In this document: positions 1-64,000 of the stretch, one piece after another
How the letters are laid out: each line of letters opens with the position of its first letter
How positions within the stretch are numbered: the stretch's first letter is position 1
Origin: Candidatus Latescibacterota bacterium
GTDB taxonomy: Bacteria; Latescibacterota; UBA2968; UBA8231
Length of the DNA stretch: 64,000 nt
Reading direction: 5' to 3'
Assembly (NCBI GenBank): GCA_965243025.1
Contig: CBDETY010000003.1
Location: 928,001-992,000 of the forward strand
Notes under the pieces: model-generated
The model's database searches: none
What the model was told of the DNA's origin: nothing
What the model saw: the letters and a program-made list of their open reading frames with translations, nothing else
Made by a program: the position numbers and the translations under genes

Positions 1-2416
1 GGCGTTTTCGCCGGATGGCGCCACCCTCGCCTCGGCAGGGGGGTTTATCGATCCCACACTCAGGCTGTGGGACGTGGCAACCCGCGCACACGTCGCTACG
101 CTGGTCAGCGGGCACGTTCATGGACCCTATTCCATCTCGTTTTCCCCCGATGGAGCAACTGTGGCTGCCGGGATGTCGGGTGCGATCTGGGTGTGGGACG
201 TAGCGGCCCGGGAATTGATCAATACGATCGAAACGGAGACCGTCCTACCGCAGGCCAATACGTCGATCGGGTCTGTAGTGTATTCGCCGGATGGGACCAT
301 GCTGGCCAGCGCGGGCTCAAGGAGTTCCGGGGTTTGGTTGTGGGACGTTGGGACGGGGAGGTGGTCGGGGACCCGCCTCGGGGAGCACGCGGACCGGATC
401 GAGTCGTTGGCGTTCACACCCGATAGCGCCCTTCTGCTTGGTGTGGGAGCACGCGTATGCAGGCTGTGGGACGTGGCGGCCGGGGCAATCGCCGAATCGA
501 TTATTGGAATCAGGAGTTTTTCCCTTTCCCCCGACGGCGCGCTCCTGGCTTTGGGGTCACATAGGGCGATCAAGCTGTGGGACATGGAGACTCGAGCGGA
601 GATCGCATCCCTCGAGGCTCCGAATTGGGTGGAAAGTGTATCGTTCTCTGCTGACGGCAGGCTCCTGGCTTCGGCGATTTTTCGGGACAACACGATCAAG
701 TTGTGGGACGTAAACAGCCGAAAGGAGGTCGCCTCCCTCCAAGGGCATTCCCATCCGGTCACGTCGGTGACGTTCTCCCCTGACGGAGAGACCCTTGCTT
801 CGCAGTCGTGGAACGGCTTTATCCATAGGATCAAGCTGTGGGACGTGGAAAACCGCGAAGAGGTCGCCTCCCTGGAGGGACACAGGACGGTGGCGTTCTC
901 GCCCGATAGCGCCACCTTGGCGGCTTCGGGATCAAACGACGACGACGGCAGGATCAAGCTGTGGGACGTGGAAAACCGCCAGGAGATCGCCACCCTTATT
1001 GGACATACATATCAGGTCGAATCGGTGGCCTTCTCCCCCGACGGCGCCGTCCTGGCTTCCGGGTCAAGCTGGGACAACACGCTCAAGCTGTGGGACGTGG
1101 CGACCCGAGCGGAAATCGCCTCCCTTGAAGGTAGTCACGTAGCGTTCTCGCCCAACGGCGCGGTCCTGGCTATGTCTGGGAACGGCAGGGTGAAGTTGTG
1201 GGACGTGGAGAACCACAAAGAGATCGCCTCCTTCCAAGGAGGGTCGGGTGGGGTATCGTTTTCGCCCGATGGCGCCACCTTGGCCTCATGGTCTGATGGC
1301 ACCGTGGTGCTGCGGGATGTGGAGTTTCTTCTGCGGCCGCCGCCCCAGACCCTGGCCAGGCTCTCCGGCGATGAGCAGAAGGGACCGGCAGGTTCGGAGT
1401 TGACTCAGCCGTTTGTCGTCCTGGTGCGGGACCGGAACGGGGATCCGTTGGCCGGGGCCACCGTCACCTTCGCGGTCACCGCCGGCGGGGGGACCCTCTC
1501 CGCCGCCACCGCAACCACCGATGCCGACGGCCGGGCAGCCGCCACCCTGATCCTGGGAAGCGAACCCGGAAGGAATACCGTGTCCGCAACCGTCGCCGAG
1601 CTGGACCGGGTAACCTTCACCGCCACCGGGGTTACGATTCCCCAAACTCTGAGCCGGATCTCCGGCAACGAGCAGGAGGGAGCTTCCGGCGCCTCCCTGC
1701 CCGAACCGTTGGTCGCCTCGGTGCTCGATCAGAACGGGGCCGCCTATCCCGGGGCCACCGTCACTTTCGAAATCACCTCCGGCGATGGAACCCTGTCGGC
1801 AGCCACCGACACCACCGATGCCGACGGCCGTGCCGCCACCACCCTGACCCTGGGGCGCGAACCGGGGACCGTCACCGTGGTGGCGACCGTGGCCGGCATC
1901 GAGCCGGTGACGTTCACCGCCACTACCAAGGCCTCCCCCGACTTCGACGGCGACGGCGAAACCGGCTTCTCCGACTTCTTCCTCTTTGCCGACGCCTTCG
2001 GAAGCAACGACTCCCGCTTCGACCTCGACGGCAGCGGCAGCGTCGACTTCGCCGACTTCTTCCTTCTCGCCGACCACTTCGAAGATCCGGCCCGCGGCAA
2101 GCTGCTGGCCCTGGCCCGGGAGAGGATCGGCCTGCCGGACGGACCGCAGCTGCAGCAGAACGCCCCCAACCCCTTCAACAGCCAGACCGTCATCTCCTGG
2201 TTCCAGCTCCGTCCGGGACCCGCGCGAGTGGAGGTGTTCGCCCTGACCGGGCAGCGGGTGGCAATGCTTCATCATGGACCCAGCAAGGCCGGGTACCACC
2301 CCGTGCACTGGGACGGTCGCGACGACCGAGGCCGTCCCCTGGCCAGCGGGGTCTATCTGTACCGATTAGTTACTACCGAGAACGTTCAGACGCGCAAGCT
2401 TACCCTGTTGCGATAG
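1..2416 (+). CDS. Secreted WD40-repeat protein with two Big_1 (invasin-type Ig) domains, dockerin-like EF-hand pair and FlgD/T9SS-like Ig C-terminal domain; 5' end outside window
   Basis: Frame is open from base 2 (AFSPDGATLAS...). Repeated 'VAFSPDG..LASG...IKLWDV' blades, 'LARLSGDEQ...VTFAVTAGGGTLS' Ig domains, DFDGDG/FDLDGSG motifs, tail 'QNAPNPFN...GVYLYRL...RKLTLLR'. Confidence 0.9.
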   Translation, partial: AFSPDGATLASAGGFIDPTLRLWDVATRAHVATLVSGHVHGPYSISFSPDGATVAAGMSGAIWVWDVAARELINTIETETVLPQANTSIGSVVYSPDGTMLASAGSRSSGVWLWDVGTGRWSGTRLGEHADRIESLAFTPDSALLLGVGARVCRLWDVAAGAIAESIIGIRSFSLSPDGALLALGSHRAIKLWDMETRAEIASLEAPNWVESVSFSADGRLLASAIFRDNTIKLWDVNSRKEVASLQGHSHPVTSVTFSPDGETLASQSWNGFIHRIKLWDVENREEVASLEGHRTVAFSPDSATLAASGSNDDDGRIKLWDVENRQEIATLIGHTYQVESVAFSPDGAVLASGSSWDNTLKLWDVATRAEIASLEGSHVAFSPNGAVLAMSGNGRVKLWDVENHKEIASFQGGSGGVSFSPDGATLASWSDGTVVLRDVEFLLRPPPQTLARLSGDEQKGPAGSELTQPFVVLVRDRNGDPLAGATVTFAVTAGGGTLSAATATTDADGRAAATLILGSEPGRNTVSATVAELDRVTFTATGVTIPQTLSRISGNEQEGASGASLPEPLVASVLDQNGAAYPGATVTFEITSGDGTLSAATDTTDADGRAATTLTLGREPGTVTVVATVAGIEPVTFTATTKASPDFDGDGETGFSDFFLFADAFGSNDSRFDLDGSGSVDFADFFLLADHFEDPARGKLLALARERIGLPDGPQLQQNAPNPFNSQTVISWFQLRPGPARVEVFALTGQRVAMLHHGPSKAGYHPVHWDGRDDRGRPLASGVYLYRLVTTENVQTRKLTLLR

Positions 2417-2586
2417 CTCTATTTCTCACCCCGGCCAACCCCCATTATATGGCGGAATTTCCAGTGCTTCTGCTCTTGTCCGGACAATTTTGCAGCTAAA
2501 TCTCAAAAGAGTCTGTTCCAGATAATCCTACTTCCCCAATACAAGGGCAAGGATTCCTGTTCAGTTGACGAGCTACACCTCTGAGA

Positions 2587-3570
2587 ATGCGTTTGTTCAA
2601 TCATACCCTTTTTCTGATCTCATTGACCGCAGGTCTGTTTATGGGATGTGCTGGCAAAGGGTTCTATGTTACAGTGACACGTCCGGCGGAAATCAATTTA
2701 AAGGAATTTGACACGATTGCGGTTGCTGATATAAAACATAAAGATTTCATCGGTGATCTTATTCAGATTCTGACAGGTTGGGATACCGGGGACATTCTCG
2801 CCAAAAATTTCTCCGGGAAGTTGACCCGGGCTCTCAGGGAGAAATCTAAACGATTTGAAGTACTGGACCAGAAGAGTCTAAAGACGTGGATTGGTGAGGG
2901 TGATTCTAGCGCCGGTATCGCACTCATTTCCGGCGAAATTTACGAAGACTATGACGAAGATGTGACCCACAAAGATATTAAAAAAAAGAATAAAAAGACA
3001 GGTGAGGTTGAAACCGTTCGGTGGTATTACCGAGAAGGGACCGCAAGAGTAAGAGTTAGCCTGAGTATTGTAGATTCTCGTACACTTAAGGTGTTGGCAT
3101 ACAGGGAATTTGACGAATCTGAGAGTGAAATAAAAACAAGGGAAAAGAAAAAACCACCTTCCATTATTGAGGACCGCCTTCTTGAGACATGCCGAAAGCA
3201 AATAATTCGTTCTGTTTTGCGGGTGGTGTTGCCTTATTCTCAGCGTGTATACGTCTCATTTGAGACTGACGAGGACCTGCCAGAATTGCAACGTGGCTTC
3301 AAAATCGCAAAGTCGGGAAACTGGAAATCTTCGCTTGAAATCTTTGAAAGGATTACCAAAAACCATCCAAATTCCCCTGTAATTCATAAAGCTTATTACA
3401 ATCTGGGTTTGGGCTATATGTACACCGATCAATTTAATCAGGCCCGCACGGCATTTGAGGAAGCCTATGAAAGAAAACCCAGAAAAAGATACCGGAAAGC
3501 CTTGGCAAAATTGAATATACGCATTGAGGACAAGCGTCGACTGAAAGAGCAAGGGGTAGCGAACTATTAA
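2587..3570 (+). CDS. Lipoprotein with C-terminal TPR repeats
   Basis: Lipobox FMGC; TPR-like 'KAYYNLGLGYMYTDQFNQARTAFEEA'; visibly lower GC than flanks. Confidence 0.75.
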   Translation: MRLFNHTLFLISLTAGLFMGCAGKGFYVTVTRPAEINLKEFDTIAVADIKHKDFIGDLIQILTGWDTGDILAKNFSGKLTRALREKSKRFEVLDQKSLKTWIGEGDSSAGIALISGEIYEDYDEDVTHKDIKKKNKKTGEVETVRWYYREGTARVRVSLSIVDSRTLKVLAYREFDESESEIKTREKKKPPSIIEDRLLETCRKQIIRSVLRVVLPYSQRVYVSFETDEDLPELQRGFKIAKSGNWKSSLEIFERITKNHPNSPVIHKAYYNLGLGYMYTDQFNQARTAFEEAYERKPRKRYRKALAKLNIRIEDKRRLKEQGVANY

Positions 3571-3619
3571 TTCACCTGGCAGTTGAAACAGAAAAGAACC
3601 AACTCGGGCGAGTAATCCC

Positions 3620-4792
3620 TAGTGTCCTGTCGTGTAAGTAACTGTACAAACAGTTGAAGGTGCCGTAGGTTTCTCTTGATTCCCTTTCTGAAAGGAGAGA
3701 CCTAATGGTGACGGGGCGTCCATTAACGCCGTTAGAGCTGAGTCCGTCGGACCGGGAACGATTGGAATCGATGGCCAAATCACGGAGCCTTCCCCACGGG
3801 TTGGTGCGGCGAGCCGAGATTATACTGCTGGCCGCCGAAGGCTGGCCCAATGAAGCCGTCGCGGCCGCGGTGGGTGTGACGCGTGCTACGGTCGGCAAGT
3901 GGCGCCGGCGCTTTCTCGAAAACGGGCTCCAAGGCTTGTATGATGAGCTGCGCTCAGGGGCGCCGCGATCGATCACCGACGAGCAGGTAGCCGAGGTGGT
4001 ATACAAGACCCTGAAGACCCAGCCCAAAGACCAAACCCAGTGGTCGCTGCGCTCCATGGGCGAGGAAACCGGCCTGACCAAGGATGCCGTTCATCGCATT
4101 TGGCGCACGTATGGTTTGCAGCCCCACCGACACAAGCACTTCAAGCTTTCCACCGATCCTTTCTTTGTCGACAAAGTACGGGATATCGTCGGCTTATACC
4201 TGAATCCCCCCGACCACGCCATGGTGCTGTGCGTGGACGAGAAGAGCCAGATCCAGGCGTTGGAACGAAGTCAGCCCATGCTGCCCCTGGGACTGGGCTA
4301 CGTGGAAGGGGTAACGCACGACTACAAGCGGCATGGCACCACCACCCTGTTCGCCGCACTGGACATCGCCACCGGCGCCGTGATGACCCAGTGCAAGTCT
4401 CGTCATCGTCACCAGGAGTTCCTCCAGTTCCTGCGCCACATTGAAGCCAACGTCCCGGCTGACCTCGATATTCATCTGGTCGTCGACAACTACGCCACGC
4501 ATAAGCATGCCAAGGTCAAGCGATGGCTGGCACGGCGGCCTCGATTTCACGTTCACTACACCCCCACCTATGCTTCGTGGCTCAACCAAGTGGAGATTTG
4601 GTTCAGCATCATTACCCGCCAAGCTCTTCGCCGGGACTCGTTCCGTAAGGTGTCAGAGCTCATCGGGCGGATCGAACGCTACACGGCCAAATGGAACGCC
4701 AACGCACACCCGTTCGTCTGGACGGCTACGGCCGATTCCATCCTTGCGAAAATCAAGAGACTTTGCGAACGAATCTCTGCGACACAACACTA
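3620..4792 (+). mobile_element. IS630-family element, copy 1 (transposase 3705-4793)
   Basis: HTH + DDE transposase ([30 protein letters not shown]); imperfect IRs TAgtgtcctgtcg / cgacacaacacTA; TA duplication inside CTAG. Confidence 0.95.
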
Positions 4793-4793
4793 G

Positions 4794-6346
4794 CAGGCTG
4801 TTGAAAAAATCCTATTTCCTAAAAAAACATAGCCTCAGACGATTGCCCGTCGTACCGGCTCTTTTCTAGATTTAGAAAGATCCCAGAAAACGAGCCGATG
4901 CCCCAAGGAGGCCGGTAATGTCGATGAGCAAACGCCGGGAAAGTCAGCAGCAGGAGATCTGGGTGCCGACCCATACCCTGCCCGAGACCCCGAGCCATCC
5001 GTTTTACACCCAACTCAACCGCCTGCTTCAAGAGCATGGGTTCGATTCCTTTGTAGAAGAGCTGTGCGCCCCGTATTACGCCAAGACGTTGGGCCGTCCC
5101 AGTATTGCTCCCGGGGTGTATTTCCGCATGCTCATGATCGGCTATTTCGAGGGTCTGGGCTCGGAGCGGGCCATCGCCTGGCGCGTCGCCGATTCGTTGG
5201 CCCTGCGTCGCTTTCTCGGCTACGCCCTGACCGAGTCCACCCCGGATCATTCGAGCCTGTCGCGTATTCGTCAGCGCCTGCCCGAAGCGGTGCACGAAGC
5301 GGTCTTCGACTGGGTGCTGAAGGTGTTGTCCGACCGGGACCTGCTGCAGGGAAAGACGGTGGCGGTGGACGCCACCACGCTGGAGGCCAACGCGGCGATG
5401 CGCAGCATCGTGCGCCGGGATACGGGCCAGGGCTACCGCGAGTATCTGGAAGGGTTGGCCCGGGCCGAAGGCATTCCGGAGCCGACCCGGCAGGAGGTGG
5501 CCCGGCTCGACCGCAAGCGGGCCAACAAGGCGTCCAACCGGGACTGGGCGCATCCCCATGATCGGGAGGCCCGCATAACCAGGATGAAAGACGGCCGCAC
5601 GCATATGGCCCACAAGGCCGAACATACGGTCGATCTGGACACGCAGGCGCTGGTGGCCCTGCAGGTGTGCGGCGCCGATGAAGGGGATACCGCGTCGCTG
5701 CTGTGGAGTCTGGTGCAGGCGGACCGCAGCCTGAAAGAGGTCGGTGTCGATGAGCAGATCAGGCTGAGCGAAGTGGTGGCGGACCGGGGGTATCACAGCA
5801 ATGACACGATGAAGATGCTGAGGACGGCGGAGATCCGCAGCTACGTGGCCGAACCGGATCGCGGTCGGCGCAACTGGAAGAAGGATGCGCCGGCCAAGAC
5901 GGCGGTGTATGCGAATCGTCGGCGTATACAGGGAGACCGCGGCAAGAGGCTGCAGCGGCTTCGCGCCGAGCATGTGGAGCGCAGTTTCGCTCATACCTAC
6001 GAGACGGGAGGCATGCGCCGCACTCACCTGCGCGGCCACACCAACATCTACAAGCGTCTGTGTATTCATGGCGGCGCCTTCAATCTCGGGCTGGTGATGC
6101 GCAAGCTCACCGGAAAGGGAACGCCGAGAGGGTTGTATGGATTGGCATCCGTATTCTCGACTTTTTCCGATCGCGCAAACGCTCTTTTGGGTCGAATTTT
6201 CGGTTATGTGCGGTTGTTGAACTATCCTTTTCGGGACCATTTCTATAAATGGGAATGTTTAGCCTGATACCCCATTTTCTTGGGAAAGGAAATCATACAT
6301 CCGGGACGTCCGAATTTCCGGAATAACCCGGATTTTCAACGGCCTG
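4794..6346 (+). mobile_element. IS1182-family (IS5/IS4-like DDE) element, transposase 4918-6267
   Basis: GRPSIAPGVYFRML, TPDHSSLSRIR, VAVDAT, VADRGY, VERSFAH motifs; IRs caggctgttgaaaa / ttttcaacggcctg; flanked by CTAG on both sides. Confidence 0.9.
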
Positions 6347-6347
6347 C

Positions 6348-7520
6348 TAGTGTTGTGTCGCAGAGATTCGTTCACAAAGTCTCTTGATTTTCGCGAGGAT
6401 GGAATCGGCCGTAGCCGTCCAGACGAACGGGTGCGCGTTGGCGTTCCATTTGGCCGTGTAGCGTTCGATCCGCTCGATGAGCTCTGATACCTTACGGAAC
6501 GAGTCCCGGCGAAGAGCTTGGCGGGTAATGACGCTGAACCAGATCTCGACTTGGTTGAGCCACGAAGCATACGTGGGGGTGTAGTGAACGTGAAATCGAG
6601 GACGCCGTGCCAGCCATCGCTTGACCTTGGCATGCTTATGCGTGGCGTAGTTGTCGACGACCAGATGAATATCGAGGTCAGCCGGGACGTTGGCTTCAAT
6701 GTGGCGCAGGAACTGGAGGAACTCCTGGTGACGATGACGAGACTTGCACTGGGTCATCACGGCGCCGGTGGCGATGTCCAGTGCGGCGAACAGGGTGGTG
6801 GTGCCATGCCGCTTGTAGTCGTGCGTTACCCCTTCCACGTAGCCCAGTCCCAGGGGCAGCATGGGCTGACTTCGTTCCAACGCCTGGATCTGGCTCTTCT
6901 CGTCCACGCACAGCACCATGGCGTGGTCGGGGGGATTCAGGTATAAGCCGACGATATCCCGTACTTTGTCGACAAAGAAAGGATCGGTGGAAAGCTTGAA
7001 GTGCTTGTGTCGGTGGGGCTGCAAACCATACGTGCGCCAAATGCGATGAACGGCATCCTTGGTCAGGCCGGTTTCCTCGCCCATGGAGCGCAGCGACCAC
7101 TGGGTTTGGTCTTTGGGCTGGGTCTTCAGGGTCTTGTATACCACCTCGGCTACCTGCTCGTCGGTGATCGATCGCGGCGCCCCTGAGCGCAGCTCATCAT
7201 ACAAGCCTTGGAGCCCGTTTTCGAGAAAGCGCCGGCGCCACTTGCCGACCGTAGCACGCGTCACACCCACCGCGGCCGCGACGGCTTCATTGGGCCAGCC
7301 TTCGGCGGCCAGCAGTATAATCTCGGCTCGCCGCACCAACCCGTGGGGAAGGCTCCGTGATTTGGCCATCGATTCCAATCGTTCCCGGTCCGACGGACTC
7401 AGCTCTAACGGCGTTAATGGACGCCCCGTCACCATTAGGTCTCTCCTTTCAGAAAGGGAATCAAGAGAAACCTACGGCACCTTCAACTGTTTGTACAGTT
7501 ACTTACACGACAGGACACTA
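6348..7520 (-). mobile_element. IS630-family element, copy 2 (transposase 6347-7435), inverted relative to copy 1
   Basis: Protein identical to copy 1 except two residues near the C-terminus; same ends and TA duplication. Confidence 0.95.
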
Positions 7521-7613
7521 GCCCCTGGACAGGCTATGAGGGGACTTGAGACGGTCACCTCGTCGGTGTTGCCGTCGTCCTGGGGACAGGTCAAAGAATC
7601 GGAGGGGCGGTGA
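7521..7613 (+). pseudogene. 3' remnant of a secreted-protein gene ending in the WG-x-x-K tail
   Basis: Reads ...ETVTSSVLPSSWGQVKESEGR*, the same tail as 21060, 53425 and 60268; no upstream body. Confidence 0.5.
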
Positions 7614-7882
7614 TGAGCATACGTCGCGGTTTTCCTCCAGTCCTGGTCCTGAGAAACATCTCCAGCGCAGCGACGCTCCGAGCCGAGCGTGTAGCCCCAG
7701 GGTTTATCGTAGTCGGCATAGACGGTCGTATCCGTGCTGCGTTACCCCATCGGTGGAGAGACAGTACCCGCTAATAGTTCCGTAGCCCCACCTCGACCCG
7801 GGCAGTCCTGAAATCTCCCACGAACGCCCGCGACTGCCGTCTTCCGAAGGGCGCCTCCTCCGCGTCCTCCCGATATCCGAGA

Positions 7883-7970
7883 CCGTGATTCGGTGGGATG
7901 CAATCTGAGAGGAGGGAAGTAAACGCCTTGCTCTATATAGTTATACCAGGTTTATTCTTAAATTCGCGCA
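7883..7970 (-). promoter_or_regulatory. Conserved promoter/leader-start element, copy A (copy B 32649-32769)
   Basis: Blocks ccgtgattYggtgggatgca and ggagggaagtaaacgcctt..ctc....gttatacca shared with copy B; minus strand reads TGGTATAAC (extended -10-like). Confidence 0.5.
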
Positions 7971-8122
7971 TTATCGAGACTCTACCGCGCCCTTTGTCGA
8001 GGGGGTATGCCTCCCTGCTCCGAAAGGGCCAGGGCGGGGACATCTTCGATTTACTCCGAATGGGGGCTCATCACCGGCCGGGCCGCCCCGGCGTCCTGCC
8101 GAAACCAAGAGGAGTCAGCGCC

Positions 8123-9253
8123 GTGGGATTCACCCCCTTCCAGATGGAACGATGGCAGTCCACCTACGAACACAGGGTTGAGTACAACCTTTCCGAGAGC
8201 GGCGTGCACCCTCTCACGATTGGTGAACTTCTGTCATACGCGAGTAATGAAACCGACTTTTCCGGCGTGCGCCTGGGGTACAGCCAGTCCAACGGCTCGG
8301 ATGAACTGAGAGCGCTCATCGCCTCCCTTTATCCGGGGGCCACGGATAGATCGGTGAGCGTCACCATCGGGGGCGCCGAGGCCAACTTCGTGGGCTTCTG
8401 GGAACTCGCGTCCCGGGGGGACAAGGCCGCGGTAATGCTCCCCAATTACATGCAGGTTCCCGGGCTGATCCGGAATTTCGACGGCGAAGCCGTTCCCTTC
8501 CATTTGCGCGAAAAGACCGGTTGGCGCCCGGACCTGAACGAGCTTGAAGCGGCTCTGAGTGCGGGTGCCGGTTTCATTCTGGTGACCAATCCGAACAACC
8601 CCACCGGCGTGGCGCTGACCTCGGCGGAGATGGACCAAATCGTCTCTCTGGCCGACCGGCACCGAGCCTGGATCCTCAGCGACGAGGTCTATCGGGGTGC
8701 GGAGGTCGCCGACGCTCCGGTTCCGAGTTTCTGGGGGAGGTACGACAGGGTTCTGGTCACGAATTCGCTGTCGAAGGCGTACGGGCTACCCGGAGTTCGG
8801 CTCGGATGGGTCGTGGGACCGGAGGACGTGGTGGACCGCCTGTGGGCTCGCACCGACTACACCACCATTGCCCCCCCGTCGGTCTCCGATGCCCTCGCCA
8901 GGATCGCTCTGTCCCCCGAGGTGTGGCCGAAGATCCTCGAGCGGACCCAGGGCATCATCCGGCACAACCTCGGCATTCTGGCCGACTGGGCGGCTTCCTG
9001 CAACGGCCTCTTCAGCTACACGCCGCCCGATGCCGGCGCCATCGCCATGGTGCGCTACCGCCCGGACATTGGTTCCCCCGAACTCGCCGAGCGGCTGCGC
9101 GTGGAGCAGAGCGTTCTGATCGTCCCCGGCCACCACTTCGGAATCGACTCGACGATGCGCCTGGGATTCGGTCTCCCTGAAGACGAACTGGTGGAAGGGC
9201 TCGACCGCCTGGGGGCGGTCTTCGAGTCGCTTGCCGGAGTCGCCGTGCGCTGA
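8123..9253 (+). CDS. PLP-dependent aminotransferase class I/II
   Basis: NPNNPTG, SDEVY, SLSKAYGLPGVRLGW (PLP lysine); GTG start at 8123 after GAGGAG. Confidence 0.9.
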   Translation: MGFTPFQMERWQSTYEHRVEYNLSESGVHPLTIGELLSYASNETDFSGVRLGYSQSNGSDELRALIASLYPGATDRSVSVTIGGAEANFVGFWELASRGDKAAVMLPNYMQVPGLIRNFDGEAVPFHLREKTGWRPDLNELEAALSAGAGFILVTNPNNPTGVALTSAEMDQIVSLADRHRAWILSDEVYRGAEVADAPVPSFWGRYDRVLVTNSLSKAYGLPGVRLGWVVGPEDVVDRLWARTDYTTIAPPSVSDALARIALSPEVWPKILERTQGIIRHNLGILADWAASCNGLFSYTPPDAGAIAMVRYRPDIGSPELAERLRVEQSVLIVPGHHFGIDSTMRLGFGLPEDELVEGLDRLGAVFESLAGVAVR

Positions 9254-9519
9254 GGGCCCGCCTCGTCCGGCAGTTCCACGTGTTCCACGCAACCCGGTTC
9301 ATCGTGCCCGGGATGGGGCCGGCCATCTCCTGATCTCTCCGATGGAACTGTTGGAAAGCTGGCGGTTCTGGTTCCCCCGGCCCGTTTCATACTCCTGCCT
9401 GTCGTCCGTTTCCCTGCACGGGCAGCCGCCAGCGCCGGCCGGGCTTTTCCGGGTCTCTCAGGTAAACGGCCCCGCCTTCGGATTAGATCCGCACCCGGCG
9501 CCCCCGCTTGACCGACTCG

Positions 9520-10050
9520 GTCTCCTTGAGACACAGGCGCAGGCCGTCGCGAGCGCTGATTCCCGACAGCTCCCCGGAGTCCCTGCCGGCGGCCACGTGC
9601 TCCAACCGCCTCCCGCAGCTCGGCGACGAAGCCGTCATTTCCGCGCAGCCGCGGCGGTCCCCCCTTCGGCGGTGAGCAGCACCGGGGGCTTACCCCACCA
9701 GCTGTTGTACTTGAGGGTCCCCCGCTCGAAGAACACGTCGTAGCCGTGCTCGAAGGGACAGCCCTGCTGGGACTAGCCAGCCGCCGCTGGCGGTCACCTG
9801 GGGCCCGCCCTCGAAGTGGTAGTGGGTGTCGATGTGCTCCACCACCCCTCCCCTGCGGATCACCCCCGCCGAGGTCACCGCCCCGGGCATGCCGAAAAGG
9901 AACTGCACGAAGTCGGCGTCGTGGATGTGCAGGTCGATGGCCGGTCCGCCGGTGCGGTCCAGATCCTTCGGGGCCCACCACGCCGGCATGGAAATGACGG
10001 GCTTGAAGTCAGCCGCCAAAACGCGCCGCAGAATCGCCGCCCTTGATGAC
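9520..10050 (-). pseudogene. Gfo/Idh/MocA oxidoreductase C-terminal fragment, frameshifted
   Basis: 'GGPAIDLHIHDADFVQFLFGMP' signature; continuation PFEHGYDVFFERG and DGFVAELREAV in other frames; no N-terminal Rossmann half. Confidence 0.7.
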
Positions 10051-10871
10051 CCCATTCGGAATGATCTTTCTGGTGGTTGACGGAGAGATCAGGCAGGAGT
10101 CCGGTTCGTGGGTGCCCTGGCATGGTATTGGCGAGACAACGCTGCAGAAGACATTCTCCTACGGAGAATACAGGAGCGGGACGATTCCCGAGGGATCCTC
10201 TCGTTGCCTTGCACTCCCTCTTGGGAAATCGGCACGGTGGATCGGAGGCCGGCTCTGATCGGGGAGGGGATGAGGGTCGGGACACCTGGCTAATCCCTGG
10301 GGGTTGGAAGCCGGTCGCCGCCGAGGGGGTCAGTTCAGGTGGGTTTGCTTGGGAGAATCAGGAACCGCCCGCGTCGAGGTGCCGATATCGGAAAAACCGG
10401 CTGCGGGGCGGAAGAAACACCAGTGGAACTTGCGAGGACTCCGCCGAGAATCCGCAAGCTGACCGAACTTCTGCAACAATCGACCTGATGGCGCTGTTTC
10501 TCGACGGGCAGGAGCTTCGGCCAACGATAACTCTCCAGTAACTTGCAAACGAAGGGATTCGGTTCCCTTCCTGGAAGCTGTCGGGGTTGTTTCTCACCAC
10601 AGCCGTGTGAGGTTCCGTCTGAAGGTTCTCCTCGGTCACCAAGCGTGTAGCCATCACTGCCACTTTCCAAAGGTCCTTCCACCCAGTGAAAACGACCGAA
10701 TTGACACCCCACGCATGGCCTTTGTACAGACCGTTGAGCCCCGGGCTTCCGCCCGGCTCTCCGGAGGACCGGGTGGGGAGCCGGTCTCCACGCCACCGGC
10801 GTCCGGCTCCGAGAGCATCCGTATGGTCAGTCTTTTGCCCCCCGTAGTTAGGTCCTACCCTGCCGCATCGA

Positions 10872-11500
10872 TTACTTGAGGTAGAGTAGCCGGCGGGTCT
10901 GCACGCCGGTCGGAGATTTCAGGCGCGTCAGATAGACTCCGGCGGCCACCGTGGCGCCCTGCTGATCGCGGGCGTCCCAGACGACCCGATAGGCGCCGAC
11001 GGGCTGGACCTGATCCACCAAGGTGCGCACCGACTGTCCCAGGGCATTGCAGATTTCCAGCCGAATCCGGCCGGATGCGGCCAGACGATAGGAGATGCGG
11101 GTGCGTCCGTTGAAGGGGTTGGGGTGATTCGGCTCCAAGCGGCTGACCGTCGGTGCGCCGCTCTCGGCTGCGGCGACCGCAGTAGGAACGGACGAGTCGG
11201 GGACGACATACCGCGTCGTGTCCCACAGCAGAACCGTGCCGTCCCCACTGCAACTGGCCAAAATCTGACATCCGGGGAGAACGACACCGAGGAGACCCAC
11301 TGCGTATGGCCTTGGAGGACGGCCTGTTCCTGCCCGGTTTCCACATCCCACAACCGGACCGTCTCGTCCCGACTGCCACTGGCCAAGGTCTGACCGTCCG
11401 GGGAAAACGACACCGAATTGACCCCATCCGAATGGCCTTCAAGGGTGGCCTTCACTTCGCCGGTTGACACATCCCACAGCAGAATCGTTTCGTCGTACTC
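10872..11500 (-). pseudogene. WD40 + FlgD-like Ig C-terminal remnant
   Basis: 2-3 WD40 blades, frameshift near 11270, then 'NHPNPFN...GVYLTRL...RRLLYLK'; truncated at the CRISPR repeat. Confidence 0.8.
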
Positions 11501-11508
11501 AATCCTAT

Positions 11509-11540
11509 GTTTCAATCCACGCCCCCGCGCGGGGGGCGAC
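11509..11540 (-). CRISPR. Solitary type I-C-like CRISPR repeat (no array, no cas genes in window)
   Basis: Minus strand GTCGCCCCCCGCGCGGGGGCGTGGATTGAAAC: 32 nt, GCCCCC/GGGGGC hairpin and ATTGAAAC end typical of I-C repeats. Confidence 0.75.
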
Positions 11541-12080
11541 TTCCTGGGCCGCTGGTCCAAAGCCGGCAGGGGACTCGTCCCGGAAGGGCCGGGAAGGAAC
11601 GACCGGAAAGGCCTGTCCCTGATCGAGCTGTTCGCCAAGTTTCCCGACGACACCGCAGCGGAACGCTGGTTCGAAGAAACCCGGTGGAGCAAGCACATCC
11701 ACTGCCCCCACTGCGGCTGTTACGGCATGATAACCGAATGTCCCGACCGAAAATCCATGCCCTACTGGTGCGGAGACTGCCGAAAGCGGTTCAGCGTGCG
11801 CACCGGAACGGTGCTGTCCCCTCCAAGGTCCCCCTGCAGAAATGGGTCATCGCCATCTATCTGCACCTGTCCAGCCTCAAGGGCGTGTCCAGCCTGAAGC
11901 TGCACCGGGACCTCCAGGTAACGCATGCAACGGCCTGGTTCATGGGCCACCGGATACGCGAAGCCTGGTCGGACCAGGAGAAGCTCTCAAGCAGGAGAGG
12001 CGAGATCGACCAAGCCTATTTTGGCGGAAAGGAGGCCAACAAGCACGCCGACAAGAGACTGCGGGAACGGTGGAGGAGGG
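11541..12080 (+). pseudogene. IS1595-family transposase fragment (frameshifted and 3'-truncated paralogue of 25039-26031)
   Basis: Zn ribbon CPHCG..CGDC and EIDQAYFGGK; 1-nt deletion near 11820; ends after RLRERWR. Confidence 0.85.
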
Positions 12081-12081
12081 A

Positions 12082-12170
12082 ACAACGACCTAGAGTTCGT
12101 AACCTGTTGTTAATTAGTTATTTGAGAAATCCCCCAGAAAGGGATTGTTTCAACAGTTATCACTCGCGGA
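12082..12170. repeat. About 90-bp AT-rich direct repeat, copy 1
   Basis: acaacga..tag.gttcgtaac.tg.tgttaattagtta.ttgagaa.tccccc.gaaagggatt.tttca.c.gttatcactcgcgga recurs at 13010-13098. Confidence 0.85.
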
Positions 12171-12555
12171 GATTAAATGTGGCAGGGTCCCAAGGGGTAG
12201 GCGTACTGTTGTTGCACTACCTATCGCTTGGTTCCAGAAGGTGTTGAAGGGGGGGCAAGAAACCAATTTTCGCACCGTCCCATTTCCGCTCCGAGTCCCA
12301 CCATCCGAAATAAAGCTGAGCTACCGACTGAAAAACCCCCTTGAGCGTGGAATGGTCCAGCGGCGAGGGTTCTGCTACTCGGCGACACCGAGCTGCGGAA
12401 CGATGCGATGAGGGCAGGGATGAAAGGCCGGCTCAAACACACCCTCTTGACGACCCTTATCACATGAGGAGCCTTACTTTCTTACCTGCCACGAAGGCGG
12501 GTTAGGTTGCACCGCGTTTCGTTTCCCTAAGTTCCAGGGCTTTCTCGCGGTTCCA

Positions 12556-12705
12556 TCAGCGAGGTTTGGATCGGAAGTGCTGGATCAGTGAGGAGAGGAG
12601 ATAGGCCAAGCCAAATAACAGCAACACCAAGATGGTGCCCACGAACTTGGCAACCCAGGAGAGAGCCAATATCAGCACAACCAGGACAATGAATACCCAT
12701 TCCAT
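12556..12705 (-). CDS. Small two-TM membrane protein (49 aa)
   Basis: MEWVFIVLVVLILALSWVAKFVGTILVLLLFGLAYLLSSLIQHFRSKPR; strongly hydrophobic with basic tail. Confidence 0.45.
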   Translation of the reverse strand: MEWVFIVLVVLILALSWVAKFVGTILVLLLFGLAYLLSSLIQHFRSKPR

Positions 12706-13009
12706 TTTATTCTGCCCCAGAACGCAAAACCGGGCCCCAGGAAGCATTCCATCGGGGCCGGGCCGCCTTCGCTCCGCCGGATCCGGGTCGCTACCGTTCC
12801 CCGCCTTCTCCGCTACTATTCAGCCCTCTCAGCCCTCCGACTCCCCTGCCTCCTTCGGGCTTGGCTCCGGTTCCCCTCGCCGTCGCCTACCGCTGTCCGG
12901 CCGCTTGTTCTTGGCCGTCTCGCCCGTGCGACCGCTACGGGCGAATGGAGACCCGGAGACCAACTCTCCAACAGACTGCGGAGATGCAGGGGCCTCCCAA
13001 GTTGGGCTG

Positions 13010-13098
13010 ACAACGATTTAGGGTTCGTAACTTGCTGTTAATTAGTTACTTGAGAAGTCCCCCCGAAAGGGATTATTTCAGCGGTTATCACTCGCGGA
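13010..13098. repeat. About 90-bp AT-rich direct repeat, copy 2
   Basis: Highly similar to 12082-12170. Confidence 0.85.
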
Positions 13099-13149
13099 AA
13101 GGTTTTCTGGGGGTGGTTTCGGGCGGGCTCCAGGGGTTTCTCTGCGTCT

Positions 13150-13430
13150 CTGTTGGGCGTGCTCCCCAGCACGGTGGCTTCCACTGCGGTGCGGTCAGGC
13201 CTAAGTGGCGGGGTGATGTAACGGGCCATGTCCCACGGCAGATTCGTGCCGTCAGAACTGCCACTGGCAAGGGTCTTCCCATCCGGTGAAAACGACACTG
13301 AATTGATCCAATTCTTACAGCCTTGGAGGGTGGCCATTTCTCGGCCTGTTGCCACCTCCCACAGCAGAACCGTGCCGTCCCAACTGCCACTGGCCAGGGT
13401 CAGGTCGACCATCCGGAGAAAAGGAAATGG
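13150..13430 (-). pseudogene. WD40 remnant (last blades + linker; Ig tail lost)
   Basis: LASGSWDGTVLLWEV...SVSFSPDGKTLASGSSDG...ITPPLRPDRTAVEA. Confidence 0.7.
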
Positions 13431-13686
13431 CCCTGTCGCTTCGGCCCATCCATCCCTTCCCAAGACGGGCGATTCGCCCCCTCAGGAGGATACCGGGTGG
13501 GGTACTCCCCGTCCAGAACGGGAGGTAGCTCCGAAGCGAGAAGAAACTCCTGGGGTGAGAGAGACCAGCGAGAGCGAAAAGTGCGGAACCCAGAACGGGG
13601 CATTTCATTGAACCGAAGATCCTAAGTTCCGGATGTGTGCATGTTTTGGGCTGTGGCTCGGAAACAGTGTCAGATGGGTGTCCCGC

Positions 13687-16600
13687 CTACCGCATCAGGG
13701 TAAGCTTGCGCGTCTGGACTTTCTGGGAGGTGATCAGGCGGTACAGGTAGACGCCGCTGGCAAGGGGGCGGCCCCGGTCGTCGTGGCCGTCCCAGTGAAC
13801 GCGGTGGACCCCGGCCTTTTTCGGTCCTTGGTGCAGCACCGCCACCCGCTGCCCGGTCAGGGCGAAGACCTCCACACGCGCCGGTCCAGGCAGAAGCTGG
13901 AACCAGGAGATGACGGTCTGGCTGTTGAAGGGGTTGGGAGCGTTCTGCTGCAGCTGCGGTCCGTCGGGCAGTCCGATCCTCTCCCGGGCGAGGGCCAGCA
14001 GCTTTCCGCGGGCTTCCGGGTTGGCAAAGTGGTCGGCCAACAGGAAGAAGTCGGCGAAGTCGACGCTGCCGCTGCCGTCGAGGTCGAAGCGGGGGTCGCT
14101 GCCTCCGAAGGCGTCTGCGAACAGAAAGAAGTCCGAAAAACCGATCTCGCCGTCGCCGTCGAAGTCGGAGTTTGCCTTCGCGGTGGCGGTGAAGGTCACC
14201 GGGTCCAAGCCGGCCACGGTGGCCTCGACGATGTGCGTTCCCGGCTGGCTGCCCAGGGTCAGGATGGTGGAGGCGACGCCGTCCTCTTCGGTGGTGACGG
14301 TAGTCGCCGACACCGTCCCGCCGCCGGCGGTCACGGTGAAGGTAACCTCGACTCCTCCCAGGGGATGGTCGTTGGGGTCCAGAACCTGGACCTGGAACGG
14401 CTCTGACAGGGCGTTTCTGGCCGGGGCTTCCTGCTCATCGCCCAAGAGCTTCCTCAAGGTGCTCGCAACCACCTTTGCGGTGGCGGTGAAGAGGATCGGA
14501 TCCAGTCCGGCGACCGTTACTTCAACCGTGTAGGACCTTGCCTCACTGCCCAGGGTCAGGATGGCTGCGGCGCGGCCCTGCTCATCGGTGGTGACGGTAG
14601 TCGCCGACAGCGTCCCGTCGCCGGCTGTGACGGCGAACGTGACCGTGGCCCCGGCGAGAGGCTCTCCGTTCTGATCCTGCACGGAAACGAGGAAGGGGTC
14701 TGGCAGGGGAGCGCCGGGAGATCCTTGCTGCCCATCGCCGGATAGTCGGGCCAAGGTGGTCGCGGTCCGGGGATCGGGAACGACACGCTGCATGTCCCAC
14801 AGCAGGACTGTGCCGTCCCGTGACCCGGAAACGAGGATCGTTCCGTCGGGTGAGAATGCAATAGATCTGACAACATCCGCATGCCCGTTCAGAGTGGTAA
14901 GAATCCTTCCTGACGCAACGTCCCATAGTTTGACTGCATTCTTTTCCCTGGAAGCGCGGGTTCTGCCATCGGGTGAAAGTGACGACGGCATGATCCAGCT
15001 CGGAGGTTCTTCCAAAGTGGAGATATGGGTTCCCGTCGCAACATCCCAAAGTTTGAATATGCCGTCCGATGTCTCGGAGACGAGGTTGGTGCCATCCGCG
15101 GAAAACGTTACCGAGTAGACCAGGTCGGCCGGGTCCCCGAAAGTGGCGGTATTCTGTCCTGTCGGCACATCCCACAGCTTGACCATGCCATCCTCTGCCC
15201 CGGAGGCAAGAGTCCTGCCGTCCGGTGAAAATGCCAGAACGTTGATTTGGTTCGTATGCCCGGATAGCGTTGCCCGATCCCCTGTTTCAACATTCAGCAG
15301 GAAGATATTTGCCCCCGCCGCAGAGGCGAATATCGCTCCGTCGGGTGAAAACCTCACGAAATTGACTTCATCCTGATACTTCTCGGAGTAAACGCGGTGG
15401 TGTGTGTCAACATTCCATATAGTGGTGCCATCGGCACGCCCCACCCCAATTGCCTTTCCATCGGGCGAAAATGCCACAGATGTAACCCAGGACGTGTGCC
15501 CCGTAAGGATGGCTGAATTGTGTGTGGCGACATCCCACAGGTTGACTCTGGAGTTTGTTCCGGCGGCAACGGTTGATCCGTCGGGCGAAAATGCCACCGA
15601 ATTGACAGCACCCGCGTGCCCCTCAAGGGTGACACCGAGGATTCCCGTCGCCACGTCTCGCAGCTTCAGCGTGCCGTCATCAAATCCGGAAACGAGTGTT
15701 GTCCCATCAGGAGCATATACCACCGAATTGACAGCGATGGGCCAACCCAACCAATCATCTATATGCCTGAAGTTATTGATGCTTTGTCCCGTCGCGACAT
15801 CCCACAGCGTCAGCGTGCCATCCTGAGATCCGGAAGCGAGTGTGGTGCCATCGGGGGAAAACGCTATGGTAGCGATCCAACTATGCTGCTCCAGGGTGGC
15901 GATATCCTGATTCGTAGCGAGGTCCCACAGCTTGACCGTTTGGTCGCCTGATCCGGAGGCAAGCAGGGAGCCATCGGGTGAAAACGCCAGCGAACTAACC
16001 TCAGAAGCTGTACTGGGGTGGCCATCAAGAGCAGCTATGTTTCGACCGGTAGCCACCTCCCAGAGTCTGATCACCCCTTCTCCTGTGCGAAAGGTGGATG
16101 AGCCGGAGGCGATCGTTGACCCATCGGGAGAAAACGCCACCGAAAGAACCCAGCCTCCATGCTGGCCAAGAGTGGCCATTTCTTGACCCGTGGCGAGGTC
16201 CCACAGCTTGACCGTTTGATCACTTGATCCGGAGGCAAGCAGGGAGCCGTCGGGAGAAAAGGCCACCGTAGTGACCACGCCTTCATGTCCGGAGAGCAAC
16301 GCGAGTTCACGAGATGTCGATACCTCGTAAAGCCATACTCCAATGCCGCTTGCCACGGCAAGGAGGCGACTATCGGGTGAAAAGGCAATCGCCCTGTCGC
16401 CTTCTCCAATGACTCCTTTCCCGAAGCGGGTAATGGCGCCGTCGGGCAATGACACCGTCCGATGATCAAAATCCCCGGTCGATGGAGTTGGGGTTCCGAC
16501 TCCCACGGCATGGAAAGTCACAGGCTCGATCCCGGCAAGGGATACCTCAACGGTGTTGGTTCCCGGATCGGACCCCAAGGTGAGCGTCTGCTTCGCCAGC

Positions 16601-18771
16601 CCGTCGTCGTCTGTGGTTGCCTTTGCAACAGTGTATTTGCCTTTGAGTTTTCCATTACCGTCAGTGACCGAAAAATCAACAACCGCTCCTTCCAGGACAT
16701 TGCCGAATTGATCCCGCACTTCAACGACAAGGGGGTTGTCCAGCCCAGCGTTGGGCGGTCCCTTCTGATTGTCTCCTTCGATTTTCACCAACACCCTGGG
16801 ACGGGGCCTGAAAAACTCGGACACATCCCACAGCTTGACCGTGTTATCCCACGCCCCGGAGGCGAGCGTTGATCCATCCGGGGAAAAGGCCACGGAATGG
16901 ACCCCGCCCGTATGCCCGGCGAGGGTGGTGACAGTACTTCCCGTGGCCACGTCCCACAGCTCGATCGTGCCATCTCCGCGATCTCCAGACCCGGCGGCAA
17001 GAACTGACCCATCAGGTGAAAAAACCACCGAATTGAACCCCCATATACCGCCGCTGAAGGTCGCGATTCTTTGTCCGGTGGCCACGTCCCACAGTCTGAC
17101 CGTGTCATCAGAATAGGCCGCGGAGGCGAGGGTGGAACCGTCAGGCGAGAATGCTACCGACCGGATCCAGTTCCCATGCCCCTCGAGGGTGGCGATCTCA
17201 TCTCCCGTAACAACCTCCCACAGCTTGATCGTGCGGTCCTGTGACCCGGAAGCCAGAATGGTCCCGTCGGGGGAAAACGCCACCGACAGAACTACATCCG
17301 CATGTCTCTGGAGGGTGGCGATCTCATCTCCCGTAATCACCTCCCACAACTTGATCGTGCGGTCCCGTGACCCGGAAGCCAGAATGGTCCCGTCGGGGGA
17401 AAACGCCACTGAAGGGACTTCATCCGTATGTTCCTCGAGGGTGGCGATTACTCGACCCGTTTCAGGGTCCCACAACCTGACGGCGAAATCCTGTGACCCG
17501 GAAGCCAGGATGGTTCCGTCGGGGGAAAACGCCACCGACAAGGCGTCAATAAACCCGGAGAACGTAGTGGTATTCGTTCCGGTCTCTACGTCCCACAGTC
17601 TGATGTTGTCATAGGACCCGGAGGCGAGCGTTGTTCCGTCGGGTGAGAATGCCACGGACAGGACCCAATGCCCATGCCCTTCAAGGGTGGCAACATGGCC
17701 TTGTGCCGAAGCAGCCCGCAGCGTGAATTCCGCAGGGCTGACATTGCCGTCCGAATCAATTGCCCGAACGTGAACTGGATGCACGACAGGATCGGACAGA
17801 CTCGTGCTGCCGTCAGATGGAAAAATGCCGTTGTATTCGAATTCAACGGCAGCGTCTGTTTCGCCATTCAATCCACGACACGAAATAGCTTCGAGAAAAC
17901 CGGCCCCTGGATGGGGTCTTCTTGTCTCGACGAACAGAGCCACTTGATGGAGACCTTCCGGATCGCTGACCTGGAGTTGGACGGGAACGCTTGTTGAGCC
18001 CAACGGATATTCAAGGGGTGAAACAAGATTGATTGTTGAATTATTGGTCTCTTCCTCTCCGGTATCGGGATTGAAGTAGGGATGTCCCGCCAGAAATTCG
18101 GCGCTGCACCTGGATAACCGATTCCGTCCTTGACCATACGACATGATGTACCCATCGTCGCGGAAATCATGATCGAGACCGAAGGCATGTCCAAGTTCGT
18201 GCGCCGCAGTTTCAAAGCCGAACCCACCGGTAACCAGTACCTCCCCCCGCATCTTGCCCGCATTTTCGGCTACTCCGTCTGCACGTCCGTCAATCAAGTT
18301 CGTGCTGTTGTCAATGACAATGAAGTAGATGTTGCTTGCAGGGAGATCAAACACCTGGTGAATCTCTCCGATCACGGTTCCAAAGGTGTCGTCGAGGTAG
18401 TGGCTGTCGGAATGTTGCCCATCCACCCGGTGAACCCGTGGTTCGCCCTGGTCGTCGGTTTCGAAACGAAAGATTTTCTCGCCATGGCCGTGTGCCTGCA
18501 ACTGCTCGGCATAGAAGGTCTGAAGCTGGCGGATCGTCGTTTTCATGGAGTCGACCACGCCGGCCCGATACGGGCGGTCGTTGGGAAGGAAGTAGATCAT
18601 CCGCACGGTGCGGGGTTCGCCGACATCGAGATCGGCCAGGGGCTTGGCCGCCGGGCGGGGGCGTTCGCGCCGCCACTGCTCGTAATCCAAAGGAGGGGTT
18701 GAAGCCGGGAGGAACACCGGTGGTGACAGAAGGAGACCCACCAGAGCGGAACGTAAAAAGGGAACTTTCAT
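13687..18771 (-). CDS. Large secreted protein: metzincin-type Zn metallopeptidase domain, two WD40 propeller regions, Big_1 domains, dockerin-like + FlgD-like tail
   Basis: Signal peptide MKVPFLRSALVGLLL; HELGHAFGLDH + Met-turn YIMSY; many WD40 blades; same tail as 1-2416. Confidence 0.9.
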   Translation of the reverse strand: MKVPFLRSALVGLLLSPPVFLPASTPPLDYEQWRRERPRPAAKPLADLDVGEPRTVRMIYFLPNDRPYRAGVVDSMKTTIRQLQTFYAEQLQAHGHGEKIFRFETDDQGEPRVHRVDGQHSDSHYLDDTFGTVIGEIHQVFDLPASNIYFIVIDNSTNLIDGRADGVAENAGKMRGEVLVTGGFGFETAAHELGHAFGLDHDFRDDGYIMSYGQGRNRLSRCSAEFLAGHPYFNPDTGEEETNNSTINLVSPLEYPLGSTSVPVQLQVSDPEGLHQVALFVETRRPHPGAGFLEAISCRGLNGETDAAVEFEYNGIFPSDGSTSLSDPVVHPVHVRAIDSDGNVSPAEFTLRAASAQGHVATLEGHGHWVLSVAFSPDGTTLASGSYDNIRLWDVETGTNTTTFSGFIDALSVAFSPDGTILASGSQDFAVRLWDPETGRVIATLEEHTDEVPSVAFSPDGTILASGSRDRTIKLWEVITGDEIATLQRHADVVLSVAFSPDGTILASGSQDRTIKLWEVVTGDEIATLEGHGNWIRSVAFSPDGSTLASAAYSDDTVRLWDVATGQRIATFSGGIWGFNSVVFSPDGSVLAAGSGDRGDGTIELWDVATGSTVTTLAGHTGGVHSVAFSPDGSTLASGAWDNTVKLWDVSEFFRPRPRVLVKIEGDNQKGPPNAGLDNPLVVEVRDQFGNVLEGAVVDFSVTDGNGKLKGKYTVAKATTDDDGLAKQTLTLGSDPGTNTVEVSLAGIEPVTFHAVGVGTPTPSTGDFDHRTVSLPDGAITRFGKGVIGEGDRAIAFSPDSRLLAVASGIGVWLYEVSTSRELALLSGHEGVVTTVAFSPDGSLLASGSSDQTVKLWDLATGQEMATLGQHGGWVLSVAFSPDGSTIASGSSTFRTGEGVIRLWEVATGRNIAALDGHPSTASEVSSLAFSPDGSLLASGSGDQTVKLWDLATNQDIATLEQHSWIATIAFSPDGTTLASGSQDGTLTLWDVATGQSINNFRHIDDWLGWPIAVNSVVYAPDGTTLVSGFDDGTLKLRDVATGILGVTLEGHAGAVNSVAFSPDGSTVAAGTNSRVNLWDVATHNSAILTGHTSWVTSVAFSPDGKAIGVGRADGTTIWNVDTHHRVYSEKYQDEVNFVRFSPDGAIFASAAGANIFLLNVETGDRATLSGHTNQINVLAFSPDGRTLASGAEDGMVKLWDVPTGQNTATFGDPADLVYSVTFSADGTNLVSETSDGIFKLWDVATGTHISTLEEPPSWIMPSSLSPDGRTRASREKNAVKLWDVASGRILTTLNGHADVVRSIAFSPDGTILVSGSRDGTVLLWDMQRVVPDPRTATTLARLSGDGQQGSPGAPLPDPFLVSVQDQNGEPLAGATVTFAVTAGDGTLSATTVTTDEQGRAAAILTLGSEARSYTVEVTVAGLDPILFTATAKVVASTLRKLLGDEQEAPARNALSEPFQVQVLDPNDHPLGGVEVTFTVTAGGGTVSATTVTTEEDGVASTILTLGSQPGTHIVEATVAGLDPVTFTATAKANSDFDGDGEIGFSDFFLFADAFGGSDPRFDLDGSGSVDFADFFLLADHFANPEARGKLLALARERIGLPDGPQLQQNAPNPFNSQTVISWFQLLPGPARVEVFALTGQRVAVLHQGPKKAGVHRVHWDGHDDRGRPLASGVYLYRLITSQKVQTRKLTLMR

Positions 18772-19009
18772 GGAAAACAAGCTCCGGAAGTTAGGGTTGC
18801 ACGAGGCTGCCCAGAATCGGGTGGCGGTGTGGGCACCCCGGCGGCGGGCAGGCCCGACAAGACGAGCACTACGAAAAACAGTCCTCTCATTTGGGTACCC
18901 GTTCCCCATACGGGTCTTCAGGTCAGCGTTCCTCCTGAAGTTCCATCACCTGGAGCCTCTAAATTCAGCCATAGGAGCCAGCCCGATGGATAGGTCCACG
19001 CCGAAATTG

Positions 19010-19195
19010 TTATATACGCCGCGTTTCCCCTCGAAAACTAAGAAACGAAGACGATATGGTTGGGATAGTGATATCGGAGACATTGTATCCTTCAAGCTTG
19101 TTGGTTCCGGCATCCTGAAATCTCAGAATTACAAACCCCTGGGAAGGGGATACTGTAACCAGCGAAACGAATAAAAGCAGAATGGCAAGTTTCAT
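19010..19195 (-). CDS. Short secreted protein or truncated gene (61 aa)
   Basis: RBS AAGGAAGG and signal peptide MKLAILLLFVSLVTVSPSQG. Confidence 0.4.
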   Translation of the reverse strand: MKLAILLLFVSLVTVSPSQGFVILRFQDAGTNKLEGYNVSDITIPTISSSFLSFRGETRRI

Positions 19196-19297
19196 CTTCT
19201 TTCCTTCCTTATGAGCACGTTTCCATGAAGGAGCTGGGGTTGATGTAGAGGAACCAGTGGGCATCGGCGCTCCTCCGTCGGTACCCACCGAGTAAGC

Positions 19298-20431
19298 TGA
19301 ACTGTGTCGTAATAGTGTTAACACTTTTGGAAATTGGGTTCCCATAACAAGTGAAGGCCACCAGGGGTACCTTTCTGAGAATGTTCCGACCAAGAAACAT
19401 CTCTCAGGAAAGGTGGCCTGATGACCCTCGAGGACAAAGTACATGCAACGCGTCTCCTGGCGCTACGGCGAGCCGAAGAGCTCGGCAATGTCTCGGCAGC
19501 CTGCCGGGAATTGGGCATCTCCCGCTGCCTGTTCTACCGCTGGCGAAATCGGTACCGGCAGTACGGTCGAGAGGGGCTTCATCCCAAGCGCTACGCGGGG
19601 CGCCGAGGTCGTCCCCACGGCCTGTCGGTCCAAGTCGTACCCCACGTGTGGGCCCGGGTTCTACGCCCTGCAGTTGGCTCAGCAGCAGCGTCCCCTGTCT
19701 CCGAGCACCATCTACCGGGCCCTGCGTCGCGTCGGACTGGGTACGCGGCATGAGCGGCTCCTTCTCCTCGAGCGTCACAGCGCCGAGCGCAGCGGATTGC
19801 TCACCGAGCGCACGCGCCGCCAGCGGCAGCGAGCTCGTCGGCAAAGGCGACACGTGCAGGCCAGCGAGCCGGGAGAGCTCGTCTGTCTCGACACGTTTCT
19901 ACATCGGCCGCCTCAAGGGCGTCGGGAAGGTCTGGCAGATCACGGCGTGCGCGATGCGGCCTGTTCCTACGCCGTGGCCCGTATCATCCCCGCCTGCACC
20001 AGCGACCATGCCGTGCGCTTCCTCGTCGACTCCCTGCTGCCGTTCTACGAGGCCGCTGGATGGCCGCTCCAGCGGGTCCTCACGGACCGAGGCAGTGAAT
20101 TTCAAGGGCAATTTCGATGCGGCGTGTCACGATCTCGGGATCAGACATACGCGCACCAAGCCGCACCACCCCTGGACCAACGGCTTCGTCGAGCGCCTGC
20201 AGAGCACGATCCTTCACCAGCATTGGCGCGTCGCCTTCCGCCGCAGGTATTTCACCACCGCGCAGCAACTGGACGCGTCCCTGCAGCGGTTCCTTGACTT
20301 CTACAACAACGAGCGACCTCATCAGGGCTACCGAACTCGCGGCCACCCTCCATCGACCCTCTTCTGGGGAGTCGCTGAAAAACCCCCGACAACAGAGATC
20401 TGATGTGTCAACACCATTCCGAAACTGGACA
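19298..20431 (+). mobile_element. IS481-family element with multiply frameshifted transposase (19421-20403)
   Basis: N-term 'GNVSAACRELGISR..FYRW', rve core 'PGELVCLDTF', 'VLTDRGSEF', 'PWTNGFVERL', 'YNNERPHQG' in different frames; imperfect IRs tgaactgtgtcgtaatagtgttaacac / gtgtcaacaccattccgaaactggaca. Confidence 0.85.
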
Positions 20432-20440
20432 GCCTAAGCG

Positions 20441-20551
20441 TCATCCTGGTGCTTCGAATACCGGTTTCGAGGATAAAAGGAGGCCGGACAGCGCGAGCAG
20501 ACCGACAACAGGAAGTATGTATGCCGGAGGGAACAGAGTTCGAGCTTTCAT
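20441..20551 (-). pseudogene. Signal-peptide-only remnant of a paralogue of 21863-23698
   Basis: MKARTLFPPAYILPVVGLLALSGLLLSSKPV matches MKAGTLATSTSVLVVGLLVLAGVFSNARPT; same RBS context; stops next to IS481. Confidence 0.6.
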
Positions 20552-20554
20552 CAG

Positions 20555-20745
20555 GACGGTCTCCTTCTCCGAAAAGACAGCTCATAAAGTGACTAACGGA
20601 CGGTTGTCCGCTTTGTATCCCCGGGCTTTCAAGGCTGACGGCTTCCCCACCAAACCGTTCGGGGCTGCTTGAGGTAGCAACTGGCCACGAATTTCCCGTA
20701 GGTCTCGGCATCGGCAACCGTGCTTTCGGGAAGGGTCTTCATTGG
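20555..20745 (-). promoter_or_regulatory. Conserved 5' leader, candidate structured RNA, copy A
   Basis: Shares gccag..tgYtacctcaagYagc, cggtttggtgggg, gtcagcct, gataca.agcggacaacc, agtcact with 23700-23880. Confidence 0.55.
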
Positions 20746-21059
20746 GGGTTCCACCAGAGGATGAGAATGGTTTCATGTCGGTTCGGGCAACTCGAACCAT
20801 CTTGTTTTCGGCATCAGAGATGCGGTTCTGATTTCTCTGATCTGCCCCGTTTCGTACAGGTACGGAGCGGAACCAGGTCCGCTATCTGATTCAGTCCATC
20901 TCCAGTGTCCGTAGGCCATAACTACGCGACTGGGCAATTCTTCGAAAGGAACTCACGGAGATCTGATCGGTAAAGAGAATAAGTATAGCGGACACGGGCA
21001 CGAGGGGTTCTCCTCCCTCCGTAAGTGGTACCCGCCAACCATCCGGGAGCAACCCGTGC

Positions 21060-21608
21060 CTACATTCCCTTCTTGACTGTTCCCCAGGTGGTTGATTTTA
21101 GGGAGGTTGGGACACTCAACCGGGAAAAAACCATTACTTCGATCTCTGGACATCCCAGTGCAAGACAAACGAATACTCCCACTCCCAACCTCAAGGTATC
21201 TCCATCCAATTGGTACAGAAAGAGAGCGGGCTCAGGCGGTGGAGCGTCCCCGCGAAACTCGGCAATCAGCTCCGCAATGGCCTCATCGTCTGGAACTTCG
21301 AGTCCGGCGTCCTCGAATTGCTTGCGTATGAATGCTTCCACCGTCATTCCATCGACAAGAATGTCCCAATCTCCCTCGGGAATGAGACTCAGGGAATCCC
21401 CGGAAGCACTCCAGGTGCCGCGCATGGTGCTTTCCATTGTGAACGCCAAGAGACCTTCTTCCACTTCGGTAATGACCGTGAACGAGAATTCACCGTCTCC
21501 GAGAGTAATGCGGAATTCCGCTTCATTCTCTCGATGCCCGCCCCATTCACCCTGGAGCTGTGCTCCCAACGACATGGGCAACAACATCAAAAGGACTGCT
21601 GATCGCAT
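21060..21608 (-). CDS. Secreted hypothetical protein with TTWGTVK tail
   Basis: RBS AAAGGAG, signal peptide; near-identical copy at 53425-53973. Confidence 0.8.
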   Translation of the reverse strand: MRSAVLLMLLPMSLGAQLQGEWGGHRENEAEFRITLGDGEFSFTVITEVEEGLLAFTMESTMRGTWSASGDSLSLIPEGDWDILVDGMTVEAFIRKQFEDAGLEVPDDEAIAELIAEFRGDAPPPEPALFLYQLDGDTLRLGVGVFVCLALGCPEIEVMVFSRLSVPTSLKSTTWGTVKKGM

Positions 21609-21862
21609 AAGGGTTCTCCTTTCAATCTGATGTATCGGAGAGGCTACCTTGGGGGTTCCGAATTCATCGGTCCGGATGGGGTAACCTCATGATCAATTCA
21701 CGAAATCGATATAACTCAGATTTATCGATAGTGATTTCTACAGAGCTGGGGTCAGGCCGACACCGATCCTTTGCCTTGGTTTTCACGCCAGAAATCAACG
21801 TAGTGGATTTTCAACTACGCCTCCTTGCTGCTGGCTGCACTGTACAGGAAGGAATCAATCTG

Positions 21863-23698
21863 CTATCTGAGATAGAGGAGCCGCCTCGTCTGCACCCCTT
21901 CGGGGTATTGCAGGCGCGTGATATAGACCCCGGCGGCAACCTCCGAACCCCGCTGGTCGCGGGCATCCCAGTGAACCTGGTACACCCCGGTCACCTGATA
22001 CCCATCCACCAGCGTGCGCACCGGCTGTCCGAGGACGTTGTAGATCACCAGCCGCACCGGCGCGGCCTCGGCGAGGTGGTAGGTGATAAGGGTGGTGCTG
22101 TTGAAGGGGTTGGGCACATTGGGGCCCAGCCTGCTGGCCGATGCCACTGCCTTGGCCGCGGCCAGTGATTCGACGCCTGCAATCCTCATGCCGCCGCCCA
22201 GGGTCAGTTCCAGAACCTGGCGCCTGCCGCGGTTGAGGGGAATGCTGTGCCACTGACCGACGACTTCGCCGTCGGCATTGCGGGCCCGGGCTTGGTAGAA
22301 ACCACTCACCTGCCTCCCGCCGGAAAGAGTCAGGGACGCCTGGCCGTCCGCATCGGTGACCGCGTTCCAGGCGAAATGGCGGGAACGACCGGCGATGGCG
22401 CGGGAAAACTCGACGGTCAACCCCTCGACGGCGTCGCCCAGAACTGTGACCTTCACTTCCGTGCGGGGACCCTCCGCGACAACTTCGGGTGCTTCGGGTT
22501 CACTCCCGTAGAAACCGGACCCGATGACGTAGTGAGTTGGGACTGCGCTTCCGTCCGGCCTTTGGATTTGACCGGTGAACTCGCGGGCGTAGCCCACCTT
22601 GGGGACGTCGGCTCTGTCGGTGTCGTCAGTGGGATCGTCGAAATAATACTCCACGAAGCCGCCTTCCGGGCTGCTGGCCGCCGCGTCGATGACCTGCGGC
22701 AGAACGAGATGTCCGCTCACGACATCCCGGACAGTCGCTACCAGAGGTTGAAGCTCGAATCTATTCGGAAACGCGCCGTGAAGTAGAATCGTGTTGCTGG
22801 TACGATCCAGGATGTAGAGGTACACCGAACCATGTCTCCAGGGCCCGTTCGGATCCCGAAAGGCTGTCCTGACCTTCGAGATAGCGCTTATACCTCCAGT
22901 TTCGTAGGCGGCGCGAAAGTAGATCATCGCTTGCGTGACGAAGGCCTTCAAGGTTTCGCGGTCCACCACGTCCCTGGCAGTAACGGACGGGTCGCCATAC
23001 TCGATCTCTTCTTCAGCCAGGTGAGTTTCATTGAGATCGAAGCCGGCGAGTATCACGATTGGGGTCTGAAAACCGAGTGAAAAGTAGACCCCGGCATGGC
23101 CGGAGCCGCCTGGAATACCTTCACTTAGACCTGGAATAGGGGTGGTCGCATCGAATGCGCCGTCCGGTTCCTCCATCAATGTGCTCATGACGGCGCCGAA
23201 AGCCTGGGCGGCGGTAGCAGGATCGGGAGACGCCAGGTTGGCCAGATCCGAAATCGATACGCCCAGCCCGGAAAGAATCGCTCCATAAATCACCGGGTTG
23301 AGCAGCCTGCCCGACAAGGACATGTCCTTCGAGTGAATGAACACCCTTCCGTCGGGCGTCAGGCTCACGAGGTACGTGGAACCGGAACGCCAGATCCCAT
23401 CGTCCTGCCTTGTGCGACATCCGATGTATGCCGCTCGTTCAAGAGTCGGTTGTCCCCGGGACTCGCTCCTGAAGAAATCTCTCGCGGCCAGCGCGAATTC
23501 CTTCAGGCTCGCGTTGCCGTCTTCAACCTGCTGCGCCGTCACACGAGGGTCATCAAGAGGCGTCACGCCGGGCGGGAGTGGACACGCTTCCTGCGTCTGC
23601 CCCAAAGTGGGGCGGGCATTTGAAAAGACGCCGGCGAGCACGAGGAGGCCGACCACAAGCACCGATGTCGAGGTGGCCAATGTCCCGGCTTTCATCAT
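21863..23698 (-). CDS. Secreted protein with Cache-like domains and FlgD-like Ig tail
   Basis: Signal peptide; sCache_2-like 'GPWRHGSVYLYILD...HGAFP...EGGFVEYYFDDP...KVGYA...VIGSGFY'; tail 'NVPNPFN...GVYITRL...RRLLYLR'. Confidence 0.75.
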   Translation of the reverse strand: MMKAGTLATSTSVLVVGLLVLAGVFSNARPTLGQTQEACPLPPGVTPLDDPRVTAQQVEDGNASLKEFALAARDFFRSESRGQPTLERAAYIGCRTRQDDGIWRSGSTYLVSLTPDGRVFIHSKDMSLSGRLLNPVIYGAILSGLGVSISDLANLASPDPATAAQAFGAVMSTLMEEPDGAFDATTPIPGLSEGIPGGSGHAGVYFSLGFQTPIVILAGFDLNETHLAEEEIEYGDPSVTARDVVDRETLKAFVTQAMIYFRAAYETGGISAISKVRTAFRDPNGPWRHGSVYLYILDRTSNTILLHGAFPNRFELQPLVATVRDVVSGHLVLPQVIDAAASSPEGGFVEYYFDDPTDDTDRADVPKVGYAREFTGQIQRPDGSAVPTHYVIGSGFYGSEPEAPEVVAEGPRTEVKVTVLGDAVEGLTVEFSRAIAGRSRHFAWNAVTDADGQASLTLSGGRQVSGFYQARARNADGEVVGQWHSIPLNRGRRQVLELTLGGGMRIAGVESLAAAKAVASASRLGPNVPNPFNSTTLITYHLAEAAPVRLVIYNVLGQPVRTLVDGYQVTGVYQVHWDARDQRGSEVAAGVYITRLQYPEGVQTRRLLYLR

Positions 23699-23699
23699 G

Positions 23700-23880
23700 A
23701 GGGTTCTCCTTCTCGCAAATGACAAGTTCATTTAGTGACTACGGAATGGTTGTCCGCTATGTATCTCCAGGCATCCCAGGCTGACGCTTCCCCCCACCAA
23801 ACCGGTTGGCGCTACTTGAGGTAACAGACTGGCGCGATTGCACTCCTTCCGGATACTGGCAGCCGCACGATTTGAGGGAC
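23700..23880 (-). promoter_or_regulatory. Conserved 5' leader, candidate structured RNA, copy B
   Basis: Homologous to 20555-20745 and directly upstream of the RBS. Confidence 0.55.
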
Positions 23881-24247
23881 TCTCCCGAGAGGAAACCGGC
23901 TGCGACCCGAATTACTGGGCCGAGTAAATATAACTCCCCATGAGTGGGAAACTGGTGGAAATTAGGGTCATTTCAGTGAATTCTTTATGGAAAGTTGGTG
24001 GAAAATAGACGTTCCGGGCGGTTTGGCTTGAAATCAGGCCCCGACAAGAAGAGGACAGGATGAAACCGGCTGGGGAGATGGAACGAGACAACAAGGCCCT
24101 TCGGGAGCCGTTGACCCCGCTGAGTCAGGCCAGTTCTGCGCATCAACGGATTCTGCCCTGCCACATTTCATACCTGACAGGAAATCAGGCTGATTCTACC
24201 GGCTAAAGGATAGGCGCAACGGATTGCACCTACCCCTCGGTCGGCAT

Positions 24248-24331
24248 CTACCGGCTGCGCCAGTGGTTCAGGACGATCTGAATCCCCTCCAGCGCGACTT
24301 CCAGCAGAATCGCCAACCACCTTGGCATCAT
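24248..24331 (-). CDS. 27-aa amphipathic peptide
   Basis: MMPRWLAILLEVALEGIQIVLNHWRSR; ATGA overlap with upstream ORF; GGAAGGGG RBS. Confidence 0.5.
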   Translation of the reverse strand: MMPRWLAILLEVALEGIQIVLNHWRSR

Positions 24332-24516
24332 GAGCTATCACCCCCTTCCTGTGGTGGGTCTTTCCGGATGAACCTCCCGGTTTCGTCCCGCACTCTGCGC
24401 TGGGCAGCCCGCTGGGCAGCCCGGCTTCTCGGGCTGGGTCCTTCCGGATCTACGCCGTTCTGGATGTCGTTGTCAGGGATACCGGAGGTGTCCCGTGGAT
24501 CGGGTTCCGGTTTCAT
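24328..24516 (-). CDS. Small hypothetical protein with RDxxGRF motif (phage-like)
   Basis: ATGA overlaps on both sides; RVRDETGRFI. Confidence 0.55.
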   Translation of the reverse strand: MKPEPDPRDTSGIPDNDIQNGVDPEGPSPRSRAAQRAAQRRVRDETGRFIRKDPPQEGGDSS

Positions 24517-24716
24517 CCCGAAGTCGCGACGACAACCGACAGCTTGTCCTTTACCTTGGCTTTGATCCACTCGGTATGGACCTTGTTGAGGGCCAGCTTG
24601 TAGAGGTACACCCCCGCCTCTCGGGCCGCGACCACGGCGATGACTTTGACAACGGGTTTCAGGGAGTTCAGCAGTTTCCGCTGGTCGCCGTTGCCGGTGA
24701 GGGGATTGGGAATCAT
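24513..24716 (-). CDS. Small basic hypothetical protein (67 aa)
   Basis: RBS GAAGGAG; ATGA coupling to next ORF. Confidence 0.6.
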   Translation of the reverse strand: MIPNPLTGNGDQRKLLNSLKPVVKVIAVVAAREAGVYLYKLALNKVHTEWIKAKVKDKLSVVVATSG

Positions 24717-24733
24717 GATGGTTCTCCTTCGCG

Positions 24734-24943
24734 TCAAATGTCCTTCGGACGCCCGGGGGTCTTTCCTCCGGCCTCCCGGGACAGCAGTTCGATGAGTTGC
24801 CTTGCCCGGCCTGCGGGCAGGATGATTTCGTAGGTGCCGCCTCCCTGGCGGTCGCCTTGAACGGAGATGCCAGGTATCTGAAGTCCCGAAAGGAAGGTGC
24901 ATTCCTCTACGGTCTGGATCTCCACCGTGCGATGTTCGACCAT
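24734..24943 (-). CDS. Small hypothetical protein (69 aa)
   Basis: RBS GAAAGGA, MVEHRTVEIQ...; first gene of the four-ORF run. Confidence 0.6.
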   Translation of the reverse strand: MVEHRTVEIQTVEECTFLSGLQIPGISVQGDRQGGGTYEIILPAGRARQLIELLSREAGGKTPGRPKDI

Positions 24944-24983
24944 GCGGTTCCTTTCTTTGAGCGGTTGATGGTGCTGGAAGAGC

Positions 24984-25017
24984 ACAAAAAAGCCCCCGGC
25001 CTTCGAAGAGGCGGGGA
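24984..25017 (-). terminator. Rho-independent terminator after the IS1595 transposase
   Basis: Minus strand ccccgcctcttcgaaggccgggggc followed by TTTTTT. Confidence 0.6.
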
Positions 25018-25038
25018 GCAGCGAGGGCCTGGCTATTT

Positions 25039-26031
25039 CTATTTGACCAGATCCCGATACAGCAGCCGTTTCCCCACCATCCGGGCCACCAGGTCTTCCA
25101 TCTGCTCCAGGGTGTCCTTGTCGCGGATGTTGTGCCGTCCGACGAACTCGTCGATGTATCGCTGCAGGTGCTTGGGGGACATTTTGTGATAGGTCCCCTT
25201 GTAGGCTCGCTTGATCATGGACCAGAAGCTTTCGATGCCGTTGGTGTGGGACCCATCGGTAGAGAACTGGCCTTTCGAATGGATGACGAACTCGGATTTC
25301 CCCGGCCACTGGAAATCCTTCAAGGCACTGGCCCCGTCGCTGTACAGGGTGCCGTTTGCTCTCAGGTGCTTCTTGGCAAACGCTTGCAGAATGTCGGCCG
25401 TTTCGGCAGGAACCACGCTCGCGGCGACCTTGCCGGTTTTCCGGTCCTTCATGCCCACGACGATGGTTTTTCCCTCCCTCCATCGTTCCCGCAGTCTCTT
25501 GTCGGCGTGCTTGTTGGCCTCCTTTCCGCCGAAATAGGCCTGGTCGATCTCGCCTCTCCGGCTTGAGAGCTTCTCCTGGTCCGACCAGGCCTCGCGGATG
25601 CGGTGGGCCATGAACCAGGCCGTTCTCTGGGTAACCTGGAGGTCCCGGTGCAGCTTCAGGCTGGACACGCCCTTGAGGCTGGACAGGAACAGGTAGATGG
25701 CGATCACCCATTTCTGCAGGGGCACCTTGGAGTGGGACAGCACGGTTCCGGTGCGAACGCCAAACCGCATTCGGCAATCCCCGCAGTGATAGGGCATCGG
25801 CCTGCGGTGGGGGCATTCGGTAATCATGCCGCAGCATCCGCAGTGGGGGCAGTGGATGTGCTTGCCCCATCTGACTTCTTCAAACCACTTCTCCGCGGCC
25901 GCGTCGTCGGGGAACCTGGCGAACAGCTCGATCAGGGATACGCCTTTCCGGTCGTTCCTTCCCGGGCCTTCGGGGACGAGCCCCCTGCCGGCTTTGGACC
26001 AGCGGCCCAGGAATCGTTTCAGGATTTTCAT
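25039..26031 (-). CDS. IS1595-family transposase (intact ORF; terminal IRs not found by eye)
   Basis: CPHCG/CGDC Zn ribbon, EIDQAYFGGK, LYSDG, HTNGIESFWS, HLQRYIDEF; RBS AAAAGGA. Confidence 0.88.
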   Translation of the reverse strand: MKILKRFLGRWSKAGRGLVPEGPGRNDRKGVSLIELFARFPDDAAAEKWFEEVRWGKHIHCPHCGCCGMITECPHRRPMPYHCGDCRMRFGVRTGTVLSHSKVPLQKWVIAIYLFLSSLKGVSSLKLHRDLQVTQRTAWFMAHRIREAWSDQEKLSSRRGEIDQAYFGGKEANKHADKRLRERWREGKTIVVGMKDRKTGKVAASVVPAETADILQAFAKKHLRANGTLYSDGASALKDFQWPGKSEFVIHSKGQFSTDGSHTNGIESFWSMIKRAYKGTYHKMSPKHLQRYIDEFVGRHNIRDKDTLEQMEDLVARMVGKRLLYRDLVK

Positions 26032-26550
26032 GAGTTCCTTTTTCTGGTGAGATGGGGGGGGGAGCGGGTTGCCGGGACCGACCCCCCGCGAGCCGTTCGG
26101 TGCCCTGGCAGATTGAAACCGGGCGGCAACGGGTGTCCCGCTCTTTATACAATTACATGGGCCTCGTACATGGGCCTCGAGTTCTTTCATGGATCCACCC
26201 CGATGGCCATGAGCGGCTCTGGATTTCCGCCGTTCACGGACGAGGGGGGGCACGGCTCGGTCACACACGGCCCCGGTTTTTCCAAGCCTGATCCTCGGAG
26301 ACTGGGAAGCTGACTTTTGTCGGTGTTCACCGACCGAAGGCGCCGTCGTACCCGGTTCGATTCTACCTGGCTGGATGCCCTCGCTGCCGAAGCGACACGG
26401 CACGGGTGAGACGGCGATTCGACGCCCCCTGCGCATGAGCATTTCCTACGGGATCGACATTGATCTGGTTCTTCGGCAAGGGGCAGACGATACGGCATGG
26501 CTGAACCCGGCCACGACCCTTCCGGGATCCTGACGGGAGAGAAATCAAAA

Positions 26551-26988
26551 TCAGAGGATCCCCAGCTCCTTCATGGAAACATGGCCCCCGGGTGGAGCGA
26601 CGACGACATGATCGAGCACCTGAATCCCCATAAGCCCGCCAGCCTCGACAAGACGGTGCGTGAGATCGATGTCTTCCTTGGAGGGCGCCGGATCTCCGGA
26701 GGGGTGGTTGTGCGCCAGAATGATGCTGGTGGCTCCCTTCAGGATCGCTGCCTTGAACACCTCGCGGGGATGGACGAGGGAAGCGTTCTGACTGCCGATG
26801 GAGGTCGTCTCATGGGCGACTACGCGATTGCGCGTGTCGAGGTGCAGGACGACGAATACCTCCCGGTCGGCTGAGGCTATGTCGAGGGTATCCAGGTAGG
26901 CGAGCACCTCGTTGGGACTGGTCAGCGGCTCTGAGCATACGTCCTGCCAGATTTGCCGCACCTTGCGTTCTACGACTTCGAGTTTCAT
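26551..26988 (-). CDS. radC: RadC-like JAB-domain protein
   Basis: VHPREVF, AHNHPSGDPAPSKED, VLDHVV. Confidence 0.92.
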   Translation of the reverse strand: MKLEVVERKVRQIWQDVCSEPLTSPNEVLAYLDTLDIASADREVFVVLHLDTRNRVVAHETTSIGSQNASLVHPREVFKAAILKGATSIILAHNHPSGDPAPSKEDIDLTHRLVEAGGLMGIQVLDHVVVAPPGGHVSMKELGIL

Positions 26989-27217
26989 GGGGTCCTTTTT
27001 TCTGGTGAGATGCCGTCAGTTCATGTTTTCCATCCCCCCTTCTTGTTCTGCCACAGGGGGTTGCGTATAACAGGTGCCGCATTACGTTCCGGTTTTTCAG
27101 GACAGGCGATCAGGAAAGACCGCCGGGAGTGATTCAAAGAGGAGGGCAGCCTGGAGTCTTCGAATTACCCAGGCATGCTATTCAGCAAGGTCCCTGACCG
27201 CATCACTTCATCAGGGA

Positions 27218-27529
27218 CTACCGTTCCGGAACCAGAGCAGATTCCAGATCCTTGAATACCTGCAGAAGCGCCCCTTTCGCCTTGGCCTGCACCTCGCAGG
27301 AGCTGATTTCGGGAGTGTCGTGATACACCAGCACCGTCAGTTTTTCCTGGCGCGGGTAGATCTCGTATTCGAAAGAGGGTCCAGGCTGAAGGGGAGGCTG
27401 GTAGAGGACCAGGGCAATCTCCACCTCGGTAACGTATTTCCCTGCCGGCGGCGCGAAGATGCCGTCGGCAAATCGGTTGGGGTTGACCCTCTCGGTCTTA
27501 CCCGGCAGGGCGCTGATCCGTTCGGTCAT
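27218..27529 (-). CDS. Hypothetical protein
   Basis: RBS AGAAAGGA; 103-aa ORF; no recognised domain. Confidence 0.5.
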   Translation of the reverse strand: MTERISALPGKTERVNPNRFADGIFAPPAGKYVTEVEIALVLYQPPLQPGPSFEYEIYPRQEKLTVLVYHDTPEISSCEVQAKAKGALLQVFKDLESALVPER

Positions 27530-27555
27530 GAAGGTCCTTTCTTTGACAGGAGAAG

Positions 27556-27906
27556 ATGATGAAGCGGCTGCAGCCGTCTGAAGAACTGGCTGCCATTATC
27601 GGACACGAGCCGATGCTCCAGGCTCAGGTCGTCGAAGGATACTGGAGCTACATCCGGGAGAACGGTTTACAGGACGCGAGGAATCCGCGAAGGATCAAAG
27701 CAGACGAAAACCTCGGGAGGATCTTCGGCGGCCAGGATCAGGTGACCCTGTTCGAGTTGACCAGGCTGATCAACGGACACCCGTTCGTCTGCCCTGAAGC
27801 CAAACAGAACAGGCGAAATCAGAGAACCGCCAGCATCGACGTTACCTGTGGAAGCAGCGGAGTCCGAATTGATATCGGGGTCCCTTGCGAACGGTCAGTC
27901 TCTTGA
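27556..27906 (+). CDS. SWIB/MDM2-domain protein
   Basis: LQPSEELAAIIG...YWSYIRENGLQD...IKADENL..IFG...VTLFEL matches the SWIB consensus; RBS AGGAG. Confidence 0.8.
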   Translation: MMKRLQPSEELAAIIGHEPMLQAQVVEGYWSYIRENGLQDARNPRRIKADENLGRIFGGQDQVTLFELTRLINGHPFVCPEAKQNRRNQRTASIDVTCGSSGVRIDIGVPCERSVS

Positions 27907-27922
27907 TAAACGAGAAGAACGA

Positions 27923-29325
27923 ATGACCCCGGCCATTTTCATTTTCGGAGGTTGCCTCCTGCTCGCGGCAGGGGCGGCTATCGGGACCGACTGCGAAAAT
28001 TGGAACACCGAGGAGTTTTTAAATACCGCAACAGTTGACGAGGTGACCGGTTGCCTTCAGGCCGGTGCCGACCCTGCTTCACGTGATGAAGATGGCAATA
28101 CTCCCCTTCATTGGGCGGCTGGGGTTGAAACAGTCGCCGTCACTACCGTTCTGCTGAACGCCGGGGCGGACCTGAACGCACAAAACAATCGTGGCAACAC
28201 CCCTCTGCACGAAGCGGCGGCTTGGAATAAAGATCCCTCCGTTATTACTGCCTTTCTGCACGCAGGTGCTGACCTGAAAGGACGGAACAAAATCGGTAGC
28301 ACCCCTCTACATCGAGCTGTGGTGTGGAATCAGAATCCCGCCGTCGTCTCTGTTCTCCTGAATGCGGGGGCCGACCCCAACGCACGGGACGATAAGGGCC
28401 ACAGTCCTCTGTATTTAGAGGTGTTGGGTAACCAAGATCCCGCCGTTGTCTCTGTTCTGCTGAAGGCAGGTGCCGACCCCAACGCACGGAACAAAATCGG
28501 GCACACTCCTCTACATCTTGCTGCTTGGAAAGGAGAAGAACACTCCATCATTTCTGCCTTGGCCGAGGCTTCCCAATTGAGCATCACCACCGAGATAGAG
28601 GAAGAAGCCGCTGTCATCACGGCTTTGCTGGACGCTGGGGCGAATCCAAACGCAAGGGACAAAAACGGCAACACTTCCCTGCACTTGGTTGCGGCGCGGA
28701 AGAAAAACCCCCCCCCATAACCGCCCTTCTGAACGCCGGTGCCGACCCGAAGGCGCGAAATCAATTCGGGGACACACCTCTACATTGGGCGGCCAATGCG
28801 AACGGGAATCCTGCCGTCATCAATGTCTTGCTAAACGCCGGCGCAGACTTGAACGCGCGAAATCAATTCGGCGACACGCCACTCCATTTGGCGATCAAGG
28901 GCAATATACATACCTCAATGACAATCTTTCTGGATTCCCTGTTTAAAAAGGGAGTCGGCCCGAACAAGAACCCCGAAATCATTTCAGCTCTGCTTATTTC
29001 CGGAGCGGGTCGCAACACACGAGATGAATTCGGTCAAACCCTTTTGCATCTTGCTGCCGGGCAAAACCAAAATCCCGAGGTCATTTCCGTCCTCATAAAA
29101 GTCGGAGCCGACCCCAACGCTGGTGACAACAACAGCAACACTCCATTGCATTTGGCAGCCAAGTTCAACCAAAACCCTGCCGTCATTATCTCGCTCTTGG
29201 ACGCCGGTGCCGATCCGGCTGCTGGAAACGCTGAGGGTAAAATCCCGTGGGACTTTGCGGAGGAAAACGAGGCGCTCCAGAAAACCGACGCTTATTGGCG
29301 GCTGAACGACGCGAAATTCGAATAA
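27923..29325 (+). CDS. Secreted ankyrin-repeat protein split by a frameshift in a C9 tract (28708-28716)
   Basis: Signal peptide; repeated G.TPLH.AA...NPAV...LL.AGADPNAR; the two ORFs join if the tract is C10 or C7. Confidence 0.85.
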
Positions 29326-29450
29326 GCCAGAACCCAAGAGGGCAACTTTCTCCGCCGGGGGAGAAATGCCGGGGACGCACCGGTTGGGGTTCACCCTCTC
29401 GGTCTGAGCAAACCCGGCATCTTGCGACCGTTAAAAGGAGAGGTTGCCCG

Positions 29451-29543
29451 ATGAGAAGGTTCCTTTTGAAAAGGTTCCTATTGGCCGCTCTGATTGCCGT
29501 GGTGGCGGCCATTGTTCTTACGGTGCTGCGAGTGATTCCATAA
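29451..29543 (+). CDS. 30-aa single-TM peptide (type I toxin-like)
   Basis: RBS AAAGGAGAGG; MRRFLLKRFLLAALIAVVAAIVLTVLRVIP; paralogue at 30411. Confidence 0.65.
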   Translation: MRRFLLKRFLLAALIAVVAAIVLTVLRVIP

Positions 29544-29560
29544 GGGCGTTCCATGTCCGG

Positions 29561-29833
29561 TCATCCTTTCTTCACCGCCATTTTCCTGATCTCCTCCAGG
29601 GCGGTGTCCAGATACGGATCCATGATACCCTCGGATTCTCCCAACAACTCCAGCAGTGCGAAGGTGAGGCATATAGCCTGCACGGCCGACACCGGGAGGG
29701 CGATCCCTCCCATCTCGGGGTGCCGGAAGAAGATGGCAATACAGGCTGGATCTACGTCCGCCATCAGGTGAACTTTCTCGAAGGCCACGTCCTGATATAC
29801 GGATTCGATTTTGCTTCTCGTTTCGTGGTTCAT
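29561..29833 (-). CDS. Hypothetical protein (90 aa)
   Basis: RBS GAAAGGA, MNHETRSKIE.... Confidence 0.55.
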   Translation of the reverse strand: MNHETRSKIESVYQDVAFEKVHLMADVDPACIAIFFRHPEMGGIALPVSAVQAICLTFALLELLGESEGIMDPYLDTALEEIRKMAVKKG

Positions 29834-30070
29834 TGACTGTATTCCTTTCCCGGAAAGGGGGATTTGGCTAAGGAAACGAAGGGTGGCCAGCCCCAAGGGT
29901 CGAAGCCCTGTGGGGGGATGCATCAGAGAACCGTTACAGGACCGGAGGAACCGGCGAAGGATGCAGGCCGACGACTATTTCGGGAGCATCTTCAGCCGGC
30001 AGGGTAGGGTGATTTTCGAGTTGACTTGGGGGTCAACCAACACCTGTTCGTCTGCCCTGAGGGCGAAGCG

Positions 30071-30300
30071 GTGACGGACGAAGAGCTGGGGAGGGAGTTC
30101 GAAGAACAGGTGCTGGCGTCGCCTTACGAAACCCTGGGATGCTCGCCGGAGATGTCCAACAAGGAACTGGAACGGGAATTCAGGGAGTTATGCCAGGAGT
30201 ATCCCCCGGACAGGGCTGTCCGGCCAGGAGATTCCCGCAGGTATCGTCATGCTGGCCGAGGAGCGGTTCCAGGAGATTCAAAGCGCTTACGAAGTCGTGG
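30071..30300 (+). pseudogene. Degenerate DnaJ J-domain (DjlA-like C-terminus)
   Basis: SPYETLG...KELEREFRELCQEYPPDR (HPD to PPD), frameshift, LAEERFQEIQSAYE. Confidence 0.6.
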
Positions 30301-30410
30301 TGCCCTCCCGGAGCTGATCCCGTCTGCCCGTACCCATCCTTCGATCTTTGGAGAGGTGAAGAACCAGCGATTCCCCGGCACCTTGGGAACCGTGAAGAAG
30401 GAGTTGGCCG

Positions 30411-30488
30411 GTGAGAAGGTTCCTTATTGCCGCTCTGGTTGCCGTGGCGGCGGCCATTGTTCTTACGATGCTGCGAGTGATTCCATGA
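30411..30488 (+). CDS. 25-aa single-TM peptide, paralogue of 29451
   Basis: RBS GAAGGAG, GTG start; MRRFLIAALVAVAAAIVLTMLRVIP. Confidence 0.6.
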   Translation: MRRFLIAALVAVAAAIVLTMLRVIP

Positions 30489-30793
30489 GTAGCAGGGCGA
30501 AGTAGGCTTCGCGGAAATCCCCGATCAGCTATTTCGGGTGGCATTCCAGTGCAAGCTGGAGGAGGACAACCTCGGAATCCGCAAAGTCGAAGAAGCGGCG
30601 ATTTGGCTTCGATTTCTTCGCTCTTTCCATTCGACGGAGGCAGAGGGAACCGAAAGGGGGTCCTGACGAACCGGCAAAATGCGGGAGTGCTCTTTCCGGC
30701 TCAAGAAGACTGCGCGCGAAGGCGCAGTTTCAATAGACGAACAAGAGGCTCCGGCCCATTGCCTTCCAGCCTGCTCGATTCCCCCTGCCGCAA

Positions 30794-30946
30794 CTATCCG
30801 TCATCGTCGGTCGTTCTCTTTTCCTCTTCGGGATCTTCCTTCTCGCTGCACGGTATACAGATGTGCTGGCCGGGGGTGGGCCTGTAGAACAGGTGCCAGA
30901 GCCTGATTTCCTGGCCGCATACGCAGCAGACCGGCTTGAAAACCAT
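30794..30946 (-). CDS. Small Zn-ribbon protein (50 aa)
   Basis: CCVCG...CIPC; TAATG overlap with upstream ORF. Confidence 0.55.
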   Translation of the reverse strand: MVFKPVCCVCGQEIRLWHLFYRPTPGQHICIPCSEKEDPEEEKRTTDDDG

Positions 30947-31164
30947 TACTGCCTCGTGTCCCGGATTCGGCCCTCCTCGTCCACGAAGATCCGGAAGAGC
31001 GAGGCCACCATTTTTCGCGAGGACTTGGCAAGGCCGTGCACGCACTCGATGCAGACATCGAACTTCCTCCCCTCGGCCATGCCGGCCGTTCCAACCTTGA
31101 GTTGGCCGCGCAGGTCGTCTTCGCCTACGACCCCGTTGCAGATATCACAGATGGTGGTTGCCAT
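30946..31164 (-). CDS. Small Zn-ribbon protein (72 aa)
   Basis: CDIC...CIEC; RBS AGGAGG; abuts the HTH gene stop. Confidence 0.65.
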   Translation of the reverse strand: MATTICDICNGVVGEDDLRGQLKVGTAGMAEGRKFDVCIECVHGLAKSSRKMVASLFRIFVDEEGRIRDTRQ

Positions 31165-31395
31165 TTACGCCCTCCTTTCCCGGTGGATTGAGGCTTTCCA
31201 GGACAGGAACAAGCCCTGTTCCTGGTGGTGGATGATGGCTCCCATGAGCCGGAGATACCTATCTGGCATCGTCCGCTTTCCCTTCTCCCACAGGCACACT
31301 TCGGCTTCGCTGACTCCCAGGGCGAGGCCCAGCTCCCATTGCTTCATGCCCAGGGCGTCTCTGGCCCTTTTCAGCTGATCTTGGGTCATCTTCAT
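31165..31395 (-). CDS. XRE/Cro-family HTH protein
   Basis: LKRARDALGMKQWELGLALGVSEAEVCLWEKGKR; RBS GGAGAG adjacent to the intron insertion site. Confidence 0.8.
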   Translation of the reverse strand: MKMTQDQLKRARDALGMKQWELGLALGVSEAEVCLWEKGKRTMPDRYLRLMGAIIHHQEQGLFLSWKASIHRERRA

Positions 31396-31403
31396 TCTCT
31401 CCA

Positions 31404-32314
31404 GTGCGCCGGCCAAACCGGCGAGGTGTAAGAGGTGAAAGTCCTTCGTGTCGAAGGTGTAGCGAACCACGACAGCCCCGAGTCATGCGTGTGTACCGGT
31501 AACGGCGCAGGCGAAGCGTTGGCAGGGGGAGGCGTAGGTCCGGTATTGAGCCGCGAAATGAATGAACCCCTCCCAGGTGCCGACCCGCTTGGAGACGAGG
31601 GAAGGCCACACCGGTGGGCGCGATATCGCCAGTGCCTATCGGACCCGGCGCGGTCAGAGACCCGGTGCATGCGCCCAGGCACCTCGTACGGGAACCGGGA
31701 GGTCCGGCGGTTGGCCCGGGGGGATGGTCCCCGGGTCCGCATCGGGAACCCATATGGGATACGCCGATGACGTACGACCGCCGGAAGTCGGACAGCCCCA
31801 TACAACCGAGGAACCCCGCGAACGAGGGCGGTCGGACCGCTGCGCCGGCGGCGGAGCGGGAGGAGGAAAGGGGGCTGGCCAAGGGGAACGCGCGCGAGCA
31901 ACCCAGGTCCCGGGCGCAGATCCGGATCGGCCTGCAACAAGCGCTCGAACGCGTACGGCAAGCAGCGGTTCGAGACAGGACCCCGTACCTGAAGTGGCAT
32001 GCTATCTCCGCCGGGTGATCACCGGGCACCTGAACAATTATGGCGTGCCCCGGAATGGCCCGGCGCTGTGCGCGTTCGTCAGGGGTATCGCCTCCCATTG
32101 GTGGCGTGCTCTGAAACGAAGAAGCCATAAACCAGGGTCACGTGGGGGCGCATGAGGGTTCTCTGGTACCGACTGCTGCCTTCTCCGCGCATTACTCACC
32201 CCCTACCCCGAACAGCGTTTCGCCGTCATGACCCGAGGCAGGAGCCCAGTGCGGTAACACCGCTCGCTGGGATCCGTGGAGGGGGTGGTCAGTAATGACC
32301 ATTCCTACTCCGAC
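31404..32314 (+). mobile_element. Group II intron (class E-like) with internally deleted RT/maturase ORF
   Basis: 5' GTGCG; domain V gagcccagtgcggtaacaccgctcgctgggatc, domain VI and 3' AC; IEP N-terminus (31767, KSDSPIQPRNPAN..EERGLAKGN..ALERVR) joined out of frame to maturase (LRRVITGHLNNYGVPRN..WWRALKRRSH); candidate EBS1 TGGAGA (31590-31595) pairs with 5' exon TCTCCA. Confidence 0.9.
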
Positions 32315-32648
32315 TTTGGGGTGGTTGATTTTTCGGTGGGTACCGACCGAAAGGCACAGACTGACCCTGAACCGACCTTGAAGCGGAAAGCCGGAAGCAG
32401 GGTGTTGGCAGAGTATTCGGGTCCAGCAGGATCGGGATTCGAGGAGGAATCCCGTGGCATAATTCAGCGAGCTGGTAGGGGCAACTGCGTCTTCTTCACT
32501 TCACTGCAATCGAGCATCGACCCGACGGAGCGGAAGGCATGGGGATCGCGCCGGTGCCGGCGAACGTCTACATGCGCAACGGAGACCGGGGACGGCTGAG
32601 TCTGGCGTATGGAAACCGCCTTGGGGGCGGTGCTGGCGAGTTAGGAAC

Positions 32649-32769
32649 CCGTGATTTGGTGGGATGCAGTCCTTCGGATCGAGGAAATCGTGCAGGTTCA
32701 GGTTCTGCGGGGAGGGAAGTAAACGCCTTTCTCCATTATGTTATACCAGATTTTCCGAGAATTCGCGCT
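32649..32769 (-). promoter_or_regulatory. Conserved promoter/leader-start element, copy B, heading the HTH operon
   Basis: See 7883-7970. Confidence 0.5.
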
Positions 32770-33059
32770 TTTTTCCAGGCATTCCAACCGTCCCACTAAG
32801 GAGGCACTTGAGCGATTCGTTGCCCCGGCGCAACTCGGCGGTCCATCCTTGGCCTCGCGCAGGCGGTCGCGGGGCTGGTGAAATTCCCCGTGCGGACTCG
32901 GGAAGCTGCGCAGTTGTCGGCCGCTGGCGGTGACTCCTTTTTCCGGTAATCGCGTCATTTTTTTTCGAGAGCGGGGCCGCCATTTTGAAGAAGCACCGGG
33001 ATCCCAATGCGTAAAGGGCGTTGGCGTGACTGCGGACCTTGCCCATCTGCACTTTTGTT

Positions 33060-33074
33060 CAGCATAGTATGCTG
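33060..33074. promoter_or_regulatory. Perfect palindrome CAGCATA-G-TATGCTG upstream of the cytochrome genes (candidate operator)
   Basis: 7-bp inverted repeat; enclosed by a second IR caatgcgta (33005) / tacgcattg (33075). Confidence 0.4.
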
Positions 33075-33292
33075 TACGCATTGCGAGCAGGCTTCCGTTT
33101 CGGGCAGAGAACAGCTCCCATGACAAGCGGAAACCGACTGCTCCCCTTGGTGTTTTTCCACAGGAACCCCAACTCCAGAACCACCACGCCAAAAGACTGC
33201 CGACTGCTGCTCCGACCACAAACTTCGTCAAGTTTCGGGCTTGGTTCGCTCGGCGCATTTCCGATAAACGCCTCCTGGATGAATCGTCTCGA

Positions 33293-34393
33293 ATGCCAAT
33301 GGACACCTTGCGCGTTCTGTTATCGCTCGTAACGCTTCTTTGTTTCCTGGCGAACTTCCCCGCCGCCGCCTCTACCGAAGATGCCGCCCTGTATGCCAAC
33401 GCCTGCGCCGCGTGCCATGGGGCAGATGGACGAGGACGTTCGGCTGAAGACCTCGGCTTCGAGATTGAGCTGCCGGATTTTTCCGATTGTGAATTCGGTT
33501 CCAGGGAACCGGATCCCGACTGGTTTGCGGTGGTTCACGAAGGGGGCCCTGTCCGCGCCTTTGACCGGATGATGCCCGCGTTCGGAGATGCCCTGTCTGA
33601 GGAGGAGATCCACGCCGTCCTGAGGCACGTGCGCACTTTTTGCAGCAACGACGACTGGCCGCGAGGGGAGTTCAACGTACCCAAACCCCTGTTTACGGAG
33701 AAGGCGTTTCCCGAGGACGAGATTTACTTCCAACTGTCTGCAGGTACGGGCGGCCGCAAGGCGGTTGAATTCGAGGTGGTTTACGAAAACCGGTCCGGTC
33801 CCCGGGGGATGGTGGAAGTCTCCGTACCTGTGGGATGGCGCGATTCCCCGCAAGGGGGCGGTTCGAACTACGGCCCCGGTGATATAGGACTCGGCTACAA
33901 GTATGCCTTGTATCACGATCTGGAACGCGGGAACGGGTTGAGCATAGGCGGGGAGATGATTCTGCCCACCGGGGATGAGGACGAGGGTTTCGGGTCGGGG
34001 TCGACCAGACTGGAACCCTACGCGGCCTACGTCCATCTCCTCCCCGGGGACGCCTTCTTCCAGGCCCAAACCTTCGGTGAGTTTGCAGTGGGAGGGGAGG
34101 CTGACGACGAACTCGCACTGCGCGCCCTGCTGGGAAAGACCTGGACTCGGGGAGAGTTTGGCCGGGCCTGGAGTCCCATGGTGGAGGTACTGGTTTCCCG
34201 CGAGTTGGCCTCCGGGTCAGAAGCCAATCTGGATGTGGTCCCTCAAGTCCAGGTGGCTCTGAATACACGTCAACATATACTGCTCAATTCGGGGGTGCGC
34301 CTGCCCCTCGAGAACCGGCAGGACGGGGACCCGCAATTCGTCGCCTATCTCTTATGGGACTGGTTTGACGGAGGTTTCTTCGATGGCTGGTAG
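33293..34393 (+). CDS. Monoheme cytochrome c fused to a probable outer-membrane beta-barrel domain
   Basis: Signal peptide, CAACHG, MMPAFG axial Met; alternating beta-strands and aromatic C-terminus WDWFDGGFFDGW. Confidence 0.8.
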   Translation: MPMDTLRVLLSLVTLLCFLANFPAAASTEDAALYANACAACHGADGRGRSAEDLGFEIELPDFSDCEFGSREPDPDWFAVVHEGGPVRAFDRMMPAFGDALSEEEIHAVLRHVRTFCSNDDWPRGEFNVPKPLFTEKAFPEDEIYFQLSAGTGGRKAVEFEVVYENRSGPRGMVEVSVPVGWRDSPQGGGSNYGPGDIGLGYKYALYHDLERGNGLSIGGEMILPTGDEDEGFGSGSTRLEPYAAYVHLLPGDAFFQAQTFGEFAVGGEADDELALRALLGKTWTRGEFGRAWSPMVEVLVSRELASGSEANLDVVPQVQVALNTRQHILLNSGVRLPLENRQDGDPQFVAYLLWDWFDGGFFDGW

Positions 34394-35999
34394 AGGCATC
34401 CTTCGGATGGGTTCCGGGCTGGCAATGGGACAGCTCGGGCTCGTTGCCATGCTTGCGGGGGGCCGGGCTCTGGCTCAACCCGCGGACCATGTCACGTTCG
34501 CGAGTTCGGATCAGTGTATTGCCTGCCACAGCAATCTCACCGATGCCGAGGGAGGGTCCGTGTCCATCGGACATGCCTGGCGCGGCTCCATGATGGCCCA
34601 TTCGGCGCGCGACCCCTACTGGCAGGCATCCGTACGGCGGGAAGTAACCGACCACCCGGAGGCTCAGGCCAGAATCGAGGATACCTGCTCCACCTGCCAT
34701 ATGCCGATGGCGCGGGTCCTTTCAAAGGCGGACGGGGGGCTGGGGAAGGTGTTCGAACACCTCGAGGCTGCCGCACGGGGGGAAGAGAGCGCAACCCTCG
34801 CACTGGATGGGGTGTCCTGCACGACCTGCCATCAGATTCAGGCAGACAATTTCGGGATGGAGTCCAGCTTCGACGGCAACTTTCTGATTCGTTCCGGCGC
34901 CGAACCCCGGATTTTCGGACCGTTCGAGGTGGAAAACGGTCTCCGCATGGTCATGCAGTCGGCAACCGGATTCAGTCCGGACAGCTCCTCTCACATTCAG
35001 GAATCCGAGCTTTGCGCCACATGCCATACCCTTTTCATAACGAGTCTCGATGAAACGGGACAGGAGGTTTCGAAATTCCCCGAGCAGGTTCCTTACCTCG
35101 AATGGCAGCACAGCGATTTCGCCCAAACCAGAAGCTGTCAGGCGTGTCACATGCCGGAGGCTGCGGCCGCGCCGATTTCCTCGGTGCTGGGCGAGTCGAG
35201 AGAAAATGTCTCGCAGCATGTCTTTCGCGGAGGCAACGAGTTCATGCTGCGTCTCCTGGACAAGTACCGGAACGAGCTCCTGGTAACGGCGCCTTCCGCC
35301 GACCTCCAGCGTGCGGCTGCGGCTACCAGGGACCACTTGCAGACTTCCACGGCGGAGCTCGGGCTGCTGGCGGTCGTTCGGGAAAACGACCGCTTCGCCA
35401 TCGACCTGGAAGTGAAAAACCTCGCCGGCCATAAGCTGCCGACAGCCTACCCTTCACGCAGGATGTGGATACACCTTCAAGTGCATGACGAGAATGGGCG
35501 CCTTCTGTTCGAGTCCGGGGCCATGCGTCCCGACGGCAGCATCGAGGGCAATGACAACGACGCGGATCCGGGACGTTTCGAGCCGCATTACCGGGTGATC
35601 GACGACCCCGGGCAGGTGCAGATTTATGAACCCATTATCGCGGACCGCTCGGGGGAGGTCACCACGGGTTTGCTCCGCGCCGTCAAATACGCCAAGGACA
35701 ATCGAGTTCTTCCGATGGGGTTTGACAAGGATTCCGCGGTCGAGGCCACCATGGTGCACGGCAAGGCGCGCGAAGATGCGGACTTCGTTGGGGGCAGCGA
35801 CACGATTCGGTACTTTGTTCCCGCGGAGACCGAGGTTCCAGGGGTAAATGTTCGGGCGAGGCTCATGTTCCAGAGCATCGGCTTCCGGTGGGCGCACAAC
35901 CTATCCGCCTACACGGCAAGGGAAACCGAGCGTTTCGTGGGTTATTTCAGGGAGAATGCTTCGACTTCGGCAACCGTACTGGCAGAAGTCTCAAACTAG
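34383..35999 (+). CDS. Periplasmic multiheme cytochrome c (5 CxxCH)
   Basis: CIACH, CSTCH, CTTCH, CATCH, CQACH; GHKLPTAYPSRR motif; exact start uncertain. Confidence 0.85.
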   Translation: MAGRGILRMGSGLAMGQLGLVAMLAGGRALAQPADHVTFASSDQCIACHSNLTDAEGGSVSIGHAWRGSMMAHSARDPYWQASVRREVTDHPEAQARIEDTCSTCHMPMARVLSKADGGLGKVFEHLEAAARGEESATLALDGVSCTTCHQIQADNFGMESSFDGNFLIRSGAEPRIFGPFEVENGLRMVMQSATGFSPDSSSHIQESELCATCHTLFITSLDETGQEVSKFPEQVPYLEWQHSDFAQTRSCQACHMPEAAAAPISSVLGESRENVSQHVFRGGNEFMLRLLDKYRNELLVTAPSADLQRAAAATRDHLQTSTAELGLLAVVRENDRFAIDLEVKNLAGHKLPTAYPSRRMWIHLQVHDENGRLLFESGAMRPDGSIEGNDNDADPGRFEPHYRVIDDPGQVQIYEPIIADRSGEVTTGLLRAVKYAKDNRVLPMGFDKDSAVEATMVHGKAREDADFVGGSDTIRYFVPAETEVPGVNVRARLMFQSIGFRWAHNLSAYTARETERFVGYFRENASTSATVLAEVSN

Positions 36000-36187
36000 G
36001 TTCCATCCCCGGGGAGGGGTGCCGGACCAGTTGAAGCAGCGGCGCAGATTTGCAGGCCAGGCATGGATTTCCACCCGCTTTTCTTCACCATCCGGCGCCG
36101 GAGTGCGGTTTCGGGTGCTCTCGCCGGGGCCGGCCCGGAACCTCGGTGTAGCGGGAAGGTTCCCTAACCTGACGATGGGGAGATAAA

Positions 36188-36883
36188 GTGACGCGCGACA
36201 CTCCGAACCATGGATCCGCGGACTGCGGCCCGATGCCTCCCCTGGCCGAAGACGCGCTCAAGGTGCAGCGCTATTTCCCGACGCTCATTTTTTCCCTGGA
36301 AGTTCCGGACAGCGAGATACTGAACGCCCACCTGATCGAGGCGATCTACGCCGAACGGGAAGGCGACGGAACAGGGGTGCGCAAGTCGAACTTCCCGGAG
36401 CTGGGGAGTTGGCACAGCCACGTCAAACTGCACAGGGACGCCGCGTTTGCGGGATTGGTTCAATACGTCGACTCGGCCTCCGCCATGATGTGCCGCGAGC
36501 TCGGATATCACAGGTCCTATCACCTGAGCATCGGCACCATGTGGTCGATCATCAATCCACCGGGTGGCGTGAACCGGGCTCACATCCATCCCGGCTGCAT
36601 CTGGAGCGGCGTCTACTACGTCCAGGCACCCAGGAATTCGGGTCGAATCGAGTTCATCGATCCGCGCACCCAGAACCTGATGAGTGCCGTCGAATACATC
36701 CCCGACACCAGGCGCCCACGAATCTGCTGGACGAAGGTCCAATACAAGCCCGTGGCCGGAAGAATGCTGATCTTCCCGAGCTGGCTGTACCATAGCGTCG
36801 GTCCGAATCGATCCAGGGCCAGGGGGAAGGACGCCGACCGGATCATCGTGAGCTTCAACCTGTCTCAGGAAAGGCGCAGATAG
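36188..36883 (+). CDS. 2OG-Fe(II) oxygenase (TIGR02466 / 2OG-FeII_Oxy_5-like)
   Basis: WSIINPPGGVNRAHIHPG, WSGVYYVQ, IEFIDPR, LIFPSWLYHSV, RIIVSFN; RBS GGGAGA + GTG. Confidence 0.88.
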   Translation: MTRDTPNHGSADCGPMPPLAEDALKVQRYFPTLIFSLEVPDSEILNAHLIEAIYAEREGDGTGVRKSNFPELGSWHSHVKLHRDAAFAGLVQYVDSASAMMCRELGYHRSYHLSIGTMWSIINPPGGVNRAHIHPGCIWSGVYYVQAPRNSGRIEFIDPRTQNLMSAVEYIPDTRRPRICWTKVQYKPVAGRMLIFPSWLYHSVGPNRSRARGKDADRIIVSFNLSQERRR

Positions 36884-36910
36884 TTACCTTCACAAGAGAA
36901 GTGAATAGTT

Positions 36911-38644
36911 ATGAAACATCTACGGCGATTTGTTTCTCTCGTGGGCATATTGGCCTTGATGACTTTGGGCCGGCCTTCCTCTCTTTTCGGGCAGAGTGAA
37001 AAAGACACGCCGTTGGGTGACCAGATTCCGCCCCTACTGAGAAGCGAAAGGAGCATCGACTCACGAACCAGCTTCAACATCGGTGCTTCCAGTGATGATG
37101 ACGACGATGACGACGACGATGATGACGACGACGATGATGATGACGACGATGATGATGACGACGATGACGATGATGATGACGACGACGGCGACGAGGGCGA
37201 TGAGGGTGATGAGAACGACGAGGGGGACGAGGGGGACGAGAACGACGAGGGCGACGAGGGCGATGAGGATGACGAGGGCGACGAGAACGACGAGGGCGAT
37301 GAAGACGACGAAGGCGACGAGGACGACGAAGGCGACGAGGACGACGAGGGCGATGAGGACGACGAAGGCGATGAGGATGACGAGGGAGATGAGGATGACG
37401 AGGGCGACGAGGGGGACGAGAACGACGAGGGCGACGAGAACGACGAAGGCGATGAGGACGACGAGGGGGATGAGGGCGATGAGGACGACGGTGACGAGGG
37501 GGATGAGGGGGATGAGGATGACGAGGGCGATGAGGACGACGAGGGTGACGAGGGGGACGAGAACGACGAGGGCGACGAGGGGGATGAGGACGATGAGAAC
37601 GACGAGGGGGATGAGGACGACGAGGGGGATGAGGATGACGAGGGCGATGAGGATGACGAGGGCGATGAGGGCGACGAGGACGAGGGCGACGAGGGGGACG
37701 AGGACGACGAGGGGGATGAGGATGACGAGGGGGATGAGGACGACGAGGGCGACGAGGGGGATGAAGGCGACGAGAACGACGAGGGCGATGAGGGCGACGA
37801 GGACGACGGCGACGAGGGGGATGAGGGCGACGAGGGGGATGAAGACGACGAGGGAGATGAGGACGACGAGGGGGATGAGGACGACGAGAACGACGAGGGC
37901 GACGAGGGCGACGAGAACGACGAAGGGGATGAGGGGGACGAGAACGACGAGGGCGATGAGGGTGACGAGGACGACGGCGACGAGGGCGATGAGGGCGACG
38001 AGGGGGATGAGGGCGACGAGAACGACGAGGGTGATGAGGGTGACGAGGGGGACGAGGGGGACGAGGACGACGAGGGAGACGAGGGGGACGAGAACGACGA
38101 GGGGGACGAGGACACCAACGGAAGCGCAGGGACGTCAGAAAGCAGGACATTCGCGCCGCTCAGTGGGGATTTCGATGGCGATGGAAAAGTCGGTTTTTCC
38201 GATTTCTTCCTCCTTGCCGATGCCATGGGCAGCAGCGATCCAACCTTTGACCTCGATGGCAGCGGCCTGGTCGATTTCTCGGACTTCTTTCTGTTTGCCG
38301 ACTCTTTCCCACCGTCGCAGCGGGCCAAGTTGCTGGAGCTGGCGCGGGAATCGATCGGGCTGCCCGTTGGCCCCGAGCTGTACCAGAACGCACCCAATCC
38401 CTTCAACAGCGAGACCGTTCTTTCCTACATCCTCCGGGAGCCTGGTCCTGCCCGCCTGGAGATCCTCACGGTAACCGGGCAACGGGTGAAGGTCTTGAGC
38501 CAGGGTGATCAGAAGGCGGGTTACCACCGGATTTCCTGGGACGGCCTGGATGACGCAGGCCAACCGTTGGCAAGCGGCGTCTACCTGTACAGACTGGCGA
38601 CGACCGAGGGGGCATTGACCCGCAAGCTGGTTCTGCTGCGCTGA
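36911..38644 (+). CDS. Secreted hyper-acidic repeat protein (Asp31 + about 100 [G/N/D]DE units) with dockerin-like + FlgD-like tail
   Basis: Signal peptide, about 34-aa spacer, 340 aa made only of D/E/G/N, then the same tail as the WD40 proteins. Confidence 0.9.
   Translation: MKHLRRFVSLVGILALMTLGRPSSLFGQSEKDTPLGDQIPPLLRSERSIDSRTSFNIGASSDDDDDDDDDDDDDDDDDDDDDDDDDDDDDDDGDEGDEGDENDEGDEGDENDEGDEGDEDDEGDENDEGDEDDEGDEDDEGDEDDEGDEDDEGDEDDEGDEDDEGDEGDENDEGDENDEGDEDDEGDEGDEDDGDEGDEGDEDDEGDEDDEGDEGDENDEGDEGDEDDENDEGDEDDEGDEDDEGDEDDEGDEGDEDEGDEGDEDDEGDEDDEGDEDDEGDEGDEGDENDEGDEGDEDDGDEGDEGDEGDEDDEGDEDDEGDEDDENDEGDEGDENDEGDEGDENDEGDEGDEDDGDEGDEGDEGDEGDENDEGDEGDEGDEGDEDDEGDEGDENDEGDEDTNGSAGTSESRTFAPLSGDFDGDGKVGFSDFFLLADAMGSSDPTFDLDGSGLVDFSDFFLFADSFPPSQRAKLLELARESIGLPVGPELYQNAPNPFNSETVLSYILREPGPARLEILTVTGQRVKVLSQGDQKAGYHRISWDGLDDAGQPLASGVYLYRLATTEGALTRKLVLLR
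37094..38113 (+). repeat. Coding low-complexity tandem repeat: (GAY)31 then 9-bp units
   Basis: Mixed GAT/GAC, GAG/GAA and GGN codons with the frame preserved throughout. Confidence 0.95.
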
Positions 38645-38659
38645 CCGGGCCGGTCCCGA

Positions 38660-40072
38660 ATGGCTTCGGTTCTAAGGAGCCGCCCCGTAGTCCTCGCGGA
38701 GGTACTGACCCGGCAGGTCGACGCCTCCCCCATCGTGTTTTTCAGGGTCCTCTTCGGCATCCTCATGGCCGTAGAGGTCATTCGATACTGGGCCCACGGC
38801 CGCATATCGCGTTACTACATCGAGCCGGCGTTCCTCTTTTCCTTCGTGGAATGGATCAAGCCGGTCGGTGTCGGCATGTATCCGGTTTTCATCCTCATGG
38901 GAGCTGCCGCGCTTTTCCTGGCGATCGGATACCACTACCGGGCGGCGTCGATCCTGTACTTCGTCCTCTACACCTATGCGTTCCTTCTCGACAAGGCGCA
39001 GTACAACAACCACTACTACCTGATCTGTCTGCTGGCCTTTCTTTTCGCGGTGACGAATGCCGACCGGGGATTTTCAATCGACGCCGTGCGGCGCAGGCTT
39101 CCATCCCTGGTTCCCGCCTGGCAGGTCTACCTGTTTCGCCTGCAGGTCTGCGTCCTGTTTTTCTACGCAGGGGTGGCCAAGATAAACGCCGACTGGCTGT
39201 CGGGTGAACCGGTCAGAACCTGGCTGGCTGCCAGGTCGGACTATTTCCTGATCGGACCTCTCCTGCTGAAGGAGTGGTTCGTTTTTTTGTACGCCTACGC
39301 GGGGATGGTATTCGACCTGGGGATTGGGTTTGCGCTGTTATGGTCCAAGACCCGGGGGGCCGGTTTCGTGCTGCTCCTCGGGTTCAATCTCCTGAACAAG
39401 TGGTTCTACGACATCGGCATCTTTCCGTACCTGGCGATGGCGGCGTTCGTCCTCTTCATGGACGGTACCAGTATCAGCGGCCTGTTCGGTCGCTGGGTCC
39501 GAACCCGCGCCGTGGGCGGCGCCGTGGTGCGCGACCTGCTGGGGGAGGGGGCGGAAACCGGAGCAAACCCCCGCAAACCAACACCCTGGACGGAACTGCT
39601 CTCCAGGTTGGGCGGTTTCGGAATCCGGGCCAAGGCGGTTCTGGTATCCGGGTTCGTTCTCGTTCAGCTCCTTGCGCCGCTTCGCCATTTCGCCATCCCG
39701 GGCCATGTGGCCTGGACGGAGGAGGGCCATCTGTTTTCGTGGAGGATGAAGCTGCGAGACAAGAGGGCAGAGGAGATTATCTTCTATACCAAAGATTCTC
39801 GTTCAGGAAACATCAACGAGCTGCCGACGGATGGCCTGACCAGAAGGCAGAAAAGAAAGATGTCCACCAGGCCGCACATGATTGTTCAATACGCCAGGCA
39901 CCTTTCCGAGGATCTCAGGAAAAGCGGCTTCGAGAACGCCCCCGTTTACGTCGGGACCTCGGTTTCCCTGAACAGCCGCGATCCCAGACCCCTGATCGAC
40001 GAGAGTGCCGACCTTGCGAAAGTGCAATACCGCTCATTTGGGCATAACGGCTGGATAACCACCCTCGAATAG
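38660..40072 (+). CDS. Vitamin K-dependent gamma-glutamyl carboxylase homologue (HTTM + lumenal domain)
   Basis: FRVLFG, FLLDKAQYNNHYYL, YAGVAKINADWL, IGIFPY, WTEEGHLFSWRMKL, MIVQYA, VSLNSR..PLID correspond to conserved GGCX blocks (WNNHSYL, AGVKKLDADW, GYSWDMM). Confidence 0.9.
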   Translation: MASVLRSRPVVLAEVLTRQVDASPIVFFRVLFGILMAVEVIRYWAHGRISRYYIEPAFLFSFVEWIKPVGVGMYPVFILMGAAALFLAIGYHYRAASILYFVLYTYAFLLDKAQYNNHYYLICLLAFLFAVTNADRGFSIDAVRRRLPSLVPAWQVYLFRLQVCVLFFYAGVAKINADWLSGEPVRTWLAARSDYFLIGPLLLKEWFVFLYAYAGMVFDLGIGFALLWSKTRGAGFVLLLGFNLLNKWFYDIGIFPYLAMAAFVLFMDGTSISGLFGRWVRTRAVGGAVVRDLLGEGAETGANPRKPTPWTELLSRLGGFGIRAKAVLVSGFVLVQLLAPLRHFAIPGHVAWTEEGHLFSWRMKLRDKRAEEIIFYTKDSRSGNINELPTDGLTRRQKRKMSTRPHMIVQYARHLSEDLRKSGFENAPVYVGTSVSLNSRDPRPLIDESADLAKVQYRSFGHNGWITTLE

Positions 40073-40207
40073 TTGCCCGCGGAGAGGGTCTCGGTCGGAA
40101 TCCGATTACCGGGTGGACTTCTGGAACTACACGTCGAGGCGCGACTCAAGGTGTACGGGACACCCCTTGGAACCGGCTCCTGCCATCTTTTGCCCGCCTT
40201 TTCGGTC

Positions 40208-40699
40208 TCAAAGTGAAGACTTCGGGGACACGCGGATTCCCGAGGCCACCATTTCGAACTTCGGGGCCTCCGCAAGCCCGGGCGGCTGCGCGGAGGATTC
40301 CGCCCGATAGTGCTCCTCCGCGCCCGGATCAGCCGCCTGCAACAAGCCATGGACCGTGGCCGAACGCCCGCTGATCTCCCGCGGCACTGTATAGGCGTAA
40401 CTTCCGTCCTCGTGGCGCGCTACGTGCACGCGCAATCCCGCTGCGGTATCCAGGGCGCGCAGCACGAGCCAGCAGCCCGCATTCTGGCATACCTCATGGA
40501 CGGTACCTGTAACGGTAACCGGCCGGTCGAGATACCTTTCGGGCTCGGCCAGGACAGCCTCTACCGGCAAGGCTTCCTGCGGCATGCCGGCTGTGCCGAA
40601 GAGATCGTCCTCCGGGGTGTCCAGCCGTGCGCAAGCGGAAACCAAAAGGAGAACGAGGCTCCTCAAAGGCATGGTTTGAACTGTTGCAGCGTGTTTCAT
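40208..40699 (-). CDS. DUF4920-like OB-fold lipoprotein
   Basis: Lipobox VSAC; VTVTGTVHEVCQNAGCWLVL. Confidence 0.7.
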   Translation of the reverse strand: MKHAATVQTMPLRSLVLLLVSACARLDTPEDDLFGTAGMPQEALPVEAVLAEPERYLDRPVTVTGTVHEVCQNAGCWLVLRALDTAAGLRVHVARHEDGSYAYTVPREISGRSATVHGLLQAADPGAEEHYRAESSAQPPGLAEAPKFEMVASGIRVSPKSSL

Positions 40700-41105
40700 G
40701 ATTTCAGGCGATGCTCACGTGTTGGCAATTCTTGCCCTGTCAGGGTCCTCTTCCCGTCCCTCATGTCCACCAAGCTGTACCTGCTGACGGAACACTCCGA
40801 GAACAACCGGGCTGGCCGAAGATGAGCGGGGGGTGACATCGCCGCAGGCCAGATAGCTGGTTTGCAGTGATTCCTCTCTGGCAGGCCCGACCGACACATC
40901 TACACAAAAGTCGAACTCCCCAAAGATATCAATTTCAGCCCCCGACCCAGGATGAATCCCCGGTTGGTGCGGGGCCTGGTGGCGCACCAGGCTTCGGACT
41001 TCCGGGACTGGAGGCTGTCGGTCATTGCGCTTCGACCGCGGCCGTCCTCGGAGCTCGGCACATTTTGGTGGTTTCAGGCCACGGACAGGATTACCGTAAT
41101 CAGGA

Positions 41106-44100
41106 TTACCGTAATAGGGTAAGCTTGCGCGTCTGAACGCTCCCCTCGGTCGACAGCCGGTAGAGATACACCCCACTTGCCAGGGAGCGGCCATTGTCGC
41201 CACGTCCATCCCAGTGCACGCGGTGGACGCCGGCCTTTTTCGGTCCCTGGTGCAGCACCGCCACCCGTTGCCCGGTCAGGGAGAATATCTCCAGCCGCAC
41301 GGGACCCGGCTCCAGCAGAAACCAGGAAATGACGGTCTCGCTGTTGAAGGGGTTGGGCCAGTTCTGCTGCAACTGCGTTTCACGGGGCAACCCGATCAAG
41401 TCATGGGCCAGGGCCACCAGCTTCGCCCGCCCCGACGGGTTGAAGGCGTCGATGAACTTGAAGAAGTCGACGAAGTCGACGGTGCCGCTGCCGTCGAGGT
41501 CGAACCGGGCATCGGTGCCCCCATAGGCGTCGATGAACAGGAAGAAGTCGGCAAAATCGGTCTTGCCGTCGCCGTTGAAATCGGTCGTGGCCTGCGCCGG
41601 GGTTCCCCGGGCCTTGGAGGGCATGTTGTACGAGTAGATCTTCTTGTCGGACAGGTCGGTGACCCACATCGTCTCGCCGTCCGACCAGATGCCGAGAGTG
41701 ACGTGGGTCAAAGTTGGATGCAACGCACTGAAGTCCCTTGACGAGTCCCGGGACCCGGTCGCCAAGTCGTAGGCAAACAGCCTGAGGAACAATGAATCCC
41801 CGACCCACAGAGTCACGCCGTCCGACCAGATGCCGAATGCTCTCTGGTTGCCGTCCGAGCGCGGCGTATTGATATCCTTGGCAGCATCTCTCGCTTTCGT
41901 AACCAGGTCGTAGGCGAAGACCTTGTCATCCTTGTTGTCGTGGTTGACAACCCACATGGTCGTGCCGTCCGACCAGATGCCCCGGGGACCGTCGTTTCCG
42001 GCAGCGCTCAGAGTACCGAAGTCCTTGGACGCGTCTCTTGCCTTGGTGGAAAGGCTGTATGCATATATCCTGGCGTCTGTCCCATCTGCCACCCACATGG
42101 TCGTGCCGTTCGACCAGATGCCCCGGGGATCGTCGTTGCCGGCCGCCTTCAAAGTACTGAAGTCCCTGGCTGCATCCCTTGCCTTGGTGGACAGATTGTA
42201 TGCGAATATCTTGGACTCGGGGGCGTTGTTGTAGTTGGCCACCCACATGGTCGTGCCATCCGACCAGAGACCGGCAGGATGATTGTTCTCCGCGACCAAG
42301 GTGTTGAAGTCATCGACGGCCTTCCAACCGAAGGGTGTCGTCACGCCCCGGCCAATTGCGACGGTATACGCCTTCGTAGTCTGCCCGTCGCTCGCGGTGG
42401 CCCTGATTGTGACTTCGTTTCTGCCCTCTGACAGCGACACCGAGTAGGAAGATCCGCTTGAGACGGAAATGCCGCCAATGTCGATGGTGGAGCCGGCATC
42501 AGCCGCCGTTGCGGTAATGCTGACCTGAGGTACTGAATTGGCGACGCCGACGTGGTAGGTGGTCACGTCGGCGTCGAAGCCTGTAATGTCCACGGGACTG
42601 ACCGTGAGTGCTTTCAGGAGTGGTTCCGGTTCGGCGTCGGGCACCGGGGTCAGTCCCCAGCATTCGAGGCTGCCGTCTGTCCGCACCCCGCAACTATGCG
42701 CCCATCCGGCGCTCACTTGGCTGAAGGCCCCGCTCGGTGCGTCCCTGCGGCCGTCCAGATTGCTCCCCCAACAGGCTACGCCACCGTCGGTCTCCACTCC
42801 GCAACTATGCCAGATTCCCGCGCTCACCTGGCTGAAGTTGCCGCTCGGTGCGTCCCTCTGACCATAGCGGTTCCCCCCCCAACAGACCACCCTACCGTCC
42901 GTCCGCACCCCGCAACTATGGTACGATCTCGCGCTCACTTGGCTGAAGTTCCCGCTTGGTGCGTCCGTCGTCTGGTCAACGTCGTCACGGCCCCAGCATT
43001 CGACGCTGCCGTCCGTTCGCAGCCCGCAACTATGTGACGTGCCCGCGCTGATCTGACTGAAACGGCCGCTCGGAGCGTCCGCCTGACCATACTGGTCACT
43101 CCCCCAACAGACCACGCCACCGTCCGTCCGCAGCCCGCAACTATGGGCCGCGCCCGCGCTCACCAGGCTGAAGCTCCCGCTCGGAGCGTCCGTTCGGCCA
43201 TCGTCGGCCCGCCCCCAACAGAGTACGGTGCCGTCCCTTCGCACGCCGCAACTATGATAGGTGCCAGCGCTGACATCGCTGAAGCTCCCGCTCGGAGCGT
43301 CCGACTGCCCAAAGTCATCGAGCCCGCTGTTCCCCCAGCAGACGACCCTGCCGTCCGTCCGCAGCCCGCAATTATGTGACGTGCCCGCGCTGACCTGACT
43401 GAAGCTCCCGCTCGGAGCGTAGGGTGAAGGGGGCGGCGGAGGGGGCTCTGCGGCCGCCGGCATGTTGTATGCGTATATCTTTGCGTCCGTCTCGTCGGCC
43501 ACCCACATGGTCATCCCGTCGGACCAGATGCCCCGGGCCGCCTCGTTTCCGGCGGCGCCAAGGGTAGCGAAGTCCCTGGAGGAATCCCTAGCCCCGGAGG
43601 CCAGGTAGTATGCGTACAGCCTGCTTTGGGCCCAGTTGGCGACCCAGATGGTAGTGCTGTCAGACCAGATGTATTCAAACGCGCCGGAGCCGGGACCTGT
43701 GACGTAATCGAAGTCCTTGCCGGAGTCGCGAGCCCTCGTGAGCAGGTCGTAGGCATAGATGTGGTTGTCCTCATCGTCCACGACCCACATCGTGCTGTCG
43801 TCCGACCAGATTCCGGCGGGATCCTCGTTCCCGGCCGCCTTCAGCCCGTCGAAGTCCTTGGAGGCGTCTCGCGCCCAAGTCGAAAGGCTGTAGGCGTACA
43901 ACTTGGCGTCCTCGGAGTCGGAGACCCACATGGTCGTGCCGTCCGACCAGAGGCCCTCGGGACTGTTGTTGCCGGCAGTGGTCGGCGTGTCCAGGTCCTT
44001 GGCCGCATCACGAGCTGTCGTGGCCATGCTGTAGGCATAGATCTTGGCGTCCTCGGAGTCGGAGACCCACATGGTCGTGCCGTCCGACCAGAGGCCGCCC

Positions 44101-47100
44101 GGAGAGCTGTTGCCCGCGGCGTCGAGGGTGTTGAAGTCCCCGACGGCGTTCCAGCCAAAGGTTGTAGTCACACTCCGCACTACGGTGACGGTATAGACTT
44201 TGGTCGTCCGTCCGTCGCCAGACCTGACCGATATCCTGATGTCGTTTGGTCCTTCAGCTAGCGAAACCGAGTGGGAAGAGCCGCTTGATGCGGCGCTTCC
44301 ATCGATGTCGATGGTCACCCCCGGGGTTGTGGCATTGGCCACTACCGTGACCTCTGTGACCTCGTTGGGGACACCCACGTGATAGGCGGTCACCTCGCTG
44401 TTGAAGGGGGCGATGCCCCCGGGACTGACGGTCAGTCCGCTCAGCGTGGCGTCCGAATATTCGGGCATGTTGTAAGAGAAGATCTTGAATGTGGCGGATT
44501 CTTCTCCATACGAAGCCAAGTCACTGTCGTCCCAATCATGATCATCCATTTCCACTGTCGGGGATTCTGGGAATGGCCATATTCTGCGTTTCACTCCATT
44601 AACGACCCACATGGTTGTCCCGTCGGACCAGATGCCCCAAGGGGATGTATTGCCGGCAGCCACTAAGGTGTTGAAATCTCTGCTTGCGTCACGAGCCTTC
44701 GTGGCCAAATTGTAGGCGTAAATCTTAGCGTAGTCTCCGTACACCGCCCACATGGTCGTGCCGTCCGTCCAGATCCCTGCTATACCTCTTGTACTTGAGC
44801 CTTTGTCAGCAGAAAGATCCAAATCAAAAAGATGCTGCTTCGTGGCCAAACTGTAAGCGCGAATTATCCAAGTCGCCATTTCGACGACATACAAGACTCC
44901 ATTGCTGATCGCTATGTCGCCCTGATATGGTGTGATGCTCCCGTCGCTGATGGGATAGCTGACGAGGGTGATTTCCTTGCTCCAATCCCTCGCGTAGTTG
45001 GACAGCTTGTAGGCAAATAGATCTCCCGAGGACAACTCGGAGACATACTGAGGTTACCCCGATTTCACGGACAGTTTTCCGTTTGGATTTATACCCCTTG
45101 ATAAATGATACCTCTCGTAGTTGATGGGAGATCGTTGTCCCAGGGCCGAGTGCCGCCGATGGGGGTTGTACCAGCCTTCCAGGTATTCGAAAACCGTACG
45201 CTGGGCTTGCGACTGGGTAGCAAACCGATGACGATCCAGCAGCTCCCTTTCCAAGGTGGCGAAAAAGCTTTCGCACAGAGCATTGTCGAAGCAGTCACCG
45301 ACCGATCCCATCGACGGACGTACCCCGGCCTGGCGACAGCGCTTCCCGAAGGCCAGGGCCGTATACTGACTGCCGTGGTCGGAGTGGTGAATCACTTTCT
45401 TGGGACGGCGCCGGTGCAGGGCCATGTCAAGGGCGTCCAGCACCAACTGCGTACGCATATGGTTCGCCATGGCCCAGCCCACCACTCGGCGGCTCCAGGC
45501 GTCCATGACCACGCTCAGATACAAAAACCCCGACCTCGTGGGAATGTAGGTGAGATCGGCAACCCACAGGCGATTCGGGCCGGAGACCGAAAACACCCGC
45601 TTGACCAGGTCGGAGGCGACCCGGCCCTGCCGGCCGCGACGGGTGGTGGAGAGGCGGCGGCGGGCGCATACCCCGCGCACCCCGAGCTCAAGCATCAATC
45701 GGGCGATGCGCTTGCGACCGATGGCTTGGCCCTCCTCGGCCAGTTCGGCCCGGATCCTCGGCGCTCCATAAGTGCCCCGGGAGTGTTGGTGGATCTGCTC
45801 GACACGTGCCTTGAGCACGGCATCGGCCCGGGCGCGACCCGAAGGCGGGCGTTTCAACCAGGCGTAGTAGCCGCTGGGGGAGACCTTCAGCACGCGGCAC
45901 ATCGTCAGCACCGGAAAGTCGGCCTGGTGCGCTCTCATGAACTCGTAGACGGGCCGGACTCCGAGTCGGCCTCGCGAGCGAACCAGGCCGTGGCTTTTGC
46001 CAGGATCTCCCGTTCGATACGCAGTTGCTTGTTCTCACGGCGAAGGCGCCGCAATTCCTCCTGCTCCGGACGGGAGGGGCCGTCGCGGCGCACCCCCTCA
46101 TCGCGTTCGGCCTGGATCACCCAGTTGCGGATCGTCTGCCCGGACGGCTCGAATTCCTTGGCCAGCGACTCCGGACTACGACCCGCCCGTACCAGTTCCA
46201 CCATCTGTTGCCGGAATTCGGGCGGATAAGGGGAATGGGATTTCGGCATGGTTGGACACCCTCCTTTCTTTCAAGAAATGAAGTGTCCACGAAATCGGGT
46301 CAACTCCATACATAGTCGTGCCGTCCGTGGCGATGCCGGTAGGGTAGTTGTTCCCGTAGGTTCCCATGGTATGGAATTGATCGATCGCCCGCATCTTCGT
46401 GGCCATGCTGTAACTGCACAGATGGCTCGCTTGAATGGGATAAGGGTCCTGGAATGGCTCGATGCAGGTAAGCCACATCGTCGTACCGTTCGAAGTGATG
46501 TACACTGGTAAATTGGAAATGCCAAGGTCGTTGAAGTCGTCAGTAACCTTCCAGCCGAAGGGAGCATCGGATCCCCTGTCTGCGCCAATGCTGTATTCCC
46601 TGGTGGTCGTGCCGTCCTGCGCGGTCACCGTGATGGTGATCTCGTTGCTTCCTTCTGCGAGTGAGACGGTGTGGCCCGATCCGCTGGAGACGGTGCTTCC
46701 ATTGATGTCGATGGTCGCCCCGTCGTCACTCGAGTAGGGCGTAACCGTGACCTGGCTGACTGCGTTGGCCACGCCAAGGTGGTAGGAGAGCACGTCGGCG
46801 GCAAAACCCTCGATGTCCACGGGACTGACCCCCAGTGCCTTCAGCGTCGCGTCAGTCGAGGAACCCCCGCCGGCCGGCGGGGAGGCGTCTGGTCGCTGCG
46901 CCCCGAATTCCCGCCAAGTGGCAGTTCCGTCGCCGTCGAAGTCCGCTCGCAGCGCCGGGTACTGCTGCGCGGTCCCGAACTCCCAGGGGTCGTCGCCGCC
47001 GGTGGTCGCATCTCGGTCCCCGTCGGCGTTGTCCACGTCCAGGTTCCATTCCGCGTAGATGCCCGAGTACCCGGTGGGGGTCTGCAGTTCCGCTGTCGTC

Positions 47101-48347
47101 TTGCCTTCCCCTCCGGCGCTCGACACCTTGCCCGAGGTCGTGGTATTCCAATAGCAATTGCCGATGAACGAGGAGCTGTTGTTGATGACCAGGTCATAGT
47201 CTCTTCCCACCAGCCCGCCGACGTTGCTTCCCGTCCCCGTCACCCAGCCTGTCGCGTAACTGGCCCGGATGCTCCCCTGGATCTCTCCCACCAGCCCGCC
47301 GACATGGTCCTTGCCGGTCACCGCGCCCGACGCATAGCTGACCCAGATGACACCACCCCAGCTCTTGCCCACCAGCCCGCCGACATGGTTCTCGCCGGTT
47401 ACCGCGCCCGACGCATAGCTGACGGCGATGCTCCCGCCGTTGTGAAACCCCACCAGCCCGCCCACCTCCCCATCTCTTCCGGTACCTCTCACCGCCCCGG
47501 TCGCATAGCTGGCCCGGATACTTCCGTAGTTGTACCCGGCCAGCCCACCGACCTTGCCATGGCTGCCCGAGCCGGTCACCGACGCCGAAGCATAGCTGGC
47601 AACGAGGCTGCGGCTGGCGCCGCGGGGGCCGGCGTTCCTGCCAACCAGCCCTCCCACGTACCCGGCCCCCGTTCCCGTATTTTTCACCGACCCCGTCACG
47701 TAGCTCCCGGTGATGATGCCTGCGTTCGTCCCCGCCAGCCCACCGACGATGATCCCCCGGCCCGAGCCGGTCACGGCGACCTCCAGAACCCCCAGGTTCC
47801 GCACCTGGCCGCCGTCACCGACAACCCCGAACAAACCGATCCGGCCCGAGGAGCGATCGATGTACAGGCGGGTGATGGTGTGCCCGTTGCCGTCGAAGGT
47901 GGCGTTGAATTCGTTGCCGGAACCGGAACTGCCTATGGGCTCCCAGCCCGCGGCGCCGTTCCAGTATTCGTCGGCCGAGTTCACAGCCCCGTCGCCGCTG
48001 GTGTCGAAGTCCAGATCCCCCTTCAACTCGTAACCGATACAGACAGGCACATCCGGCGTGGCCGAGTGTCCATCATGGTCGGCGTCGGCACAGCCCATTC
48101 CCGGGGCGGGATTGGGGAAGGCGGCGGTATAGGCGGATGCGTTCACGTTCGCGGTGCCGTCGCCGTCCAGGTCCCAGCGGATGGCGTTCAACTGCGCCAA
48201 GCTGCTGATCTCGATCAGGCCGTCGCCGTCGCTGTCGTAGGACACCGTGGAGGCTGCAGCTGGCGGCGCCGCGAGCAGAAGGGCTGCGAAGAGGGCCGGC
48301 AACCCCAAAACCACCGCGAGGCATCTGTGCGTAGTTGGCGTTTCCAT
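41106..48347 (-). pseudogene. About 1990-aa surface adhesin-like protein (GLUG repeats, cadherin-like domains, GIWSDGTTMWV propeller repeats, RCC1/BLIP-II repeats, dockerin-like + FlgD-like tail) interrupted by IS3
   Basis: Removing 45049-46308 plus one TAC restores the frame (...GTTMY|VSELSSGDLFAY...). Confidence 0.88.
45049..46308 (-). mobile_element. IS3-family element (orfA 45935-46249, orfB 45054-45938)
   Basis: TG...CA ends with IRs; 3-bp target duplication TAC; WVADLTYI, HHSDHGSQY, CFDNALCESFF. Confidence 0.95.
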
Positions 48348-48477
48348 TTCTGCTGTCCCTTGAATGAAGTCTGAGGACCCAGGCCAGTGGCCCCGTTTCA
48401 CTATCGCGCTTGGAAGAGAACGGCCGCCCCCGAGGTAATTCCCGTTCACGTCTGGCGTTTTCATCCGTCACGAATGC

Positions 48478-48690
48478 CTATTCAAATTCTCCCATGGTGA
48501 CGCGTCCGTTCTCGACTTTGCAGCCCCCTGAAGCGATACAGGTATAAGTGGTTCCGTCCTGCAGTTGGATCTCCCCGCCATTGTTGAAAGTGATGGTCGT
48601 GGTTCCCCCGGAGCTGAAAAGACTTGCACCGGAAAGACGCGCTGGAACAAATGAGCCCGTGGGGACATTCGGGAGCGCATCACCCACGCC
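48478..48690 (-). pseudogene. Fragment of an extracellular beta-rich domain
   Basis: Protein-like 69-aa ORF (TYTCIASGGCKVENG) without a convincing start or RBS. Confidence 0.35.
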
Positions 48691-48842
48691 ATGTATCCGA
48701 TCTATTGGTATCCAGTCTGGCTACCTCCTTTGGGGTGTGGGGTCCCGAAGGCGGCTAGGTTCCCCCTGTCATCCCGCCTCGGGAATTGAATGACCTCCGA
48801 ACCGGGGCCGGTTCGCTTTGGGCGTTATCCCTCCCGGCCAGG

Positions 48843-49530
48843 CTATTTGAGAAGGAGCATCCTGCGCATCTGGGCGAACCGGCCGGCCTGCAACCGATAC
48901 AGATACACTCCGCTGGCGACCCGCTGGCCGCGCTAGTCGCGGCCATCCCACCGGATGGCGCCGGCGCTCGTCTCGTACTGACCCGCCGCCCGATGACCCA
49001 CATCGATTTCCTGGACCATCGCCCCCCGGACGTCGTAGATGCCCAGGCGCACCGGGGCCGGCGCGTGCAGTTGAAAGGGGATCCAGGTGTCGGGGTTGAA
49101 GGGGTTGGGATAGTTGGCCAGCAGCGCGGTCGACGCCGGCAGGGAGGCAGAAAGGGTTTCGACCGCAGTAGCGGTAATGGGGGGGGACATAAGGCGCCAT
49201 GTCCCACAGCAGAATCGTGCCGTCCAAACTGCCACTGGCCAGGGTCTGACCGTCCGGGGAAAACGACACCGAATTGACCCAATCCGAATGGCCTTCAAGA
49301 GTGGCCTTCTCTTCGCCGGTTGGCACATCCCACAAGCGGACCGTCTCGTAACTACCACTGGCCAGGGTCTGACCCATCCGGGAAAACGACACCGAATTGA
49401 CCCCACTCGTATGGCCTTCAAGGGTGACCTTCTCTAGACCGGATGACACATCCCACAAGCGGACCGTTTCGACGAAACTGCCACTGGCCAGAGTCTGACC
49501 ATCCGGGGAAAACGACCCCGAAGGGACAGT
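48843..49530 (-). pseudogene. WD40 + FlgD-like Ig remnant
   Basis: About 3 blades, frameshift in a G run near 49180, then NYPNPFNP...GVYLYRL...RRMLLLK. Confidence 0.8.
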
Positions 49531-49952
49531 ACCCGAATGGGATATCATACGCTGACAGCTTGAACCGAGAAGGGTATCGACTTGATGCCGAAGCTCAAAT
49601 AAACGCCATAATTCCGCAGAGGCCTCCCGGTTTCGCGCCACACAAATCGACCATTTCGCTCGGGAATACTTACTTGCAAATCTCATTGATACTTATGTCG
49701 ATTCCGAAGTCGAGAAAATAACCCGTCCTGCGAACTGAAAAGTCCCGGGAAGGTGATTGGCTGGCGGTTCTCGTGGCTACCCCTAATCGAGAAGAGGAGG
49801 AGTCTTTTCTTTAAATTTCCAGTCTGGGGAAGGGCAGGTTGGCAGGGGGGACTAGGGTGACCCCCAAGACCGACTGTTACCGGCCGGGGTCCTTCAGAAT
49901 GCCCCCAAACCACTGAAGGGCAGTCGCCATGTGATTAATGCGATTATGATTT

Positions 49953-50369
49953 TCATCTCAGTCGGAGGTTAACGGCAATGCCATAAGATCCATTCGGAGA
50001 CAGGAATACGCGACTTTCTTCTTTCTTCCTGTCTTTTTTCTTGTTCTTGTCATGTATGATGAGTAATGAGACACCGATTATCCCCGCCCCTAACAACATG
50101 AGGTCCCTATGGCGTCTCTGTTTTTCCTTTCTAAGGAACTCTTTTTCGAGTTGTCTTTCCTTGTCCCGATCAGGGACACGAAGGTGGCAATGAATTTTCC
50201 CAGGTACTTCTTTTTCTTCCCTCCAAAGGCCAAAAAAAGAGCTTGTTTCCTTCTTGGGGTCACCTCTGTGGCACAGATCTTTTTCCGTTAAAGGGTTCCA
50301 GTCATGCAAGCTCAATAACGGGTTTGCCATTGCCAAGGCAACAATAAAAATAAAGGTTTTCAATTTCAT
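49953..50369 (-). CDS. Exported hypothetical protein
   Basis: RBS GGAGG, signal peptide, one TM segment, C-terminal beta-hairpin YGIAVNLRLR. Confidence 0.6.
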   Translation of the reverse strand: MKLKTFIFIVALAMANPLLSLHDWNPLTEKDLCHRGDPKKETSSFFGLWREEKEVPGKIHCHLRVPDRDKERQLEKEFLRKEKQRRHRDLMLLGAGIIGVSLLIIHDKNKKKDRKKEESRVFLSPNGSYGIAVNLRLR

Positions 50370-50703
50370 ATCCGCCTCCAGTAGCCCGGATCGTATCCGC
50401 CGATGATGATCAGTAACAGCAGAGGAAAAATGATTTCAAGGGTGACTTCCGAGGACATCTTCCGATACCTCGGCAAGGATGGTCATGGCGAAAGCGTGGT
50501 CGGTGAAAGCGAAGCGGTACTTATCTCCTATCGCTCTCCTTTCCGCCCCCAAAACTATACTAAACTGCAGTGGGTCCCCAGATCGAGACATAGACCCGAT
50601 GGTGGAAATCTCCATGTCGGGATCTGGCGAGGGCCTCGGTTGGGCGACCGACCGGGGCTACTCTACCGTGACCTCCCCCCTTCCCCGAAACAGTCTTTCC
50701 TAT

Positions 50704-53079
50704 CTAACGATTCGACAGGTACTGATTCTGGGAAATTTTTTGGATCAAATCCTCGCCAAGGTTACGGATGGCAAGGTGTACTGATCTTGCGTAATTCCTC
50801 GGTAAGTTGGGGAATCCTCGATAGGAATCTGTTCCTTCTCCTATTCCTGTTATGGAGGTGACTTTGTGCATATCGGAACTGTAGAAGTCTATGACGATGT
50901 CTATTTCAGTGCTTCCTTCCCTGGTCATTACGAAAATTCCGGACATACCAAGAATTACATCCGCCCATTCTACTCTTGCCACCCCCGCAAGGTCCAGCTC
51001 TTCCTCCATAGATACCTGTGGAGTTGGGTAGGAATCCAATTCCTCATACGAGGTGAATGCCCTATTCAATGACCGGGCTATCAGTGGCTTGAGTGCTTCT
51101 CCAACATTGAAAATGTATTTGGGGAAAAATTCACCTTCCTTCACCGTGTCGTTAATCTGTAGAGACTTCACCTCCTCGGTAAAGAACAGCCCAATCCTCA
51201 AGGAAGCCGGGTTCTCCACCTCCATGGTCGGAGCGATGTCGCGTTTCAAGGTTACCTGTTTTCCTTTCTTGCCCGCAAACGGTCCTCCCCGGATGGGGAG
51301 AAAATCGCACTTCTTCTTCTTGGCGGCCTTCTCGATTGGATAAAGAGCCCTCTGGATCCTTAACAATCTATTTTTGTAGTCTTTGTTTAGCCGGTTTGTC
51401 TCTTCCTGTTCTTCTCTCCATTTATACAATGGATCGGGGCTTGCAGATAGGGTGGCTGCAATTGACGCCCCGAGGAGGGAGGGCCCCTTCTCAGGGCCGT
51501 CCCCGATAACTTCATTGTAGTGCATTATCGCTATCTCGGCTTCGCGTTTTAGTCCCCCGCACGTCGTCGGGCTGCTGTATCTGCTGGCACACCCCAAAAA
51601 CACCGAGGAGCTACCTTCAAAAGGTGTGGAAATAGAGAAAAGGCGACCCTAACCTTCCATTAGACAGTTTCCACAAACCGCCCGGTAGCCAGCCGGGCAA
51701 CGGAAGGAGAGAGTCGCCATGAGAGAATCTACCCTCGAATCTGTAGCCCCGTCCATGCCCACGTTCGCCACGTTGGAGGCTTGGGCCCGATCCTCGATCC
51801 AGGATCTGTTGCAACGGGTTCTGGAGGAGGAGGTGACGGCGTTTCTGGGACGGACGCGCTACCAGCGACGGTCCGCCGTAGACGCCACCCCCGGCTCCCG
51901 CAACGGACACGGCAAACCGCGACGGGTGTCGTTGATGTCGGGCACCGTCCAAGTGAGACGGCCGCGCGTTCGGGGACTGGAAGAGCGCTTTGAGAGTCGA
52001 ATTCTGCCGCTGTTCCTGCGCCGTACCCACGAGGTGACCCGGATGCTGCCCGAGCTCTACCTGCACGGGCTGTCTCAGGGGGACTTCGAACTGGCTTTGC
52101 GGGGGCTTTTGGGCAACGGCGCTCCCCTGTCGGCTTCGTCCATTGGCCGCCTGCGGGCGCAGTGGGAGGAGGAGCTGGAGACCTGGCGGGAGCGACGTCT
52201 CGACGACCGCGAGCTGGTGTACGCGTGGGCGGATGGCATCTACGTCAAGGCCGGGTTGGAGAAGGACAAGGCGGCTCTGCTGGTCGTCATCGGCGCCATG
52301 AGCGACGGTCGCAAGGAGGTACTGGCCGTGTGGCCCGGCTACCGCGAGTCGACGGCGTCCTGGCTGAAGGTCCTGCGCGACCTGCGCGATCGGGGTCTGC
52401 GGGCCCCGCGGCTGTTGATGGCCGACGGGGGTCTGCCTATCTGGAGCGCCACCGAGCAGGTGTGGCCGCAGGCGTCGCATCAGCGCTGCTGGAATCACAA
52501 GATCCTCAACGTGCTCGATGACCTGCCGAAAAAGGTTCAGGGAAAAGCGCGGGCGTTGTTGACGCAGATCCCTTCGGCGGAGACGCGCCAAGAGGCGCAG
52601 AAACGACGGGCAACCTTTGCCCGCCGCTACCGCGACCGGTATCCGCAGGCGGTAGCCACCCTCGAACGCGACTGGGAGCGCATGGTCACCTTCTACGAGT
52701 TTCCCAGGGAGCACTGGAAGCACCTGCGCACAACCAATCCGGTCGAGAGCCCCTTTGCTTCGGTGCGTCTGCGCACCAACGCCGGCAAGCGCTACAAGCG
52801 GGTTCAGGGAGCGACCGCTCTGATTTGGCGCGTGTTGATGGTGGCAGAAAAACGCTTTCGAAAACTCAATGCGCCCGAATTACTGCCCCTCGTCTACGCC
52901 GGACAACAATACCAGGATGGGAAGCCCATCAAGAACGAAAAGACATCCACCAGGAGAAGGTTGAAACGGGCCGCCTGATCTCATTTACACACCTTTTGAC
53001 GTGACCTCAACACCGAGGCGATCAGGGATAATGTGGGATAAAGGAACATACGCACGAGTATTGCCGCTGATACTTGCAT
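50704..53079 (-). pseudogene. Lipoprotein interrupted in its signal peptide by IS256
   Basis: Excising the IS restores MQVSAAILVRMFLYPTLSLIASVFLGC with RBS GGAG. Confidence 0.8.
51608..53008 (+). mobile_element. IS256-family element (transposase 51719-52978)
   Basis: YAWADGIY, GYRES, HQRCWNHK, RTTNPVES; IRs gagctaccttcaaaaggtgtg / cacaccttttgacgtgacctc; 9-bp duplication AACACCGAG. Confidence 0.95.
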
Positions 53080-53385
53080 TTCAAATTTCTCCAAATAGCG
53101 AGTCAGAAAAGTCATCCGAAGTGTCTCATTCTCGCTGACAGGTTCCGAAGAAAGCCTGGGATTCCTGAAGGCCGCGGAAGCGCAAGGCCTTGCGCCCCGC
53201 CTCATCCGTCCGTTTACCGGACTTTTTCAAGGATCGACCTGATAGCACGACTTCCGACGGCACGGGCTTCGCCGAGGAGGATAACGGCATCGCCTGAGGG
53301 GAACGACTTCAATCAGAGGCCGCAGCAAGTAACCGCAGAACCTCCCTGCAGTCTCACAACAAGCCTACCCCGAGCAGGGGGCGAG

Positions 53386-53414
53386 TGTCAGGGGGAATTA
53401 CCCTCACTGACACA
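53386..53414. terminator. Stem-loop just downstream of the 53425 gene
   Basis: gtgtcag...ctgacac inverted repeat. Confidence 0.4.
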
Positions 53415-53424
53415 CATTCGTTCC

Positions 53425-53973
53425 CTACATTCCCCTCTTGACCGTTCCCCAAGTGGTTGATTTTACGGAGGTCGGGACACTCAACCGGGAAAAAACCATT
53501 ACTTCGATCTCCGGACATCCCAGTGCAAGACATACGGCTATTCCCACTCCCAACCTCAGGGTATCTCCATCCAATTGATACAGAAAAAGATCGGGTTCAG
53601 GGGGTGGAGCGTCCTCGCGAAACTCGGTAATCAGCTCCGCAAGGGCCTCGTCATCCGGAACTTCGAGCCCGGCGTCCTCGAATTGCTTGCGTATGAATGC
53701 TTCCACCGTCATTCCATCGATAAGAATGTCCCAATCTCCCTCGGGAATGAGACTCAGGGAATCCCCGGAAGCACTCCAGGTGCCGCGCATGGTGCTTTCC
53801 ATCGTGAACCCCAGAAGACCTTCTTCCACTTCGGTAATGACCGTGAACGAGAATTCACCGTCTCCGAGAGTAATGCGGAATTCCGCTTCATTCTCGCGAT
53901 GCCCGCCCCATTCACCCTGGAGCTGTGCTCCCAACGACACTGGCAACAACATCAAAAGGACTGCTGATCGCAT
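53425..53973 (-). CDS. Secreted hypothetical protein with TTWGTVK tail (duplicate of 21060-21608)
   Basis: Near-identical protein and about 65 bp of shared upstream DNA. Confidence 0.8.
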   Translation of the reverse strand: MRSAVLLMLLPVSLGAQLQGEWGGHRENEAEFRITLGDGEFSFTVITEVEEGLLGFTMESTMRGTWSASGDSLSLIPEGDWDILIDGMTVEAFIRKQFEDAGLEVPDDEALAELITEFREDAPPPEPDLFLYQLDGDTLRLGVGIAVCLALGCPEIEVMVFSRLSVPTSVKSTTWGTVKRGM

Positions 53974-54157
53974 AAGAGTTCTCCTTGTAATTGGATGTAC
54001 CGGACTGGCTATCTTGGGGGTTCCGAATTCATCGGTCCTTCCTTCTATCTACAGGTATGGCCGACCCGATCAACATACTGAGTAAGCCACCTGGAAACAG
54101 CCCCGACTAGAGCGCCGGCGATTACAGCTCCCGCCGCCTCTGTGCAAACCTACCCGC

Positions 54158-54451
54158 TCAGTCGTTGCTTATGGTGCGGCTGATGTGTCCCTGCTCATCG
54201 CCTACGTAGATCGTCCCAAGGGTTCCCAAAGCCAAGTCAAGGCTGGCGACGGGCTTGGCGGTTGGCTTGGCCGCTTGGGCCGTAGAATCAGCCGATGCGG
54301 ATGCCACGGTGGCTGGGGATGCAACCACGGCGGGCTTCGGTTCTTCCTTCTCCTCAGGTTTGCGGTCATAGTCCCGAACAGCCAATTCCATCAGGGCCAT
54401 GAAGGCAGTTCCGATCAATAGAGACGTTTGAATCCATAACCAAGGGTTCAT
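54158..54451 (-). CDS. Small membrane-anchored protein
   Basis: RBS AAAGGAG; N-terminal hydrophobic helix; Ala/Pro-rich linker. Confidence 0.6.
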   Translation of the reverse strand: MNPWLWIQTSLLIGTAFMALMELAVRDYDRKPEEKEEPKPAVVASPATVASASADSTAQAAKPTAKPVASLDLALGTLGTIYVGDEQGHISRTISND

Positions 54452-54758
54452 GGTATGCTCCTTTCATGATACTGGACGGCCATGCACCGCCAGGGTCGCT
54501 GGCGAGAGGCTCGTCGGCGGCAACCGCAAGTTCAAAGGCATCCGGCCCCGCGGATCGGAATAGCCCCCCGGATCGAAGATCGGAGACCTGCATCCCCAGC
54601 AGCGGTTGACTGGAAAGATGAAGTCAGTAGGGGAAGGCGGACCTCGTTTGTTTGTGCCTTGAATCACCAATCGAGAAGAAGGAATCCCTCAAGCCTTCGT
54701 CCGCCTTCCCATTACGGTATTGCAAGAACCGTTTCCGGAAAGGAGAAATCGCCAAATA

Positions 54759-55331
54759 TTAATTGGAGATAATCAGGATTAAAATAGTGGCCGACCCCAG
54801 TAAACCTCCGCCAAGGCGAGCGCCACGTTTTTTCTGCTTTGTACGCTCCTTGTATCCTTGCGAAAAACCCATTGAGTAGTTAGAGCCCTTTTCCTGAACA
54901 ACACTGGAGCCCATCAAGTGAATTGGAACATCGTCGCCACCGGTAACTCCCCAAAGAATTCCGGTACCGATCAGGCCCGTAAAGAATCCACATGCGAATC
55001 CGCCGACGAAACTGCCAGCAGTACCCCTGCCCTCAGCTGCCACTCTTCCATCATTGAACCCATCCGCCATGCTGTATACACGGCTTTGCTGGGTTTGTTT
55101 CCCCGCCTGTGCAGTGACCAAGGGAATGGGTAATTGTTGGGTATAGAATGGGGTCCACCTGTTACTTCCCGCAGATAGTGTTCTCAATGAGAACGGTAGC
55201 CTTTGTAGAGGCACTACGTTCTCTTGTTGTAGCGATTTATGAAGCTTCGGGGAATCAAAGCCTACTTCTGCATGTGAACTCATGCCAGAAACGAACAGAC
55301 TGAGTGCGAGTGTCATCAGAATCGCTTTCAT
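54759..55331 (-). CDS. Secreted/membrane protein with Gly-rich hydrophobic segments
   Basis: RBS AAGGAG, signal peptide MKAILMTLAL; GGFACGFFTGLIGTG. Confidence 0.7.
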   Translation of the reverse strand: MKAILMTLALSLFVSGMSSHAEVGFDSPKLHKSLQQENVVPLQRLPFSLRTLSAGSNRWTPFYTQQLPIPLVTAQAGKQTQQSRVYSMADGFNDGRVAAEGRGTAGSFVGGFACGFFTGLIGTGILWGVTGGDDVPIHLMGSSVVQEKGSNYSMGFSQGYKERTKQKKRGARLGGGLLGSATILILIISN

Positions 55332-55689
55332 GGAAGTCAGTTCTCTCCTTAAGTTTTGGTATTGACCGCTTGGGAGGATTTCCCTTTGTGTGGGGCGGGA
55401 TTTCTTGGACAGAAGTTTGTCAGGAATTTTTGCGATAAATGCCCCTCGGATCCTCGAGGTTGGCCCGTTGAATCTTGCCCGTATCGGAGTCCGCCCAGTA
55501 CTGCGATCCTCCCCGTGCATGTGTCCTTTGGGATATCTGCTATGTTATTTGCAAAAGAGTTTTCAGCCCTGCCTTGCGGTTTCGAAGCGGTTTCGAAAAA
55601 GGCAGGAGCGGGTTGCTCGACAGTCACGGATCCATCGCGCATCGCCGATCGATTTCCAAGGCAGCGGCGACCCAAAAGACGGATTCCCG

Positions 55690-56673
55690 CTATTCCCCGG
55701 TTTCCGCATACAGCTCCCTCGCCGCTTTCATCTCCTCCCCGATCTCCCGGCGCAATTCCTCCGGGGCCAGCACCTCGCACTCCGGTCCCCATGCCCTGAT
55801 CCAGGACTTGATTTCCAGAACGTGATTGACCAGGAACGTCAGCGTACAGCGACCCTCCCGGTCTTTCTCGTGGGCCACGACCCCGGGCCAGTCCGATTCA
55901 TTCACCCGATAGACCGCGTTTCTGGAAAAGCGCAGCTTCACTTCCACTACCTCGTCGCCGCCCCTGATTCCCCAGGAGTGCTTGAGGTAGTCGCAGGGGT
56001 CGAAATCAGGCAGAGGCTCGAAGCGGGTATCGAGCACCTCTACATCTTCCAGCCGTTCGACCTTGAATGAGCGGATGGCCTGGCGGAAGTGATCGAACCC
56101 GAACACGTAACAGGAATAGCCCACGAAGGAGGGCTCGATGAAGAAGGGATCGAACAGGCGCTCGGAGCGCTCCCCGGTGATGGGATCGCGATAGACCAGT
56201 TGCACCTGCCTCCTGCCCGCCCATGCCCGGGTAAGGCCTTCCAGAACTTTCAGGTAGTCCGGGGCAAGCCGCCTCTGGGAAACAGCCACGGCGGCCTGCT
56301 CGACGTGCTCTCCGATGGCGTCGGGCAGGGTTGCGGCGAGCTTGAGCAGGGACGCGACCACATGGGGATTGTGCTTGTCGCTGTAGGCCGACAGCATCCG
56401 CGCCGCCAGGTAGAGCGAGAGGGCCTCGTCGAGGTTCAGCTGGATGCGAAGGTCGATGTGCCCGCCTTCCACCAGCCTCCAGACGCGGCCCTCCCGGTAT
56501 ACCGGGAGCCGTCCCCGCTCCGACAGCTCCTTCACATAGCGCCGGGCCGTCCGTTGGCTCACCCCCAACAGCCTGGCGATTTCCCCGGTTCCCACCCCTT
56601 CGGGCTTCCGGGGGAACAGTACCTTGATCTGTTCGAGCCGATCCGCTTTGTGGATCGCATCTGACATGAGCAT
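55690..56673 (-). CDS. HTH-WYL-WCX transcriptional regulator
   Basis: EIARLLGVSQRTARRYV HTH; IRSFKVERL WYL core; WIRAWGPECEVLAPEELR WCX. Confidence 0.92.
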   Translation of the reverse strand: MLMSDAIHKADRLEQIKVLFPRKPEGVGTGEIARLLGVSQRTARRYVKELSERGRLPVYREGRVWRLVEGGHIDLRIQLNLDEALSLYLAARMLSAYSDKHNPHVVASLLKLAATLPDAIGEHVEQAAVAVSQRRLAPDYLKVLEGLTRAWAGRRQVQLVYRDPITGERSERLFDPFFIEPSFVGYSCYVFGFDHFRQAIRSFKVERLEDVEVLDTRFEPLPDFDPCDYLKHSWGIRGGDEVVEVKLRFSRNAVYRVNESDWPGVVAHEKDREGRCTLTFLVNHVLEIKSWIRAWGPECEVLAPEELRREIGEEMKAARELYAETGE

Positions 56674-56710
56674 GGTTTCCCCTCCCCCGATAAGGATGAG
56701 TTCCAAAGGG

Positions 56711-56772
56711 GACAGGGGGTGTCTGTTGTATTCACCAGGTCAAAAAAAATCCAAGGCGGACAATGACCGTCC
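56711..56772. promoter_or_regulatory. Two palindromes upstream of the WYL gene (candidate operators)
   Basis: GACA-N5-TGTC (56711-56723) and GGAC-N7-GTCC (56758-56772). Confidence 0.45.
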
Positions 56773-57339
56773 CTTTCCATTACCAAATGGATCCACCTTC
56801 TCCGTCACGTGGATCCAACTCGACTCACCCGGGAACCGACCGGGGATGGTCTCCGGCGCAGGGTGCCGTCGGGAAAACCAGTCGGATGAGAGGGGATGTC
56901 CGTACTCCGGGGTAGCCCTCACTGAGACCGGCAGGAAGCCTTCGGCCACCTCCGTGACGTAGATATCGGCATAGCCCCTTTTGCTGCCAGGCAGGGCTAT
57001 GTCAATCCCGAAAAAAGCATTCCGGTGAAGGGAGCACCGACGGGAAAACCCTGCGAGGAGAATAGCTGTCGCCAGTGAGTATCTCATTGGGTAGTCGCTC
57101 TTGAATAGACCTCTGAAGGGTTCAAAGTACTACAATTCAAATGACTTCAGGATGATACTTTCCCCAATTTGTATGATAAACACATAACTTTTTGTGAAAG
57201 GGGACTCGTCGGGGCCAAGCCTACCGGCCCGACGGGTGATCTCTTTCCCCAGGGAGTCAGACCCTACCGGGAAAGAGGATGTGAAACGCAGTCGAAAGGA
57301 GTGGGGGGTGAAGGGACGAGATCCCCCCAACAGGGGCGG

Positions 57340-59718
57340 TTACTCCGGATGCTGTCCTTCGGGCATGAAGTAGCCGACGCGTCGCTCTACAAACAGGTAG
57401 GCGGGGTGGGCGCCGTCGTCGTTGAGCTTTCTTCGGAGTCTTCTTACCAAGGCGCGTACCACCCCCAGATCCGCGGAGTGGGCCGGGCCCCATACCCTTC
57501 TCAGCAGCTGGTTGTAGGTGACCACCCGTCCTGCGTTGACGGACAGCTCGAAGAGCAGGTCGTATTCGGAGGCGGTCAGATTCAGGGCCCGGCCGGCCAG
57601 GGTGACGCGGCGTTGGGCGTAGTCGATGGCCAGGTCCCCCAGCACATAGGGTCCGGCCGGCTCGTCGGAGGGGTCCTCCCCCTTGCGCAAGGCGGCCCAG
57701 ACCCGGGCCACCAGCTCGGTGGGGGAAAAGGGCTTCAGGATGTAATCGGAGGCCCCCGACTCGAAGGCCTGTGAAACGGTCTCGCCGCCGCCGTACCCGG
57801 ACACGAAGATGACCGGTACGTCGGACGTGCCCAGGAGGTCCTTCATCAGCTCGAGCCCGTCGGACCCGGGCAGCATGAGGTCGAGCAGGACGAGGTGGGG
57901 CTTGTTTTGCTTGAGGAGGACGGGCACCTGATCCGGGTCGGCGGTCGCTACCGGCTCGAACTCCGCCTCGGTGAGCGCCTGCCGCATGAAATGGAGCGCC
58001 TGCGGGTCGTCGTCGACCACGAGGATGCGCGGCTTCCGTTTCCCCTTGCGGGGCGACTCCGGGGAGGGCGAGGACCGGTCCACGGCCTCGTTGACCGCCG
58101 GAATCGTGAAGGTGAACCGCGCGCCCTGGCCGGGGCCGTCGCTTTCGGCCCAGATGCGGCCCCCGTGCGCCTCCACGATCCCCTTGCAAATGGCCAGACC
58201 CAGGCCCGACCCGCCGTCCCCTTCTTCCCGGTGTTCCCTGTGGGTACGGGTGGGCTTGCGAAACAGCTGCGGCAACCGTTCGGGGGGTAGGCCCCTGCCC
58301 TGGTCGGCGATGGAGACGGCGACGTGGGTGTCCTGCCGGACGGCCGTCACCTCGATGGGCGACGATTCCGGCGAATGCCGGGCGGCGTTGGACAGCAGGT
58401 TGCCCAGGACCTGGACAATGCGCCGCCGGTCCGCCATCACCAGGGGCAGATCCGGCGCCAGGTCGATGTGGAGGTGGGGCCGGCCCCCTCCGCTGAGGAA
58501 CAGGTTCCGGGCCCGGTCCACCACGGCCGAAACTTCCACCGCCTCCGGAGCGATCTGCAGCGTGCCCGTCTCGAGGTGCGCCACGTCGAGAAGGGCGCCG
58601 ATCAGCTCGCGCATGGACTCGGCCTGGTCCAGAATAATCCGGTGAAACTGGCCCCTCTCGGCCGGGTCCAGGTCGGAGGAGGGATTCAGCAGGGCGGTCG
58701 CCGAGCCGATGATCGAGGTCAGCGGAACGCGCAGTTCGTGGCTGACCATACCCAGGAACTCGGCCCGCAGCCGCTCCTGCTCCTCCAGGGGGGTCAGGTC
58801 CTGCAGGGTCATGACATAGGAGACGACTTCGCCATCCTCGGAGAGGATGGGGGTGGCGTTGACCAGCACGGCAACCGATCCCCCGCCCGGAACCTGCATG
58901 ACGATTTCCTCGGCGCGCACCGTCTCCCCGGCGCTCAACGCCTGGGCAATGGAGAACTCTTCCAGGGAGACCTCCCGCCCGTCGCCACGCCGGAAGGTCA
59001 GGATCCGGAGCAGATCTTCCGGTGACTGGTCCGGTTTCCGCAGGTTTTCGGTGATCCTGTTCGCCTCCCGGTTGAACGATTTCGGCGCGCCCGTCCTCAC
59101 ATCGAAGACCACCACGCCCACCGGGGACGTGTGAATCAGGGTCTCCAGGTCGGCCCTTGCCCGCTGCTCGTCCCGGTAGCGGCGGGCGTTGGCGATCACC
59201 AGGGCCGCCTGGGAGGCGAACAGGACCAGGGTCTCCTCGTCTTCCCGGGTGAACTCCTCGCCGGCTTCCTTGCCGGCCAGGTAAAGGTTGCCGGCCCGTT
59301 CTCCGCCGTGGAAGATCGGTGCCGCCAGGAAGGACACGACCGGACCCACCGGCAAGGGCGGCCGCAGCTCGGGCAGACCCTGCGACCGGAGGTGGCCGAG
59401 CAGGTCCGGGATCCGGAGGGGGGAGGCAAGGTTGCCCAGGTACTCGTAGAGCCGCATCGCCTCGGGCAGGTCCCAGAGCAGTCTATCCTCTTCGGCCGTC
59501 ATCCCGGAGGAGAGGAAGTCCCGGGGTAACCCCGCATCGTCCAGGAAGGTCATCACTCCGTACCGGGCATCCGTCAGGGACCGGGCCGAGTCCAGGACCC
59601 CTTGCAGTACCGTGGGGTAGTCGAGGCTCTCGTTGATGCGCAGGCTCGCCTCGCTCAGCCGGGACAGACGGTCGCGCGGAGCTGGCATCTCCTGATCGGG
59701 CCGGTGGGTCCTGTTCAT
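57340..59718 (-). CDS. Soluble hybrid sensor kinase/regulator: GAF-PAS-HisKA-HATPase-REC-OmpR winged helix
   Basis: SHELRVPLTSI, NLLSNA, DQGRG, GSGLGL, ILVVDDD, DLMLP, KPF, LTASEYDLL...ERRVGY. Confidence 0.92.
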   Translation of the reverse strand: MNRTHRPDQEMPAPRDRLSRLSEASLRINESLDYPTVLQGVLDSARSLTDARYGVMTFLDDAGLPRDFLSSGMTAEEDRLLWDLPEAMRLYEYLGNLASPLRIPDLLGHLRSQGLPELRPPLPVGPVVSFLAAPIFHGGERAGNLYLAGKEAGEEFTREDEETLVLFASQAALVIANARRYRDEQRARADLETLIHTSPVGVVVFDVRTGAPKSFNREANRITENLRKPDQSPEDLLRILTFRRGDGREVSLEEFSIAQALSAGETVRAEEIVMQVPGGGSVAVLVNATPILSEDGEVVSYVMTLQDLTPLEEQERLRAEFLGMVSHELRVPLTSIIGSATALLNPSSDLDPAERGQFHRIILDQAESMRELIGALLDVAHLETGTLQIAPEAVEVSAVVDRARNLFLSGGGRPHLHIDLAPDLPLVMADRRRIVQVLGNLLSNAARHSPESSPIEVTAVRQDTHVAVSIADQGRGLPPERLPQLFRKPTRTHREHREEGDGGSGLGLAICKGIVEAHGGRIWAESDGPGQGARFTFTIPAVNEAVDRSSPSPESPRKGKRKPRILVVDDDPQALHFMRQALTEAEFEPVATADPDQVPVLLKQNKPHLVLLDLMLPGSDGLELMKDLLGTSDVPVIFVSGYGGGETVSQAFESGASDYILKPFSPTELVARVWAALRKGEDPSDEPAGPYVLGDLAIDYAQRRVTLAGRALNLTASEYDLLFELSVNAGRVVTYNQLLRRVWGPAHSADLGVVRALVRRLRRKLNDDGAHPAYLFVERRVGYFMPEGQHPE

Positions 59719-60267
59719 TTCTTCCTCTCTTCCTCCTCCAACAGTCATCCGGATCGGGCTCGGCAGCCCCGGACGGTGGTCAAACCCGAACACGCTGGGG
59801 ACGGATTTGATAAGGAGCCCCCCTGTGTCATACAAATATAATATTATTTGGCTAAAATATCATTCAATAATCACGGAATTGTCAGTATTTTGAAAATGCG
59901 CTACAAGTCCGGCCAGACCCTTCCCAAATCGGGTTTGCCGGGAAAGAGAGACCAATGTGCCCTTCGGCTTCGGACAGACGTATCCAAGGGTTCCCTCACA
60001 TGCCGTTCTCCCCTTGCCGACGATGACTTCGCCGAGTATCAACGACGGTGTCTCAAGGTCCTTGGCTTCGAACTCCTGGACTCGAAAGCCATCCGCTCCT
60101 GAGCCGGGTTGGTGGACGTGTTTTCTTCGCGTTGGGTGATTTCCGCGTCGAAAAAGGGGTCCGATGGAATCTCCCCGATGAGAAACTGGCTGATCTCGAC
60201 CCGACATACGATGCTGGCCGTCTCGGTGAGGGGGGTTTGGCCTCCCTTTTGAAAGGGAGAAGACCCC

Positions 60268-60858
60268 ATGCGATTACCTGCCGGTATCCTGTTTTTCGCT
60301 TCACTGGCTTCCGCCGATGAATCCCTGGTCGGTACCTGGATGCTCGAGGGCGGCACGGACTCCATTACTATTCGAGATGACGGGACTCTTGCGCGGGAAA
60401 TCAGCATCGACGTGGAGACGTTCCTGGCTCCCTCGGATCTGGGATTCAGTGATAGCCCCGAGATAAGGGAAACCCTGGCCGCCCTTATCCCGGGGCGAAT
60501 TGTGCACGTGTCCCTTTCCGGGACCTGGGAATCACGAGGCAGCCGGTTTTTGACTGTCTATCGAACCGCCGAAGTGGAAGGGTGGGAAGAGCTGGTTGAC
60601 GACATTATGAAAATTGCGGGGCCGGCAATGGAGAAACGCCTGGAGGGCTCAGATCACGTAGACTTCCTGGTAGACGCCTACAGAGGGCTTCTGAAGTCGT
60701 TGTTTTCGCCGAGAGATACCTTTCAATTCGGGGAAGAAACGTCTGTTTCCTGGCGCATCGAAGACGAAGTCCTCACTCTGGGCGGCGATGTCTATAAGCG
60801 AGTGATCCCGACACCGGTACAGTCGGTGTCCTGGGGCCAGCTCAAGAAAGGGGAATAA
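60268..60858 (+). CDS. Secreted hypothetical protein with VSWGQLK tail
   Basis: RBS GGGAG, signal peptide, lipocalin-like 'LVGTW'; tail PTPVQSVSWGQLKKGE. Confidence 0.75.
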   Translation: MRLPAGILFFASLASADESLVGTWMLEGGTDSITIRDDGTLAREISIDVETFLAPSDLGFSDSPEIRETLAALIPGRIVHVSLSGTWESRGSRFLTVYRTAEVEGWEELVDDIMKIAGPAMEKRLEGSDHVDFLVDAYRGLLKSLFSPRDTFQFGEETSVSWRIEDEVLTLGGDVYKRVIPTPVQSVSWGQLKKGE

Positions 60859-61555
60859 AGCCTGGAGCGTGGTTTCCGGTTCCGGGAAGGGTCTTCGTCG
60901 CGGGTGGCTCTTTTTCCGGTAAGGTGAAGCTCGCTTCAGGCCAACACGGATGCGGGTTGTATCAGCAGAGTTTCGACACGAGACGTTTCGCGGCGATCCG
61001 GACCGCTGGTGCGGTTCCTTCGCGTCGATGGGCGAGGGCCTTTCCGGCGATCCACGAGCGCCGCAGCGCAGAAAGCCGAATACAGGCGGGTTTCTATGCC
61101 TCTTCAGCCTATCGTCGAGAAGTTTGCCCGAATCGTGTGCCTGTTGGGGGATCCAGAAAAGAGAAAAAGCCAGAGGACAGTCCATGCGCCGGAGAGAAAC
61201 GCCCCGCGAGAAATCACCCGATGCGGACCGAAAGTGACGATCCAGGAAAATGATCCGAAAGACGGAATACTTAGCAGATCCCTTACGGCAGCACGGATCC
61301 TCACCGCCACCCTAGGCGCAATCGCACAGGAGGAAACCGCCGATCAGAGGTGTACGTAGTCGAGAGGTCGACGTCACCGGCTCCCGCATCAAGAGCGCGG
61401 AGAGCCTGTCGCAGGTGCCGAATCGTGGTCGTATCGAAGGAGGAGAGACCCAAGAGCCTCACGGGTCGCTGCTGGAGTATCGCGACAACCTGACGTTCTT
61501 CTTTGAGAGGTTCCGGGGATGGCGCTCAAGAGGAGATACGGAGTACAGAGACGGA

Positions 61556-62423
61556 ATGAAATTCATGCGGACACCTTACCCGATTCTGGCGGCCGTACTG
61601 CTCATGGCTTTCAAAACAGAGGCCAGCGGCAATGACGCCCAAGCCACGCCGGAGAGAACGGAATTCCAGGAAATCACCATCCGTTTCAAGGGGAGCCGGG
61701 CGTGGACCGCGACTCTACTGGACGTGGCTGCCAAGGGGGCGACCGGTACCGGTATCGCCGATTTTGATTCCCTTTCTTCCCGTTATGGCCTGATGGGGAT
61801 ATATCCCAAGGGGGTATCCTCGGGCATTTTCGGATTTCGATTTCGGTTGAGATTTCCACCGGACGCCGATGGGGCAGACATCGCCGGGGCCTACCGCAAC
61901 TTACCCTATATAACTGTGGATAAATGGTATACGGTGGTGTCCAAAAGAAAAGCAGGAATCGGTAAGAAATTAAATTACGGTTATCTTGGGGGTTTTGTTG
62001 GGGGATTCGCAGGAGTCCCCTTTGGGATTCTCCTACTTCCCTTCCCAGAAGAGCACCCTGATGGTACCAGTGGCGCCCATCTTTATGTAGGGGCCTTCTA
62101 CGGGTTATGGTTTGGCAACATTCTTGGATCCGCAGTTGCGGTTAGTAAAGTTGATCGTCATGGCCATTTTTTCCTGACACTGGCGGGCAGTGCCCTGTTG
62201 GGAGCAGGAGTTCCTTATGCCATCCATGTTCTTTCATGGAAAAATGGTGTGGTTGTATCCTTCCCATGCGGCATGGTAGGTCCTGCAAATTGGGGCAACT
62301 CTGGCTTCGGAGTTAGGGGAAAGGATTTTCGCACCGGCTGACAGGGAAAATCCACGCTTTTCTTTTGGGTTGGTCTCGAATTTACAACGGGGCTTGTCGG
62401 CTTCCGCAACGTTTCACTTTTAA
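61556..62423 (+). pseudogene. Paralogue of 62938-63804, frameshifted near the C-terminus
   Basis: Shares TEFQEITI...GIADFDSLS..YGLMGI...RFRLRFP; terminal FSFGLVSNLQRGLSASATFHF lies in another frame. Confidence 0.7.
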
Positions 62424-62443
62424 CCCGCCGAAAAGGATTCCCG

Positions 62444-62915
62444 ATGAAACGAGCGATCCTGTGTGCCGTTTTGTTTCTGAGTGCAAAGGGCCTCTGTGCA
62501 ACGGAAGGCGCGGCGGTGTCCCAAAAAGAAGCAGGAGTTGGAAGAAAACTTGGGTACGGTATTCTGGGGGTTTGGTTGCGGACTCGTTGGATCGTTCACC
62601 TTATTCCCCGTCTCATCAGGAGGAGATGGTATCGGGGCAGCTGGAGGGCTCGCCATGGGATTTTGGGCGGGCAACGTAGTTGGAACCGCCATTGGCGTTA
62701 GCGTAGCTGGAGAGGGTCTGGGTTTCCCGGGTCATTTTGCGGGCAGTGCCCTGTTGGGGGTAGGAGTTCCTGTGGCAGCTTTATCTCATTTGGAGGCCGG
62801 GGAATTGGGGGATCGGTATCCACCACCAGGGGACAGGAAAAACCCACGCTTTTCTTTTGGATTGGCCCCGAGTTTACAACGGGGTTTGTCGGCTTCCGCC
62901 ACGTTTCATTTTTAA
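62444..62915 (+). pseudogene. Short paralogue (signal peptide + Gly-zipper + beta-hairpin tail), frameshifted near 62575
   Basis: MKRAILCAVLFL...KLGYGILG then GFGCGLVG...SASATFHF. Confidence 0.65.
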
Positions 62916-62937
62916 ATCCGTCTAATAAGGATTCGGG

Positions 62938-63804
62938 ATGATACGAACGATTCTTTGTACCGGCCTGTTCCTGAGTGTAACCGCCCTCTTGGCAACGGAA
63001 GCCGAACGGCAAGCCTTCACCCAGGAGGGAACGGAATTCCAGGAAATCACTATCCACATTCATGGGAACAAGGCGGTGACCGCGGCGCTATCGGACGCGT
63101 TTGCCAAGGGGTCGACAGTTATAGGGATCGCCGATTTTGATTCCCTCTCGGCGGTCTATGGCCTGATGGGAATAGATCGCGAGGACGCCATGTCCTCTGG
63201 TTTTTACGGGCATCGGTTTCGGCTGAGGTTCCCCTCGGATTCGAATGTGATTGTCATTGCCAAAGGCTATGGAAACTTGCCCGCCATTCAATCTGTCAGG
63301 ACCGAGGGGCCGGTTTATTTAGGCAATCATATCCATGGCTTGGGTGGCTCGAAACACGCCGGAGCGCGTATTTTCACTAAGGTAGTATCCGGCACTCTTT
63401 CCTATGTGGCTATTTGGGGGATCGGGTCTCTTCTATATCACTCCTATATCTATGATGAGCCAGAGGAACCGGCTGGTCCTATGGAAGGAGTGGAAGTTTT
63501 TATTTACGGTCTGGTGGCCGGGGGAGCAGTCGGATTCCCGGTGGGTGTGACCCTGGTTGATCCTGATGATTCCTTACCCATAACCCTGCTGGCCGGTGTT
63601 ATACCGGCAGCCGCGGGGCTGTATTTCTTTGAATCCGAAAAAAGCGTGGCATCCGGCTTTTTGTTGGCGTGGGTCTATCCGCCATTTATTTCTCTCGCGG
63701 CTTCTGAACTGTGGCGCAATCCTGCTGAAGATCGCCGCACTTCCTTTGCCCTGGTTCCCACCCCGAGGGGTGGACTTTCGGGGATTACCACACTCCGGTT
63801 TTGA
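62938..63804 (+). CDS. Exported protein with small alpha/beta N-domain, Gly-rich TM region and Phe-terminated beta-hairpin tail
   Basis: Signal peptide; ends FALVPTPRGGLSGITTLRF. Confidence 0.75.
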   Translation: MIRTILCTGLFLSVTALLATEAERQAFTQEGTEFQEITIHIHGNKAVTAALSDAFAKGSTVIGIADFDSLSAVYGLMGIDREDAMSSGFYGHRFRLRFPSDSNVIVIAKGYGNLPAIQSVRTEGPVYLGNHIHGLGGSKHAGARIFTKVVSGTLSYVAIWGIGSLLYHSYIYDEPEEPAGPMEGVEVFIYGLVAGGAVGFPVGVTLVDPDDSLPITLLAGVIPAAAGLYFFESEKSVASGFLLAWVYPPFISLAASELWRNPAEDRRTSFALVPTPRGGLSGITTLRF

Positions 63805-64000
63805 CCAGAGCTGGAGTTCTCCTAGTGTTTGCTGTGCTTCCCGGGATCGTATGACATAGAGGGGAATACGTTGCCACCTTAATCCCCCCAAGCCGGGTTT
63901 GGAGCCAACGTCCGGGGCGCCGATCCCCGCGGCCTCCTCTTCCTGTCGAATGGCCTTTCCCGGATCTCGGTGAAAGGTTCGACCTTACTTCGGGAGTTAG

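Follow-up and report, generated by a model that had tools for sequence, protein, structure and literature searches.

An acidic repeat protein as candidate shared substrate of a TIGR02466 oxygenase and a vitamin K-dependent carboxylase homologue in Latescibacterota

[quoted passage not shown] An earlier note on this locus had read the trio as one system in which the Glu residues of the middle protein are carboxylated and its Asp/Asn residues possibly hydroxylated. The open reading frames confirm the arrangement that it described, three co-directional genes (oxygenase, acidic protein, VKGC homologue) separated by 27 and 15 bp. The trio, its parts and two upstream genes that may be linked to it are as follows.

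33293-34393, + strand: cytochrome c fused to an outer-membrane barrel (context, possibly linked; Pfam matches)
34365-35999, + strand: multihaem cytochrome (context, possibly linked; Pfam matches)
36188-36883, + strand: putatively cytoplasmic 2OG-Fe(II) oxygenase, TIGR02466 / PF13759, 231 aa (profile matches)
36911-38644, + strand: acidic protein, 577 aa
36911-36991, + strand: signal peptide, aa 1-27, MKHLRR and a hydrophobic core, ending LFG (by eye)
36992-37093, + strand: conserved 34-aa leader, aa 28-61, ending ...RTSF-x-x-GASS directly before the repeats
37094-37186, + strand: Asp31 tract, aa 62-92, candidate target of the VKGC homologue (poly-Asp recurs beside VKGC homologues)
37187-38113, + strand: 100 x-Asp-Glu triplets, aa 93-401, candidate target of the oxygenase (the repeats recur beside TIGR02466 oxygenases)
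38168-38308, + strand: DxDGDG / DxDGSG EF-hand- or dockerin-like loop pair, aa 420-466 (by eye)
38393-38641, + strand: type A C-terminal sorting domain of the type IX secretion system (T9SS), aa 495-577 (TIGR04183)
38660-40072, + strand: membrane VKGC/GGCX homologue, HTTM and lumenal domain, 470 aa (Pfam, GGCX alignment, model)

The signal peptide, Asp31, roughly 100 [G/N/D]-D-E units and sorting tail previously described for the middle gene were all recovered. Its 577 residues include 178 Asp, 111 Glu and 90 Gly, the triplets (n = 100) being 66 GDE, 21 DDE and 13 NDE with 101 Glu over aa 93-401, and TRF resolves the triplet region into periods of 18 and 27 bp (about 57 copies, 77% matches). 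The signal-peptide N-terminus is shared with 15 relatives, the leader is kept in all Latescibacterota-type relatives, and the C-terminus matches TIGR04183 at 31.7 bits (cut-off 23); SprA is encoded in the genome, and the loop-pair module is also found in a neighbouring 1309-aa T9SS protein, where it gives a weak dockerin_GC match. A Pfam search of the acidic protein returned no match to the Gla domain, and its repeats give a hit to the Pfam Collagen model (E 5e-8). The acidic repeats exceed chance, since this gene holds the sole x[DN]E run of at least 8 units in the whole 6.8-Mb genome and also its one segment passing our poly-Asp criterion (at least three D4+ runs, or one run of at least 10). 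Long ORFs in other frames over the gene (Ser/Pro- or Arg/Thr-rich) were set aside as repeat artefacts, and the + strand is taken as correct because the signal peptide and the sorting domain are read in its frame, the one that relatives conserve. No promoter-like site was found for the gene trio. The multihaem cytochrome gene ends 188 bp before the oxygenase start, and the cytochrome pair also lies beside the cassette in genome G118 (L141) and at the Rhodothermales locus L009. Iron and haem genes recur near these loci, and those adjoining the trio hint at metal binding.

The upstream protein is, as had been proposed, a 2OG-Fe(II) oxygenase without a signal peptide: it matches TIGR02466 (194.8 bits, cut-off 62.5; E 1.4e-57) and PF13759 (E 1.9e-23) and has no hydrophobic N-terminus. 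The residues presumed to bind metal and 2OG, His132-x-His134, His202 and Arg218, do not vary across 16 aligned homologues, with His-x-His standing where His-x-Asp/Glu is usual. The solved folds closest to the predicted model (pLDDT 80) are the uncharacterised 3bvc and 2rg4, followed by protein prolyl 4-hydroxylases.

The oxygenase is linked to the triplet repeats well beyond this genome. Searching 168 genomes of the phylum identified it in 14, and the next co-directional gene encodes a protein with signal peptide, leader, poly-Asp and (G/N/D)-D-E repeats in 14/14, a figure that overstates independence given that these genomes are kin. Relatives of the oxygenase (40-88% identity) were taken from 80 metagenome loci, of which 22 contain an x[DN]E run of at least 8 units; the rate is 10/17 where both flanks reach 3 kb or more and 9/12 where they reach 5 kb or more. 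The VKGC loci L011-L086 (0.92 Mb), used as background, contain none, and the close oxygenase relatives at L144, L150/L151 and L152 have no repeat gene within 6 kb. Distant relatives (49-58% identity) adjoin x-[Asp/Asn]-Glu proteins together with type I secretion genes, and at 30/80 loci a type I secretion ABC gene comes right behind the oxygenase, often followed by HlyD. The repeat proteins of these distant ABC/HlyD-type loci have no signal peptide, and since their export route differs, the loci provide independent support; the hydrophobic-x-[VIL]-S-F motif ahead of the repeats is found in them as well. Over 2,735 triplets, in which Glu at position 3 is set by the search pattern itself, Asp fills position 2 in 2,108 and Asn in 627, position 1 is varied (Gly in 1,499), and within three repeat regions Glu is preceded by Asp/Asn in 101/101, 261/273 and 256/259 cases. 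The type I secretion-type proteins, with a conserved leader of about 40 aa followed by up to about 300 repeats, could instead be taken as RiPP-like precursors that are modified and then cut into small acidic peptides (tripeptide-scale chelators), and SmaO, a 2OG Asp beta-hydroxylase, is known from a RiPP pathway (PMC12186529). Among the genes listed for the loci no protease was noted, however, and the T9SS-type proteins have folded C-terminal modules (EF-hand-like pair, Ig-like, LRR, FN3, sorting domain) as typical surface proteins do, and we consider such processing very improbable.

The VKGC gene is the variable member of the trio. A full VKGC-type gene (E<=1e-40) is absent from 8/14 phylum genomes that have the oxygenase and the acidic protein, G049 and G054 retain only remnants, and in G104 the gene is split into three frames; carboxylation, if it occurs, would thus be dispensable, and poly-Asp tracts persist without VKGC. 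The oxygenase, for its part, is present at 1/80 VKGC loci. These counts do not bear out the idea of one fixed system; the earlier reading is supported in part and has to be recast, with each enzyme a module of its own, tied to its own repeat type. The functional pair could even be the oxygenase and the repeat protein alone, which occur together in 14/14 genomes, with the VKGC gene, intact in some relatives and decayed in others, a lineage-specific passenger inserted behind the acidic gene. This seems improbable to us, as VKGC genes lie beside poly-Asp with no oxygenase in G143, L009, L014, L026, L027, L036, L042, L061, L069 and L084, and poly-Asp frequency falls steeply with distance from VKGC (see below).

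The VKGC homologue itself is a clear member of its family, matching PF05090 (HTTM, E 5.7e-73), PF22777 (VKGC lumenal domain, E 1.1e-38) and human GGCX chains (E 5e-44), and it contains the NNHYYL, AGVAKINADW and GHLFSWRM blocks already pointed out in the earlier note. Superposition of its predicted structure (pLDDT 81.5) on human GGCX, which that note had suggested, gave a TM of 0.78 over 472 alignment columns, and 16/16 PDB matches of the model at E<=0.001 are GGCX. Its Asn117, His118, Lys174, Trp179, Asp219 and Phe255 correspond to human N159, H160, K218, W223, D263 and F299; among bacterial VKGC proteins the Lys218 and Phe299 equivalents are kept in 82/82 each, and those of Asn159, His160, Trp223 and Asp263 in 81/82 each. 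The position of human Tyr395 is His357 here and His in 78/82 bacterial proteins. In human GGCX, F299, N159 and H160 hold CO2 and the substrate carboxylate (roles of the conserved catalytic residues from PMC12647623), and Tyr395 binds the substrate carboxylate. The genome has MqnA/MqnD-type menaquinone genes; searches for a VKOR homologue for quinone-epoxide recycling and, by TIGR00751, for MenA found none.

Which residues accompany this enzyme? An acidic T9SS protein lies directly before 5/5 intact close VKGC orthologues (window, G104, G118, G123 and G143; 67-80% identity) and likewise before a Rhodothermales orthologue (54% identity). About 15/80 VKGC loci (L007-L010, L014, L017, L026, L027, L031, L036, L042, L061, L069, L079, L084) have an adjacent poly-Asp or polyacidic protein, and about 65/80 have no acidic neighbour within the available flanking DNA. 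The linkage depends on distance: counted per 100 kb, Asp5+ runs fall from 24.5 in the first 500 bp beside the VKGC gene to 17.3 between 500 and 1500 bp, 2.6 between 1.5 and 3 kb, 0.4 between 3 and 5 kb and 0 between 5 and 8 kb; the background in the window's own genome is 0.25. The poly-Asp gene is usually co-directional and less than 500 bp away. Placing the acidic-neighbour label on a VKGC tree (82 proteins) takes 8 changes, and well-supported branches force no fewer than 7 of these. All VKGC neighbours with an intact N-terminus have a signal peptide or lipoprotein signal (by eye), and VKGC genes occur at 0/80 oxygenase metagenome loci, which agrees with the topology proposed earlier, an oxygenase without signal peptide and a carboxylase acting on the exported side.

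The neighbours differ in their Glu content. In G143 (70% identity) the protein ahead of VKGC is a (DDDDDG)n protein whose repeat tract has no Glu, Asp-only tracts adjoin VKGC homologues in Rhodothermales, Bacteroidota, Planctomycetota, Chloroflexota and Cyanobacteriota, and the neighbours at L009, L014, L017, L026, L027, L061 and L084 are Asp-rich and Glu-poor. Judged by gene neighbourhood, the putative carboxylase tracks poly-Asp, not Glu, since Asp5+ runs cluster near it and several of its neighbours are almost Glu-free; Glu as its conserved target, the earlier proposal, is not upheld. The poly-Asp link is consistent with MloH, a VKGC orthologue of malonomycin biosynthesis in Streptomyces which, in the accessible portions of the sources, carboxylates an aspartyl residue (Law et al. 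2018, via PMC12647623; bioRxiv 10.64898/2026.08.19.745780), so that a bacterial orthologue with a published reaction does exist, where the earlier note knew of no established substrate. A true gamma-glutamyl carboxylase that converts the Glu of about 100 triplets to Gla, with the oxygenase as accessory Asp/Asn hydroxylase in a fixed three-gene system, would suit the conserved N159, H160 and F299 equivalents (Glu/CO2 sites), the 101 Glu in the repeat region and a predicted fold equal to that of GGCX. We nevertheless hold it to be rather unlikely, given the almost Glu-free neighbours in G143 and at the seven loci just named, the GDE protein and oxygenase kept without VKGC in 8/14 genomes, the replacement of Tyr395 by His, and the aspartyl specificity of MloH, the sole bacterial orthologue with a published reaction in the source text available.

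Alternatively, the VKGC homologue may act on another substrate (a lipid, small molecule or redox partner, for example), possibly as a quinol-dependent oxygenase or epoxidase, or do no more than handle or bind polyanionic periplasmic cargo, with the poly-Asp neighbours sharing only its physiology, such as cation or iron handling. The Leptospira orthologue reportedly has epoxidase and no carboxylase activity, which would fit such a role, as would the negative VKOR search, the dispensability of VKGC in most related genomes and the iron and haem genes nearby. Yet the F299, N159 and H160 equivalents, retained in 81-82/82 proteins, are hard to explain without a carboxylate-bearing substrate, and the poly-Asp gene is tightly linked, usually co-directional and recurrent at no fewer than seven places on the tree, making this reading unlikely too.

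We therefore lean, somewhat beyond even expectation, towards the middle protein being an exported, extremely anionic, disordered substrate shared by two independent enzymes, each matched to one repeat type; the conserved linkage found for both supports the idea of a dedicated substrate. From sequence we infer that the protein is hydroxylated, carboxylated and metal-binding, in the following order. Before export, the cytoplasmic TIGR02466 oxygenase, possibly docking on the conserved leader, would hydroxylate the x-[Asp/Asn]-Glu triplets on a side chain, most likely at the beta-carbon of the position-2 Asp/Asn, or else at the invariant Glu. After Sec export, the VKGC homologue, acting in the periplasm and drawing on menaquinol, O2 and CO2/bicarbonate, would add a carboxyl group to the carbon adjoining a side-chain carboxylate. 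Its main target would be poly-Asp, converted to beta-carboxy-Asp in the manner of MloH on its aspartyl residue, with Glu as a possible further one. The T9SS would then deliver the product to the cell surface or beyond, where its carboxylate, malonate-type and hydroxy-carboxylate groups would bind metal cations (Fe and/or Ca). Linkage to acidic repeats in many bacteria thus offers a candidate protein substrate for both orphan enzyme families.

Several known systems resemble parts of this proposal. Like the collagen and protein prolyl 4-hydroxylases, the window's oxygenase would be a 2OG-Fe(II) enzyme dedicated to a long tripeptide-repeat secreted protein, and P4H/PHD enzymes are its closest solved folds after the two uncharacterised ones; it differs in belonging to TIGR02466, with a His-x-His motif, and in the proline-free repeats. 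A collagen triple helix is excluded, position 1 being Gly in only 66/100 triplets here and 1,499/2,735 overall. ASPH (on EGF domains) and FIH accept both Asp and Asn. This tolerance matches position 2 of the repeat, and ASPH, FIH and SmaO are likewise 2OG-Fe(II) enzymes modifying peptides, whereas the only Pfam match of the window's oxygenase is PF13759, with none to those families.

At the operon level, Iyer et al. (2010, PMC2938197) predicted by comparative genomics that certain bacterial dioxygenases share operons with secreted peptides of glycine-rich, collagen-like tripeptide repeats; there, as here, double-stranded beta-helix dioxygenases adjoin secreted tripeptide-repeat proteins as probable substrates. 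Their enzymes, unlike ours, are of the beta-hydroxylase, JmjC and PhyH families and accompanied by sulfotransferases, and the operon descriptions in the accessible part of PMC2938197 do not name TIGR02466, x-[D/N]-E repeats or a VKGC homologue. Human GGCX is longer (758 vs 470 aa), its C-terminal third being absent here, and has Tyr395 where the bacterial protein has His; the candidate substrates here have no Gla domain and are marked by poly-Asp instead of Glu, the VKOR search gave no partner, and the quinone would be menaquinone. It is alike in its HTTM and lumenal domains, its fold (TM 0.78) and the Lys218, Trp223, Asp263, Asn159, His160 and Phe299 equivalents, and in both cases the active side faces an exported substrate, the candidate here being secreted, acidic and predicted to bind cations. 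MloH, as presented in the source text available, acts on a polyketide/non-ribosomal peptide intermediate, unlike the ribosomal, Sec-exported candidate here, and no NRPS or PKS genes lie among the scanned neighbours of the trio; compared by description, not by sequence, it is nonetheless a bacterial VKGC orthologue whose target, an aspartyl side chain, is the kind of residue favoured by the linkage at these loci.

The three genes of the cassette are co-directional and separated by gaps of only 27 and 15 bp, and the earlier note had described the genes, gaps, repeats and families correctly in every detail that could be checked. The features of the trio, of the acidic protein that it encodes and of the flanking genes are as follows:

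33293-35999, + strand: gene for a fusion of cytochrome c with a MetA-like outer-membrane barrel, then a multihaem cytochrome gene, directly upstream of the cassette
36188-36883, + strand: TIGR02466 / PF13759 2OG-Fe(II) oxygenase gene, 231 aa
36911-38644, + strand: acidic-protein gene, 577 aa
Acidic protein, aa 1-27: signal peptide (judged by eye)
Acidic protein, after the signal peptide: conserved leader of 34 aa
Acidic protein, aa 62-92: Asp31 tract
Acidic protein, aa 93-401: 100 [G/N/D]-Asp-Glu triplets with 101 Glu
Acidic protein, after the triplets: two EF-hand- or dockerin-like loops, DxDG(D/S)G
Acidic protein, C-terminus: T9SS type A sorting domain, scoring 31.7 bits with TIGR04183 (cut-off 23)
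38660-40072, + strand: VKGC-homologue gene, 470 aa
41106-45035, - strand: gene for a 1309-aa T9SS protein with RCC1 repeats, cadherin-like domains and, at its C-terminus, the EF-hand/dockerin-like pair and the sorting domain also seen in the acidic protein

The C-terminal module of the 1309-aa and the acidic protein seems to be common to cargo proteins of this genome, which also encodes SprA (TIGR04189, E 5.6e-141), the T9SS part searched besides the cargo domain; with sorting domain and SprA both present, the acidic protein has the hallmarks of a T9SS type A cargo. At the DNA level the repeats recur with periods of 18 and 27 bp but are only 77% identical, with synonymous codons mixed, indicating that the feature kept is the amino-acid pattern and not the DNA. 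The Pfam scan of the acidic protein revealed no Gla domain and matched the Collagen model only, a match that reflects periodicity alone because Gly, at position 1 in 66 of the 100 units, does not occupy every third residue, which also rules out a collagen-like triple helix. Other frames across the repeat also hold long ORFs (513 aa, Ser/Pro-rich, and 358 aa, Arg/Pro/His-rich, on the - strand; 463 aa, Thr/Arg/Met-rich, on the + strand), which we dismiss as frame artefacts. A sigma-70 promoter scan returned no site, and five terminator-like sites, all within the VKGC ORF, did not exceed shuffled sequences (2.9 ± 2.2). No RNA run was listed as containing the stretch; it is present, as contigs of unstated kind, in four runs from a single study.

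The oxygenase is linked to the triplets. It occurs in 14 of the 168 genomes of the phylum, and in all 14, which are kin, the next co-directional gene encodes a protein (251-938 aa, some with extra Ig-like domains) with signal peptide, leader, poly-Asp and (G/N/D)-D-E triplets. Among 578 metagenome relatives of the oxygenase, the best 80 loci (40-88% identity, many on short contigs) yielded x[DN]E runs of at least 8 units in 22 cases, or 26 by a broader acidity criterion, and the share reached 10/17 for loci with at least 3 kb and 9/12 for those with at least 5 kb on both sides. As controls, 0.92 Mb of VKGC loci contained no such run and the window's own 6.8-Mb genome a single one, the window gene itself. 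No repeat gene was detected within the 6-kb flank at L144, L150/L151 and L152 (71-88% identity).

Metagenome relatives at 49-58% identity show a changed architecture. An ABC exporter gene follows the oxygenase in 30 of the 80 loci (phmmer), in one example with ABC_membrane and ABC_tran domains and then an HlyD-family protein, and the repeat protein of these exporter-type loci (600-1100 aa) has no signal peptide and a leader of ~40 aa. This leader ends in a hydrophobic-x-[VIL]-Ser-Phe motif that also precedes the repeats of the window protein (gene calls in all relatives are from our own ORF scans, with signal peptides judged by eye). Collecting triplets with the pattern x-[D/N]-E, by which Glu is set, gave 2,735 units with Asp (2,108) or Asn (627) at position 2 and Gly (1,499) or varied residues at position 1, and some repeat proteins are nearly pure (GNE)n. 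Near another oxygenase relative, a protein of RTX type with GGxGxD repeats (L164:3895-5688, - strand) carries a short (GNE)n at its N-terminus, so that the triplet module can be joined to classical substrates of type I secretion.

The VKGC homologue, by contrast, follows the Asp tracts. Scanning one genome per species unearthed 551 relatives, and linkage was counted in the best 80 loci, of which only L007, L008, L009 (Rhodothermales) and L010 exceed 50% identity to the window VKGC protein; an acidic T9SS protein directly precedes the gene in all four. Poly-Asp proteins also adjoin more distant VKGC genes (37-44% identity), with C-terminal poly-Asp tails encoded immediately upstream (L017, L027, L036, L042, L061, L069), internal D4-6 repeats in the neighbour (L014, L026, L031, L084, L098) or a 12-Asp run ~1 kb away (L079). 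The density of Asp runs falls with distance from the gene:

Asp5+ runs per 100 kb by distance from the VKGC gene
0-500 bp: 24.5 (10 loci)
500-1500 bp: 17.3
1.5-3 kb: 2.6
3-5 kb: 0.4
5-8 kb: 0
Own genome, as background: 0.25

About 65 of the 80 VKGC loci have no acidic neighbour in the flanking DNA examined. On a quick maximum-likelihood tree of 82 VKGC proteins (L010, a split gene, was omitted) the label 'acidic neighbour' changes 8 times, at least 7 of these being forced by starred branches, and the association is therefore either recurrent in several clades or ancestral and often lost. Within the phylum, poly-Asp length does not correspond to the presence of a VKGC gene. Among the neighbours we also observed a secreted family from a cyanobacterium and Chloroflexota, in which a Gly/Asn-rich linker stands between a Cys-containing domain and a poly-Asp tail at the C-terminus, and whose copies lie on both sides of the VKGC gene in L027 (5950-6888 and 9117-10244) and directly upstream of it in L042 (5747-6922) and L061 (5854-6906).

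These loci argue against the earlier note's proposal of Glu as the main carboxylase target. In the phylum genome G143, a VKGC orthologue 70% identical to that of the window is preceded by a (DDDDDG)n-repeat protein without Glu in the repeat, with no oxygenase gene in the 8.6 kb upstream, and at the Rhodothermales locus the neighbour's tract consists of Asp and Gly only. The neighbourhood expected for VKGC genes in general was borne out for secreted poly-Asp proteins, which are concentrated near the gene, and not for the TIGR02466 oxygenase, which is present in 1/80 VKGC loci; conversely, the 80 oxygenase loci from metagenomes contain no VKGC gene, and the trio can no longer be regarded as a fixed system.

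The phylum genomes show the same separation. VKGC matches at E<=1e-40 occur in 21 of 168 genomes, with close orthologues (67-80% identity) in the window's own genome (G000), G104, G118, G123 and G143 and fragments in G117 and G049. Among the 14 oxygenase-bearing genomes, only G000, G104 and G118 carry the VKGC gene behind the oxygenase and acidic genes, G117 has an upstream fragment, and 8 are without any VKGC-type match at E<=1e-40 genome-wide. VKGC remnants in G049 and G054 accompany acidic proteins that also lack the sorting domain: in this genus (g24) the protein stops just after the EF-hand-like pair (...FNKP; L115:8110-8649 and L135:10891-11142), which looks like one deletion across the end of the acidic gene and the start of the VKGC gene. 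In the closest relative, G104 (80% identity; L010 / L117, 9394-10806), the VKGC gene is broken into three reading frames and is either a pseudogene or the product of assembly indel errors. The two enzymes are independent modules, and the window protein would carry both types of target in tandem.

The window oxygenase scores 194.8 bits against TIGR02466 (cut-off 62.5), a family for which two structures have been solved and which has many members from marine organisms and phages. Its sole Pfam match at E<=0.01 is PF13759, with no match to the ASPH or FIH families, and it has no signal peptide. The putative metal and 2OG residues His132-x-His134, His202 and Arg218 show no variation among 16 oxygenase homologues. 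Its PDB relatives 3bvc and 2rg4 (E 1e-14) are both uncharacterised, and after these the nearest folds to the predicted model (pLDDT 80) are protein prolyl 4-hydroxylases, a modelled likeness that supports a peptide substrate without pointing to a particular residue. The oxygenase is unusually conserved, the matches listed comprising some 100 protein clusters at 70-89% identity, labelled as from MAGs of several phyla, whereas the neighbouring VKGC gene is far less so (67-80% within the family). No paper on the function of TIGR02466, PF13759 or 2OG-FeII_Oxy_5 was found, judged by title and abstract.

The VKGC homologue contains both domains of its family (PF05090 HTTM, E 5.7e-73; PF22777 lumenal domain, E 1.1e-38) and matches human GGCX chains in two stretches (phmmer, E 5e-44). 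The superposition on human GGCX suggested in the earlier note bore out the assignment: the AlphaFold model (pLDDT 81.5) aligns with a TM of 0.78 (Foldseek), and every one of the 16 PDB matches with E<=0.001 is a GGCX structure. The protein stops at aa 470, corresponding to about human residue 504 by our own count (offset +26 between the 9bvk chain and full-length numbering), and hence is missing the C-terminal third of GGCX; the human region beyond about residue 504 is part of propeptide binding. According to PMC12647623, the quinol is deprotonated in human GGCX at Lys218, which Trp223 holds and which lies next to Asp263; Asn159, His160, Phe299 and Tyr395 form the site for the substrate carboxylate and CO2. 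The equivalents of the former three (Lys174, Trp179 and Asp219) are kept in 82, 81 and 81 of 82 bacterial homologues and those of Asn159, His160 and Phe299 (Asn117, His118 and Phe255) in 81-82 of 82, and the Tyr395 position is His357 in the window protein and His in 78/82 homologues. A second VKGC-type gene of the same genome, the closest paralogue (C3:412500-413903, - strand, 31% identity), keeps the Lys218 equivalent, has Thr, Tyr and Ile at the Asn159, His160 and Tyr395 positions, and has no acidic neighbour. When the VKGC homologue was modelled in complex with aa 28-110 of the acidic protein, the score was 0.01 in a run without controls, a result that counts neither for nor against an interaction. 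Menaquinone genes of the MqnA/MqnD type are present in the genome; VKOR and MenA were not found by the models used.

The poly-Asp linkage and the aspartyl carboxylation published for MloH, a bacterial VKGC orthologue (as cited in PMC12647623 and bioRxiv 10.64898/2026.08.19.745780), together point, by analogy, to beta-carboxy-Asp as the probable product of the VKGC homologue, instead of or in addition to Gla. For the oxygenase we favour, likewise by analogy, hydroxylation of the beta-carbon of Asp/Asn at position 2 of the triplets, since Asp/Asn beta-hydroxylases tolerate D/N alternation, with the always-present Glu as the alternative. For this position-2 reading and for carboxylation alike, the oxygenase would act in the cytoplasm on partners that are exported by either route, while the VKGC homologue would face the periplasm and act on its Sec-exported neighbour. 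The VKGC neighbours with an intact N-terminus all carry a signal peptide (by eye), and the topology fits these two roles.

The flanking genes recurrently concern iron and haem. The cytochrome pair upstream of the cassette also adjoins it in G118 (L141:1088-3776), the multihaem protein being 94% identical between the two genomes, and the same pair lies, convergent, beside the Rhodothermales poly-Asp/VKGC pair (L009:8566-11540). The differing conservation of oxygenase, VKGC protein and multihaem cytochrome suggests different rates or lateral transfer. Eight loci, all from the window's own family and seven assigned to genus g12, have a di-haem oxidoreductase (DHOR) gene near the cassette, with an imelysin gene in 7/8 and a porin-like gene where checked. 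The loci with these DHOR, imelysin-like and porin-like neighbours, or with the haem-uptake operon of G118 named next, are as follows:

L113:11622-15440; L133-L139; L008; L116

Behind the VKGC gene of G118 lies a complete operon for haem uptake (HmuY, HemS/ChuX, FecCD, binding protein and TonB-dependent receptor). Because this iron context recurs around the cassette, we propose, purely from gene adjacency, that the acidic protein functions in metal binding.

A wider reading, which we hold tentatively and would not yet bet on, is that many bacteria make ribosomal proteins with hundreds of enzyme-written non-standard acidic residues, serving as exported chelators or coats and here tied to iron. 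VKGC homologues would write beta-carboxy-aspartate, perhaps Gla, on poly-Asp tracts and TIGR02466 oxygenases beta-hydroxy-Asp/Asn on x-[D/N]-E triplets, and the products, exported through type IX or type I secretion, would act as metal chelators of protein size or as coats that control minerals; the link to extracellular iron chemistry in this lineage would run through the cytochrome-porin fusion, the multihaem cytochrome and the haem and imelysin/DHOR uptake genes. If true, these would be the first class of ribosomal protein substrates for bacterial VKGC enzymes, and vitamin K-dependent protein carboxylation may have begun on poly-Asp in bacteria. Confirmation of the chemistry would place such carboxylation outside animals and define a new class of secreted polyanionic proteins that are heavily modified and may take part in iron/calcium handling and mineral control. 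Each enzyme family gains a concrete candidate substrate that is cheap to test, Asp tracts for VKGC and x-[D/N]-E triplets for TIGR02466, and the pairing of enzyme and repeat is a rule checkable over thousands of genomes.

In the literature search we found, among the best matches by title or abstract, no link of HTTM to poly-Asp, and no prior description of carboxyaspartate in bacterial proteins, of bacterial HTTM gamma-carboxylation of such proteins or of 2-oxoglutarate hydroxylation of type I-secreted acidic repeats. Bacterial VKGC/HTTM homologues are widespread and, to our knowledge, the reaction is known for only one of them, MloH, which belongs to a small-molecule pathway. The MloH-type system sits in a PKS/NRPS cluster, whereas no PKS or NRPS gene is among those for the seven proteins scanned between 33293 and 45035, which include cytochromes, a DUF4920 protein and a T9SS protein.
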